The notes below the pieces were generated by a model. It saw only the letters and a program-made list of their open reading frames with translations, did not search any database and was not told where the DNA came from. This document shows positions 1 through 64,000 of a stretch of 64,000 nucleotides of DNA, one piece after another. A program made the translations under genes and the position numbers. The DNA lies in assembly GCA_033549025.1 (NCBI GenBank), contig JAWSUS010000004.1, forward strand, positions 1-64,000, in the 5' to 3' direction. How positions within the stretch are numbered: position 1 is the first letter of the stretch; every line of letters starts with the position of its first letter. Source of the stretch: Desulfuromonadales bacterium. Its GTDB lineage: Bacteria; Desulfobacterota; Desulfuromonadia; Desulfuromonadales; SZUA-540.

Positions 1-71
1 ACGATCTAACGCCATACGAAAAGTTGCTGGATCATTTCTATGGCTTAAAAGTGTAAACAACGCGTTCAGAT

Positions 72-1085
72 CTAACAGATCAGCTCTTCGATTTCGTCTT
101 CGGAATCGTAGAAGAGGCGGTTGATGTGCTCCTCAATTTTGCGCGCGCTGGCCACAACCAGTTCGATGCGGCGATTGGTGGCAAAGCTGAGGTTGTCGCC
201 GATGGTCGGGTCGGTCGGAGTGGAGGTAGCCACGACGAGGCGGTTGCTGGTGACCTCGATGGGCAGGACCTGCATCCGTTCGATGAGGGAGCGGGAGATC
301 ATGTGGACGGCCTCCGGGTCGATGCTGGTCTCGTCGAGATCGATAACCCGCAGGCCGAACTTCTGCGCCAGGGCATCTAGCAGCTGATCTTCGGTGATCC
401 AGCCCTTTTCCACCAGGATGATGCCGAGCTTTTTGTGGCGGTTGCTCTCCTGCTTGGCGCGGGCCTCTTCCACCTGCCGTCGGGTGACCAGCCCCGCCTC
501 GATGAGGATGTCCCCCACGCGGTACTGCGCGGCGCGCTGACCGGATTTTTTAGCGGCGGCGGCGATGACCGCTTCCCCCTTTGCCTGGTTGAGGTGCCCC
601 GCCTCGATGAGGATGTCCCCCAGTTTCTGCTTTCGCAGTTTTTCCTGAAGCTCCAGGGCGAGCTTCAGCTTGTCCCCCTGGATGGCGCCCTGTTTGGCCA
701 ACACCTTGCCGAGCGGCAGGTTGAGTTTCTTGATGTCCAGGCCAATGCGCGTGAAGAAGATCCGCGTGAAGCCCTTCTCATCCGGCTTTTCAGGGTAGCC
801 GAAAACGCCCCGAAAAAAGCGCTCCCCCCGATTGAGAAGAAGCCGGAATCGGTCCCCCGTAGCCGTATAGATATCTTCGGCCACCGCATCTTTGGCAAAG
901 GACGGCGGACAAAAGCCCGTCTCATACAGGCGGATAAAGCAGATCGCCTCAAAAGGGTAGGTCACCGGCTCGGCATCGGTGCTACGCATTATTTCGATTC
1001 CCGCCTCTTCAGGGTTGAGTGGCTGGGTGAGGAATCCCTCGCATTGATTGCCGTTGAGAAATTTTATAGTCGCCTTGCAGGACAC
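72..1085 (-). CDS. PilB/GspE-type N-terminal-domain protein with four MshEN-like c-di-GMP-binding motifs; no ATPase domain (possibly truncated)
   Basis: Repeated (R/K)LGxxLxxxG motifs (PLGKVLAKQGAI, KLGDILIEAGHL, RVGDILIEAGLV, KLGIILVEKGWI), then a T2SSE_N-like segment (LPIEVTSNRLVVATSTPTD). The ORF stops at EIEELIC with no Walker A. Confidence 0.8.
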   Translation of the reverse strand: MSCKATIKFLNGNQCEGFLTQPLNPEEAGIEIMRSTDAEPVTYPFEAICFIRLYETGFCPPSFAKDAVAEDIYTATGDRFRLLLNRGERFFRGVFGYPEKPDEKGFTRIFFTRIGLDIKKLNLPLGKVLAKQGAIQGDKLKLALELQEKLRKQKLGDILIEAGHLNQAKGEAVIAAAAKKSGQRAAQYRVGDILIEAGLVTRRQVEEARAKQESNRHKKLGIILVEKGWITEDQLLDALAQKFGLRVIDLDETSIDPEAVHMISRSLIERMQVLPIEVTSNRLVVATSTPTDPTIGDNLSFATNRRIELVVASARKIEEHINRLFYDSEDEIEELIC

Positions 1086-1188
1086 GAGACCTCCGTGGAT
1101 GTGAGTCTTTGGATTAAGATGATAAATTTACCAAAAAAATCAAAAGAATTCACGAAAAGAGCCGATTGTGCGAAATTTATCTGTCGCG

Positions 1189-3939
1189 CTATGGCGCGGC
1201 TGAAAGATCTTTTGATCCAGCGGAACCGTGCCTGACCAGTTTATACAGCTCCATGACCGCGATCAGCAGCAAGGACATGAGGATCAGCCGCCCCCAATGG
1301 GACAGGCTGACCGGTTGAACCCCCAGAACGTTCTGCATCAGCGGGATGTTCATGCTCAGAATGTGCAGACCCTGAGCGACGCCCACACCGCCGACCAGAA
1401 GCCAGTTGCGGCTCAAGGGGACGCGGAAAACCGACTGCCTTTCCGAGCGGCAGTTGAAGGCATGGGCATTTTCCAGCAGGACCATGAGCAGCAAGGTGCT
1501 GTTGCGGGCCGCCGGCTCATCCCAACCCAAGGCGAGCAGACTGTACCAGTTGGCAAAGGCAAGCAGACCCATGGTGATGCCGGCGATGACGACCTGCTCG
1601 ATCATCAGCCGGTTGAAAACGCCTTCGGTGGGCGGCCTGGGCTCTCGTGCCATGGCGCCGGGTTCGCCCCCCTCGAAGGCCAGGGCCACGTCCTGAATGC
1701 CGTTGGTGACCAGATTGAGCCACAGCAGCTGCACGGCCAGCAGCGGGAGGGGAACGCCCAGCAGCAGGGCCAGGGTGAAGAGGACAATTTCGGCGCCGCC
1801 GGTGGAAATGAGCAGAGCGACGACCTTGCGGATGTTGTCGTAGGCAAACCGGCCTTCTTCCACTCCTCCTTCGATGGAGGCGAAGTTGTCGTCGGTGACG
1901 ATGATGGCGGCCGTGTCCTTGGCGACGTCGGTCCCTGAACCCATGGCGACGCCGATGTGGGCGCGGCGCAGGGCGGGTGCGTCGTTGACGCCATCGCCGG
2001 TGACGGCGACGAAATGGCCGAGGGTGCCGAGGGCGGCGACGATATCGAGCTTTTGCAAGGGGGCGACCCGACTGAAGACGGAGGCGCGCTGCACGGCCTC
2101 CAGGTAGCGCGGGTCTTCAGGCGATCCAAGGTCCTCCAGGTCGGCGCCGACGATCTGGTCCTCGGCGCTGCGGGCGATGTGCAGTTCCCGGGCGATGCTC
2201 AGGGCGGTGGCCGGATGGTCGCCGGTGATCATGACGACGCGGATTCCCGCCTGGCGGCAGCGTTCCACCGACTCCGCCACCTCCGGACGCAGCGGGTCAA
2301 TGAGCCCCACCAGTCCCAGAAAGGTGAGGGGAGGCAGGTTCTCCGCCGTGAGTTCCCCCTCGGGCAGTCGGGAGCTGTGCGCCACGGCGATGACCCGGTA
2401 GCCCCCTTCGGCCAGGGCCAGGGCCTGCTCTCGGATATCCTGTGCTTCCACCTCACAGTCTCTCTCCCCTTGAAAATCGGCGCAAAAAGGCAGGACGGCC
2501 TCGACGGCGCCCTTGACGGCCACGCCCGTTTCCTGGCCGTGCCGGTAGGCGACAGCGGCGTAGCGCTGGGCCGACTCAAAGGGAATTTCACTGGGCTTGT
2601 CCACTTCGCTGGCCAACCGACGGGGATCCAGCCCGGCTTTGTAGGCCAGGGCGAGCAGGGCGACATCCACGGCATCCCCCTGATGTTCCCAATCGCCGTC
2701 TACCTCTTCCAGGCTTCCTTCGTTGCAGATGGCCGCCGTCTTGGCGAGACGGGTGAGAAAAGCCTGATCCTGACCGCTTGGGGGCTGGCCGTTGGCGTCG
2801 AGCAGGATCCCGGTGCCCTGGTAGCCTTCGCCGGTGACATCGAACAGTTTGCCGCAGGGCAGGCCGAGAATTTTAGCCGTCTGTTTGTTGACGGTCAGGG
2901 TGCCGGTCTTGTCGCTGGCGATGCAGGTGCAGCTTCCCAACGCTTCCACCGCCGTCAGTTTACGGACAATGACGTTGCGCCGGGCCATGCGGCTGGCGGC
3001 GATGGAGAGGGCCACAGTCATGGCGACGGGCAGGCCCTCGGGGATGGCGGATACGGCCAGAGCGACGGCCATGAAGAACACTTCCATGACGGCCGCCCCA
3101 CGCGCCAGGGAGATGAGCGCCAGCAGAGCCACGAAACCGAGGACCAGATAACTGATCTGCCTGGCAAAGCGCTCCATGCGGATTACCAGGGGAGGCTTGG
3201 TCAATTCCGAAGCGGATACGGCCAAGGCGATTTTGCCCAATTCGGTGTAGAGCCCCGTGGCGACGACGACGGCAGTGGCTCGGCCGCTGGCGACCGTTGA
3301 GCCGGCAAATACCAGGTTGGAACGCTCGCTCAGCGGTAAATCTCCCTGAAGGACGGCCGTATCCTTGCCGACCAGCTGCGACTCGCCGGTCAGCAGCGAT
3401 TCATCGACGGCAAGATTACGGGTTCGCAGCAGGCGCATATCCGCGGGAATCCGGTTGCCCGATTCGAGCAGGACGATATCCCCCGGCACCAGAAACTCGG
3501 CCGCGAGCTGGAATTCCCGCCCCTGCCGGCGGACATGGGCTTTGATCCCCAGCAGGCGCTGGAGGGCGGCGGCGCTCTTTTCGGCCTTCCATTCCTGAAA
3601 GGTGCCGAGCCCGGCGTTGAGCAGAATGACGGCGAAGATAAAGAGGGCGTCGGTGTGCTCGTCGATGAGCAGAGAGACGGTGCCGGCTGCCAGCAGAATA
3701 TAGATGAGAGGGCTGAGAAACTGGTGCAGGAAGATGACGATCAGACCGGGAGGCTTCCGTTCGGGGAGACGGTTGGGGCCAAACTCCCGCAGCCGCCGAT
3801 CGGCCTCGTCCGGCTGGAGGCCTGCCTGGGTCGAGCCGATTCTATCCAGCGTCTCTTCGGCGGAAAGCTGATACCAGAAAGACAGGTCCTGGGTGGACTG
3901 GTCAGGGAAATTTTCTTGTTCAGGAGTGCCTGTCGCCAT
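1189..3939 (-). CDS. Cation-transporting P-type ATPase (type IIA, Ca2+-ATPase-like)
   Basis: TGES, IPEGLP, DKTGTLT, KGA, MITGD, TGDGVND and LWLNLVTN motifs. ATG at 3939 with GGAG RBS. Confidence 0.93.
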   Translation of the reverse strand: MATGTPEQENFPDQSTQDLSFWYQLSAEETLDRIGSTQAGLQPDEADRRLREFGPNRLPERKPPGLIVIFLHQFLSPLIYILLAAGTVSLLIDEHTDALFIFAVILLNAGLGTFQEWKAEKSAAALQRLLGIKAHVRRQGREFQLAAEFLVPGDIVLLESGNRIPADMRLLRTRNLAVDESLLTGESQLVGKDTAVLQGDLPLSERSNLVFAGSTVASGRATAVVVATGLYTELGKIALAVSASELTKPPLVIRMERFARQISYLVLGFVALLALISLARGAAVMEVFFMAVALAVSAIPEGLPVAMTVALSIAASRMARRNVIVRKLTAVEALGSCTCIASDKTGTLTVNKQTAKILGLPCGKLFDVTGEGYQGTGILLDANGQPPSGQDQAFLTRLAKTAAICNEGSLEEVDGDWEHQGDAVDVALLALAYKAGLDPRRLASEVDKPSEIPFESAQRYAAVAYRHGQETGVAVKGAVEAVLPFCADFQGERDCEVEAQDIREQALALAEGGYRVIAVAHSSRLPEGELTAENLPPLTFLGLVGLIDPLRPEVAESVERCRQAGIRVVMITGDHPATALSIARELHIARSAEDQIVGADLEDLGSPEDPRYLEAVQRASVFSRVAPLQKLDIVAALGTLGHFVAVTGDGVNDAPALRRAHIGVAMGSGTDVAKDTAAIIVTDDNFASIEGGVEEGRFAYDNIRKVVALLISTGGAEIVLFTLALLLGVPLPLLAVQLLWLNLVTNGIQDVALAFEGGEPGAMAREPRPPTEGVFNRLMIEQVVIAGITMGLLAFANWYSLLALGWDEPAARNSTLLLMVLLENAHAFNCRSERQSVFRVPLSRNWLLVGGVGVAQGLHILSMNIPLMQNVLGVQPVSLSHWGRLILMSLLLIAVMELYKLVRHGSAGSKDLSAAP

Positions 3940-4128
3940 CAAAAACTCCAGTCAGGAACGTATCGTCTGTAAATATAGCAAAAGATCCCAAGGCTGCTTT
4001 CCAGGCCCGCCTGTCTTTCCTCGATTTCGGCCGGGGTAAGGTGCAAAATCACCGGCACCTGCTATATTTTGGCAGAGAACCGGGGAAAACCGATTTTTGT
4101 AATCCTTATTTGCAAAGGAGAGAAACCC

Positions 4129-5169
4129 ATGTTCCGATTGATCGCCTTATTTGCCGCTGCCGCCCTGATGTCCTTTGCTCCAGCCTATGCTGCTTCAGAT
4201 GATCTTCTGCGTCTTGGCCAGACGATTTTCAAGCCACTGCCCGCCGAGCCGCCGGTTATTGAAGGCAATCCGGCGACTCCGGACAAACTGGAACTGGGCA
4301 AGATGCTCTTTTTCGACCCGCGGCTGTCCTCCTCCCAGCTGATCAGCTGCAACACCTGTCACAATGTCGGTCTGGCCGGCGGTGATCTGCAGGAGACCTC
4401 CGTCGGGCACAACTGGCAGAAAGGGCCCCGCAACGCCCCCACCGTCATGAACGCCGTTTTCAACTCGGCTCAGTTCTGGGACGGCCGGGCCAAGGATCTG
4501 GCCGAACAGGCCAAAGGGCCGGTGCAGGCCTCCGTGGAGATGAACAACACCCCTGAACGCGTGCTGGAAACGCTGGGCAGCATGCCCGAGTACGTCGAGC
4601 TCTTCGCCATGGCTTTTCCGGGCGAAGACAAACCCTTGACCTTCGATAATGTCGCCAAAGCCATTGAGGTTTTTGAAGCCGTGCTGCTGACCCCGGCCCC
4701 CTTCGACAGCTATCTGCGCGGGGAGGCTGGCGCCTTGACGGACAAGGAGAAAGCGGGCCTGGAGCTGTTCATCAACAAGGGCTGCGCCGGCTGCCATGAC
4801 GGCGTCAACGTGGGTGGCAGCGGCTACTTCCCCTTTGGAGTGGTGGAGAAGCCAGGGAGCGAGGTCATGTCCGCCGATGACAAAGGCCGCTTCCAGGTCA
4901 CCAACACGGCCAGCGATGAGTACGTCTTCCGGGCGCCTTCCCTGCGCAATGTGGCCCTGACGGCGCCGTATTTCCATTCGGGCAAGGTCTGGAGCCTGCA
5001 GGAAGCCACCAGCATCATGGGGTCTTCCCAGCTGGGAATTTCTCTGACTCCCCAGGATGAAAAGCTGCTGGTGACCTTCATGAAAACCCTCAATGGCGTC
5101 CAACCGCAGATCGTCTATCCGCTGTTGCCGGTGAGCACGGCCAAGACGCCGCGTCCGGTCCTGCACTAA
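4129..5169 (+). CDS. ccpA: Diheme cytochrome c peroxidase (CcpA/MacA family)
   Basis: Signal peptide; CNTCH and CAGCH heme motifs; LGKMLFFDPRLS, RNAPTV, QFWDGRA, FRAPSLRNVALTAPYFH. AAGGAG RBS before ATG 4129. Confidence 0.92.
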   Translation: MFRLIALFAAAALMSFAPAYAASDDLLRLGQTIFKPLPAEPPVIEGNPATPDKLELGKMLFFDPRLSSSQLISCNTCHNVGLAGGDLQETSVGHNWQKGPRNAPTVMNAVFNSAQFWDGRAKDLAEQAKGPVQASVEMNNTPERVLETLGSMPEYVELFAMAFPGEDKPLTFDNVAKAIEVFEAVLLTPAPFDSYLRGEAGALTDKEKAGLELFINKGCAGCHDGVNVGGSGYFPFGVVEKPGSEVMSADDKGRFQVTNTASDEYVFRAPSLRNVALTAPYFHSGKVWSLQEATSIMGSSQLGISLTPQDEKLLVTFMKTLNGVQPQIVYPLLPVSTAKTPRPVLH

Positions 5170-5195
5170 GTCACCTCGAGCCATTCCCGGCCATA

Positions 5196-5238
5196 AACCA
5201 AAAGCCCGCCCCTTCATCGAAAGGGCGGGCTTTTGGTT
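5196..5238. terminator. Bidirectional intrinsic terminator between ccp and the c7 lipoprotein gene
   Basis: AACCAAAAGCCCGCCC...GGGCGGGCTTTTGGTT inverted repeat between convergent genes. Confidence 0.85.
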
Positions 5239-5256
5239 GCCTGTGAACAAAGCAAA

Positions 5257-5877
5257 TTATTTGACGTGGCAGGCGGTGCAGGAGGTAGGGGCGTTGCCGC
5301 CGCTGGCTTTGTGGCAGCCGGTGCACAGCGTGTGGGCGATGTCCTTGTCGATCTCTACCATCCGGGGCGGATCGGTGGGATGACACTTGTCGCAGCTCAG
5401 GCGACTGCCATGGTCCGCGTGGTTGAAGGTGACCTTGCCCATGCTGGCTTCGTAAACGACCACGCCGGGTGGTTCGGGTGTGGCGGCTTTCTCCACGGCG
5501 GCGGCCGTTTCCGCGACCTTGGCCTGGGCGGCGCTGACCGCCACGTCAGCCGTCTCTTTCGTCTCCTCTACCACGTCTGCGGTCTGCTCTTTGACAGCAT
5601 CTACCGCCTGGGCGGTCGTGGCTTTGGTCTCTTCCACCATCTCTGAGGTGGCTTCCTTGGCGGCCTCAACCTGTTGCTCGGCCTCCGTCTTGGCTGCGTC
5701 GACCGCCACGGCCGCTGCTTCCTTTACTTCAGACGCCGCTTCCTTGGCTTCCTCGCTGACCGTACCGGTTTCGGCGGCGGGCTTGGCTGTTTCTTCCGGA
5801 GGTGTCGATTCCTTGGAGCAAGCGCTCAGCAGAGCTGCCATTAAAAATACCATACACCAGGTGGCTACAGTTTTCAT
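5257..5877 (-). CDS. Lipoprotein with Ala/Glu-rich linker and C-terminal triheme cytochrome c7 (PpcA-like) domain
   Basis: Lipobox LLSA-C; about 110 aa low-complexity A/E/K/T/V linker; VTFNHADH, CDKCH, IAH, CTGCH and PTSCTACH match the c7 pattern. Confidence 0.88.
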   Translation of the reverse strand: MKTVATWCMVFLMAALLSACSKESTPPEETAKPAAETGTVSEEAKEAASEVKEAAAVAVDAAKTEAEQQVEAAKEATSEMVEETKATTAQAVDAVKEQTADVVEETKETADVAVSAAQAKVAETAAAVEKAATPEPPGVVVYEASMGKVTFNHADHGSRLSCDKCHPTDPPRMVEIDKDIAHTLCTGCHKASGGNAPTSCTACHVK

Positions 5878-6072
5878 TTCTCTCTCCTTTTCTAAAGTTA
5901 AAATGGGGCAAGCCTTTAAACCATATCACGGTGATTGCGGTAATCAACCGGGGGAAAAACGTATTATCTCAACTCAGCCGGCTTGCAATTGCGCAATATA
6001 GCGACATACTTATTCTATCGCCTTTTGCGGCGCTTGTTTTTTTCATTGCAACCCACCAGAGAGGAGATTGTT

Positions 6073-6408
6073 ATGGCCGGGAAGTTCGAACTGAAGAAAG
6101 CGAAGGACGGGCAGTTCATGTTCAACCTGAAGGCGAGTAATGGGCAGGTGATTTTAACGAGTGAACTGTACAAGACCAAAGCCAGCGCCGAGAACGGCAT
6201 TGAGTCGGTGCGCAAAAACGCCGTGCGTGAGGGGGCTTTTGAGGTGCGGGAGAACGCCAAGGGCGAGCCCTATTTCATCCTCAAGGCGACCAACGGCCAG
6301 GAGGTTGGGCGCAGCGAATACTATTCCTCCAAGGCGGCCATGGAGAACGGCATTGCCTCAGTAACTAAAAATGCTCCCGATGCCAAGGTGGACGACATTA
6401 CCGCATAA
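6073..6408 (+). CDS. yegP: YegP/DUF1508 family protein (tandem repeat)
   Basis: Two repeats, FxLKA(S/T)NGQ and AENGIESV / MENGIASV. GAGGAG RBS. Confidence 0.88.
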   Translation: MAGKFELKKAKDGQFMFNLKASNGQVILTSELYKTKASAENGIESVRKNAVREGAFEVRENAKGEPYFILKATNGQEVGRSEYYSSKAAMENGIASVTKNAPDAKVDDITA

Positions 6409-6438
6409 TTTTAGTAGTACCTTCATGGCACCAGTCTG

Positions 6439-6477
6439 AACGAAGAAGGGCGGCTTGATCAGCCGCCCTTCTTCGTT
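6439..6477. terminator. Bidirectional intrinsic terminator (yegP / dapL)
   Basis: AACGAAGAAGGGCGGCT-TGATC-AGCCGCCCTTCTTCGTT perfect stem. Confidence 0.88.
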
Positions 6478-7713
6478 TTATTTACCCCACTTCTTTTTGA
6501 TCCGGTCCACTGCCTCAATGATCTTTTCCTTGTCGCCAAAGGCGCTGAGGCGGAAGTAGCCCTCACCGCTCGGGCCGAAGCCGGAGCCGGGGGTGCCGAC
6601 CACGTGACATTCCTGCAGGAGTTTGTCGAAAAAGTCCCAGGAGGACAGGCCGGCTGGCGTCTTCAGCCAGATGTAGGGGGAGTCGACCCCGCCGTAGCAG
6701 GTGATGCCGGCGGCCTGAAGACCTTCACGGATGATACGGGCGTTATCCATGTAGTAGTCGATGATCTCCTTGGTCTGCTGCCAGCCCTCATCCGAGTAGA
6801 CGGCGGCGGCGGCGCGCTGCACCGGGTAGGAGGCGCCGTTGAACTTGGTGCTGGTTCGGCGGTTCCACAGCTTGTTGAAGGAATATTTCTCCCCCTTCTC
6901 GGTGGTGCCCATGACCTCTTCGGGAACGATGACCAGGCCGCAGCGCACGCCGGTGAAGCCGGCGGTCTTGGAGAAGGAGCGGAATTCGATGGCGCACTTT
7001 TTGGCCCCCTCGATTTCATAGATGGAGTGAGGGATGCCGGGCGTGGTGATGAAGGCCTCATAGGCGGCGTCGTAGAAGATGACGGCATCGTTGGCGTTGG
7101 CGTAGTCGACCCATTTCTGCAGCTCTTCCTTGCTGGCCACGGTGCCCGTGGGGTTGTTGGGGAAGCACAGGTAGATGATGTCGACCTTCTCTTTGGGCAG
7201 GTCGGGGATGAAGTTGTTGGCCTCGGTAAAGGGCATGTAGACGATGCCCTTGTAGTAGCCCTTTTCATCCGCTTCGCCGGTGCGGCCGACCATGACGTTG
7301 GTGTCGTTGTAGACCGGATAGACGGGATCGCCGATAGCCACCTTGTTGTCGAGGGCGAAGATGTCGAGGATGTTGGCACAGTCGCACTTGGAGCCGTCGG
7401 AGATGAACATCTCGGAGGCCTTCAGCTCGACGCCGAGGGGCTTGTAGCTCTTGTCGATGATGGTGTTGATGAGCCAGTCGTAGCCCTGTTCGGGACCGTA
7501 ACCATGGAAATTTTCCGTGGTGCCGAGATCATCGATGGCCTCGTGAAAGGCCTTGAGCACGGCGGGAGCCAGGGGGCGGGTGACGTCGCCGATGCCGAGG
7601 CGGATGACCTGGGCCTCGGGATTGGCGGCGGTGAATTCACGCACGCGGCGGCCGATCTCGGGAAAGAGATAGCCGGCTTTGAGTTTCAGATAATGATCGT
7701 TGATATGAGCCAT
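6478..7713 (-). CDS. dapL: LL-diaminopimelate aminotransferase
   Basis: [36 protein letters not shown] and [14 protein letters not shown]. Start MAHIN at 7713 with GGAGG RBS. Confidence 0.95.
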
Positions 7714-7731
7714 TGTATTCCTCCAAAAATG

Positions 7732-7805
7732 GTAGGGGCGCGATTTATCGCGCCCTGAATTCTGTGTAAAAGAGCGAGCCCGGGCGCTACGATCTGCGCC
7801 CTTGC
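7732..7805. repeat. GTAG-family REP element plus degenerate inverted partner (REPIN-like pair)
   Basis: GTAG-GGGCGCGAT-TT-ATCGCGCCC at 7732-7755, and a decayed inverted copy GGGCGCTACGATCTGCGCCCTTGC at 7782-7805, in the dapB-dapL gap. Confidence 0.7.
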
Positions 7806-7814
7806 CCGAAACGC

Positions 7815-8618
7815 TTATTTCAGTTCCAGCACGTCCTGCATATCGTACAGCCCGGCCGGCTTGTCGCCGAGCCAGCCGGCGGCGCGCACGGCTCCGCGGG
7901 CGAACATGTCCCGGCTCATGGCCCGGTGGGTGATCTCGATGCGCTCTCCCATGCCGATGAAATAGACGGTGTGCTCGCCGACAATGTCGCCGCCGCGAAC
8001 CGTCTGCATGCCGATCTCTTCCTTGGTGCGCTCGCCGCACATCCCCTCGCGGTGGTAGTTGGCGACCTGGTTGTAGTCGCGCCCCAAAGCCTCGGCCACC
8101 ACTTCGCCCATGCGCACGGCGGTGCCGGAAGGGGAGTCTTTTTTCTTGTTGTGATGCAGCTCGACAATCTCGACATCGAAGCCGTCGCCGAGAATTTTGG
8201 CCGTCTCCTTGAGCAGTTTGAAGCAGGCGTTGACCCCCACGCTCATGTTCGGGGCCAGCACCACCGGGATGGTCGCCGCCAGCTTCTGTACTTCAGCGCG
8301 CTGCTCGGGGGTGAAGCCGGTGGAGCCGATGACGATGCTTTTGCCCAGGCGGGCGCAGACGGCGATATTCTCCAGGGTGACTTCGGGAAAGGTGAAGTCG
8401 ATGAGCACATCGGCATCGGCCAGGGCAGCCTCCAGACTGTCGGCGATGGCCACGCCCAGTTCGCCGCAGCCGCTGACCAGACCGGCATCGTGGCCGACCA
8501 TGGGGTGTCCGGTACGTTCGGCGGCGCCGGCCAGTTCCATGCCGGGTGCCTCCTTGATGGCGGTAATGATGCGGCCCCCCATGCGTCCGGCCGCTCCGGT
8601 AACAGCAACTTTAGTCAT
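7815..8618 (-). CDS. dapB: 4-hydroxy-tetrahydrodipicolinate reductase
   Basis: [27 protein letters not shown] and [15 protein letters not shown]. Confidence 0.96.
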
Positions 8619-8659
8619 TTCATCCTCGTGCGGGGCTCGGCGGGGCCCGGTTGAAAGGT

Positions 8660-9535
8660 TCAAATCAGCCCGTAGCCCTTCATCACCGACTTCAGCGTGT
8701 CGAGCTTGGCCCCCTGCATGGGCACCAGGGGCAGGCGGACTTCGGCCCCGCATTTGCCCATGAGGTTGGCGGCGGTTTTGACCGGCACCGGATTGGAATC
8801 GATGAACATGGCGTTATGGATATCGAGCATCTTCAGGTGCATCTTGCGGGCTTCGTCCCATTGGCCCTGTTGCACGGCGGTGACCATAGCCTTGACTTCC
8901 TTGGGCATGATGTTGGCGGTGACGGAGATGACGCCCTTGGCGCCGCAGGCCATCAGCGGCAGGGTGAGAAAGTCATCGCCGGAGAGGACGTCGATCTTGT
9001 CGCCGGCCTTGTCGAGGATCTCGCTGGCCTGGGTCACATTGCCGGAAGCTTCCTTGATGGCGACGATGTTGGCGAACTCGGCCAGGCGGATGGTGGTCTT
9101 CGCCTCCATGTTCATGCCGGTGCGGCCGGGCACGTTGTAGAGCACCTGGGGCAGGCTGACGGCCTCGGCGATGGCCTTGTAGTGCTGAAAGAGACCTTCC
9201 TGCGAAGGTTTGTTGTAGTAGGGGGAGACGAGGAGTACGCCGTCGGCGCCCATCTCCTTGGCGTGCTGGGAGAGTTCGATGGCCTCGGCGGTGGAATTGG
9301 AACCGGTGCCGGCGATGACGGGGACGCGCTTGGCGACCTGCTCGATGCAGATCTGGATGACGCGGTCATGTTCCTTGTAGTCGAGGGTGGCCGATTCGCC
9401 GGTAGTGCCGCAGGGCACGATGACGTCGGTGCCGTTCTCGATCTGGAATTCGATAAGCTGGCGGTATTTTTCTTCGTCGACCTGCCCGTTCGCATCGAAA
9501 GGGGTGATAATGGCGACCATGGAGCCTTTGAACAT
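8660..9535 (-). CDS. dapA: 4-hydroxy-tetrahydrodipicolinate synthase
   Basis: AIITPF, CGTTGESATL, PYYNKP, LYNVPGRT, AIKEASG and NPVPVK. Confidence 0.96.
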   Translation of the reverse strand: MFKGSMVAIITPFDANGQVDEEKYRQLIEFQIENGTDVIVPCGTTGESATLDYKEHDRVIQICIEQVAKRVPVIAGTGSNSTAEAIELSQHAKEMGADGVLLVSPYYNKPSQEGLFQHYKAIAEAVSLPQVLYNVPGRTGMNMEAKTTIRLAEFANIVAIKEASGNVTQASEILDKAGDKIDVLSGDDFLTLPLMACGAKGVISVTANIMPKEVKAMVTAVQQGQWDEARKMHLKMLDIHNAMFIDSNPVPVKTAANLMGKCGAEVRLPLVPMQGAKLDTLKSVMKGYGLI

Positions 9536-9622
9536 AGATTTCTCCTTCATGTAAGCGGATTCAAAAGGATGATGGGGGCGGGTTCACAGCCTGTCTTTAT
9601 GGCGGAACACGACGCCCAAGGC

Positions 9623-9651
9623 TTTATAATGCTGTTCTGAAAAGCAGTCAA
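9623..9651 (-). promoter_or_regulatory. Sigma70 promoter for dapA-dapB-dapL
   Basis: Minus strand TTGACT-17 nt-TATAAA upstream of dapA. Confidence 0.65.
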
Positions 9652-9691
9652 TATCCTTAACATACCTGCCTGTCAAAGTCAAAGAGCCCTT

Positions 9692-10459
9692 CTAAAACCC
9701 AGCTTTCGGCGTGACGGTCACGCGTTCCGAGAGGGCGCTTTCGACCTCGGTGGCCTGCTGCCGGACGATGAGACTGACGGCATAGGTCAGGGGCGTGCCG
9801 TTGTCGCGGCCGTAGTCTTCGAACCGGGGCTCGGTCAGGGGTTGCCGGTTGACCGGGGAGGCGGCGACCCGGGCGGGGTCGGCGTGACGATAAAGGCGAT
9901 AGCCGACCACCTCTCCTAAACTGGCGTCAAGAACCGGCGCTTCCCACTGCAGGCGCACGAGATGGTCCAGCCCTTCGGCCGTCAATCCGGCGGGAGCCGG
10001 CGGCGCCGGGTAGACGATGCGGCTCAGGCTGGACGGGGCGCCTTCGTGATCGCGCGCCGTAAAAGGCACGATGCGGTAGCGGTAGCCGGTTTCCGCCTGA
10101 ACCGCGTCATCCACATAGGTCAGGCGGCTGCCGTCCCGAATGACCCCGCGTGGATAATCGAGGTCGACCTCCGTCAGCAGCACGGACAGGTCGCGGCAGT
10201 CCGGGCATTCCTGCCCGGGGACGAAGGGCAGGCGGAAGAGGCGGAAACCCTGCAGATCGGTAAGGGGCGTGCCGTTCTGGTTCGCCGTCGGCACCTCCCA
10301 GGAGAGTCGCAGGGATTCCCCCTGCTGCTGCAGACTGACGTTGGCCGGGGCGGCCGGCAGGGGCAGCTCCAGAGGTCGCACCGGTCCCTTTTTGCCGCAG
10401 CCGGCCAGCAGGGCGGTCAGCAGCAGGGCAGTCAGGCCAAGGCAACGCAGCGTCTTCAT
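9692..10459 (-). CDS. Lipoprotein with LptM/YifL-like N-terminus and two fibronectin type III-like domains
   Basis: LLAG-CGKKGP lipobox motif; PAAPANV..LSWEVP..GFRLFR..YRYRI and PPAPAGL..LQWEAP..GYRLYR..YAVS FN3 patterns. Confidence 0.78.
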   Translation of the reverse strand: MKTLRCLGLTALLLTALLAGCGKKGPVRPLELPLPAAPANVSLQQQGESLRLSWEVPTANQNGTPLTDLQGFRLFRLPFVPGQECPDCRDLSVLLTEVDLDYPRGVIRDGSRLTYVDDAVQAETGYRYRIVPFTARDHEGAPSSLSRIVYPAPPAPAGLTAEGLDHLVRLQWEAPVLDASLGEVVGYRLYRHADPARVAASPVNRQPLTEPRFEDYGRDNGTPLTYAVSLIVRQQATEVESALSERVTVTPKAGF

Positions 10460-10464
10460 CGGGG

Positions 10465-11841
10465 CTAGACCAGTTCCTGGCGGGCGCGGGCGATCTCGCG
10501 CTCCACCGCTTCACGGGCGGTGCCGCCGGTAGCGCGGCGGGCGTTGACGGAGGCCTCCAGGGTGACGAAGTCGTAGATATCCTCGCCGATCAGCTCCGAG
10601 AACTGGCGGAATTCATCGAGGGTCAGCTCGGGGATGTCCTTGCCGTGCTCGATGCAGTAGCGCACCGTCTTGCCCACCACTTCGTGGGCCTGGCGGAAGG
10701 GCAGCCCCTTGCGCACGACGTAGTCGGCCACATCGGTGGCGGTGGAGAAGCCGCGGGCGGCGGCCACTCGCATGTTCTCGGCCTGCACCTTCATCTCGGC
10801 GATCATGTCGGCGAAGATCTTCAAACTCCCCTTGACGGTGTCGATGGTGTCGAACAGGGGCTCCTTGTCTTCCTGCATGTCCTTGTTGTAGGCCAGCGGC
10901 AGGGACTTCATCAGGGTCAGCAGACTGATGAGGTTGCCGTAGACCCGGCCGGTCTTGCCGCGCACCAGCTCGGGGACGTCGGGGTTCTTCTTCTGCGGCA
11001 TGATGCTGCTGCCAGTGCAGAAGGCGTCGGTGAGCTCGATAAAGTGGAAGTCGGCGGAGGACCAGAGGATGAGCTCTTCCGACAGGCGGGAGAGGTGCAT
11101 CATCAGGATGGCGCTGGCGCCGCAGAACTCCAGGGCGAAATCGCGATCGGAGACCGAATCGAGGCTATTGCGCGTGACGCCGTCGAAGCCAAGCTGTTCG
11201 GCGACGAATTCGCGGTCGATGGGGAAGGTGGTCCCGGCCAGGGCCCCGGCCCCGAGGGGGAGCACGTTGAGGCGCTTGAGCACGTCGGTGATGCGGCCGG
11301 CGTCGCGCTTGATCATCTCGAAATAGGCGAGCATGTGGTGGGAGAAGAGCACCGGCTGCGCCGTCTGCAGATGGGTATAGCCGGGCATGATGACCGCCAG
11401 GTTCTGCTCGGCCTGCTGCAGCAGCGACTCCTGCAGGCGGCGCAGGTAGCCCAGGATCTCCTTGAGCTCGTCGCGCAGGTAGAGGCGTACGTCCAGAGCC
11501 ACCTGGTCATTGCGGGAGCGGGCCGTGTGCAGCTTGCCGCCGACGGCACCGATGCGCTCGATAAGGCGGGCCTCGATGTTCATGTGGATGTCTTCCAGGG
11601 AGACCTTGAAGGCGAAATTGCCCGCTTCGATGTCGGCCAGGATGCCCTCCAGACCGCCGATGATCTGCTCGGCGTCCTCGGCGCCGATGATGCCCTGACG
11701 GGCCAGCATGCGGGCGTGGGCGATGGAGCCCTGGATATCGTAGCGGTACATGCGTTTGTCGAAATCGATGGAGGCGGTGAACTCTTCCACAAATTTGTCG
11801 GTGGGCTGGGTAAAGCGCCCGGCCCAGGGTTTTTCACTCAT
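10465..11841 (-). CDS. argH: Argininosuccinate lyase
   Basis: [27 protein letters not shown] and [12 protein letters not shown]. Confidence 0.97.
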
Positions 11842-11903
11842 GATGTCTGTGCTCCATTTCAAGGTTTCATGGCGGTCCCGGGGGACCGTCTCAGTTTGAA
11901 CCG

Positions 11904-13031
11904 TTATTCGCTAAAAACGCGCTGCCAGCCCTGGTTATCGTCGGGCTGGAAAATGCTGTGCACCCGTAGCGGAACCCGCGTGGTGCGTGGATCGAGCTCA
12001 TGGAAAACCGGCAGGTTGAAGTAGTAGAGGCGGGTACCGGTGCCGAAGCGCATGCGGCAGACGGGGAGACCGCCGAAGTCGTCGGTCTCGAACTCGGCGA
12101 ACTGCTTCTGCTTCATCTTGTGATTCTCGTGGATGATGACCGAGGAGCGCCCGAAGGTGGCTTCGGGGGTGCTGCCGCTGCCCGTGGTCTCGTCCGAGGT
12201 GTTGCAGAAGACGGTGATCGAGTCGCGCACGCCGGGATGCTGCGACAGGTACTCGCCGTAGTAGCCGTTGACCACGTCGCGAAAGGCGCGGTGTTCGGGT
12301 TTGGGGTTGCACTCGAGGACCGCCAGCAGGTCGAGGCGCTGGCGCGTCTGAAAAAAGAGTTCGTTGGCCTTGTCGATCAGGACGCTGATGTTCGACTGGT
12401 AGATGGTGCGGTAGATGTAGTCGAAGCAGATCAGAGCCATGAAGTTGAAGGGGTTGGGGTGGCAGTGGAACAGAGGAAAGACCTTGCCCCGATAGAGATC
12501 GTGCAGGGCGTCGGGGTTCTCCTCGGCAAAGTAGGGGTGGCTCTTGGCTTCGAGAAAGACCCGGACCTTGCCATCGGCCTCCTTGACGGCGATGACCGCC
12601 CAGTTGGCCGGCAGCTGCTCCACGTCGCCCGCATCGATATCTTCGAGCACCTGGGCCAGCGCCTCGGCGTTGTCCTCCCGATAGCGTTCGAGCACCTCTC
12701 GATAATCGGCCAGCGTCGTGTGCTCGACCCCGAACATGGTCACCGTGTTGTTGTGAAAGCGGTTGCGGATGAGATCCAGCGCTTCCTCCACCCGCTCGGC
12801 CGGTACCGTGGATTCGGGAAAGAGCAGAAAATGGAGCTTCTTGAGGTTGCCTTCACCCGCGGCCACCATTTCCAGGACCGAGCGGACCATCTCCCAGCTG
12901 GTCGTGGGTTCGGTCAGCCGGCACAGATGCTCCTTGCGCGACAGCCAGGTGGGCAGCTGGCAGACCATGCAGTGCAGATGGTGCCCCCAGGGGAATTCGA
13001 CCGACAGATTTTTCTCGACGATGCGGAACAT
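11904..13031 (-). CDS. Conserved hypothetical protein; probable divergent carbon-nitrogen hydrolase (nitrilase superfamily) fold
   Basis: LLFPE (E73), EAKSHP (K163) and ALICFD (C202) in nitrilase triad order. Host-like codon usage, inside the arg operon. Confidence 0.6.
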
Positions 13032-13045
13032 GGCCGGCTTTCAGG

Positions 13046-13540
13046 TCAGGGCGAAGGGAAGGTGCCGCCGGGAATCTCGTTTTCGATGGCGCCGAGCGGT
13101 GGCGCCTCCGCCTCGGGAAAGAGGCCGGGATAGATCTTGCCCAGGATATGCCGGGTGCCGGCCGGAATGCTCAGCGCCGACAGGTCCTCTCGTCCGACCC
13201 AGCGGGCTTCCGTGCATTCGCTGCCGTTGGGCTGCAGCTCGAAGGTCAGCGGCGCGCAGCGATAGTAGAGGATGATGAAATGATCGTTGCGCTCCCCGAT
13301 GCCCAGGCGTTCAAAGACATCAATGAGGCCCTCGACCCGCACCGCGATGCCGACCTCTTCCTGCACCTCCCGGTGCAGGGCCTCCAGGATCGGTTCGCCA
13401 TGGTCGATCTTTCCCCCGGGCATCACCCACTGACTGCAGAACGGCTCAATGCAGCGGCGGGTGAGCAGAATGCGCTCCTGCTCATCGATGATACAGGCGA
13501 CCACCGAGGTCTTGATCTGGGGCTGTTTGGCGAATTCCAT
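13046..13540 (-). CDS. Nudix hydrolase
   Basis: Nudix box GGKIDHGEPILEALHREVQEEVGI. Confidence 0.9.
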   Translation of the reverse strand: MEFAKQPQIKTSVVACIIDEQERILLTRRCIEPFCSQWVMPGGKIDHGEPILEALHREVQEEVGIAVRVEGLIDVFERLGIGERNDHFIILYYRCAPLTFELQPNGSECTEARWVGREDLSALSIPAGTRHILGKIYPGLFPEAEAPPLGAIENEIPGGTFPSP

Positions 13541-13549
13541 TGGGGTTCC

Positions 13550-13614
13550 GTGAGAGGTGACGCGTGAGGGGTGAGGAGCAAGGCCTTTTCGCCTCACCCC
13601 TCACCCCAGACACC
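13550..13614. repeat. Heptanucleotide tandem repeats arranged as an inverted pair (hairpin)
   Basis: GTGAGAG GTGACGC GTGAGGG GTGAGGA ... GCCTCAC CCCTCAC CCCAGAC between argG and the Nudix gene. Confidence 0.7.
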
Positions 13615-14835
13615 TTACTTTTTGTGCTGACGCTGAATGGCGGCGATGCGCAGGCGCAGGGCGTTGAGCTTGATGAAGCCCTCGGCGTCGGCCTGGTTGT
13701 AGACATCGTCCGCCTCGAAGGTGGCGAAATCGACGTTGAACAGGCTGTCGCTGGCCGAATCGCGGCCGACCGTGCGGCAGTGCCCCTTGTAGAGCTTGAC
13801 GCGGGCCTTGCCGTTAACGGTCTGCTGGGTCTGGTCGATCATCGTCTGCAGGGCGATGCGCTCCGGGGCGAACCAGAAGCCGTTGTAGATCATGCTGGCA
13901 TACTGGGGAACCAGAGAGTCGCGCAGGTGCATGACTTCGCGGTCCATGGTGATGGACTCGACGGCGCGATGGGCCTCTTCGAGAATGGTGCCGCCCGGGG
14001 TCTCGTAGACGCCGCGGCTCTTCATGCCAACGAAGCGGTTTTCCATGAGGTCGACGCGGCCGATACCGTGCTTGCCGCCGAGCTCGTTGAGTTTGGCCAG
14101 CAGCTTGGCGGGGGAGAGGCGCTCGCCATTGACGGCGACGGCGTCGCCCTTTTCGAACTCGATCTCGACGTATTCAGGCTGGTCAGGAGCGTCCTCGGGG
14201 CGCTGGGTCAGCACGTACATCTCTTCGGGCGCCTCGGCCCAGGGGTTCTCCAGGATGTCCCCTTCAAAGGAGATGTGCAGCAGGTTGCGGTCGGAGCTCC
14301 AGGGGAACTTCTTGCTGGTGGGGACGGGAATGCCGTGCTTCTTGGCGTAGTTCTCCAGGGCGGTGCGGCTCTTCATGTCCCACTCGCGCCAAGGGGCGAT
14401 GACCTTGATGGCGGGGTCGAAGTGGTAGTAGGCGATTTCGAAGCGCACCTGGTCGTTGCCCTTGCCAGTGGCACCGTGGGAGACGGCGTCGGCACCTTCC
14501 TTGGCGGCGACCTCCATCTGGGCCTTGGCGATCAGCGGCCGGGCGATGGAGGTGCCGAGGAAGTAGCGCCCTTCGTAGATGGCGTTGGCGCGGAACATGG
14601 GGAAGACGAAGTCGCGGGCAAATTCTTCCTTGAGGTCAAGGATGTGGCAGCTGCTGGCGCCGGTCTTCTTGGCTTTCTCGGGGATATGATCAAGCTCTTC
14701 GCCCTGGCCGAGATCGGCGGAGTAGGCCACGACTTCGCAGTCATACTCCTCGGTGAGCCATTTGAGAATGATGGAGGTGTCCAGACCGCCGGAATAGGCG
14801 AGGACGACTTTTTTGACGCTGCTTTTCTTGGACAT
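13615..14835 (-). CDS. argG: Argininosuccinate synthase
   Basis: [31 protein letters not shown] and [12 protein letters not shown]. Confidence 0.97.
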
Positions 14836-14909
14836 ATGGATCTCCTGGTTCGATGAATGGGAGGCGAGGCGCTGGGCGAAGAAGGATGCCGTGCCCGTTC
14901 TCCTGGTTT

Positions 14910-15647
14910 CTACAACTTTATAACATAGGTGCCGGCGATTTTATCGTGCAGGCCCTGTTTTTGCGAATCAAAGGCCACCATGAGGTAGCCGATGCCCAGC
15001 AGGATGCTGGAGACGAACTTGCCGATGGTCTCCCGCAGGAAGGCCGAACTGTAGCCGATATTGGCGCCGTCGGTGCAGATGACCTTGATGCGCACCGCCA
15101 TCTTGCCCGGGGTCTGGCCGCAGTAGCCGGTAAAGAAGACATAGTAGGCCACGGCCAGAACCATGCCGAACAATCCGGTGGTCAAACCCAGCATCAGGTT
15201 CCCTTCGCCGGAGAGATCACCGCCAGCCAGGCCGGCTGTCAGCCCGAGGATGAAGCCGAGCACCATCTGTACGACGGTCACCAGAATAGAATCGACCACG
15301 GAGGCGATGACGCGCACCCAGAAGCCGGCCTTGGGGAGCTCCGCTGCCGTGGGCGCGGCCGCCGCTGACGTTGCGGGCAAATCCTGAGCCAGTTGGTGCT
15401 GGCGCTGCTGCCATTTCTCATAGACGATGCCGCACCCCCGGCAGGAATCACCGACCGGCTGCTCAAGTCCGCAGGCCGGGCAGGTGATTTGCTTCGGCGG
15501 GGTTGCCGGCTGGGGGGATCTCTCTGCGGTGGCGTTGAAGGTAAAGACCTGACGACACTTCGGACAGGTCACCCGCGTCGGTCCGGCGGGAACTTTGGAC
15601 GGGTCGACGTCGCGGGAAAAATCGCAGTGGGGGCAGCGGATGTTCAT
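14910..15647 (-). CDS. Double zinc-ribbon plus RDD-family membrane protein
   Basis: CPHC/CPKC and CPAC/CRGC pairs; [20 protein letters not shown] and [14 protein letters not shown] motifs. Confidence 0.85.
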
Positions 15648-15667
15648 GATCTCTCCGGAATACGGCT

Positions 15668-16576
15668 TCAGGCCATGAGGGTCGCCATGATGGCCTTCTG
15701 CACATGCAGGCGGTTCTCGGCTTCGTCAAAGACTACCGAGTGGGGGCCTTCGATGACAGAGTCGGTGATCTCCTCGCCGCGATGAGCCGGCAGGCAGTGC
15801 AGCACGATGCAGTCGGCCGCCGCCGCAGCCACTACCTCGTCATTGAGCTGAAAGCCGACAAAGGCCTGCTCCCGCTCTTTCTGCTCGGCCTCCTGGCCCA
15901 TGCTTGCCCAGACATCGGTATTGAGCACCTGGGCGCCGCGGGCGGCCTCCAGGGGATCATGGGTGTAAAGGACGTTGGCCCCGAGTTCTTTGGCCCGGGC
16001 CACGACGGCGGCATCGGGTTCGTAGCCTTTGGGCGTGGCGACCCGCAGCTCAAAACCAAAGACGGCGGCGGCGTTGATCCAGCTGTGCGCCATGTTGTTG
16101 CCGTCGCCAATCCAGCAGTAGCTCAGGTCCTGGTAACTCCCCTTGTGTTCGATGACGGTGAAGAGGTCGGCCATGATCTGGCAGGGGTGATAGCTGTCGG
16201 TCAGGCCGTTGATAATGGGGATATCCGACCAGCGGGCCAGCTCTTCGACGCCGGCCTGGGAGAACGTCCGGATCATGATGCCGTCGACGTAGCGGGACAT
16301 GACGCGGGCGGTATCCTTGATCGGTTCGCCGCGGCCGAGCTGGGTCGTGCCCGAGTGCAGAAAGAGGGCATGGCCGCCGAGCTGGTACATTCCCACCTCG
16401 AAGGAAACCCGGGTGCGGGTGGAACTCTTCTCAAAAATCATCCCCAGGGTCTTGCCCTTGAGGAGGTGATGTTCTTCGCCGCGCTGCTGTTTGGCCTTGA
16501 GGTCGCGGGTCAGGTCGAAGATCTGGTCCAGTTCGTCGCGGCTCCAGTCGGTGAGAGCCAGAAAGTCTTTTTTCAC
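15668..16576 (-). CDS. argF: Ornithine carbamoyltransferase
   Basis: FEKSSTRTR, HPCQ, GDGNNM, WASMG, HCLP and EAENRLH. Confidence 0.96.
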   Translation of the reverse strand: MKKDFLALTDWSRDELDQIFDLTRDLKAKQQRGEEHHLLKGKTLGMIFEKSSTRTRVSFEVGMYQLGGHALFLHSGTTQLGRGEPIKDTARVMSRYVDGIMIRTFSQAGVEELARWSDIPIINGLTDSYHPCQIMADLFTVIEHKGSYQDLSYCWIGDGNNMAHSWINAAAVFGFELRVATPKGYEPDAAVVARAKELGANVLYTHDPLEAARGAQVLNTDVWASMGQEAEQKEREQAFVGFQLNDEVVAAAAADCIVLHCLPAHRGEEITDSVIEGPHSVVFDEAENRLHVQKAIMATLMA

Positions 16577-16631
16577 AGTGCTACTCCTGGGATAGATGAA
16601 TCAGGGCCGGCGGCTACGGCTGGCCGCCCTC

Positions 16632-20080
<3,449 letters not shown>

Positions 20081-20084
<4 letters not shown>

Positions 20085-20611
20085 GACAAAGACTCGATGA
20101 GGATGTGGTCGTTGGTGTAAATGCAGATGCCCGCAGCGATTTTCATGGCTTCCTCGACGATCTGCCCGGCGGCAAGAGGCGAGTGGGCCACCAGGGCGCG
20201 AGCCGCCGCCTGGGCAAAGGCGCCGCCGGAACCGATGGCGGCGACGCCGTCGTCGGGCTCAATGACGTCCCCGGCTCCGGAAAGAACCAGGGTGGTTTCT
20301 TTGTCCGCCACGATGAGCAGGGCCTCAAGGCGGCGCAGTACGCGGTCGGTGCGCCAGTCTTTGGCCAGGGAAACGGCGGCGCGCGGCAGGTTGCCGCGGT
20401 ACTCCTGCAGCTTGGCTTCAAATTTTTCAAAGAGGGTGAAGGCGTCGGCGGTGCTGCCGGCAAAACCGGCCAGAACCTGGTCGTTATACATGCGGCGGAT
20501 CTTGCGGGCGCCGTGCTTCATGACGGTGTTGCCCAGGGTCACCTGCCCGTCGCCGGCCAGGGCGACGTCACCATCTTTTCTGACACAGACAATCGTTGTT
20601 CCGCGAAACAT
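20081..20611 (-). CDS. hslV: ATP-dependent protease peptidase subunit HslV
   Basis: [33 protein letters not shown] and IGSGG. Confidence 0.97.
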
Positions 20612-20764
20612 AGCTTCTCCCTTTCATCAGGACTCCGGCAAGGTTTTGTCACCGAAGAAAATAGCGCGAATATAGCACAGAGACCAGGGCAAAAAAAGAA
20701 AAATGCCGCCGCAGACCCCATCCAAAGGCGGCTGGAATCCGAGGCGGCAGGTCCATTGTCGCCA

Positions 20765-21880
20765 TCAGCGTGGAAAGCTCAGCGTGACCGTCGTGCCGAT
20801 GCCCGGCTGACTCTCGATCTGGATCGTCCCCTGATGGGCCTGGATGAATTCCCGCGCATAGTGAAGGCCCAGACCGAAACCCCGGATCTGCCCGGTATGG
20901 GCGGGGTCTACCTGGTAGAACTTTTCGAAAATTTTGGGCAGGTTTTCCTTGGCGATCCCCTCGCCGTTATCCTCAATTATCAGGACCAGCCGGTCGGCCT
21001 CTACGGCGCCGCTCAGCTGAATGGTTCCTCCCGCCGGGGTGAATTTCACGGCGTTGTCCAGCAGGGCCCGCAGGGCGAAATTCAGTCGCTCTCGGTCCAG
21101 TTCCATGTCGGGAAAATCACCCTGAATGCTCTCGCTCAGAGTGATCCCTTTGCGTTGGGAGGCGTACTTGAGCTGGTGAAAAACGCCCAGCGCCAGGTCC
21201 TTGAGATTGCACGCCGTCAGGGTCGGCGGCCCGTCCTGTAGAATGACGTCGCTGTAGTAGAGCAGGTCCTGGATGAGAGTGGCCAGGTATTCCGACTCTT
21301 CCAGAATGAGATGGAGGGTCTGGGCGAAGTCGGGATCCGATTTGTCCAGGGAACCGTAGGCGAGATTCTGGATGAACAGGGAGATGGCGGTGGCCGGCGT
21401 TTTGAGCTTGTGGGAGACCAGACCGAGAAAATCGGATTTGAGCCGGTCCATGCGCTGGAGATGGAGCAGCTCTTCCTTGAGGGCCTTCTTTTCCAGAACA
21501 TTGTCCAGGGTGGTCTTGAGCTGCAGCATGTTGATCGGCTTGCTGATGAAGTCATCGGCGTCGGCCTTTAGGGCCCGCAGGATGACGTTCTTCTCGCTGT
21601 AGCCGGTCATGACCACCACGGCCTTGTTGGGGTCCTCCCGTTTGATGGCTTCCAGCAGGTCGAGACCGTTCATGTTCGGCATCATGACGTCGGTGAGAAC
21701 GACATCGATATTTTCTCTTTTCAGGACCTCCAGAGCCTCAAGGCCGTCGGTTGCCAGAAAAACCCGGTAGCCGTCCAGAACCATGGCGCACATGTCGCGG
21801 ATGACTTTTTCGTCATCGACGATCAGGATGCCGCGCCCCGAAAATTCAGGGTGTAAGGAAGGTTTTCTGCCTGAATTCAC
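20765..21880 (-). CDS. Hybrid receiver / HisKA / HATPase protein with atypical H-box
   Basis: REC (IVDD, TDVMMP, TG, KP); H-box SHKLKTP; NAVKFT, DNGEGI, FEKFYQ and GFGLGL. Confidence 0.9.
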   Translation of the reverse strand: MNSGRKPSLHPEFSGRGILIVDDEKVIRDMCAMVLDGYRVFLATDGLEALEVLKRENIDVVLTDVMMPNMNGLDLLEAIKREDPNKAVVVMTGYSEKNVILRALKADADDFISKPINMLQLKTTLDNVLEKKALKEELLHLQRMDRLKSDFLGLVSHKLKTPATAISLFIQNLAYGSLDKSDPDFAQTLHLILEESEYLATLIQDLLYYSDVILQDGPPTLTACNLKDLALGVFHQLKYASQRKGITLSESIQGDFPDMELDRERLNFALRALLDNAVKFTPAGGTIQLSGAVEADRLVLIIEDNGEGIAKENLPKIFEKFYQVDPAHTGQIRGFGLGLHYAREFIQAHQGTIQIESQPGIGTTVTLSFPR

Positions 21881-21899
21881 GGGCCATCTCCGCTAAGGG

Positions 21900-22244
21900 T
21901 TACTTCAAGGGAGGGGTGAAAAGGGCCAACAGTTCCACCGGCTCGCTGCCGTTGTTTTTGAGGCCGTGGGTGACGCCGGAAGGCGCCACGCAGCAGCTGC
22001 CGGCACCGACGACGGTTTTTTCAGCGCCCATGGTGCACACCGCCTCGCCGGAGAGGATATAAAACGTTTCCGCCTGTCCGTCGTGGGTGTGGGGAAAAAT
22101 TTCGCCGCCGGGGGCGATTTCCCCCCGGTGTACGGACAGGGCCGGGTTGAGCGCGGCCGTGACCACATCCCGCAGGGTAAAGCCGTCGTGCTTGGGATGG
22201 GGATAGCTCGCCTGTTCTTGGGTCTGGACAATGGTGCCTGACAT
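21900..22244 (-). CDS. Cupin domain protein
   Basis: PHTH...ETFYILSG and PSGVTHG cupin motifs. Confidence 0.85.
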   Translation of the reverse strand: MSGTIVQTQEQASYPHPKHDGFTLRDVVTAALNPALSVHRGEIAPGGEIFPHTHDGQAETFYILSGEAVCTMGAEKTVVGAGSCCVAPSGVTHGLKNNGSEPVELLALFTPPLK

Positions 22245-22273
22245 GGGGCTCTCCTGTTATATGAGCAGGTGGA

Positions 22274-24919
22274 TTACTTCAGTGCTTCGGCGACCAGGGC
22301 CTCGACGTCTTTTAAGGCCGCTGCCAGTTGTTCCGGCTGACTGCCGCCGGCCTGGGCCAGGTCGGGACGGCCGCCCCCCTTGCCGCCGACCTTCTCGGCT
22401 AGCTCCTTGATAAGCTGCCCGGCATGGAGGCGTCCGCTCAGGTCCTTGGTCACCGCCACCAGCAGATTGACCTTGCCTTCATAGTCACAGCCAAGCACCA
22501 GAACGCCCGACTGCAGGCGGTCGCGCAGTTGGTCGGCCAGCTCCCGCAGGGCCTTGCCGTCCATGGCGGCGACGCGGGTCGCCAACAGCTTGACGCCGGC
22601 CACTTCCTTGACCTGATCCAGCAACTGGTCAGCCTGGCCCGACTGCAGACGGCCCTGGAGAGATTCGAGCTCGCGCTCCAGCATTTTCTGCTGCTCCAGC
22701 AGCTTCTGCACCCGTTTGGCCAGCTGGTCGCGGTTGCTTTTGACTAGGGTCGCCAGGTTGTCGAGATATTCCTCCTGTTCCTGAACCGCCTCCAGGGCCT
22801 TGAGGCCGGTAACGGCCTCGATACGCCGCACCCCGGCGGCGATGCCGCTCTCCTGCAGAATCTTGAAGAGGCCGATGTCGCCGGCGGACTGGGTGTGGGT
22901 GCCGCCGCAGAGCTCCAGGCTGAACTCGCCGACGCGAACCACGCGCACGGTATCGCCGTATTTTTCGCCGAAGAGCGCCGTGGCTCCGGCGGAGACGGCC
23001 TCCTGGTGAGCCATTTCCCGGGTTTCGACTTTCTGGTTCTCGCGGATGCGGCGGTTGACCTCGCGCTCGACCCGCAGGAGCTCTTCCTTGCTCAGCGGGG
23101 AGAAGTGAATGAAGTCGAAGCGCAGCCGTTCGGGGGTGACGAGGGAGCCGGCCTGCTTGACGTGGTCGCCGAGAAGGTCGACGAGTACGGCCTGCAGGAT
23201 ATGGGTGGCCGTGTGGTTGAGGGCCGTGGCCTGACGGATTTCGCCGTCGACCTTGAGATCGGCGGCGTCCCCCTGGCGCAGGGTCCCCGAGAGGACGCGC
23301 ACCTGATGAACGGTCAGTTCCGGAATCGGTTTGCGGGCGTCAAGGATTTGGCCATGGCCCAGGCCGGTGCTGATCTCGCCGCGGTCGCCCACCTGGCCGC
23401 CCGACTCGCCGTAGAAGGGGGTGACGCTGGTGATGACTTCCACCTCTTCCCCCTCCCGGGCTTCTTCGAGGCGCTGGCCGTCCTTGAGGATGGCCAGGAT
23501 GGTGCCGTAATCGGTGAGGGCTCCATAACCCGTGAATTCGCAGCGCATCCCTTCTTCAACCAGTTGACGGTAGATGGCGGCGATGGCCTCCTCGCCCGAG
23601 CCTTTCCAGTGCTCCCGCGCCTTCTGCCGCTGCTTTTCCATGCAGGCTTCAAAGCCCGCCTCGTCCAGGGTGAAGTGTTCGGCTTCGACGATATCGGCGG
23701 TCAGATCAACAGGGAAGCCGAAGGTGTCGTAGAGTTGGAAGACGACGTCGCCGGGGACGACGGTCTCCCCCTGTTTCTTCAGCTTTTCCACGGCTTCGTT
23801 GAGAATGCGCAGACCGTTGTCGAGGGTCTGCATGAAGCGCTCCTCCTCGTTGAGGACGACCTTGGCGACATAGTCGCGGCGCTCGGCCAGTTCGGGATAG
23901 GCTCCCTGCATCTGTTCCATAACTCGCTGGGCGGTGCGGTAGAGCATCGGTTCCTGAAAGCCAAGCATCTTGGCGTGGCGCATGGCCCGACGCATGATGC
24001 GGCGCAGCACATAGCCACGCCCCTCGTTGCTGGGCAGCACGCCGTCGGCGATGAGGAAGGCGGTGGCCCGGCTGTGGTCGGCGATGACCCGCATGGAGAC
24101 ATCATCGCTGGTGGCGGCGCCGTAAGCCTTGCCGGCAATTTCTTCCACGTAGGCGATGAGCGTGCGCAGCAGATCGGTGTCGTAGTTGGAGGTGACTCCC
24201 TGCATGACCGTGGTGATGCGTTCCAGCCCCATACCGGTATCGACGGAAGGTTTGGGCAGGGGCGTGAGGGTGCCGTCGGCGCTGCGGTCGAATTGCATGA
24301 AGACGTTGTTCCAGATCTCCATGTAGCGGTCGCAGTCGCAGCCCACGGCGCAGTCGGGACTGCCGCATCCGACCTCGGGGCCGTTGTCCCAGAAGATCTC
24401 GCTGCAGGGGCCGCAGGGGCCGGTGTCCCCCATGGACCAGAAGTTGTCTTTTTCGCCGAAGCGGTAGATGCGCTCGCGGGGGACGCCTTCCTGTTCGTGC
24501 CAGATGTCGGCCGCCTCATCGTCGTCGGTGAAGACGGTGACATAAAGGCGGCTCTTGTCCAGCTTGAGGTCGACGGTGAGGAATTCCCAGGCGAAGGCGA
24601 TGGCCTCCTTTTTGAAGTAGTCGCCGAAGGAGAAGTTGCCGAGCATCTCGAAGAAGGTGTGATGGCGGGCGGTGCGGCCGACATTCTCGAGGTCGTTGTG
24701 CTTGCCGCCGGCGCGTACGCACTTTTGCGAGGAGGCGGCCCGCACGTAGGGGCGTTTCTCGCGGCCGAGAAAGAGATCCTTGAACTGGTTCATCCCGGCG
24801 TTGGTGAAGAGCAGGGTCGGATCGTTGTGAGGAACCAGAGAGGAAGAGGAAACCACTGTGTGGCCGCGGTCCTCGAAAAATTTGAGAAAGCGGGCTCGAA
24901 TGTCGTTGCCGGTCATCAT
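22274..24919 (-). CDS. alaS: Alanine--tRNA ligase
   Basis: [42 protein letters not shown] and GGKGGG. Confidence 0.98.
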
Positions 24920-24929
24920 GGAATCTGTC

Positions 24930-25388
24930 TTACCCTTTCTTTTGGACCGCGTCCATCACGTCAGCAAAGGTGAAGCCGCGGCGCATGAAATAATGAATCA
25001 CCCGGCGGCGTTGCCGGTCATCTGCGCTCTGATAATCAAACTGGGGGAACCGCCGGTCAAGCAGATCGGCCAGCAGCCCTTTTTCGTCCTGTTCGGCCCG
25101 GGCCGCCTCAAGAGCCCGGTGGGCCAGACTGTCTTCGATGCCGAGGCGCTGCAGTTCGAGGAGCAGCCGCTTTCCCGTCGCCCGCCCCTGGCTGAGCAGC
25201 TGGCGAGCCCGCTCTTCGGCGAAGCGTTCGTCGTCGATATAGCCCAGCTGCCGGCAGCGCTCCAGGCTGGCGGCAATGTCCTGACCGGAAAACCCTTTGC
25301 GCCGCAGTTTGCCTCGCAGCTCTTCTTCGCTATGTCCGCGCCGGGCCAGCAGCCGCAGGGCGGCGCCCATGACCTCAGAAGCGCTCAA
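24930..25388 (-). CDS. recX: Regulatory protein RecX (start may be ATG 25370)
   Basis: [28 protein letters not shown] and RRGF; downstream of recA. Confidence 0.9.
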
Positions 25389-26538
25389 TTTCGATGTTGT
25401 CCCCGGATTCCTCGGCCGGCTTCTCGCCCCCTTCTTTCTCGAAGGCGTCCCAGCTCAGATCCGAGGTGCTGGAAATCCCCGAAAGCTTGAGCTTGAAATC
25501 GTCCGGGTTGGAACTCTGCCGCAGCGCTTCGTCGTACGTGATGAGCTTGCGCTGCAGCAGTCCCATGAGGGACTGGTCGAAGGTCTGCATGCCGTAGGAA
25601 ACGTAACCCTGCTGGATGGTGTCGCGCAGCAGCTTGGTCTTTTCCTTGTCGTCGATAAGCTCACGGACGCGGGCGGTGGAGACCATGACTTCCACGGCCG
25701 GGACCCGCCCCTTGCCGTCGGCTCGGGGAACCAGGCGCTGGGAGACGACCCCTTTGAGGATGGCGGCCAGCTGCAGGCGGATCTGGCGCTGCTGGTAGGG
25801 AGGAAAGGCGCCGACGATGCGGTTGATCGACTCGGAGGCATCGAGGGTGTGCAGGGTCGACAGCACCAGGTGCCCCGTCTCGGCCGCGGTCAGGGCGGTC
25901 TCGATGGTCTCGTAGTCGCGCATCTCGCCGACCAGGATGACGTCGGGATCCTGGCGCAGGGCGCTCTTGAGGGCGACGTCGAAACTCACGGTGTCGAGAC
26001 CGATTTCCCGCTGGTTGATGATGCTCTTCTTGTCGCGGTGCAGGTACTCGATGGGGTCTTCGATGGTGATGATGTGTGCCGTCCGGTTGGCGTTGATGTG
26101 GTCGATCATCGAAGCCAGGGTGGTCGATTTGCCTGAGCCGGTGGTGCCGGTGACGAGGACGAGGCCGCGGGGCTCCATGGCCAGCTTTTTAAGGACCGGC
26201 GGCAGCAGCAGTTCGTCCATGTTCTTGACGTCGAAGGGGATGGAGCGCAGAACCATGGAGACGGAACCGCGCTGGGCAAAGACGTTGACGCGGAACCGTC
26301 CCAGACCCGGCACGCCGTAAGACAGGTCGAGCTCGTGCGTCTCTTCAAAGTGAGCCCGCTGGCGCTCGTTCATGATCGCCAGCGCCATCTTCTTGGTGGT
26401 CTCCGGCTCGATGCGCGGCACTTTTGGGTGCGGACGCAGGGCGCCGTCGATGCGGTAGATGGGCGGCAGCCCCGCCTTGATGTGGATGTCCGAGGCTCTG
26501 GCCTTCATGGCCACGGTTAGGATTTCGTTGAGTTCCAT
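25375..26538 (-). CDS. pilT: Type IV pilus retraction ATPase PilT family
   Basis: ASDIHI, GTTGSGKSTT, TIEDPIE, DPDVILVGEMRD, GHLVLSTLHT and GMQTFDQSL. Confidence 0.93.
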   Translation of the reverse strand: MELNEILTVAMKARASDIHIKAGLPPIYRIDGALRPHPKVPRIEPETTKKMALAIMNERQRAHFEETHELDLSYGVPGLGRFRVNVFAQRGSVSMVLRSIPFDVKNMDELLLPPVLKKLAMEPRGLVLVTGTTGSGKSTTLASMIDHINANRTAHIITIEDPIEYLHRDKKSIINQREIGLDTVSFDVALKSALRQDPDVILVGEMRDYETIETALTAAETGHLVLSTLHTLDASESINRIVGAFPPYQQRQIRLQLAAILKGVVSQRLVPRADGKGRVPAVEVMVSTARVRELIDDKEKTKLLRDTIQQGYVSYGMQTFDQSLMGLLQRKLITYDEALRQSSNPDDFKLKLSGISSTSDLSWDAFEKEGGEKPAEESGDNIEIERF

Positions 26539-26541
26539 ACT

Positions 26542-27564
26542 CTAAGCCTTTTCTGCGGCCTCTTCCGGTTTTTTCAGGCCGTAATGGGTGAGTATCTTCT
26601 CTTCGATCGCAGCGGCTGTTTCCGGGTGATCTTTGAGGAACTGCTTGGCGTTCTCCCGGCCCTGGCCGATGCGCTCGTCGCCGTAGGAGAACCAGGCGCC
26701 GCTCTTGTCGATGACGCCGGCTTCGACGCCGAGATCGACGATATCCCCCTCGCGGGAGATGCCGGCGCCGTACATGATGTCGAATTCGGCTTCCTTGAAG
26801 GGCGGGGCCACCTTGTTCTTGACGACCTTGACCCGGGTGCGGTTGCCGACGACGTCCTGCCCCTGCTTCAGGGAAGCCACGCGGCGGATGTCCATGCGCA
26901 CGGAGGCGTAGAACTTGAGGGCGTTGCCACCCGTGGTCGTTTCGGGGTTGCCGAACATGACGCCGATCTTCATGCGGATTTGGTTGATGAAGATGACGCA
27001 GCAGTTGGATTTGCTGATGGTGCCGGTGAGCTTGCGCAGGGCCTGGGACATGAGGCGGGCCTGCAGCCCCATGTGCGAGTCGCCCATTTCGCCCTCGATT
27101 TCGGCCCGGGGCACGAGAGCGGCCACCGAGTCGACCACCAGCACGTCGATGGCGCCGCTGCGGACCAGCACCTCGGCGATCTCCAGGGCCTGTTCGCCCG
27201 TGTCCGGCTGGGAGACGAGCAGGTCGTCGGTCTTGACGCCCAGCTTGCGGGCGTAATGGATGTCGAGAGCGTGTTCGGCGTCGACAAAGGCGGCGATGCC
27301 CCCCTTCTTCTGGGCTTCGGAGACAATGTGCAGGGCCAGGGTGGTCTTGCCCGAAGATTCAGGACCGAAAATCTCGATGATGCGGCCCTTGGGGACGCCG
27401 CCGACTCCCAGGGCGATATCGAGGCCCAGGGCGCCGGTGGAGATGGCCTGGACGTCGGGGAGGATGGCGTCCTCACCCAGACGCATGATGCTGCCCTTGC
27501 CGAACTGCTTTTCAATATGGCTCATGGCCAGGTCGATAGCCTGTGCGCGGTTTTTGTCCGCCAT
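26542..27564 (-). CDS. recA: Recombinase RecA
   Basis: [34 protein letters not shown] and [10 protein letters not shown]. Confidence 0.99.
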
Positions 27565-27642
27565 GTCTTTCCCTTTCCATCGTTGAAGGTGTTGAAGCGG
27601 CCCCTTGCCGGGCCGGTATTGTTGCGGAGGTGAATGGTCCCG

Positions 27643-28218
27643 TCAGCCCAGCTTGACGTCTTTTCGGGGTATATGAACGGCGCCATCCGGGCCCAGTTGG
27701 CTTTCGTACAGAATCAACCGATCCACCTTGAGACTGCCGAAGTTCGCCAGGCGATAGCGGTTCAGCACTTTTGCGGCTCCGCCAAAGGGGATCCGGCAGC
27801 GCCCCAGGGTCAGGTGGGGGGTAAAGGGTCTCTCCTCAGGGGGGAGGCCGATGCCGGACAGGCCGTTTTCCAGCTGAGCATAGAGCGATGCCAGGGTTTT
27901 TCCCCCCTGAACGCCCGCCCAGATCACCCGCGGCCGCATTGTGGACGGAAAGGCGCCGAGACCACGGACGGGGGCCGAGAACGGCGCAGTGAAAGATTTA
28001 ACCGATAGCATAACTTCCCCTATTTTTTCAAGGCATTCTTCGGGGAGATCGCCGAAAAACCGGAGGGTCAGGTGCAGACTTTCAGGCCTTGTCCAGCGCA
28101 CGCCGGGCCAGTCCGCGGCCAGTGTTCTCTGCAGTTCGGTCAGGGCCTGGCGGACTTCCTCATTCAGGGAGATGGCCAGAAAGGCCCGCACCAGGGGGCT
28201 GGCATTCTCGCTCGGCAT
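27643..28218 (-). CDS. thpR: RNA 2',3'-cyclic phosphodiesterase (2H family)
   Basis: Two HxT motifs (LHLTLRF, PHLTLGR) and N-terminal RAFLAI. Confidence 0.92.
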   Translation of the reverse strand: MPSENASPLVRAFLAISLNEEVRQALTELQRTLAADWPGVRWTRPESLHLTLRFFGDLPEECLEKIGEVMLSVKSFTAPFSAPVRGLGAFPSTMRPRVIWAGVQGGKTLASLYAQLENGLSGIGLPPEERPFTPHLTLGRCRIPFGGAAKVLNRYRLANFGSLKVDRLILYESQLGPDGAVHIPRKDVKLG

Positions 28219-28226
28219 AGACGCCC

Positions 28227-30296
28227 CTAGTCCGGAAGGAGGGCGCTGCCCTCTTCCAGCGGCAGCAGTACATGAAACGCGCTGCCCTTCTGCATGGTGC
28301 CGTCACTTTCCACCCAGACCATGCCGCCATGGGCCTCCACCATCCCCTTGACCAGGGTCAGCCCCAGGCCGACCCCCTTGCCGCCGAAACGGGTATTGGA
28401 GGTGAAATGCTCGGTAATATCCCCCACCTCGTAGAACTTGTCGAAAACCTGGACATGTTCTTCCGGGGCGATGCCGACGCCGCTGTCTTCGACGCAGACA
28501 CGAATCATCGGTTTGTGTCCGGCCTGTTCAAAGAAGGAGGTGGTGAACTTGCGCAGCTCTTCCTCCCGGTGGCGCAACTCCTCCGGGGTGATGAGTCCGC
28601 CGCTGATCCGCACCTGGCCCCCGGCCGGGGTGAATTTTACCGCGTTTTCGACCAGGCGCTGGAAGGCTTTTTTCAGGTGGTGGCTGTCGCCGCAGACACA
28701 GGCCACCTCCGGCAGGTCATCCAGCTGGTAGCACAGATTCCGCTCGGCCATCACCGGGGCGAAAGCAGCGCCGACCTCCTGCAGCAGGGAGGGCAAGTGT
28801 ACCGGCTCCTGCGCCAGATAGATGCTCTGGGATTCGATGCGGGCAACTTCCAGCAGATCTTCGACGATGCTCTCCAGACGGCGTGCCCCCTGGTGGATGA
28901 TGCCGAGAATCTGTTCGCCCTCCTGATCGACGCAGCGCTGCAGACGTCCTTCGAGCATTTCCGCCCCGGAGAGGACACAGGTCAGGGGGGTGCGCAGCTC
29001 GTGGGAAGCCAGGGCAAGAAAGTTGCTCTTCATGCGGTCGATGCGCGCCAGGGTACGGTTGGATTCCTCCACCCGGCTCAGGTTTTCGCGCAGCAACTGA
29101 CGGGATCTTTCCAGTTCACGGCTGCTGGCCTCGGTCAGGCGGATCTGCCAGCGCAGGGCCTCCAGCAACTCGGCCCCCTCCACCGCTGACCCCAGATGGC
29201 GGCCGATGGTCATCAGCAGCTGGACCTGGTCGCGACTGAAGACGCGTTTGGATCGTGTAAAGACGAAGAGGATGCCGAGAGTTCTTCCCTGGGCGGTCAG
29301 GGGGATAGCCTGAAAGCCGTGCCACCCGGCTTCACGTACCGCCTGGGAAGACAGCCGGAAGTCCTTCTGGAGATTGGCCGAGGCGCGGGGGTGGCCGCTG
29401 ACTGCCACCCGCCCGGCCAGCCCCTGACCCGGCGCGAGAGCGCGAAGTTCGGCGAGCACCGGTTCTTCGATGCCCTGATGGGCCCGCAGGTCCATATCCG
29501 TGCCTTCGTGGCGAAGCAGGTAGATGCCCCCTCCGTCCGCCACCATGGCCTGGGTTACCTCGTTCAGGATGACTGTCAGCATCTCGTCCAGACCCTGGCT
29601 GGTGGCCGCGCGCCCGGCAATCTGGTTGATCAGGAGCAGATCCTGATTTTTCTGGCGCAGTTCCTTTTCGATGCGCTTGACTTCGGTGACGTCTCTGAGC
29701 ACCCCGTGGACCAGGGTTTCCTCCCCCATTTCGCCCAGGCGGGCGTGGACGGCGCCGATAAATTCGCTGCCGTCCTGGCGGCGGAAGACCAGGTTGGACT
29801 CCTCGCCATAGCCGTGCTTGAGCACCCGCTTGACCAGGCGCACATAGCGGCGGTGGTGGACGCCGGGAAAGAGCACGGACAAAGAGAGGTGGCGGGCCTG
29901 CTCCGCGCTGTAGCCCAGCAGGATTTCGGTCTGACGATTGACCTCAACCAGGGTGCCGTCCTCGGGATGGATGAAGAAAATGGCGTCGCCGGCATGATCG
30001 AGAATCTGCTGATAGCGTTTCCGGGCGATGCGGGCGCTTTTTTCCCGATGGTCGGCCTGCTCACGCCAATGCGCCGCCTCCTGCTCCAGGACTCTGTTGC
30101 GCCGGTCGAGTCGGGTGGTGAGGCGGGCATGGAGAAAGAGGAGGACCAGGACCAGGCTAAGAAGGAGCGCCGCCGCCAGCCAGGCAGACGGCTCCGGTTG
30201 GGCCAGCGAAAGAAGGACCAGGGCGAACAGTATGGCGCCCACGGTCAGGCCGGCCAGAATTTTCGTTGAACGGGTGATGGCGTTGTGTCTTTCCAT
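28227..30296 (-). CDS. Membrane sensor histidine kinase (2 TM, PAS, GAF, HisKA, HATPase)
   Basis: Two N-terminal hydrophobic helices; PAS (HAGDAIF..RDVTE); GAF; SHELRTPL, NAVKFT, DSGVGI and GVGLGL. Confidence 0.92.
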   Translation of the reverse strand: MERHNAITRSTKILAGLTVGAILFALVLLSLAQPEPSAWLAAALLLSLVLVLLFLHARLTTRLDRRNRVLEQEAAHWREQADHREKSARIARKRYQQILDHAGDAIFFIHPEDGTLVEVNRQTEILLGYSAEQARHLSLSVLFPGVHHRRYVRLVKRVLKHGYGEESNLVFRRQDGSEFIGAVHARLGEMGEETLVHGVLRDVTEVKRIEKELRQKNQDLLLINQIAGRAATSQGLDEMLTVILNEVTQAMVADGGGIYLLRHEGTDMDLRAHQGIEEPVLAELRALAPGQGLAGRVAVSGHPRASANLQKDFRLSSQAVREAGWHGFQAIPLTAQGRTLGILFVFTRSKRVFSRDQVQLLMTIGRHLGSAVEGAELLEALRWQIRLTEASSRELERSRQLLRENLSRVEESNRTLARIDRMKSNFLALASHELRTPLTCVLSGAEMLEGRLQRCVDQEGEQILGIIHQGARRLESIVEDLLEVARIESQSIYLAQEPVHLPSLLQEVGAAFAPVMAERNLCYQLDDLPEVACVCGDSHHLKKAFQRLVENAVKFTPAGGQVRISGGLITPEELRHREEELRKFTTSFFEQAGHKPMIRVCVEDSGVGIAPEEHVQVFDKFYEVGDITEHFTSNTRFGGKGVGLGLTLVKGMVEAHGGMVWVESDGTMQKGSAFHVLLPLEEGSALLPD

Positions 30297-30350
30297 ACCG
30301 GTTTCCCCTGTCAGCCCCTGACCCGGGCGGCGTCAGCGGCTATTTTCTGG

Positions 30351-31589
30351 CTATAGGGGGTGTCTGATCAGCAGGTAGCGACGAATCCAGTCGAGGGCCA
30401 TGCAGGCGGCCAGGGTGCGTACCTGGTGGCGGTCGCCGCGAAAACGGTAGCCCTTAGCCCGCTCTTCGTCTGCGGCGCTGAGGGCGATGAAGACTGTGCC
30501 GACAGGCTTCTGGGCCGTGCCGCCGTCGGGACCGGCAATGCCGGTGACGGCGATGCCCAGGCGGGTACCGGCGGCGCGGCGGATGCCGGCGGCCATGGCG
30601 AGGGCGCAGGCATCGCTGACGGCACCCTGCTCGAGAAGGATCTGTTCCGGCACCTGCAGCCAGTCCTGCTTGGCCGAGTTGGCGTAGGTGACCGCGCCGC
30701 GCTCCAGAAAAGCCGAGGCTCCCGGCAGGTCGGTCAGCCAGGTAGCGATAAGGCCGCCGGTGCAGGATTCGGCCAGGGCCAGCGTGGAGCCTGAGTCGAT
30801 GAGCCGACGAGCGACGTTTTCGGCCAGGGTCTGGCTGCCTGTGGCGACCACGAAGTCGCCGAGGGCCTGCCGCGCCTGCGCTTCGCCTCGGTCAAGCAGT
30901 TCTGCCGCCTCAGGGCGGGCGCAGCGCAATTTGACGATGACCAGCGGAAAGTCGACACCGAAGGCCAGCTGAACGCCGTCGGGCAGGGGCTGCCGGCTCA
31001 GCAGCTCCTCGACTCGCGGTTCGGACAGCCCGAAGACCTTGAGCAGTCTCTCCTGGCGGGGGGGCTGGCCGCCCTGGCGCTGCCACAGTGCCGGCAGCAC
31101 GGACTCTTCCAGCATCGCCGCCATCTCCGCCGGTACGCCGGGAAGAAAAAAGAGGGTGGCGCTGTGCCATTTCAGGCTGAATCCCGGCGCCGTGCCTTTC
31201 GGATTGGGCATGAGGGCGGCGCCTTGGGGGAGCAGGGCCTGCTTGTCGTTGCGCGGATGCATGTCGACGCCCAAGCGGGCAAAGTGCTGGCGGATCAGGC
31301 GCAGAGCCTCATCGTTGCTTTCCAGCGGCAGGCCGAAGGCGTGGGCGGCGGCAGCGGCCGTGAGATCATCGGCCGTGGGGCCGAGTCCGCCGGTGACGAT
31401 GACGACCTCTCTTCTGGCGGCCAGGGCGACCAGGGCCTCTTCGATATCCTCTTTTTCATCGCCGATGCAGAGGGATTCCCGCAGCCCATAGCCGTGTGGG
31501 CTCAGCTGGCGGGCGATGCGCCGGGTGTTGGTGTCGGCCAGTTCGCCGCTGAGCAGCTCATCGCCGATGGTCAGTACCGCGATATCCAT
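30351..31589 (-). CDS. cinA: CinA (MoCF-like pyrophosphatase plus NMN deamidase PncC)
   Basis: IGDELLSG, TGGLGPTADDLT, GTAPG, LPGVP, AESCTGG, GAVS and TGIAGP. Confidence 0.94.
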   Translation of the reverse strand: MDIAVLTIGDELLSGELADTNTRRIARQLSPHGYGLRESLCIGDEKEDIEEALVALAARREVVIVTGGLGPTADDLTAAAAAHAFGLPLESNDEALRLIRQHFARLGVDMHPRNDKQALLPQGAALMPNPKGTAPGFSLKWHSATLFFLPGVPAEMAAMLEESVLPALWQRQGGQPPRQERLLKVFGLSEPRVEELLSRQPLPDGVQLAFGVDFPLVIVKLRCARPEAAELLDRGEAQARQALGDFVVATGSQTLAENVARRLIDSGSTLALAESCTGGLIATWLTDLPGASAFLERGAVTYANSAKQDWLQVPEQILLEQGAVSDACALAMAAGIRRAAGTRLGIAVTGIAGPDGGTAQKPVGTVFIALSAADEERAKGYRFRGDRHQVRTLAACMALDWIRRYLLIRHPL

Positions 31590-31601
31590 GGCCAGTCGCT
31601 A

Positions 31602-32069
31602 TTACCCCTTGATCGTGGTTTCGAACAGGTGAAGAAAAACGCGCAGGGCGACGGCGCCGTAGATGCCGGCGACGACGTCGTCGAGCACGACCCCGTAGCC
31701 GTTTTTCATCTTCCGGTCAAACCAGGAGGCCGGCGGAATTTTGCTGATGTCGAAGAGGCGGAAAAACAGGAAGCCGGCGAGGGCGGTCGTCCAGGAAAAG
31801 GGGAGAAAGGCCACCGTCGCCAGATACCCGACCAGTTCGTCGATGACGATGCGGCCGTCGTCGACCACGCCATAGTGTTTGCCCGCTTCGCCTGCGGCCC
31901 AGAAAGAGAGAAAGAGCAGCGCCGTCCAGGTCAGGGCGTAGAGCCCCGGCGGCAGCGAAGCCAGCAGCCAGAAGGCGGGGATACCGGCCAGGGTGCCGAC
32001 GGTGCCGGGAGCGAAGGGCGAGTAGCCGAGACCGGCGTTGCTGGAGAGAAAAAGGACAAAAGGTCGCAC
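31602..32069 (-). CDS. pgpA: Phosphatidylglycerophosphatase A
   Basis: APGTVGT, IVIDELVG, FRLFDISK and GVVLDDVVAG. Confidence 0.94.
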   Translation of the reverse strand: MRPFVLFLSSNAGLGYSPFAPGTVGTLAGIPAFWLLASLPPGLYALTWTALLFLSFWAAGEAGKHYGVVDDGRIVIDELVGYLATVAFLPFSWTTALAGFLFFRLFDISKIPPASWFDRKMKNGYGVVLDDVVAGIYGAVALRVFLHLFETTIKG

Positions 32070-32075
32070 GGCTTA

Positions 32076-33260
32076 TCAGGCCTCCCCGGAAAAAAGGTGA
32101 TCGGCAGCGCGCTCCACCAGCCGATAGACTTCCGGCAGGGGCAAGCCGCTGCTCTGGGCCAGGCGCCGGCAGCTGTCGAACTCGGGGGTGACGCGCAGCA
32201 GGCGGCCGTCCTGGTAAAAAAGTTTGACTTCGGCCGGCCCCAGCGGCGTGTCAAGGCGGCGCTGCTCGCGGGGGAGCTTGAGGCGGCGAACCTGCTGCAG
32301 GCGCACGCCGCTGGCGCTGCTTTCGCGCAGGAGCAGGGTCGCCAGTTCTTCGCTGCGCTCCACCGGCGCGATGACGGTGAGACCCACGCCGGGGCGGTTC
32401 TTCTTCATCTGCAGGGGAGAAAAGGCGATGTCCAGGGCTCCTGCGGCGAGCAGATGCTCCATGAGGGCGCCGAGCCATTCCGGGTTGGCGTCATCGAGAT
32501 GCGTCTCCAGAACGCTGACGCAATCGCTCTGGGTGCTGGCCTCGTCGGTCGTGCGGCCGAGGATCCCCCGCAGCAGGTTGGGACGATCCGCCAGGTCGCG
32601 GCTGCCGACCCCATAGCCGGTGCGCTCCACCGTCATGGCCTCCAGGGGCGCAAAACGGGCGATTTCGGCGGCGATGGCGGCGCCGGTGGGCGTCACCAGT
32701 TCCTGGTCGCAGCGGCCGTCGACAACGGGCAAGCCCTGGAGGATTTCGAGGGTGGCCGGCGCCGGCAGGGGGATGGCGCCGTGGGCGCAGTGGACGGTGC
32801 CGTGACTCAGGGGCAGTGGGTCGCAGAGGATTTGGTCGATGTGCAGCTGCTCCAGGGCGAGGGCGGCGCCGACGATGTCGACGATGGAGTCGATGGCGCC
32901 CACCTCGTGGAAATGGACCTTGGCCAGGTCGACGCCGTGTACTTTGGCCTCCGCTACGCCCACCCGGCGGAAGATGCGCCGGGCCAACTCCCGGGTCGCG
33001 ACCGGCAGCGGACTCTCCGCCAGCAGGCGGTCGATGTCGGCCCAGGTGCGGTGATGGTGCGACTCCTCAAAGAGGACATCGACCTTGGTGCCGGTGATTC
33101 CCCGGCGTTGCTGGCGGCTGCTCCGCAGTTGCCAGCCTTGGATGGGCAGGGTGGCCAGGCCCGCTTCGATGGCCTGCAGATCGACGCCGAGATCGACCAT
33201 CAGGCCGAGAAACATATCACCGGAAATACCGGAAAAGGGGTCGAGATAGAGTATCTTCAT
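32076..33260 (-). CDS. larC: Nickel-pincer cofactor nickel insertase LarC
   Basis: GISGDMFLG, AEAKVHG, HFHEVGAIDSIVD, ELVTPTGAA, ETHLDD, MKKNRPG and PEFD. Confidence 0.92.
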   Translation of the reverse strand: MKILYLDPFSGISGDMFLGLMVDLGVDLQAIEAGLATLPIQGWQLRSSRQQRRGITGTKVDVLFEESHHHRTWADIDRLLAESPLPVATRELARRIFRRVGVAEAKVHGVDLAKVHFHEVGAIDSIVDIVGAALALEQLHIDQILCDPLPLSHGTVHCAHGAIPLPAPATLEILQGLPVVDGRCDQELVTPTGAAIAAEIARFAPLEAMTVERTGYGVGSRDLADRPNLLRGILGRTTDEASTQSDCVSVLETHLDDANPEWLGALMEHLLAAGALDIAFSPLQMKKNRPGVGLTVIAPVERSEELATLLLRESSASGVRLQQVRRLKLPREQRRLDTPLGPAEVKLFYQDGRLLRVTPEFDSCRRLAQSSGLPLPEVYRLVERAADHLFSGEA

Positions 33261-34015
33261 GAGACTGTCGTTTTGATGATGCGGCTGGCGGCAAAGGCGG
33301 CGCCGAAGCCGTTGTCGATGTTGACCACGGTGACGCCGCTGGCACAGGAATTGAGCATGCCGAGCAGGGCCGCCACGCCGCCGAAAGCCGCTCCGTACCC
33401 GACGGAGGTGGGTACGGCGATGACCGGTACGCGCACGAGGCCACCGACCACGGAGGGCAGGGCGCCTTCCATGCCGGCGACGACGATGATCACGGCGGCC
33501 TTCTGCAGTTGGTCGGTGCGCGCCAGCAGGCGGTGGATACCGGCCACACCCACGTCGACCACTTCCTCGACCTGCAGGCCGAGCATACGGGCCGTCACGC
33601 TGGCTTCGCGGGCCACGGGCAGGTCGGAGGTGCCGGCGCAGACCACCAGGACCGCTCCAGTCGGCGGGGAGGTCTGCGGGTTCTGCACCAGGGTGAAGGT
33701 ACGGGCGAGTTCGTCGTATTCCCCCCGCGGGAAGGCGGTTCGCAGCGGTTCGGCGCGATCCGGCGGCAGGCGCGTCACCAGCACGTTGCTCCCCCGCTCC
33801 GCCATCTTGCCGACGATGGCCACCAGTTGCTCTGCCGTCTTGCGTTCGCCCAGGATGATCTCGGGGGCGCCTTGGCGCAGCTCGCGGTGATGGTCAATCT
33901 GGGCGATGCCGATATCCTCGAAGGGGAGAGCGCGCAGCCGCGCCATCCCTTCGTCGATGGAAAGGTGCTGATCGCGGATGGCGCTGAGCAGTTTATGGAG
34001 TTCGTCCTGGTTCAC
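33257..34015 (-). CDS. larB: Nickel-pincer cofactor carboxylase/hydrolase LarB
   Basis: DHHRELRQG, AGTSDLPVA, DVGVAGIHRL, AGMEGALPS, PTSVGYG and VNIDNGFGAA. Confidence 0.93.
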   Translation of the reverse strand: MNQDELHKLLSAIRDQHLSIDEGMARLRALPFEDIGIAQIDHHRELRQGAPEIILGERKTAEQLVAIVGKMAERGSNVLVTRLPPDRAEPLRTAFPRGEYDELARTFTLVQNPQTSPPTGAVLVVCAGTSDLPVAREASVTARMLGLQVEEVVDVGVAGIHRLLARTDQLQKAAVIIVVAGMEGALPSVVGGLVRVPVIAVPTSVGYGAAFGGVAALLGMLNSCASGVTVVNIDNGFGAAFAASRIIKTTVS

Positions 34016-34101
34016 GTCTTAACGGCCTTTGCGGACTGCGGAAGATTGAGCTGTAAAGAATAGCAAGGAACGGATGCTTTTCAACGTGGGGCTTGGGGAT
34101 G

Positions 34102-36381
<2,280 letters not shown>

Positions 36382-36396
36382 AGGGGTGAAACCTCG

Positions 36397-37188
36397 CTAT
36401 AGGGAGAGGGTCAAAACCAGGCTCCCGATCAGCCAACAGTAGATGGCGAAATAGAAGAGTCGGCGGCGGCGGATGATGGCCATCAGAAAGTGGATGGACA
36501 GCAACCCCGTAATAAATGCAATTCCCGCGCCAGCCAGGTAGAGGGGGAGACTGCCGGCGGGTACCGCCGAGAGGTCTCGCAGGGACAGCAGGGCGGCGCC
36601 GAATACGGCGGGCAGGGCCATGAGAAAAGAGAAGCGGGCCGCCGTTTCGCCGTCGACCCCCTTGAAGAGCAGGGTGGCGATGGTCGAGCCGGAGCGTGAA
36701 ATGCCGGGAATGATGGCCAGTCCCTGTACGGCCCCGACCACCAGGGCGTCAGACAGGGTGAGGGCCTCTTCCTTGCGCCCCTGCCGACGAAAGCGTTCGG
36801 CCAGAAAGAGGAGCAGGCCCGAGACCAGCAGCATCGAGCCGACGACAATAATGTTTTCAAAGAGTCCCTCGAAAAAGTCTTTAAAGGTCAGGCCGATGAT
36901 GGCCGTCGGCACGCTGGCCGCGATCAGGAGCAGCAGCAGGCGGCGATAGACGGCCGCCTCTTCGTTGCGGCGGAAGGGGGAGAGGGCCAGCAGGGCGATT
37001 TCACGGCGGAAATAGAAGATGACGGCGACCATGGTGCCAACGTGCAGCAGCACGTCGAAGAGGACGCCCGGTTGATGGAAGTCCGTCATATAGTGCTGGG
37101 CGATGGCTAGGTGTCCCGAAGAGGAGATGGGGAGAAATTCGCTGAGGCCCTGGATGAAGCCGAGGAAGATGGCCTGAAGTAGAGTCAT
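36397..37188 (-). CDS. uppP: Undecaprenyl-diphosphatase
   Basis: QGLSEFLPISSSGHL and PGISRSGST. Confidence 0.95.
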   Translation of the reverse strand: MTLLQAIFLGFIQGLSEFLPISSSGHLAIAQHYMTDFHQPGVLFDVLLHVGTMVAVIFYFRREIALLALSPFRRNEEAAVYRRLLLLLIAASVPTAIIGLTFKDFFEGLFENIIVVGSMLLVSGLLLFLAERFRRQGRKEEALTLSDALVVGAVQGLAIIPGISRSGSTIATLLFKGVDGETAARFSFLMALPAVFGAALLSLRDLSAVPAGSLPLYLAGAGIAFITGLLSIHFLMAIIRRRRLFYFAIYCWLIGSLVLTLSL

Positions 37189-37258
37189 GAAGAAGTTCCT
37201 TTATCTGTTCGCTTGAAGTCTGTCGCTGTAACGGTTGGGAAATGGCGATGGTCGCCTG

Positions 37259-38941
37259 TCAGAGTTCGAGGATGACAGGCAGAATGAGGGGCCGGCGCTC
37301 GATGGTCTTGTTGAAAAAGCGGCGCAGGGTCTTGCGCACTTCGACGCGTAACTCCTCCCAATCGGTGATGGTTTCGAGGTTGTGCTCGGCCAGCATGGCG
37401 CTGACCGCCTGGGCGGCTTCGTCCAGATAGGGGCGGCTTTCGTCTTCCGGCACGAAGCCGCGACTGAAGAGCTCGGGGCCGTAGAGGATGCGGCCGCTGG
37501 ACTGGTTGAGGGCCAGCAGAACCACCACCAGACCATGGTTGGCCAGGTGGCTGCGGTCGCGCAGTTCCATGGTGCCCACATCGCCGACCCCCTTGCCGTC
37601 GATGAAGACCCGCCCCGTCTCTACCTTTTCTTCCAGGGTGACGCCGTTGCGCGAAAGGGCCAGCGGGGTGCCATTTTCCAGTACCAGGGTGTTCGAAGGG
37701 GCCATCCCCATGGACTGGGCGAGCTGGGCATGCTTGACGAGGTGACGATACTCGCCATGGACGGGCACGAAATAGCGTGGCCGAACCAGGGAATGCACCA
37801 GCTTCAGTTCTTCGCGGCTGGCGTGACCGGAGACATGAATTTCACTGGTGCTTTCGTAGAAAACCTCGGCGCCGCGCCGGTAAAGATGGTTGATCACCTC
37901 GCTGATGGCCTTTTCGTTGCCCGGGATGAACTTGGAGGAGAGGATGACCGTATCCCCCTGCTCCAGCTTGATCTGCTTGTGATCGTCCATGGCGATGCGG
38001 GAGAGGGCGCTGCGGGGTTCCCCCTGGCTGCCGGTGGCGATAATGAGCAGCTTGTCCGCCGGGAGATGGCGGGCCTGACCGGGATCGACAAGAATGTCGT
38101 CCGGCATTTGCAGGTAGCCGAGCTGGCGGGCGATGGCGATGTTGGCCAGCATGCTGCGGCCGATGACCAGAATCTGGCGCCCCGCCGCCACGGCGGCGTC
38201 GGCCACCTGCTGAATGCGGTGGATGTTGGAGGAAAAGGTGGAGACCAGCACTTTGCCCGGGCAGCGCGGCACGATCTCCTGCAGGGCCTCGCCCACGGTG
38301 CGCTCCGACAGGGTGTATCCCTCTCTTTCCACGTTGGTGGAGTCGGCCAGCAGCAGCAGGACGCCCTCCTGCCCGTAGGCGGCCAGACGGGCCAGATCGG
38401 TATGCTGGCTGTCGACGGGGGTCAGGTCGAGCTTGAAATCGCCCGTGTGAACGATAAGGCCGGCCGGCGTGCGGATGGCAAAGCCGACACCATCGACGAT
38501 GGAGTGGGCGACCCGGAAGGGTTCGATGCCGAAACAGCCCAGGGTGAATGGCACGCCGGGTTCGATGGGGTTCAGGCTCGCCTTTTCCAGCAGATGGTGT
38601 TCGTCGAGCTTGTTCTGCAGCAGTCCGAGGGTAAGGGGCGTCCCGAAGATCGGCGGATTGCCCAGGGTATCGAGCAGAAAGGGGATGGCGCCGATGTGAT
38701 CCTCATGGCCGTGGGTCAGCACCAGCCCGCGGATGTCCTTCATCCGCTCCAGCAGGGGGGTGACGTCGGGGATGACCAGGTCGATCCCCATCATGTAGGC
38801 TTCCGGGAACATCAGGCCACAGTCGATGAGCAGCAAATCGCCGCGGCATTCGACGGCCATCATGTTCAGACCGATTTCGCCCAGGCCCCCCAGCGGGAGC
38901 AGTCGCACGGCATCGGGATGCAGAGGGGTATGGAGACTCAT
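37259..38941 (-). CDS. rnj: Ribonuclease J
   Basis: LGGLGEIGLN, THGHEDHIG, HTGDFKLD, TGSQGEP, HVSGHA and PVHGE. Confidence 0.96.
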   Translation of the reverse strand: MSLHTPLHPDAVRLLPLGGLGEIGLNMMAVECRGDLLLIDCGLMFPEAYMMGIDLVIPDVTPLLERMKDIRGLVLTHGHEDHIGAIPFLLDTLGNPPIFGTPLTLGLLQNKLDEHHLLEKASLNPIEPGVPFTLGCFGIEPFRVAHSIVDGVGFAIRTPAGLIVHTGDFKLDLTPVDSQHTDLARLAAYGQEGVLLLLADSTNVEREGYTLSERTVGEALQEIVPRCPGKVLVSTFSSNIHRIQQVADAAVAAGRQILVIGRSMLANIAIARQLGYLQMPDDILVDPGQARHLPADKLLIIATGSQGEPRSALSRIAMDDHKQIKLEQGDTVILSSKFIPGNEKAISEVINHLYRRGAEVFYESTSEIHVSGHASREELKLVHSLVRPRYFVPVHGEYRHLVKHAQLAQSMGMAPSNTLVLENGTPLALSRNGVTLEEKVETGRVFIDGKGVGDVGTMELRDRSHLANHGLVVVLLALNQSSGRILYGPELFSRGFVPEDESRPYLDEAAQAVSAMLAEHNLETITDWEELRVEVRKTLRRFFNKTIERRPLILPVILEL

Positions 38942-39654
38942 GCCGCTGAATCCTCGACTGATTGTCCGAGTGCGGCGGCGATGGGCTGCCGCACTTCTTC
39001 GATGAGGCGGTCCCGGTCAGCCGTCTGTCGGCCTGCCGTAGCTACCACGGGAAAGAAGCGGATGTGGATGTCGCCGGGTCTGAACGCCAGCCGACCTTTG
39101 CGCATAACGTCGCGGCTGCCGCCAATGGCGACGGGAACGATAGGGGTCTGGGCCGAAAGGGCGAGCAGAAAGCCGCCTTTTTTGAAAGGCAGCAGCCGAC
39201 CGTCCGCAGAGCGCGTTCCTTCGGGGAAGATGATCACCGAGGTGCCGGCGGCAATGCGCTGCGCCGCCACGGCCATGCTTTTGGCGGCCTGGCGCCGGTC
39301 GGAGCGATTGATGGGGATATAGCCGGTACGGGCCATGGCATAACCGAAAAGCGGGATGCGGAAGAGCTCCTCCTTGGCCATCCAGCGGAATTGCCCGGGG
39401 ATGCCGGCAAAGAGCGCCAGGATATCAACGTTGCTCTGATGGTTGGGCATGTAGACGACGGGTCGGGAGGCGTCGAGATGCTCGGTCCCCTCCACGATGA
39501 GCCTCACCCCGATGAGAGCCAGACCGAAACGGGCCCAGATCTTGGCGTAGGCGTGGAGCCAGTCCGGATTGATGAAGGATAGGGGGACTCCGGTAAGGAT
39601 GACGAAAAGGGTCCAGGGGATGAAAACGATCCAGGCGACCAGGGTGCGAAACAT
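38938..39654 (-). CDS. plsC: 1-acyl-sn-glycerol-3-phosphate acyltransferase
   Basis: NHQSNVD, FPEGTRS, FKKGGF and PIVPV. Confidence 0.92.
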   Translation of the reverse strand: MFRTLVAWIVFIPWTLFVILTGVPLSFINPDWLHAYAKIWARFGLALIGVRLIVEGTEHLDASRPVVYMPNHQSNVDILALFAGIPGQFRWMAKEELFRIPLFGYAMARTGYIPINRSDRRQAAKSMAVAAQRIAAGTSVIIFPEGTRSADGRLLPFKKGGFLLALSAQTPIVPVAIGGSRDVMRKGRLAFRPGDIHIRFFPVVATAGRQTADRDRLIEEVRQPIAAALGQSVEDSAA

Positions 39655-39685
39655 GCTGCCAAGCTCCTAACTTATTGAATAGGTG

Positions 39686-39715
39686 AGTGTACGAGAGATG
39701 GCGGCAGGGAGTCAA
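39686..39715 (-). promoter_or_regulatory. Sigma70 promoter for the plsC-rnj-uppP-ftsK block
   Basis: Minus strand TTGACT-18 nt-TACACT. Confidence 0.55.
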
Positions 39716-39734
39716 ACCTTTTTCGGCAAAGGCC

Positions 39735-39763
39735 TTTACACCCCGGGGTATTTTGGGTAAACT
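39735..39763 (+). promoter_or_regulatory. Sigma70 promoter for ssb
   Basis: TTTACA-17 nt-TAAACT. Confidence 0.55.
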
Positions 39764-39795
39764 CGCCCCATTCCCCTTTTTGGAGGTCTTTTTTT

Positions 39796-40269
39796 ATGTC
39801 CGTGAACAAAGTTATTCTTGTCGGCAACCTGGGTAAAGATCCTGAGTTGCGTTACACTCCCTCCGGGGCGGCCGTGGCCAATTTCACCATCGCCACCACC
39901 GAACGCTACAAAGACCGCGACGGCCAGACGCAGGAAAAGACCGAGTGGCACAACATCGTCGCCTGGCGTCAGCTCGCCGAGATCTGCGGCAAATATCTGC
40001 ACAAAGGCAAACAGGTCTACATCGAAGGAAAGATTCAGACGCGCTCCTACGACGATCGCGACGGCAACAAACGCTACATCACCGAGATTGTTGCCGACCA
40101 GATGCAGATGCTCGGCCGGGCCGGCGATGACAACAACGCCAACTACGGTCAGCAGCGCAACGCCGCTCCTCGCTCCAACCGCCCGGCGCCCGCCGCTTCT
40201 TCCGGGGCCCCGGCCTACGAGGACTACGCCGATCCCCCCTTTAACCCGGATGACGATATTCCCTTTTAA
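39796..40269 (+). CDS. ssb: Single-stranded DNA-binding protein
   Basis: [19 protein letters not shown] and C-terminal DDDIPF. Confidence 0.98.
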
Positions 40270-40339
40270 TTTCCAGTTTTTACAGCACGCGTCAGCCAGG
40301 TAAGCGAGAATGAAAACTCCTTGATGCGGGAGCCCGACT

Positions 40340-40915
40340 GTGGAAGCAGGTGAGTTGAGAAAAAAGGTGTTGCTGAAGGCTCTGAATGATCCTGAGGACG
40401 CCGTGCGTCAAGCCGCTTCACAGGCTCTGGAGAAGATCGAAGCCTCCTGGTCGCTTTCCCATATCACCGCCCTGCTCAAGGAGGGGAACCGGGGCCAGCA
40501 GGTCAAGGCGCTCATCGCCCTGGAACGCATCGACAGTCTGCAGATATTCCCCCTGCTGCTGACTGCTCTCAAAAATCCCGATGCCGATATCCGGGCCGCC
40601 GCTGTGCAGGTGCTGGGTCACAAGGCGCATCCCAAAACCCTGGGTAACCTGGTCAAATACCTCAAGGATCCGCATCCGGCGGTACGGGTCCACTGTGCCG
40701 ACGCCCTGGGGAACTTCGCGGACGCCCGGCTGGTTCCCCTACTGGGGGCCTGTCTGCAGGATGCCGACGATGCCCTGGTGGTCAGCGCGGCGCGCTCCCT
40801 GGGTAAAATCGGCTCTCCGCAGGCGGAAGAGGCCCTGGCGACCGCGGCGGACGATCCCCGTGCCGCGGTACGGGCAGCGGCACTCCTGGCTCTGGCCGAA
40901 CTGAAGACCGCGTAA
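40340..40915 (+). CDS. HEAT-repeat (PBS-lyase-like) protein
   Basis: Repeated LxDxxxxVRxxAxxALG units (DPEDAVRQAA, NPDADIRAAAVQVLG, DPHPAVRVHCADALG). Confidence 0.85.
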   Translation: MEAGELRKKVLLKALNDPEDAVRQAASQALEKIEASWSLSHITALLKEGNRGQQVKALIALERIDSLQIFPLLLTALKNPDADIRAAAVQVLGHKAHPKTLGNLVKYLKDPHPAVRVHCADALGNFADARLVPLLGACLQDADDALVVSAARSLGKIGSPQAEEALATAADDPRAAVRAAALLALAELKTA

Positions 40916-40944
40916 CATCTTTTCCGACAAGATAAGATTCAATC

Positions 40945-40980
40945 CAAAGAGGCCGACACAGCAATGTGTCGGCCTCTTTG
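40945..40980. terminator. Bidirectional terminator between the HEAT gene and the HD-GYP gene
   Basis: CAAAGAGGCCGACACA-GCAA-TGTGTCGGCCTCTTTG perfect stem. Confidence 0.85.
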
Positions 40981-40982
40981 CT

Positions 40983-42317
40983 TCAATCAAGATAGTCGGC
41001 GATTTCGATCCCTTTACTGAAGGGGTCCACTTCGCCGACGATTTGCAGCTCATCAGCGGAACCGGGGCAGAAGAGTCGGGGCGGGTCGAGCTTGTTGCCT
41101 TCGGCGTCGAAGAGGATTTTCAGCCGGGTGGCGGAGCTGGCGTCACCGCCGACGGCGGTAACCAGCCCGATTTCATTGTTCTGCAGACGCACGAGACTGC
41201 CGACGGGGTAGGGCCCCAGGGCCTGGATGAACAGTTCGACGAACTGAGGGTGCAGCCTGGTACCGGCATTGTCCCGCAGCAGTTTGACGGCCTGCCGCGG
41301 CGTCACCGGCCGCTGGTAGGAGCGCAGGGTGGTGATGGCGTCGTAGGCGTCGGCGATGGACGCCATGTCCACCAGGGGAGACAGGCGTTTGCCGCGGCTG
41401 TCGGCCGGGTAGCCCTTGCGGTCGTACTGCAGATGGTGACACAGGGCGATGTCGACGACTACGGCGGGGATATCCTCCATTTGCTGCAGAATGTCAGCGC
41501 CGTCGCGCGGATGTTTTTTGATCTGTTCGAATTCCCCCTCGGTCAGGCGGCCGGGTTTGGTGATGATGCCGACATCCACTTTGAGCTTGCCCAGATCGTG
41601 CAGCATGCCGCCCAGGCCGATAATGCGCAGTTCTTCGGCCGAGAGGCCGCAGGCGCGTCCGACCGCCAGGGCGATGACCGAGACATTGACCGAATGGGTG
41701 AAGGTGTAGTTGTCGTAGTCCTTGATGAGGGAGAGAGCGAAAAGGGCATGGGGGTCGGACAGGGTGACTTCGACCATCCCCTTGACCGCCTGCATCGCTC
41801 CTTCCGAAGACGGAATTTTGCCCAGGCGCACGTCGTGGAAGATATCTTCCATGACGCGCAAGGCCCGGTCGTAGACCTTGCGGGGTTTGCGGGCGAACTC
41901 GTCATCGTCCGTCTTGTCGACGGAGGAGGGGCGGATGTGATGAACCCCCTTCTTGAGCAGGGCCGCTTCCAGGTCTTCGCCCTTGACGTCTCCTGCCCGG
42001 ACGATTTCCAGAAAGGACAGGATTTCCCCTCCCGTCAGGCCAGAGATAAATTCCAATCCCTCCACTTCCAGGGTTCGCAACGCCTGGGCCACGTCCTCTT
42101 CCGCCGGGGAGGGGTAGGCAAAGAGTTCCTCATCAAAAAAAAGCGTGTCGTCCATCAAGCCGAGTTTCAGGCGGGCCTTGTGGAGAAACAACCCGGCCAG
42201 CGTGGCCATAAGATCCTGCACCTGCTTCTGGATGGTCGGATGCGACGGCGCGTAAAGGCGCATGCCCTGAAAAGTGCGGGAAATTTTCTGGATGGCGTCT
42301 TTGTAAATCGTCTGCAT
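40983..42317 (-). CDS. HD-GYP cyclic-dinucleotide phosphodiesterase
   Basis: YTFTHSVNV, LHDLGK, KHP, HHLQYDRKGYP, ADAYDA and RSYQ. Confidence 0.9.
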   Translation of the reverse strand: MQTIYKDAIQKISRTFQGMRLYAPSHPTIQKQVQDLMATLAGLFLHKARLKLGLMDDTLFFDEELFAYPSPAEEDVAQALRTLEVEGLEFISGLTGGEILSFLEIVRAGDVKGEDLEAALLKKGVHHIRPSSVDKTDDDEFARKPRKVYDRALRVMEDIFHDVRLGKIPSSEGAMQAVKGMVEVTLSDPHALFALSLIKDYDNYTFTHSVNVSVIALAVGRACGLSAEELRIIGLGGMLHDLGKLKVDVGIITKPGRLTEGEFEQIKKHPRDGADILQQMEDIPAVVVDIALCHHLQYDRKGYPADSRGKRLSPLVDMASIADAYDAITTLRSYQRPVTPRQAVKLLRDNAGTRLHPQFVELFIQALGPYPVGSLVRLQNNEIGLVTAVGGDASSATRLKILFDAEGNKLDPPRLFCPGSADELQIVGEVDPFSKGIEIADYLD

Positions 42318-42321
42318 GAGT

Positions 42322-43902
42322 TCAGCCTTTTTTGAGTTGCTTCAGCGACTGGACTGCCGTGCGGGCCACCTGTTGGGCGGGATCTTCCGTGGCTTCCTCC
42401 AGGGCGCTAATGACCTCCGGGATGGGAAAACTGGCCAATGCCCCCGCCGCGGCGGCACGCAGATCATTAAAGCGAGAACGCTTCCAGAACTTTTTGCGGT
42501 GCAGCACTTCCAGCAGATGGGGCCAGGAGTCGGGGGCGGCAATTTCTCCCAGGGCACGGATGGCCTCTTTCTTCTCGTCCAGTTTTTTGACCAGAAAATC
42601 ATTCGACCGGATCACTTTCAGGAGAAAGGGGACGGCTGCCGGTTCCTTCATGGCTCCCAGAGAGAGAAAGGCCAGGCGGCGTAGATCCGGATCCTCGTCT
42701 TCGGCGACCTGCAGCAAAATGGCGAGGGCCTTGGGTCCGCCGATGCGGGAGAGGGAGCGAATCGCTTCGCGGCCAACGCGCACATCTTCGTGATTGAGCA
42801 GCGGGGTGAGAGCGGGGATGGCGGCGGGGTGGCGGATCTCGCCGAGAATGAAGACGACGTTGCGCTTGACATACCAGCGCTCGTCCTTGAGGTAGCTGGA
42901 CAGGATGGGGATCGCTTCCCCCCCCTGGCGTGACAGCAGTTCGGTAAGACAGCGCCTGGCCTGGCCACCTTTTTCGGCCGAAAGGCGCTCCATGGCGCGG
43001 CCGACGATGCGGCTGCCGTAAAACAGCAGAATGGTAATGATGGCTTCCTGTTCCTGGCGGGTGGCCAGGGGCAGGCAGAGCAGATCGACGAGATAGTCCA
43101 GGACATCGTCCATCCCCAGTTCGTCCAGGGTTTTGCGGGCGGCCTCACGACGCGGGACGGAGACCTGTTCCGACTGGGAATGCGTCAGCAGCAGGGCGAG
43201 AGCTTCGATGACCAGGTGACGTCCTTCGCTGTTCAGAACCTGGCGCAGTTGGGGCGGCAGTTCAAGCAGCAGGAGACGGTAACGGTCGTCCGAGATGTCC
43301 TGCTGAAGATTGCGCAGCAGTTCTTTCAGGTCGCGCAACTCCTTCGGCGTTTCTTCCGGCTTCTCGGCTGTTTCTTCGAGCAGAGGCTCGTCCCACTGAC
43401 GTGCGGCGCCGTCTGTGCCGGGATTGGCGGCGAGGGTCTTCTCGGCCTCCTCTCTGCGCTTGGCGATGCGGTCCAGTTGCAGCTCATTGAACCAGAGCGT
43501 CATTACCCGGGCCTGCAGCAGCAGCTCCTCGATACCGCCTTTTTGGGCGACAACCTCGGGGCGAATCGCCAGGGCGCGGGCGAGCCCCAACAGGTCGCGG
43601 TCCGAGAAGTCGGGCATCACCAGAACTTTCTGGACGCGACGGGCGAAAAAGGCCGTGGCCAACGGGGGAAGAAAGGGGACATTTTTTCCCACGTGCACGT
43701 CATTGAGAAGAAAATGGTCCCTGCGGACGGAAAAGATCAGGTTGCCCTCGGACAGCAGGGGGCGCCAGGCTTTTAACCCTTCCAGAATCTGGGCCCGGAG
43801 AGCGGGGTGGCCGGGAGGGTAGAAACTGGCCGCCTTCATGACCCGCGCCAGGGATCGGAGGGCGTTTTCGAGAAGAATGGGGTTGGGCTGGGGGTTGTCC
43901 AT
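42322..43902 (-). CDS. HEAT-repeat protein with an N-terminal domain similar to that of the adjacent HD-GYP
   Basis: C-terminal HEAT units (DERWYVKRNVVFILG, HEDVRVGREAIRSL); N-terminal FYPPGHP motif. Confidence 0.85.
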   Translation of the reverse strand: MDNPQPNPILLENALRSLARVMKAASFYPPGHPALRAQILEGLKAWRPLLSEGNLIFSVRRDHFLLNDVHVGKNVPFLPPLATAFFARRVQKVLVMPDFSDRDLLGLARALAIRPEVVAQKGGIEELLLQARVMTLWFNELQLDRIAKRREEAEKTLAANPGTDGAARQWDEPLLEETAEKPEETPKELRDLKELLRNLQQDISDDRYRLLLLELPPQLRQVLNSEGRHLVIEALALLLTHSQSEQVSVPRREAARKTLDELGMDDVLDYLVDLLCLPLATRQEQEAIITILLFYGSRIVGRAMERLSAEKGGQARRCLTELLSRQGGEAIPILSSYLKDERWYVKRNVVFILGEIRHPAAIPALTPLLNHEDVRVGREAIRSLSRIGGPKALAILLQVAEDEDPDLRRLAFLSLGAMKEPAAVPFLLKVIRSNDFLVKKLDEKKEAIRALGEIAAPDSWPHLLEVLHRKKFWKRSRFNDLRAAAAGALASFPIPEVISALEEATEDPAQQVARTAVQSLKQLKKG

Positions 43903-43965
43903 TCAGGGTTAATCCTTCGGTTTGTTCATTTATGGTCGCAGTCGTGCTTCACGAAAACTCCCGTT

Positions 43966-44535
43966 TCAGCGATCCTTGATCAGCGCCGAAACCGCCTTGA
44001 ATTCAGCGGTGCCCGCTTTTTGCAGCAGTTGGAAAAGCGCCATTTCCGTGGTCGTCACTGTGGCCCCGGCCAACCGGGCGCTGTCGAGGGCGGTGAGGAA
44101 ATCCGTCTTGTTTCGGGAGCAGATAGCGTCCCGGACCAGATGCACCTGATAACCCCGGCCCTGCAGATCGAGCAGGGTCTGAAAGACGCAGACATGCGCT
44201 TCCATGCCGACCAGCAGGATCTGGCGCGCCTTTTTTTCTTCCAGTGCGTCAAGAAAACTCTCTTCGCCGCAGCAGCTGAAACTGTTTTTCTCGATGATCG
44301 GGCCTTGAGCGTAGGAGGCGAGTTCCGGCACAGTGCCGCCCAGCCCTTTCGGATACTGCTCGGTGGCCAGGACGGGCAGGCCGATGATGCCGGCGGCCTC
44401 GGCGATGGCACGGATGTTGGTGATCACCTGCTGGCGGATGCGCTCATCCATGGCCGGCACCAGCCGCTCCTGCACATCGACAATGACCAGAACCGTACCG
44501 TCTTTTTTCAGCCAGAGTTTCTTGATCATATCCAT
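43966..44535 (-). CDS. Isochorismatase-family cysteine hydrolase
   Basis: IVDVQE, TEQYPKGLG, EKNSFSC and GMEAHVCV. AGGAGG RBS. Confidence 0.9.
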   Translation of the reverse strand: MDMIKKLWLKKDGTVLVIVDVQERLVPAMDERIRQQVITNIRAIAEAAGIIGLPVLATEQYPKGLGGTVPELASYAQGPIIEKNSFSCCGEESFLDALEEKKARQILLVGMEAHVCVFQTLLDLQGRGYQVHLVRDAICSRNKTDFLTALDSARLAGATVTTTEMALFQLLQKAGTAEFKAVSALIKDR

Positions 44536-44536
44536 A

Positions 44537-46381
44537 TCAATCCTCCTTCTCCGCGTCCGTGAGGTTTTCAACAATGCAGAAACCGGCATCGTGGATGCCT
44601 TTATCCTTCGCAATATACATGCCTTCCAGGATTTTGTTAAAGTTTTTTGCCACCACCTTCCGCTTTATCTTGAGCGTAGGGGTGATTTCATCCTCTTCTT
44701 TGCTGAAATCCCGGGAGAGGAGGGTGAAGCGTTTGACCCGCTGAAAAGAGGCCAGATTCTCCTGCAGCCGATCGATGCGTCGGCGGATGAGGTTAAGGAC
44801 CTTCGGATGGTTGACCAAGTCGCAGGGGGTCAGAAAGTCGATATTCTTGTAGCGGGCGTATTTCTCCAGATTTTCGAAATTGGGCACCAGCAGGGCGGTG
44901 AGGTAGGGCTTGCGGTCTCCGTAAACCATGGCATTGGAGAGGTATTTGTCCGTCTTGAACAGGCCTTCGAGCATCTGGGGGGCGACATTCTCGCCGCCGG
45001 CCGTCACCAGCAGGTCCTTCTTGCGGTCGGTGATGGCAAGAAAGCCGTCCGCATCGAGTTGGCCGATATCGCCGGTTTTGAACCAACCGTCGGTGAAAGC
45101 CTCCCGGGTCTCCTCGGACAGATTCCAGTAGCCGGAGAAGACGTTGGGGCCGCGTACCAGGATCTCGTCGTCTTCTCCCAGGCGGACCTCGACGTTGTCC
45201 AGGGGGCGTCCCACGGTGCCGAGGCGCAGAGCGTCTGGGTAGTTGCAGGCGATGACGGGAGAGGTCTCCGTCAGGCCGTATCCCTCATAAATAGGGATGC
45301 CGGCGGCCAGGAAGAATTCGGCCACGTTTTCCGTCAGGGGTGCGCCGCCGGAAACAAAAAAGCGCAGTCGCCCCCCCAGGTGTTTCTTGATAGGGGCGAA
45401 CACCACTTTGCGGGCGAGGGCGACGCCGCCGCGCAGCAGGGCGGAAGGGCTTTCGCCGGCCTGCTGCTGACGGACCAGTTTGCGGCCGGAATTCAGGGCG
45501 CTGAAAAACATCTGTTTTTTAAGCCAGGGGCCGGAGACGACGCGGTCCATGACCCGGGCAAACATCTTCTCATACAGGCGGGGGACGCTGATGGCCACGG
45601 TGGGCGCCACCTCCACCAGGTTGGCCGGTACGGAGTCGATCCCTTCGGCGTAGGCGATGACGGCTCCCTGGTAGAGCATGAAATAGTAGCCCGCCATCCG
45701 TTCGAAGACATGGGAGAGGGGGAGAAAGGACAGGCACATGTCCTTGTCACTGATGTCGAAACGCTTGCAGCATTCCTCGATATTGGCGAGAAAGTTGTTG
45801 TGCGTCAGCAGCACGCCCTTGGGTGGGCCGGTGGTGCCCGAGGTGTAGACGATGGTGGCCACCTCGTCGGGTTTTCCTTCCTCCAACCGTTCGTTTAGCT
45901 GACTCTCTGGCACTTTTTCCGCCTCCTGGAGAAAAGAGGCCAGCGAGGTGAAGCGGGGGTGGTCCAGTTCGTCGTCGATGAGGATGATCTTTTCAAGGTG
46001 AGGCACCTCGTCGAGTTTTTCCGCCAGCTCCTCGGCGATATAGAGAGAGTAAAGAAAGAGAACGCGGCTGGAGGAATTCTGCAGGATATAGAGGACGGTG
46101 TCGATTCCCTCCGTATGGTAGACGGGTACGGAAAGGGCGCCGCACGCCATGGCGCCCAGATCGGCGTAGACCCATTCGGGGCAGTTGGGGGCCATGATGG
46201 CCACCCGGTCTTCAGGCTGGACGCCCAGGTTGATGAGGCCGCGGCCGCACAGGCGGGTCTGGCGCGCCAGGGTTTTCCACGAAATCCCCACGTACTGTCC
46301 GTCTTCCTTGCGGCGGAGCGCTTCCTGGTCGCCGCGGCGGGCCGCTTTATCCAGCAGAATCTGGGGCAGTGTTTTGGTCAT
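44537..46381 (-). CDS. fadD: Long-chain fatty acid--CoA ligase
   Basis: YTSGTTGPPKG, LPLSHVFE, YEGYGLTE and FKTGDIG. Confidence 0.88.
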   Translation of the reverse strand: MTKTLPQILLDKAARRGDQEALRRKEDGQYVGISWKTLARQTRLCGRGLINLGVQPEDRVAIMAPNCPEWVYADLGAMACGALSVPVYHTEGIDTVLYILQNSSSRVLFLYSLYIAEELAEKLDEVPHLEKIILIDDELDHPRFTSLASFLQEAEKVPESQLNERLEEGKPDEVATIVYTSGTTGPPKGVLLTHNNFLANIEECCKRFDISDKDMCLSFLPLSHVFERMAGYYFMLYQGAVIAYAEGIDSVPANLVEVAPTVAISVPRLYEKMFARVMDRVVSGPWLKKQMFFSALNSGRKLVRQQQAGESPSALLRGGVALARKVVFAPIKKHLGGRLRFFVSGGAPLTENVAEFFLAAGIPIYEGYGLTETSPVIACNYPDALRLGTVGRPLDNVEVRLGEDDEILVRGPNVFSGYWNLSEETREAFTDGWFKTGDIGQLDADGFLAITDRKKDLLVTAGGENVAPQMLEGLFKTDKYLSNAMVYGDRKPYLTALLVPNFENLEKYARYKNIDFLTPCDLVNHPKVLNLIRRRIDRLQENLASFQRVKRFTLLSRDFSKEEDEITPTLKIKRKVVAKNFNKILEGMYIAKDKGIHDAGFCIVENLTDAEKED

Positions 46382-46491
46382 GGGATACCTCCTGTCGCCT
46401 GGGGTGGGGGTGTTGCCTTGCGGGGAAGCGTTGGAATTGACAACGCCCCGGGATTGTGAAAGTTTATATCGCCAGAACCGGAAAGGACAAG

Positions 46492-47127
46492 ATGATGGTT
46501 GTCGGAGTGACGGGCGGAATCGCCACGGGAAAAAGCGCTGTCGTCGAGCAGTTTCGCCAACTGGGGGCAGCGGTCATCAGCGCGGACGAGCTGGCGCGGG
46601 AAATCGTGCGGCCGGGGGAGGAAGCCCTGGTGCGTCTGGTGGCGCGATTTGGTCAGGACATTTTGCAGGCGGACGGAACCCTGGATCGCAAGGCCTTGGC
46701 AGAGATCATCTTTGCCGACCCGGCGGCGCGCCAGGATTTGAATCGGATCACCCATCCGGCCATTGCCCGGCTGGCGGCGGACCGCATCGCCTCTCTGCAG
46801 CGTCAGGGGGAGACGCTGGTGATCTACGAGGCCCCGCTGCTTTTCGAGGCGGGTGCCGAAAGCCGCGTGGACCGCATCGTCGTGGTGACGGCCCCTGCCG
46901 CGGTGCAGCGCCGCCGTCTGATGGCCAGGGACGGTCTGGATGACCAGGCGGCACAAGCCCGGATCGCGGCGCAGATGCCCCTGGCGGACAAGGTGCGCAG
47001 GGCTGATTTCGTCGTGGAGAACGCTGGCTCCATCGACGACCTGGCCGCCCAGGTCAGGGAGCTCTATGGCCGTCTGCTGAGACTGGCGCGGAATCTTCCT
47101 GACGCCCCGCCAGAAACTGCAGGCTGA
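46492..47127 (+). CDS. coaE: Dephospho-CoA kinase
   Basis: GVTGGIATGKS, LDRKAL, ITHP, PLLFE and RIAAQMP. Confidence 0.95.
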   Translation: MMVVGVTGGIATGKSAVVEQFRQLGAAVISADELAREIVRPGEEALVRLVARFGQDILQADGTLDRKALAEIIFADPAARQDLNRITHPAIARLAADRIASLQRQGETLVIYEAPLLFEAGAESRVDRIVVVTAPAAVQRRRLMARDGLDDQAAQARIAAQMPLADKVRRADFVVENAGSIDDLAAQVRELYGRLLRLARNLPDAPPETAG

Positions 47128-47866
47128 GGGCCAGGACCGACCGCCATCTCGGGTTCTCTTCCGTACACAGTACATGGGGAACCTCCGGTCCGTACAGGTG
47201 ATACTCTTTGTGACGGCTGCCCAGGAACGTAAAGAGGGCCTGCCCGCTCTCAACCCGGATGGTCTGGTCACCGCTGCCGTTGATCGCCAGGGCCGGGGTG
47301 GAAATCTTCCCGAGCCGGGGGCGCAGGTGGCGGATCAGGCGGTGAATCTGGTGAACGCCATTGAGGGGGCGGCTCTCGTAATAGCGCAAGGCCGCCTCGG
47401 GTGGGAGAGGCCGGTGGTGGTAGGGCTTGATATGCCGGAGCCACCAGGCGCTCCTGGCGAGGCGGTGACGGAGCCGCAGATAGGGGGAGAGCAGGACCAT
47501 CCCTGCTATCTCCACCCGAGCGGCCAGGGCCAGTACCAGCAGGGCCCCGGTGCTCAGCCCCATCCCGAAAATCGTGGTCTCTTCCTTCTTCAATTCCCGG
47601 TAGCCCTCTTCGACAGCTTCCAGCCAGTCCTCGTAGCGTTTGGTCGCCAGGTCCTGAGGTGAGGTGCCATGGCCCGGCAGCAGGATCGCCAACACGGTAT
47701 AGCCCTGGTCGCAGAGAGCCTGGCCGAACAGCCTCATTTCCTGCGGGGTGGCGGAAAACCCATGCACCAGAAGCACGCCGGCCCCTCTTGGCGTAGAGGG
47801 CCGCAGCAAAAAGGGGGCCGCATCATCATGGGGCTTCGAATTCCGCCGTGTTGGTCCTGTAGGCAT
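47054..47866 (-). CDS. Alpha/beta-hydrolase carboxylesterase
   Basis: LLVHGF, LPGHGT, GLSTG nucleophile elbow, GDQTI and PH. Confidence 0.85.
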   Translation of the reverse strand: MPTGPTRRNSKPHDDAAPFLLRPSTPRGAGVLLVHGFSATPQEMRLFGQALCDQGYTVLAILLPGHGTSPQDLATKRYEDWLEAVEEGYRELKKEETTIFGMGLSTGALLVLALAARVEIAGMVLLSPYLRLRHRLARSAWWLRHIKPYHHRPLPPEAALRYYESRPLNGVHQIHRLIRHLRPRLGKISTPALAINGSGDQTIRVESGQALFTFLGSRHKEYHLYGPEVPHVLCTEENPRWRSVLALSLQFLAGRQEDSAPVSADGHRAP

Positions 47867-47959
47867 GAAACCCGCCTTTCTCATTGAAATCAAAGGGGAA
47901 AAGCCTCTAATGAAGTGTAGCAGCCGTCCGTTTTCTGTCAATCCAGTGGCCAGAAACAC

Positions 47960-47985
47960 AAAATCCCCCTGAAAAGGGGGATTTT
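47960..47985 (-). terminator. Intrinsic terminator after iclR
   Basis: AAAATCCCCCT-GAAA-AGGGGGATTTT hairpin. Confidence 0.75.
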
Positions 47986-48007
47986 GAAGATTCGCAGAAG
48001 CAGGCGC

Positions 48008-48790
48008 CTACTTGTGAAAGCCGAGGCGGGTGGAGAGGTCTTCGCCGGCCTTGAGGACCAGGGGGACCAGCTCCTTCTCGATCCGTTCATCGGGAAAGCG
48101 CATGGATGGTCCTGAGATGCTGACGGCCCCGACGATCCGACGGGTATAGTCACGAATGGGGGCAGCCAGGCAGCGCACGCCGGGATCAAGTTCCTCGTTG
48201 TCGATGGCATAGCCCTGCTCGGCAATCTTTTTCAGGTCCTTTTTGAGCACCTCGCGATCCGTGTAGGTCGTCGGGGTATAGCCCTTGAGTTCGCTGTTGG
48301 GGAGAATGCTGTCGATCTCCTCGTCGGACATGTAGGCCAGGTGAACTTTGCCGGAGGCCGTGCAGTGTGCCGGCAGACGGCTGCCGACCCGGGACACTAC
48401 CCTGACGGTGAGATTCGTTTCAACGACGTCCAGGTAGACGATGTACCCTTCCTTAAAAATGGCGACATAGGCCGTTTCGTTGCAGTCGTTGACGATGTCT
48501 TCCAGGATCGGTTTGGCCTGGCGCAGCAGACCCATCTGCTTGATGAAAGTCTGCCCAAGTTCCAGGGCGTTGAGTCCGAGGCGGTAGTTTTCCGTCGCTT
48601 TGTTCTGCTCGATGTATCCACGGGACTCGAGAGTCGCCAGCAGGCGGAAGACATTGTTTTTGTGAAGCTTCAGCCTCTTGCTGAGTTCGGTGACACCCAG
48701 TTCGTCCACATCCCCGTGGAACTGTTCCAGCAGGTCAAGAGCGTGGGAAACAGCCTGGATTATATATTCTGACTTCTCTTTCTTGGCCAT
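48008..48790 (-). CDS. IclR-family transcriptional regulator
   Basis: HTH GVTELSKRLKLHKNNVFRLLATL; RLPAHCTASGK, GYAIDNEE and AVSISGP. Confidence 0.94.
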   Translation of the reverse strand: MAKKEKSEYIIQAVSHALDLLEQFHGDVDELGVTELSKRLKLHKNNVFRLLATLESRGYIEQNKATENYRLGLNALELGQTFIKQMGLLRQAKPILEDIVNDCNETAYVAIFKEGYIVYLDVVETNLTVRVVSRVGSRLPAHCTASGKVHLAYMSDEEIDSILPNSELKGYTPTTYTDREVLKKDLKKIAEQGYAIDNEELDPGVRCLAAPIRDYTRRIVGAVSISGPSMRFPDERIEKELVPLVLKAGEDLSTRLGFHK

Positions 48791-48838
48791 GGCGGTTGTG
48801 TCCTCTTTTAATGAAAACTCAAAAAGCAAATTGCGGGG

Positions 48839-48868
48839 ATTCTATCGACCCCGATAAAAAGATGTCAA
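48839..48868 (-). promoter_or_regulatory. Proximal sigma70 promoter of iclR
   Basis: Minus strand TTGACA-18 nt-TAGAAT. Confidence 0.65.
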
Positions 48869-48956
48869 GATAAACCGGAATGATTTTTCCTGAAGAGTCC
48901 GTTTTTTTGGGTCTTGCGAGGAAAAAGGTTCCTTTGCCGGCCAATCGTTGTCGAAA

Positions 48957-48985
48957 ATAATAGAATGTTGTTTTAGTTAAGTCAA
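48957..48985 (-). promoter_or_regulatory. Distal sigma70 promoter of iclR
   Basis: Minus strand TTGACT-17 nt-TATTAT. Confidence 0.55.
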
Positions 48986-49036
48986 TATCCCCTTGTTAAT
49001 TGTCTGCTGTCGAATCAGGGAGGGGTGGCCTTCCTG

Positions 49037-49065
49037 TTGACAGTCGGTAGCCATTCGGCTAGATT
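49037..49065 (+). promoter_or_regulatory. Sigma70 promoter of usp
   Basis: TTGACA-17 nt-TAGATT. Confidence 0.6.
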
Positions 49066-49092
49066 TGACAGGCCCTTGACGCGGAGGTGGCC

Positions 49093-49545
49093 ATGTTGAA
49101 TCTCAGTAAAAAAATACTCGTCGCCATTGATGGCTCACCTCAATCGGACAAGGCGGCCGAAGAGGCGGTACGTCTGGCTATGGCTTCAGGCTCACGATTT
49201 AAGAGCAAAGTATATGCCATTCTGGCGCTTCCCGGCATGCGAAACCCCTCCTTCACCGATTTTTTCCCTTCTTTGCCCGCGACAGAGCGTCCTGACTGGG
49301 AAGAAAAACGCCAACGCATCTTTTACGTGGTGGAAAAAGCGGCGGCCGAGGCGGATATCCCGTTGACGAGTGAGGTCGTTTACGGTGATGCCGCTGAGGA
49401 GATTCTGTCATATGCCGATCAGCAGGAAGTCGATGTCATCGTCATCGGCTCCTCCGGCTCCGGGCGGGTCAAGCGCACCCTGATGGGCAGCGTCTCCACC
49501 AAAGTCGCCATGCACGCCCGCTGCTCCGTCTATATCGTGCGGTAA
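49093..49545 (+). CDS. Universal stress protein (UspA family)
   Basis: KILVAIDGS, GDAAEEI, DVIVIGSSG and MGSVSTKV. GGAGG RBS before ATG 49093. Confidence 0.92.
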   Translation: MLNLSKKILVAIDGSPQSDKAAEEAVRLAMASGSRFKSKVYAILALPGMRNPSFTDFFPSLPATERPDWEEKRQRIFYVVEKAAAEADIPLTSEVVYGDAAEEILSYADQQEVDVIVIGSSGSGRVKRTLMGSVSTKVAMHARCSVYIVR

Positions 49546-49590
49546 AAAGGACGCCGCGACGAATCTTTTTCGGTGCGCCCCAGCTGCTTC

Positions 49591-50481
49591 CTATCCCAGC
49601 CCATCTTGCCAGTCCCTTTTTTCGTCTTCTTTGCTGCCGGCCGGAGAGCTTTCGCGCCGTCGGTCCGCTAGCGGGCAATAGGACCCGTCTGGTGGGTTGA
49701 AGCGCGTCTCCTTGCACAGATAGTCGAAAATTTCAGCCATACTTTCGCGAATAAGGGATTCCTCCTTGGGAAATTCGTGGGGGGAGAGTTCCAGAGTGAG
49801 CGCGTCGTTGTAGGCGGTCTGTCGCAGGTGGTTCAAAAAGCGGGTCAGGGGGAGGACGCCATGGCCGGGAAGAAGATGCTCGCGGCCATAGCCGTAGTCG
49901 GAAAAATGGATATTGCGCATTTTGCCCGAATCGTAGAAGAGATGAAAATCGTGCAGGAAGTTGGCTTTTGACGAGCCCATGTGGGCGGTGTCGAAGGTCA
50001 GGTAGAGGTTTTTCTCCTGCATGAAGCGGATCATTTTCTCCGTCTGCCCGAGAATGTAGGGGTTGGTTTTAAAGGCGCCGGTGCTGGGCATGTTTTCCAT
50101 GGTGATGATCACCTGATGCTGGCCGACCTCTTCCTGAAAATCCTTGACCTTGTTGAGCCAGCGCCAGAATTTGAGTTCGAGTCCCATCCAGGAGGGGGGA
50201 TGAAAGTTGATCAGGGGGATGCCCGCCTCCATGGCGAGGGTAGTGGTGCGGAACAGCTGGTCGATCTTGTTGCCCCAGCCGTCCAGGTCGAAAAAGGGCG
50301 CATGGAGCGAGGCCACCGGCAGAATCTGCTGCAGATCCCGGATGAGGGCCAGGCTGTCCTGGTACTGGAAGTCATAGCTGATGATCACTTCCATGCCGTC
50401 AAAGCCTGTATCCCGGGCGATTTCAAAAACCTTGGGAAGGGGCAGGGTATAGAGGCTGCCCGCTGAAAGTATAAGCTTCAT
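49591..50481 (-). CDS. Sugar-phosphate isomerase/epimerase-like TIM-barrel protein (xylose isomerase/AP endonuclease 2 fold)
   Basis: GFDGME, SLHAPF, MENMP, FDTAH, IHFSD, HLLPGHG and TLE metal-binding pattern. Confidence 0.82.
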   Translation of the reverse strand: MKLILSAGSLYTLPLPKVFEIARDTGFDGMEVIISYDFQYQDSLALIRDLQQILPVASLHAPFFDLDGWGNKIDQLFRTTTLAMEAGIPLINFHPPSWMGLELKFWRWLNKVKDFQEEVGQHQVIITMENMPSTGAFKTNPYILGQTEKMIRFMQEKNLYLTFDTAHMGSSKANFLHDFHLFYDSGKMRNIHFSDYGYGREHLLPGHGVLPLTRFLNHLRQTAYNDALTLELSPHEFPKEESLIRESMAEIFDYLCKETRFNPPDGSYCPLADRRRESSPAGSKEDEKRDWQDGLG

Positions 50482-50544
50482 GGCTGACTCGCAGGATGAT
50501 TAAATTGCCACATGTCTGAAGGCCTCTCTGCAGGCCTTCATGCC

Positions 50545-52068
50545 TCAGGGGGTATGGACCTTCTCCAGAAGGAAACGGCGGATGCGGTCAGGTGGCGGCG
50601 GGGTGAGCAGCGAGACGCCAATCGTCACGAGAATAACCAGCGGAGCCCCGATCAGAGCCGAACCGGTCGGCGGCAGAACAGCGGTCAGCCAGGGCAGCCA
50701 CTGGCCGAAGATCACCGGGGTGAATGTGATGACCAGCCCCAAAAGCATGCCGGCGATGGCCCCCTGTTTGTTGGTGCGATCCCACCAGATACCGAGCAGG
50801 AAGATGGGAAAGAGGGTGTTGCCGGCCAGGGCGAAGGCCACGGCGGTGATTTCGGCAATGAGGCCGGGCGGGTTGGCGGCGACGATCAGAACCAGCATGG
50901 CCAAGACCAGGGTAGTGATCTTGGCGACCATCATGCGTTGGCGTTCGGTGGCCTTGGGGTTGATGAGCTGGTAGTAGATGTCGTAGGAAAAAGCCCCGGC
51001 GCCGGTGATGAGCAGGCCGGTAATGGTGGAAAAGGCGGCGAGGATGGCGGCCAAGGCCACGATGCCGGTGATCCAGACCGGCAGGCCGGCCCACTCGGCC
51101 GCCTTGATGACGATAATGTCGGCGATGGCTTTGGCGGTGGCGGGGTCGGTGACCAAACCATGGCGCAGTTCCCAGAGTTTGGCGAAGGTGGCGTAGGCCG
51201 GCGCGCTCCAGTAGAGCAGACCGATAAAGACCAGCCCCCACATGACGCTCCAGCGGGCGTCGCGGACGTTGGGAACGGTATAGAAGCGGGACAGGACATG
51301 GGGCAGGCCGGCGGTGCCGACCATGAGGGTGAAGCAGAGAGCGATCCACTGATAGGGGGTGCCATGGAGCCAGGGCGCCGTGCCGGCGTTGTCGGCATGA
51401 AAGGCGATCTCCTGCAGGGCCGCTCCGTAACCGACCTGGGGAACCAGCCAGAAAAAACCCATCTTGCGGGCTACCAGCACCAGAGGGAGGATGAAGCAGA
51501 GGATCAGCACCGTGTAGTGAAAGCGCTGGTTGCGCAGGGCGCCGAGGGTGCCGGACAGCACCAGGTAGGAGATGACCACCGCGGTGCCGAAGAGCAGGCT
51601 GGGGGTGTAATCCAGGCCGAAAATCCAGGAGAAGACCAGCCCCACCCCCTTGTACTGGGCCACACAGTAGACCAGGGAGATGAGGATGGCGATGCTGGCC
51701 GAAAGCACCCTCGCAATGGGCGATTCATAGCGGGCTTCGACGAATTCCGGCGCGGTATATTTGCCGAAACGGCGGATCTGGGCGCCCATGAGGATGAGCA
51801 GGAGAACGTAGCCGCCGGTCCAGCCGATAATATAGGCAAAGGCGAAATAGCCCTGCAGGTAGAAGATGCCGGCGATGCCGAGAATGGAGGCGGCGCTCAT
51901 CCAGTTGGAGGCAATGGCGGCCCCGATGCCGACGCGGCCGACGGAGCGGCCGGAGACCAGGTAGTATTCGCCCTTGGCGGTCCGGCTGGCCAGGCCAACG
52001 AAGATGAAGAGGGCCAGAACGGCGAAAAGAAGCAGGGCCGGCGCCAGTTTCAGGTGTTCAGCGAGCAT
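50545..52068 (-). CDS. Sodium:solute symporter (ActP/VC_2705-like)
   Basis: SNWMSAASILG, GWTGGY, RRFGKYT, MVGTAGLPHVLSRFYT; about 13 TM segments. Confidence 0.9.
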   Translation of the reverse strand: MLAEHLKLAPALLLFAVLALFIFVGLASRTAKGEYYLVSGRSVGRVGIGAAIASNWMSAASILGIAGIFYLQGYFAFAYIIGWTGGYVLLLILMGAQIRRFGKYTAPEFVEARYESPIARVLSASIAILISLVYCVAQYKGVGLVFSWIFGLDYTPSLLFGTAVVISYLVLSGTLGALRNQRFHYTVLILCFILPLVLVARKMGFFWLVPQVGYGAALQEIAFHADNAGTAPWLHGTPYQWIALCFTLMVGTAGLPHVLSRFYTVPNVRDARWSVMWGLVFIGLLYWSAPAYATFAKLWELRHGLVTDPATAKAIADIIVIKAAEWAGLPVWITGIVALAAILAAFSTITGLLITGAGAFSYDIYYQLINPKATERQRMMVAKITTLVLAMLVLIVAANPPGLIAEITAVAFALAGNTLFPIFLLGIWWDRTNKQGAIAGMLLGLVITFTPVIFGQWLPWLTAVLPPTGSALIGAPLVILVTIGVSLLTPPPPDRIRRFLLEKVHTP

Positions 52069-52078
52069 GGTGCCTCCT

Positions 52079-52411
52079 TTATTTGCGCTTCCGGTACTCG
52101 TTGGTCAGTTTGTCGACGAAGAGGTTGTAGAGCAGGCAAAGCAGAATGAACCAGAGGATGAGAAACTGGCCGGAAAACCAATAGTGAAAGGGAAAGCCGA
52201 GGAAGCGAGTCGTCGTCAGCTGGCTGCAGCCGGCCGGACCTTCCTGCAGAAGCACGAGAATGAATTGAAAACCGAAGGTAAAAGCGGCCCAGCTGGCCAG
52301 CAGTATCCAAATGTAATGCACCTTCTTGCGCATGAAGCCGGGGAGGGGACGGAAAAAGTTGACCCTGCCCTGGCCGCTGGGGTGTCCTTGTGAACTCGGA
52401 TCCTGTGTCAC
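52079..52411 (-). CDS. Small membrane partner of the SSS transporter (DUF4212/DUF485-like)
   Basis: Two TM helices and FLGFPFHYWFSGQ. GTG start with GAGGA RBS, directly upstream of the symporter. Confidence 0.8.
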   Translation of the reverse strand: MTQDPSSQGHPSGQGRVNFFRPLPGFMRKKVHYIWILLASWAAFTFGFQFILVLLQEGPAGCSQLTTTRFLGFPFHYWFSGQFLILWFILLCLLYNLFVDKLTNEYRKRK

Positions 52412-52460
52412 CCTGTCCTCCTTTATCGGTTGTGGCCCAAAGGCCGACGACAAGCCTGCT

Positions 52461-53696
52461 TTAATATTCCGTGGGGCGCGCTGAGGTTGTGGCGGGCGGA
52501 TCTTCCTCAGATTTCATGACTTCGGCCAAAACGCTGGTCGCATAACTGCCGCGCGGGAGACTGAAGGACAGCCGCAGATCCTGGTCTTCCAAGCCGACCT
52601 GGTATTCCCCGAGGGGGACGCGCAGGGGGCGTCTTTCCCCCTCCATGCCCAGACCTTCCGACAGCCGGAAGTCCTGCAGGGAGAGCTTTTCCTTGGCCAG
52701 CAGGCCTTCCTCCAGGATGCCGGCCTGTCCCCGGGCCAGGGAGACCTTGTACCCGTAGAGAGGGGCGGAGGGGCTGATTTCCAGGCTGTCGGCGCGCGGC
52801 TGTTCTTTGGCGGGGTCTTCCACGATAAAGCAGGCTCCGTTGTCGTGTTTGCAGGCGTAATCCCCGGCCCAGAGCGTGTCGAGGGTGTCGAGGCGCATAT
52901 CGACCAGGCGATCGAAGAGGCTGGACTGATAGGCCGACAGGTAGAGGCGCAGGCGGTTGCGGGGCATCGTGAACACCGCCTCTCTGACGTCGCCCCCCTT
53001 TAGCAATGCGGTCACCAGGTTGCGCTCGTCGCGGAAGCGCCCTGGCAACGCGGCCAGGGTACCGTTAAGGTCGCCCTGCCCAAAGCGTTCCGCTGCCTCG
53101 CGCCAACGTTCCTGGGTGATGCTCTGCGGATCGCCGATGATCAGCCGGCTGGCCAGTTCGTAGTCCTGCCGCAGCAGGGCGCGGCCGATCAGGTGCGAAT
53201 TGCCCAGCACGCCGTAGCGCTGCTGGCCGAAACGGTTGGGCACGCCGACGGTCTTGAGCACGTGCAGGATGTCTTCGGCCTTTTCCAGCGCGCCCGCTTT
53301 GACCGCGCGGATACGGATCGTGAAACGGTTTCCCGCCAGGTGACCCAGACGCAGTTTGTTGCGGTGCCAGGCGCAGGACAACACCCGAATGCCCGGCAGC
53401 TGCAGGCTCTCGACCTGGGCCGGTGTCACCCTCTGCAGAGACAGGCGCTGCCGGGTGGTGGCTCGGGCATCCTTGAGGCCGGCGTAGCCGATATCGCGGC
53501 TGCGAATCTTCAGCGCACCGGCGACCTTCTGGATCAGATCGAAGGTCGTCAGGCCGGTCTTTTCCACCTCGACGTACAGGTGCTCGCCCTCGCCGCAGGG
53601 AAGATAGAGAGGGATCTCCTCGACCAGAAAGTCCTCGGGACTCTCCTTGATCTGTCCTCCTGTTCCCTCCAGGGAGGCGCTGAGATATCTAGCCAT
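52461..53696 (-). CDS. truD: tRNA pseudouridine(13) synthase
   Basis: PEDFLVEE, GYAGLKDARA, GHLAGNRF, PNRFGQQRYG and FSLPRGSYAT. Confidence 0.95.
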   Translation of the reverse strand: MARYLSASLEGTGGQIKESPEDFLVEEIPLYLPCGEGEHLYVEVEKTGLTTFDLIQKVAGALKIRSRDIGYAGLKDARATTRQRLSLQRVTPAQVESLQLPGIRVLSCAWHRNKLRLGHLAGNRFTIRIRAVKAGALEKAEDILHVLKTVGVPNRFGQQRYGVLGNSHLIGRALLRQDYELASRLIIGDPQSITQERWREAAERFGQGDLNGTLAALPGRFRDERNLVTALLKGGDVREAVFTMPRNRLRLYLSAYQSSLFDRLVDMRLDTLDTLWAGDYACKHDNGACFIVEDPAKEQPRADSLEISPSAPLYGYKVSLARGQAGILEEGLLAKEKLSLQDFRLSEGLGMEGERRPLRVPLGEYQVGLEDQDLRLSFSLPRGSYATSVLAEVMKSEEDPPATTSARPTEY

Positions 53697-54387
53697 TCTC
53701 CACCTGCTCCCACTTCAGGCGAAATCCCTGTGAAAGGTGCACCTCCGTGTCGGCTATGGTGCAATCGGGCCGCTTGCGGTAATGCACGAAATAGATGGGA
53801 AGGCCCTGATCGAGGAAGCGGCGCATGTATTTGGAAACGGGATAGCCGGGGCGCGTCGTGCTCAAAGCTTCGGTCTGGCAGTTGGTATAGCCGTCCATGG
53901 CGGCGATGGTGTCGGCGACATCTTCGGCGTAATCCTGAAAGTCGGTGGCAAAGTTCAGCTCTCCGCCGGGGCGAAGATAAAGAAGGGCCATCTGCAGAAA
54001 GGCCGCGTTCAGCAGCCGCCGGGAGCGGTGGCGTTTTTTGGGCCAGGGGTCGGGGCAGTTGATGTAAATGGCCTCCAGGCTCTCTTTGGGGATGAAATTG
54101 GCCAGCAGGTAGCGGGCTTCGGACCGCATGACGCGTACGTTTTTGAGGCCGGCCTGGTCAATTTTTTTACAGGTCTTGTAGCAGCCCTTGTTGTAGATGT
54201 CGATGGCCAGGTAGTTGCGCTCCGGGTGGCGGGCGGCCAGCTGCGTGATAAAATCGCCGATGCCGCAGCCGATTTCCAGACAGAGGGGCTGGTCGTTGTC
54301 AAAAAAAGAAGAGATGTCCTCCCCCGCGGCGAGCATCGGCTCGGTGAGGAAGGATTCGGAGGTGATCTCGATTACGCGCTGCGTCAT
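53689..54387 (-). CDS. trmB: tRNA (guanine-N7)-methyltransferase
   Basis: LEIGCGIG, PDPWPKKRH and FATD. Confidence 0.93.
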   Translation of the reverse strand: MTQRVIEITSESFLTEPMLAAGEDISSFFDNDQPLCLEIGCGIGDFITQLAARHPERNYLAIDIYNKGCYKTCKKIDQAGLKNVRVMRSEARYLLANFIPKESLEAIYINCPDPWPKKRHRSRRLLNAAFLQMALLYLRPGGELNFATDFQDYAEDVADTIAAMDGYTNCQTEALSTTRPGYPVSKYMRRFLDQGLPIYFVHYRKRPDCTIADTEVHLSQGFRLKWEQVENG

Positions 54388-54473
54388 GTGGTGCCTTTCT
54401 GAATGTCCTGTTTTGACGCAGAAAACTAGCACAGGCCGCGGCATTTTTCAATGATGGCGGCCAGACCTGACGG

Positions 54474-54797
54474 TTATTTCCGACTGGACAGAAAGTCGAC
54501 CAGGGCTCTGAGGTCCTCCGCCGAGAGATGCGTCATGCCCGGCATGATGGAGTCGGGGTTGCGGGCTTTGGGATTGAGAAGCTGTTGCTCGATCTGGTCG
54601 GCCTCCAGGCGTCTGCCCACCCCGTCGAGGGCCGGTCCCCTGTTGCCGCCGCTCCCTTCCAGGCTGTGACACCCCTTGCATCCCTGGGCGTTGATGAGTC
54701 GGCGGGCGGTGCTCTCGTCAGCCCCGGCCAGGGTCGTCAGCAGGAGCAGGCTTACCAGCAGGGCGAATCCGCACTTTATGGGGGCGAAGTCTTTCAT
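54474..54797 (-). CDS. Monoheme class I cytochrome c
   Basis: Signal peptide, CKGCH, GPALDGVG and distal MP. Confidence 0.88.
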   Translation of the reverse strand: MKDFAPIKCGFALLVSLLLLTTLAGADESTARRLINAQGCKGCHSLEGSGGNRGPALDGVGRRLEADQIEQQLLNPKARNPDSIMPGMTHLSAEDLRALVDFLSSRK

Positions 54798-55019
54798 GAC
54801 AAATCCTCTCTGTACACGGAAGTCGTGGAAAAAGGCGGCGATCTGGTCAGGATACTCGACGATACCCGAATTGCAACAGGGCTTTGGCTGTCACTCTGAC
54901 AAAAAAGTTGAATTCTTTCCGGGGGGTGGCTAATCTAAGCCGTTGTCGCCACGGTTTTGTGTCAGAAAGGCGGAAAACCGTTTCAGGGGAAGAAGGCGCT
55001 TTGCCAAGGAGTCTGGATT

Positions 55020-56030
55020 ATGCTTATCGTCATGGACCACAATGCCACCGACCAACAGATCGACGCCGTCAAAAAAGCCATCGAGGCGATGGGCCTGCGG
55101 GCCGAACCCATTCCCGGCAGTCTGCGCACCGCGATCGGCGTGCTGGGAAACCAGGGTTATGTCGACGATACCTCCATCCGCGAACTTCCCGGCGTGCGCG
55201 AAACCATCCATGTCAGCAAACCATACAAGATGGTCTCCCGCGATTTTCATCCTGTTTCGACGGTCGTCAAGGTCGGCGACATCGCCATTGGCGATGGGCA
55301 TCCGCCCGTCATCATCGCCGGTCCCTGCTCCATCGAGACCGAAGAACAGATGCTGGCCGCCGCCCACCTGGTCAAAGCCGCCGGTGCCCACATCCTGCGC
55401 GGTGGGGCCTTCAAACCGCGTACCGGTCCTCACTCCTTTCAGGGGTTGGGCGTCGACGGACTCAAATATCTGCGCCAGGCGGGCGATGCGGCCGGACTGC
55501 CGGTCATCACCGAGGTCATGCGTATCGAGCAGCTTGAACCCGTCTGCCGCTATGCCGATGTTCTGCAGATCGGCGCCCGCAACATGCAGAACTTTGACCT
55601 GCTTAAAGAGGTCGGCAAGCTCAAATGTCCCGTGCTGCTCAAGCGCGGCATGAGCGCCACTCTGGAGGAGTTCCTCGCCGCCGCCGAGTACATCGTCGCC
55701 GAGGGGAACAATCAGGTCATCCTCTGCGAACGCGGCATCCGCACCTTTGAACGAGCCACCCGCAACACCCTGGACCTTTCCGTTGTCCCCCTCATCCGGG
55801 AGATGAGCCACCTGCCCATCATCGTCGATCCCAGCCATGCCACGGGCAAACGCTCGCTGGTGCCGGTCATGGGCAAGGCCGCGCTGGTGGCCGGCGCCCA
55901 CGGCCTGATGATCGAGGTGCATCCCGAACCGGAAAAAGCCCTGTGCGACGGCGCCCAGAGCCTCAACGGGCCGGGCTTCGGCCAATTGATGGAGGAAATC
56001 CGCCGCCTGCAGCAGTTCCTCGACGCCTAG
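55020..56030 (+). CDS. aroF: DAHP synthase (type I-beta with N-terminal regulatory domain)
   Basis: [38 protein letters not shown] and DPSH. Confidence 0.94.
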
Positions 56031-56890
56031 CCCTCGGCCTTGCCGGTCAGGTTAAAGAGGGTGATTTCCGGCCGGCAGAGAAAGCGGACGGGAAGCAGGC
56101 TGGTGCCGATGCCCCGATTGACATAAAGGGGTGTGGCGGTGGGGCCGACGCGGTAGAGGCCGCTGACGAAGCCACCCGTATAGCGGGGGAGGTAGAGGGG
56201 GGAGAAAAAAGGCAGACGAACCTGACCGCCGTGGGTGTGACCGCAGCAGATCAGGTCGATGCGGCCATCCAGTTTTTCATGGCTGAAGGCCGGCACATGG
56301 GAGAGGAGCAGATTCACCCGTTCAGGGTTCGCCTGTTCCTGAAGGGCCAGGAGGTCGCTTTCCCGCGACGGGTAGTCAAGTCCCAGCAGCGACAGTTCCA
56401 TCCCCCCGGCTTGCACATCCTCCCGCTGGTTGGTGAGCAGGGTGATGCCGATTTTTTTGAAATGTCGGCGCAGGGGCTCTCCTTCGATGCGCGCCCAGTA
56501 CTCCCAGTTCCCCTGCACGGCGAAGATGCCGGCCGACGCCCGCAGAAGTCTGAGAAACTCCAGCGCCGCCGGCAGGTTGCGGCTTTCCTCGATGTAGTCG
56601 CCGGTGAGCAGGATGATATCCGGCTGCAGTGCGTTGGCGACCTCGGCTACCCGGCGGAAATAGGGGCGGAACTGGCCGATGTGAGTGTCGGAGAGTTGAA
56701 CGACCCGCACCTGCGTGCCGGCGGGCGCCTTGGACAGGGGGGTGTCCAGCCGCTCGATCTGCAGGGCCGTCGGTTCGCGCAGAAAGGCGTTGCCCAGGGC
56801 TGCTCCTCCCAGGCCCAGGCCTGTCCACTGCAAAAACCGTCGCCGGGACAGCCCCCTTGACGGACTTTTAGGTGTTTTTTCTTTCTTCAC
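56027..56890 (-). CDS. Tat-exported calcineurin-like metallophosphoesterase (YkuE-like)
   Basis: SRRRFL twin-arginine signal; SDTH, TGD, GNWE, SHVP and GHTHGGQ. Confidence 0.88.
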   Translation of the reverse strand: MKKEKTPKSPSRGLSRRRFLQWTGLGLGGAALGNAFLREPTALQIERLDTPLSKAPAGTQVRVVQLSDTHIGQFRPYFRRVAEVANALQPDIILLTGDYIEESRNLPAALEFLRLLRASAGIFAVQGNWEYWARIEGEPLRRHFKKIGITLLTNQREDVQAGGMELSLLGLDYPSRESDLLALQEQANPERVNLLLSHVPAFSHEKLDGRIDLICCGHTHGGQVRLPFFSPLYLPRYTGGFVSGLYRVGPTATPLYVNRGIGTSLLPVRFLCRPEITLFNLTGKAEG

Positions 56891-57083
56891 GCTCTCTCCC
56901 CAGCAGATCGGATTTCATGGGAATGACGGTGGCCGCCAGCGATGAGGGCACAGTATAATCCACCTGCCGGCCGATGACCAGCGCCACCCCCTGTCTTGCC
57001 CCTGCCGGTGGCCTGATATATAGTTTAACCCTGTTTGGATTAATTTTGACAGACAACCCCGTTTGAGCAAGGGAGAGAAGACC

Positions 57084-58286
57084 ATGAGTCAAGGACGAGA
57101 GATCTGCCCGGGCGTCTACTGGACCGGCGTGAAAAATCCTGACCTGCAGGTGTTCGACGAACTTTTTCCCACCCGTCAGGGAACGACGTACAACGCCTAC
57201 CTGGTCAAGGGCAAGGACAAAACCGCCCTGATCGATACGGTGAAGGAAGAGTTTTCAAAAGAATATTTCACCATTCTTGCCGACATCATTGCCACGGAAA
57301 AGATCGACCTGGTGGTGGTCAACCACACCGAGCCCGATCATACCGGCGCGCTGGAAGAGCTGGTGCAACGGCATCCCGAGATCGAGATCTACTGCACCCG
57401 CGCCGCCGACAATTTTCTCAAGCAGCTCATCGATATTCCCCTCAAGACCCATGTGGTGGCCGAGGGGGACGAGATCGATCTGGGCGGGCGTACGCTGCGC
57501 TTCATTCTCGCCCCGAATCTGCACTGGCCCGACACCATGTTCACCTATCTGCCCGAGGAGGAAATCCTCTTCAGCTGCGATGCCTTTGGCGCCCATTTCT
57601 GTGGCGACGGTCTCTACGACGATCAGGTCGGGGATTTCTCGGAAGAATACCGCTTCTACTTCGATACCATCATGCGCCCCTTCAAGGAGAAGATCCGCGA
57701 GGCGGTCAGCAAGGTGGCTTCCCTGCCCATACGCCTGGTCTGCCCGTCCCACGGACCCCTGCGCCGCCAGGGAGCCAAAGAGTCTATCGACGGTTACGCC
57801 CGCATGGCGGCCCCCCCGGCAGACGAGGGCCTGCGCGCGCTGACCCTGACCCTGTCTCCCCACGGCAATACCCGCACCATGGCCGCCGCGGTACGTCGGG
57901 GTCTGGAAGAGTTCGGGGTCAAGGTGGTGGAGTTGGCCCTCTATGAGGCCGAGGAGGGCGAAATCCGCGATGAACTGGAGCAGGCCGACGCCCTGCTGAT
58001 GGCGACGCCGACCATCAATCGCGATGCACCGCCGCCGGTGTGGAAGGCCCTCTCCCTGCTTTCCACCGTAACCCCAAGGGGGAAGATCGCCGGTGTCTTT
58101 GGTTCCTACGGCTGGAGCGGCGAGGCGGTCAAGTTGGTGGAGGATCGTCTGGCCGGTCTTAAATACACGCTACCCGAAGAGGGGATTCACTTCCGCTTCA
58201 AGCCGACGGAGGCCGACGTGCAGGCCTGTCAGGAGTTCGGCCGCAAAATCGGGCGCTATCTGGCCGAACACCATAAGGCTGGTTGA
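57084..58286 (+). CDS. fprA: Flavodiiron protein (class A, O2/NO reductase)
   Basis: GTTYNAYL, NHTEPDH, HWPD, SCDAFGAH, PSHG; flavodoxin domain FGSYGWSGEA. Confidence 0.93.
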   Translation: MSQGREICPGVYWTGVKNPDLQVFDELFPTRQGTTYNAYLVKGKDKTALIDTVKEEFSKEYFTILADIIATEKIDLVVVNHTEPDHTGALEELVQRHPEIEIYCTRAADNFLKQLIDIPLKTHVVAEGDEIDLGGRTLRFILAPNLHWPDTMFTYLPEEEILFSCDAFGAHFCGDGLYDDQVGDFSEEYRFYFDTIMRPFKEKIREAVSKVASLPIRLVCPSHGPLRRQGAKESIDGYARMAAPPADEGLRALTLTLSPHGNTRTMAAAVRRGLEEFGVKVVELALYEAEEGEIRDELEQADALLMATPTINRDAPPPVWKALSLLSTVTPRGKIAGVFGSYGWSGEAVKLVEDRLAGLKYTLPEEGIHFRFKPTEADVQACQEFGRKIGRYLAEHHKAG

Positions 58287-58386
58287 GGCTGACGCCATGT
58301 TGCCCATGCCATGCCCCGACGGAGGACTCTCCTTCGCCGGGGTTTCTGTGTCCATCTCATTGTGATTAAAGGAAAGGTGACTCGTT

Positions 58387-59727
58387 TTGCTCTCTCACAT
58401 CATGTCCACCGTCAATGGATTTGTCTGGGGCCCGGTGATGCTGGCTTTTCTGGTCGGCACCGGCGTCTATCTGAGTTTTCGTCTCGGGTTTCTGCAGTTC
58501 CGTCAGTTGCCGCGGGCACTGCGACTGGTTTTCATAAAGCCGGACGGCGAGGCCCTTGAAGGGGACATCTCGCCCTTTCAGGCGCTGACCACCGCCCTGT
58601 CGGCGACTATCGGCACCGGCAATATCGCCGGTGTGGCCACCGCCATTTTTCTCGGTGGGCCAGGCGCCATCTTCTGGATGTGGGTCTGCGCTCTGTTCGG
58701 TATGGCCACCAAGTACGCCGAGGCGGTGCTGGCCGTCAAATATCGCGAGCATCTGCCCGACGGCACCATGCAGGGCGGCCCCATGCGCTATATTGCCGAA
58801 GGGTTGGGCCTCAAATGGCTCGGCTGGATTTTTGCTCTTTTCGGCAGCATCGCCGCCTTCGGCATCGGCAGCATGGTGCAGTCGAATTCGGTGGCCCTGG
58901 CCCTTGAAGACGCCTGGGGGGTCTCGCCCCTGGCCAGCGGCATTGTCCTGGCTGTGCTGACCGGTATCGTCATCATCGGCGGCATCCGCCGCATCGGCAA
59001 GGTGACCGAAAAGCTGGTGCCGATCATGGGCGTTTTCTACGTGGCCGGCGCTCTGCTTATCCTCGTTCTCAATGCCGACAAGGTTCCCGGCGCCTTCGCC
59101 CTGATATTCAGTCACGCCTTCGCCCCGGCCTCGGCGGCGGGAGGTTTTGCCGGGGCCGCCGTCTCCGCCGCCATCCGCTTCGGCGTGGCCCGGGGGGTCT
59201 TCTCCAACGAGGCGGGCCTGGGCAGCGCCCCCATCGCCCATGCCGCCGCCAGGACCAAAAGCCCGGTGCGTCAGGGGCTCATCGCCATGACGGGGGTCTT
59301 TTTCGACACCATCATCGTCTGTTCCATGACGGCCCTGGTCATTCTGTCCACGGGCGTGTGGACTAGTGGCGCCACCTCCAGTGCCCTGACTCAGGCGGCC
59401 TTCAACGCCGGTATGCCCGGCCCCGGCGGGCTCATCGTCACCATTGGCATCGCCGTCTTCGCCTATTCAACCATGATCGGTTGGGCCTACTACGGTGAAG
59501 AGTGCATCGAATATCTCTTCGGCATGAAGGCTCGCACCCCCTACCGCTACATCTTCTGTCTGGTTATCGCCATCGGCGCCGTGCAGAAGGTCGGCTTTGT
59601 CTGGGATTTCAGCGACACCATGAATGGCGCGATGGCCATCCCCAACCTCATCGGCCTGATCGGCCTCTCCGGGGTGGTGGTAAAGGTGACCCGTGAGGCC
59701 CTGAGCGAACCGGAGAAATACCTCTGA
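58387..59727 (+). CDS. Alanine/glycine:cation symporter (AGCS/AlsT family)
   Basis: TIGTGNIAGVA, GGPGAIFWMW, GGPM, RGVFSNEAGLGSAP and MAIPNLI. Confidence 0.93.
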   Translation: MLSHIMSTVNGFVWGPVMLAFLVGTGVYLSFRLGFLQFRQLPRALRLVFIKPDGEALEGDISPFQALTTALSATIGTGNIAGVATAIFLGGPGAIFWMWVCALFGMATKYAEAVLAVKYREHLPDGTMQGGPMRYIAEGLGLKWLGWIFALFGSIAAFGIGSMVQSNSVALALEDAWGVSPLASGIVLAVLTGIVIIGGIRRIGKVTEKLVPIMGVFYVAGALLILVLNADKVPGAFALIFSHAFAPASAAGGFAGAAVSAAIRFGVARGVFSNEAGLGSAPIAHAAARTKSPVRQGLIAMTGVFFDTIIVCSMTALVILSTGVWTSGATSSALTQAAFNAGMPGPGGLIVTIGIAVFAYSTMIGWAYYGEECIEYLFGMKARTPYRYIFCLVIAIGAVQKVGFVWDFSDTMNGAMAIPNLIGLIGLSGVVVKVTREALSEPEKYL

Positions 59728-59774
59728 TCACCAAGGATGACAAAGGGGCGGCTTGCCTGATTGCCACCGTCGCC

Positions 59775-61940
59775 GTGGCTGCCCCTCTCGATAAGACGCT
59801 CGCCTATCGGGTACCGGCGGCCCTGGTCTCTGCGGCCCGGGTCGGCTTGCGGGTGCGGGTGCCGCTGGGGAGGCGGCAGGCCACCGGTTATCTGCTCGAG
59901 GTAAGGGAAGGGGAGGGCGAGAGTCTCAAAGAGGTCGCCGAGATCCTCGACCGCGAGCCCCTTTTCAGCCAGGAGTTGGCGGCCTTTTACCTGCGCGCGG
60001 CGGACTACTACCTCTACCCGCCGGGCGAGGCCGTGCGCACGGCGCTGCCCGCCGGACTGTCCGGACGTGGGGCCGATGTGGCGGTGCTGCGCGAGCGCGT
60101 CTATTTTCCTCTCGAACAGGAGGGGCAGCCTTCGGGGGGGCGCCAGCGGGAGATTTTCGCTTACGTTCGCCTCCAGGGTCGGGCCACCCTGACGGACATT
60201 CGGGGGCAGTTTCCTTCCCCCTATGCACCCTTGGCCCGCCTGGTCGAGTTGGGCTTTGTCCGGGAAGACGAGGTGGAGAAGGTGCGCGACCCTTTCTTCG
60301 CCGCCCCTGTGCCCGCCGACGTGCCCGTGGAACCCTCACCTGATCAAGCCGAAGCCCTGCGGGCCATCGAGAGCGCCCTGGAGACCGGCGGCTTCGCGCC
60401 CTTTCTGCTGCACGGCGTCACCGGCAGCGGCAAAACAGAAGTCTATCTGCGGGCCATCGCCCGGGCTGTGGCACTCGGCCGCACGGCCTTGGTGCTGGTG
60501 CCGGAAATCGCTTTGACTCCCCAGCTGGTCGGCCGCTTTCGGGCCCGTTTCCGCGACGGCGGACCGGCCATTGCCGTGCTGCACAGCGGCTTGTCCGACG
60601 GCGAACGCTACGATGCCTGGCGGGCCATTGCCCGTGGTGAAGTGTCTATCGTCATCGGCGCCCGCTCGGCCCTCTTCGCTCCCCTGGCCGACCTCGGCAT
60701 CATCGTGGTGGACGAGGAACACGAGGCCAGCTACAAACAGGGGGAGGGGTTTCGCTACAACGCCCGCGATCTCGCTCTCATGCGGGCCCAGATGAGCCAG
60801 GCGACCATCGTGCTGGGCAGCGCCACCCCGGCGGTCACCACCTGTCACCGGGCTCTGGACGGTCAGATGGGGTATCTGCGTCTGACGGGACGGGTTTCGG
60901 ATCGCTCGCTGCCGGCCGTCGAGCTGGTGGACATGCGGGGCGAAGCCCTGACCGGCGCCCTCTCGCCGTCCCTGACTGGCGCCCTCGAAGTCAATCTGGA
61001 GAAGGGGGAGCAGTCCCTGCTGTTGCTGAACCGCCGCGGGTTTTCCCCCTACCTGCTCTGCGCTGATTGCGGCGCCACCTTCCGTTGCCCCAACTGCGAA
61101 ATCACCCTCACCTATCACCAGGGCGCCCGCCAGCTGCGCTGCCACTATTGCGACTACCACCTGACGCCACCCGACCTCTGCCCCTCCTGCCGGGGCGGTT
61201 CCATCCTGCCCGAGGGGACAGGTACCGAGCGGCTGGAAGAGGAGTTGCGCGGCCTTTTTCCGAAGGCCCGCATTGCCCGCATGGATCGGGATACCATGGG
61301 GCGCAAGGGAGCCCATGGGCAGCTGGTGTCCCGCATGGAGGCGGGCGAAGTCGATATCCTGGTCGGCACCCAGATGATCGCCAAGGGGCTCGATTTTCCC
61401 GGGGTGACCCTGGTCGGGGTCGTCAATGCCGATTCTACCCTCAATTTTCCCGACTTTCGCTGTGCCGAGCGCACCTTTTCCCTGCTCACCCAGGTGGCGG
61501 GCCGGGCCGGGCGGGGGGAGAAGGCGGGGCGCGTTCTCATCCAGACCTATTCCCCCGAGCACTATGCCCTGACCTGCGCCGCCAACCACGATTATGGCGA
61601 CTTTTACCAGCAGGAAATCGGTTTTCGCCAGGAGCTGGGCTACCCCCCTTTCGGCTATCTGGCCAACCTGGTTCTCGCCGGCAACGAGGCGGGAAAAGTG
61701 CAGAGCGCGGCGGATACCCTGGCCCAGACTCTGGCCGAAACGGCCGGCCCGGTCGAGGTCCTCGGTCCGGCTCCCTGCCCGCTGTCCCGTCTGCGTGGCA
61801 AAACCCGCGTTCAGATTCTGCTCAAATCCCCCCAACGCCCCCCGCTGCGCCGCCTTCTGCACCGGCTCGCCGTTATGCGGCATAAAGTCGGGGCGGGCGT
61901 CCTTCTCTCCATTGATGTCGATCCTCTCGACATGCTGTGA
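59775..61940 (+). CDS. priA: Primosomal protein N' (true start probably upstream of this GTG)
   Basis: HGVTGSGKTEVY, PEIALTPQ, GARSA, DEEH, GSATP, four CxxC, GTQMIAKG, QVAGRAGR and C-terminal DVDP. Confidence 0.96.
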   Translation: MAAPLDKTLAYRVPAALVSAARVGLRVRVPLGRRQATGYLLEVREGEGESLKEVAEILDREPLFSQELAAFYLRAADYYLYPPGEAVRTALPAGLSGRGADVAVLRERVYFPLEQEGQPSGGRQREIFAYVRLQGRATLTDIRGQFPSPYAPLARLVELGFVREDEVEKVRDPFFAAPVPADVPVEPSPDQAEALRAIESALETGGFAPFLLHGVTGSGKTEVYLRAIARAVALGRTALVLVPEIALTPQLVGRFRARFRDGGPAIAVLHSGLSDGERYDAWRAIARGEVSIVIGARSALFAPLADLGIIVVDEEHEASYKQGEGFRYNARDLALMRAQMSQATIVLGSATPAVTTCHRALDGQMGYLRLTGRVSDRSLPAVELVDMRGEALTGALSPSLTGALEVNLEKGEQSLLLLNRRGFSPYLLCADCGATFRCPNCEITLTYHQGARQLRCHYCDYHLTPPDLCPSCRGGSILPEGTGTERLEEELRGLFPKARIARMDRDTMGRKGAHGQLVSRMEAGEVDILVGTQMIAKGLDFPGVTLVGVVNADSTLNFPDFRCAERTFSLLTQVAGRAGRGEKAGRVLIQTYSPEHYALTCAANHDYGDFYQQEIGFRQELGYPPFGYLANLVLAGNEAGKVQSAADTLAQTLAETAGPVEVLGPAPCPLSRLRGKTRVQILLKSPQRPPLRRLLHRLAVMRHKVGAGVLLSIDVDPLDML

Positions 61941-61988
61941 TTAAAAAATAGCCAGCACGCCTATCCTTCCGGGCCTCGAACTTTTTTC

Positions 61989-62005
61989 TGCGCAATCATT
62001 GTGCA
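61989..62005. promoter_or_regulatory. NtrC-type enhancer site upstream of gdhA
   Basis: TGCGCAATCATTGTGCA resembles the TGCACCA-N3-TGGTGCA palindrome; lies about 145 bp upstream of a -24 box. Confidence 0.6.
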
Positions 62006-62147
62006 GACAGCGGCCGTCCTTGAGTAATCGCTGAGCAACTCATGTACTCAGTGGTTAAGATGAAGGCAGATTGGTCTTGGCTAAGACAAGGAGAATTTTC
62101 CTTTTTGATTAATATGTTAGCAGTAATTTTATAATAAAAGGGCTTTG

Positions 62148-62163
62148 TGGCACGGATCGTGGA
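62148..62163 (+). promoter_or_regulatory. Putative sigma54 (-24/-12) promoter of gdhA
   Basis: TGGCACG-GATC-GTGGA: perfect -24, with -12 GG instead of GC. Confidence 0.55.
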
Positions 62164-62172
62164 TTAGATTGA

Positions 62173-63594
<1,422 letters not shown>

Positions 63595-63626
63595 AAGCAC
63601 CAATCAATCTATATACCGCACCTTCG

Positions 63627-63656
63627 AGGGCCCGGCTTGCCGGGCCCTTTTTTTTT
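63627..63656 (+). terminator. Intrinsic terminator of gdhA
   Basis: AGGGCCCGG-CTTG-CCGGGCCCT stem followed by a long T tract. Confidence 0.9.
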
Positions 63657-63910
63657 GGGTCAGGCATGGCGCGTAGCGCCTTGACTGATACTGCTCTAGC
63701 TTTTGCGATAACGCAGATGACAAATGTTGGCTCGGGGGGTTGTTAAATGACGGCAATAGGTAGCAGGATTTGCCCTTCAACGGAGGGAATTTCTCGTTTC
63801 AAGACAAAAAAATCTTTTTTATAACCCTCGCATGTGACCCCCATGGCAGCGCTGTTATCAGGAGTTATCCCAAAATAGAGTCACGTTTTCCTGCCAGGAT
63901 TGGTGCAGGT

Positions 63911-63926
63911 TGGAACGCTTTGTGCT
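63911..63926 (+). promoter_or_regulatory. Sigma54 (-24/-12) promoter upstream of the riboswitch
   Basis: TGGAACG-CTTT-GTGCT matches TGGCACG-N4-TTGCW with the GG and GC correctly spaced. Confidence 0.6.
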
Positions 63927-63947
63927 CAGGTGGAGATTCCGTTTTAA

Positions 63948-64000
63948 AATTCTCCGAACGGGCAAAGCCAGAGTGATCTGGTGACGCAAAGCTACGGGTC
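63948..64000 (+). ncRNA. Cyclic di-GMP-I (GEMM-I) riboswitch, 5' part, cut by the window end
   Basis: CGGGCAAA-GCCAGA-GTGA-TCTGGT-GACGCAAAGCTACGGGTC: conserved GGCAAA and GACGCAAAG motifs, a GNRA-capped P2 stem and the start of P3. Confidence 0.88.

Follow-up and report, generated by a model that had tools for sequence, protein, structure and literature searches.

The window, that is the whole stretch of 64,000 nucleotides analysed here, comes from a relative of Geobacter and carries on its minus strand, read from 13031 to 11904, an open reading frame of 375 amino acids (P0001), called the amidase below. The plus-strand reading of the same interval is interrupted by a stop codon. The gene and its closest neighbours in the arginine operon are as follows:

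11904..13031, minus strand: divergent protein with a predicted nitrilase (C-N hydrolase) fold, 375 aa, P0001 (open reading frame, AlphaFold2 model, structural matches)
13046..13540, minus strand: Nudix hydrolase of the MutT-like group with an intact Nudix box (PF00293, E 1.9e-22)
13615..14835, minus strand: argG, argininosuccinate synthase (family profile matches)
10465..11862, minus strand: argH, argininosuccinate lyase, with a probable ATG start at 11841 (open reading frame, family profile matches)

The full order on the minus strand is argB–argD–argF–RDD–argG–Nudix–ORF–argH–lipoprotein–dapA–dapB, where argB, argD, argF, and the dap genes were identified by their translations and by the same order in the Tn-seq table of G. 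sulfurreducens. The spacing of the amidase gene with the Nudix gene, argG, and argH is operon-like. A preliminary description of this DNA had put the frame between argG and argH, where it indeed lies, but it does not directly follow argG, as the Nudix gene, situated 14 nt upstream of the amidase gene, separates the two; the description had overlooked this partner, whose co-occurrence with the amidase is given below. No NCBIfam subfamily is assigned to the Nudix protein above cut-off. The operon has other passengers as well. A gene coding for a zinc-ribbon and RDD membrane protein (window 14910-15647, minus strand) is found between argF and argG in many loci of the same order, with no match in loci L125-L127 of the other order, and is a second unexplained passenger, while an LptM-like lipoprotein with fibronectin-III-like regions (window 9692-10459, minus strand) is encoded directly after argH and is widely conserved, also in NC10 loci. 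A promoter and terminator scan gave results at chance level. Contigs from RNA runs of two sediment studies match parts of the amidase gene with 98-100% identity; the expression level, the strand, and a single transcript are not readable from them, and DNA carry-over is possible.

P0001 belongs to no Pfam or NCBIfam family (Pfam gives 0 families at E<=1), and sequence searches of the PDB return chance matches alone (E 0.08-0.66). It falls below the cut-off of PF00795 and is absent from the four canonical nitrilases that a search with this profile detects in the genome of the window; a role as a stand-in for missing canonical nitrilases is ruled out by the presence of these four. The PF00795 miss reflects divergence of P0001, not another fold. 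The AlphaFold2 model built from a 117-sequence alignment (pLDDT 85.9, pTM 0.91) was compared with 48,161 representative chains, and the 24 best matches are all C-N hydrolases (Z 12.6-16.1), the next fold reaching 8.6; these nitrilases align over 209-253 residues with an rmsd of 3.2-4.4 A and 9-17% identity, and Foldseek concurs (E 5e-7). No single branch stands out as the nearest: NTA1 and XC1258 (2e11) tie at Z 16.1, NadE and Nit2 lie within 1, and N-carbamoylputrescine amidase (CPA) and D-carbamoylase are among the tied matches, the NTA1 alignments being the longest and most identical (Z 16.0-16.1, 250-253 residues, 15-17% identity). The earlier proposal of a nitrilase-superfamily amidohydrolase with the alpha-beta-beta-alpha sandwich is thus borne out by the predicted fold and by conservation, and the protein is, as had been said, longer and more divergent than typical members.

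In canonical nitrilases the catalytic Glu follows a strand, the Lys ends one, and the Cys follows another, and the layout of P0001 is alike. The motifs LLFPE (E73), EAKSHP (K163), and MALICFDY (C202), pointed out earlier, are all at the positions given for them, and the predicted features of the active site and its surroundings, all on the minus strand, are:

12813..12815: E73, predicted catalytic Glu, after strand 68-70 (167/167 family loci; 86/86 distant homologues)
12603..12731: G101-N143, two-helix insertion (helices 107-116 and 118-134), clade signature (lengths and model helices)
12543..12545: K163, predicted catalytic Lys, at the end of strand 156-164 (167/167; 86/86)
12522..12524: E170, likely second Glu of a catalytic tetrad (167/167; 83/86; Glu in 9/11 canonical nitrilases)
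12426..12428: C202, predicted nucleophile, after strand 196-200, in C-F/L/I-D (167/167; 85/86)
12291..12308: N242-P-K-P-E-H247 loop, common to Lamassu- and STAND-type domains (conservation in 86 relatives)

E73, K163, and C202 are invariant in all 117 close homologues, and together with N143, E170, E171, and D204 in all 167 unique full-length family loci, which is above chance and answers the question of conservation raised at the outset. In the 86 distant homologues N143 is kept in 86 and D204 in 85, and in the pocket loop N242 is kept in 83, P245 in 78, and H247 in 66. The loop carrying E170 (residues 167-177) is modelled with low confidence (pLDDT<50). The stretch G101-N143 comprises 43 aa in P0001 and 31-46 in all 86 distant clade members vs 11-16 in 11 canonical nitrilases, so the two-helix insertion accounts for part of the extra length of P0001. 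The motifs YxRxxxxSN, GxYGExL, and DPRxxR are invariant and family-specific.

Homologues of P0001 comprise 1017 of 4537 candidates, and the named ones are from Desulfuromonadales. The amidase was found in 31 of 41 genomes of the same order, in 190 of 301 of the class, mostly as a single copy, and in 7 of 251 of the phylum; members from more distant lineages are 38-45% identical, and one cluster includes an NC10 protein. Some genomes carry a second, free-standing copy. The gene has a GC3 of 0.85, like its neighbours, in line with native codon use, and differs from its counterpart in G001 by 38 synonymous and 9 non-synonymous codon changes, which indicates purifying selection, and its identity across 108 loci tracks that of argG and argH (r 0.82-0.86). 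Plasmids searched by tblastn with P0001 and P0177 gave no match, nor did viral contigs searched with the alignment of close family members contain a copy. The amidase is therefore inherited like a housekeeping gene, i.e., as a single copy, vertically, and with native codons. Fused forms of 710-2025 aa were not found with the close-family alignment, which is weak evidence, since a distant phmmer search did detect such relatives; four apparent fusions (P0137, P0164, P0143, and P0128) look by eye like frameshifted or mis-started gene calls. Two members carry the JGI label 'predicted amidohydrolase'. The literature search, for which subscription journals and preprint supplements were largely beyond reach, found no paper describing the family.

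The association with the Nudix gene and with the arginine operon is old and loose at the same time. In a set of 30 genomes with amidase loci all have the order argG–Nudix–amidase, followed in 28 by argH as well. Of ten genomes lacking the amidase, eight gave an argG match, and in all eight argG lies within ~400 nt of argH, with no Nudix match there. Among the 301 class genomes (Nudix orthologues called at E<=1e-45), 179 hold both genes, 11 the amidase only, 7 the Nudix only, and 104 neither; ~117 genomes with both would be expected under independence, related genomes not being independent. The corresponding figures in the other order are 94, 1, 1, and 54. The 167 unique loci, a sample biased to the best matches, fall into 132 with the Nudix and arg genes, 15 with neither, 3 with the Nudix but no arg gene (L099, L192, and L207, where the two genes are neighbours away from the arg operon; seven more have flanks too short to tell), 4 with arg genes but no Nudix, and 13 with too little flank. 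The arg position recurs in distant lineages with amidases 38-45% identical (L138-L152, L171, and L186), most of the deepest branches in the family tree have an arg link, and in the NC10 loci L181, L208, and L212 the order is argG–amidase–argH without the Nudix. Conversely, L245, L247, L250, and L253 have argG–Nudix–argH without the amidase. These locus classes, together with the loci that retain the Nudix and lack the amidase, indicate that neither link is obligatory and that both are old; the arg-operon position of the amidase is itself old, being found also in NC10, and the gene has been lost or relocated in many lineages.

Several rearranged loci deserve mention. In the family represented by L245-L256, the Nudix gene stays between argG and argH and the amidase gene is elsewhere in the genome or missing. 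In two 1.9-Mb genomes of 41% GC (L128:6956-8089 and L129:7144-8340), an amidase 40% identical, with no arg gene or Nudix nearby, sits between genes that look by eye RRM-like (RNA-binding) and RNase III-like. In the low-GC (25-30%) loci L165:277-2674 and L171:1016-3880, lspA- and lgt-like genes (by eye) replace argH after the amidase. L194:6225-7634 has an extra gene, for a 469-aa protein, between those of the amidase and argH, and in L207:1079-2005 the relocated Nudix–amidase pair has a Cas8g gene immediately upstream.

A second line of kinship, also overlooked in the preliminary description, leads to anti-phage effector domains. All 117 aligned members match the PADLOC LmuA model PDLC03850 (E 6.6e-30), the match spanning profile positions 6-305 of 604, with the LmuA C-terminal domain absent from the 375-aa P0001; hhalign of the family against LmuA-type proteins gives a probability of 99.84 (E 3.8e-30, 335 columns). 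The RT_UG5-nitrilase model is matched weakly by 71 of the 117 (best E 5e-6). Distant phmmer matches are ~600-aa proteins, many covering most or all of LmuA, and N-terminal domains of STAND-TPR/HEAT and TPR proteins, and 47 of 47 distant relatives tested match the LmuA model. The triad, the 31-46-residue insert region, and an N-x-x-P-x-H loop are common to the amidase and the immune-type domains. In both trees computed the housekeeping amidases form one clade (support 97-98) nested among the STAND/TPR-fused domains, and the whole group is split from canonical nitrilases with a support of 100. Judging from these sequence comparisons, the amidase is placed in the same nitrilase clade as the anti-phage effector domains, without their sensor modules. 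By an AU test on 40 of the 81 rows, a basal placement of the housekeeping clade is not rejected (p 0.543); recruitment may have gone in either direction, and a domestication from defence is not claimed.

With intact triads, domains of this clade head STAND NTPase-TPR/HEAT (NLR-like) proteins (P0163, P0175, P0183, P0211, P0238, P0258, and P0269) and TPR-only proteins (P0160, P0166, P0203, P0217, and P0239), and this head looks like an effector type missed by Pfam. On the viral-collection contig L218:6001-11401 a nitrilase-type LmuA (E 1.9e-194) is followed by a 1209-aa LmuB, beside a type IIG RM gene. Searches for literature linking Lamassu with an amidase, LmuA, or nitrilase effector found none; the words 'nitrilase' and 'amidase' do not occur in the main text of the Lamassu preprints, whose figures or supplements may list this effector type, 'nitrilase' does not occur in the listed part of the STAND/NACHT literature, and nothing was found on CTD3/nitrilase. 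In the part of PMC13436386 available, UG5 defence is stated to require the nitrilase Cys, and in that of PMC13275509 what the DRT1 nitrilase acts on is called open, with ATP, GTP, or NAD+ suggested as a speculation.

What is available on dispensability comes from G. sulfurreducens, in which the order is argG (GSU0153), NUDIX (GSU0154, 444 bp), a hypothetical gene (GSU0155, 1164 bp), and argH (GSU0156), as given in PMC5585712. The sizes of GSU0154 and GSU0155 and their 10-nt gap match locus L125, and, judged by gene order and length alone, GSU0155 is likely the amidase orthologue; no literature on it was found, and the matches on arg or NUDIX genes of Geobacter were off-topic. In the Tn-seq data on minimal medium (PMC5585712, Table S2), argG has 6 reads and argH 2, vs 1627 reads at 9 sites (7.7 per kb; log2 ratio +0.03) in GSU0155 and 1685 reads at 6 sites (log2 ratio -0.03) in GSU0154, and in the same source both genes meet the authors' definition of non-essential, and argB, argD, argF, argG, and argH are essential. 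The same table shows that insertions in GSU0154 and GSU0155 slightly gain during electrode growth (mean log2 +0.49 and +0.71), and that reads per site are 281 and 181 vs an average of ~1,200, possibly owing to partial polarity on argH (PMC5585712, Table S2).

Because the likely orthologue is dispensable where argG and argH are essential, the amidase is likely not a step of arginine synthesis. The preliminary description had suggested an unrecognised branch of that pathway, which does not agree with the neutrality of GSU0155 on minimal medium or with the eight relatives, of eight lacking the amidase in which argG was found, that keep argG–argH. A required step, e.g., an ArgE-like deacetylase, has its operon position and nothing else in its favour; it faces the essentiality of five arg genes around a non-essential orthologue, the many relatives devoid of the amidase, and the presence of ArgJ in all five genomes checked, with or without the amidase, and can be regarded as largely refuted. 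Replacement of ArgE is rejected on the same ArgJ distribution, and replacement of PncC/CinA by the presence of cinA in the genome of the window.

The reading preferred here, put forward tentatively, is that the amidase is dispensable and clears a metabolite in concert with the Nudix, the most likely target being an amide linked to a nucleotide or cofactor. The Nudix would open a pyrophosphate bond in a nucleotide or cofactor that is damaged or in excess, and the amidase, by analogy with the pairing of Nit with Fhit in NitFhit, might remove an amide from the same molecule or from the product of the Nudix. From established nitrilase chemistry, C202, assisted by E73, K163, and E170, would attack an amide or ureido carbonyl and form a thioester, from which water would release the product. 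This reading is favoured by the excess of genomes holding both genes (179 of 301 vs ~117 expected, in genomes that are not independent), by the eight amidase-less genomes with argG found, all also without the Nudix at the arg locus, and by the neutrality of both GSU0154 and GSU0155 in the Tn-seq data reported in PMC5585712. Against the partnership are the Nudix-only arg loci, the NC10 amidase without the Nudix, and the 15 of 167 loci with neither neighbour, and the co-loss of two adjacent genes can be a single deletion. The mostly arg-linked deepest branches favour a link to arginine, and hydrolysis of side products of ArgF, ArgG, or ArgH chemistry independently of the Nudix is a real though lesser possibility. 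Candidate substrates are, for example, homocitrulline formed when lysine is carbamoylated, further N-carbamoyl amino acids, and cyclised argininosuccinate. Such repair would suit the 136 of 167 loci adjoining argG or argH (132 with the Nudix and 4 without), the arg position in distant lineages and in NC10 without the Nudix, and the known ability of nitrilases to hydrolyse ureido groups, with CPA and D-carbamoylase among the fold matches. It is harder to reconcile with the 104 of 301 class genomes that have neither gene, all eight checked still having argG–argH, with 18 loci outside any arg context, and with the unrelated passengers (the RDD protein and the LptM-like lipoprotein) that persist in the same locus; no structural carbamoylase branch stands out, and a literature search on homocitrulline repair found nothing. 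As the Nudix–amidase pair also leaves the arg operon as a unit, the evidence for side-product repair is not stronger than that for the Nudix link, and the two readings could become one if by-products of ArgF and ArgG are what both enzymes clear.

A bolder version of clean-up with the Nudix, which we consider rather unlikely, places the amidase at the housekeeping end of a so far undescribed nitrilase branch whose other members would be the toxic heads of Lamassu and of NLR-like (STAND) proteins, and has it act together with the Nudix on the very compound, an essential amide of nucleotide or cofactor type, that those heads would destroy. It is quite unlikely that the amidase is itself a silent, sensor-less Lamassu-type effector against phage or stress, triggered in trans, with the Nudix as its regulator or antidote. 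The PDLC03850 match of all 117 members, the hhalign probability of 99.84, the pocket loop in common, and the need for the nitrilase Cys in UG5 (as stated in PMC13436386) are compatible with such an effector, and neutrality in Tn-seq fits a defence gene in phage-free culture; yet there is no LmuA tail, the genome of the window yields no LmuB beyond a 72-position match to an ATPase motif (E 3e-4), the gene keeps a constant place in a biosynthetic operon and follows vertical descent, and neither plasmids nor viral contigs yielded a copy. Moreover, the 120 neighbours of 22 non-arg loci include no Lamassu or STAND partner, one adjacent Cas8g and otherwise generic matches being all that was recorded, so the non-arg copies do not sit in defence islands. 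Deamidation of a protein or peptide (N-terminal Asn or Gln, as by yeast NTA1) instead of a small molecule is less probable still: the NTA1 alignments are the longest and most identical, and the family-specific invariant residues could form a macromolecular interface, but the Z scores are within 1 of those of small-molecule amidases (2e11, NadE, and Nit2), and no gene for proteolysis or the N-degron recurs as a neighbour.

Whichever reading applies, the family numbers more than 1,000 sequences, escapes Pfam and NCBIfam, and is likely present in the model organism G. sulfurreducens. A soluble, dispensable, and genetically tractable amidase with the same pocket loop makes the question of the defence-nitrilase substrate testable, and a new reaction of metabolite repair may come to light as well. 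Should the same-substrate version be true, it would offer a non-toxic, stand-alone means of finding out which compound the defence nitrilases hydrolyse, and an example of traffic between bacterial immunity and core metabolism; if the protein is merely a generic amidase riding in the operon, its value is that of annotation.

Compared with solved nitrilases (XC1258, NTA1, NadE, Nit1/Nit2/NitFhit, AmiE/AmiF, D-carbamoylase, and CPA), P0001 is alike in its predicted fold. It has the E-K-(E)-C residues in canonical order and secondary-structure positions, with C-x-D after the nucleophile, but adds a helical insertion of ~30 residues, the N-P-K-P-E-H loop, and a longer C-terminus, at 9-17% identity. 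The DRT1/UG5 RT–nitrilase systems, Cys-dependent in their nitrilase part, show a weak HMM likeness to the family and are far more distant from P0001 than LmuA; P0001 has no RT domain, and no reverse transcriptase is fused or adjacent to the amidase at the window locus or the relatives' loci examined. The N-terminal domains of STAND-TPR/HEAT and TPR-only proteins fall into the same nitrilase clade, nearest to the housekeeping family in both trees, and differ in being fused to putative sensor modules, whereas P0001 stands alone. The N-terminal domain of Lamassu LmuA (the nitrilase-type form, for which we take 'Lamassu-Amidase' to be the DefenseFinder label) is homologous to full-length P0001, with the triad, the insertion, and the pocket loop in common. 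Lamassu, however, has in addition the LmuA C-terminal domain and LmuB/LmuC. P0001, without the LmuA tail and LmuB and with the Nudix gene, argG, and argH as neighbours, is not a member of Lamassu, and its gene is a single-copy, vertically inherited part of a biosynthetic operon, not of a defence island.
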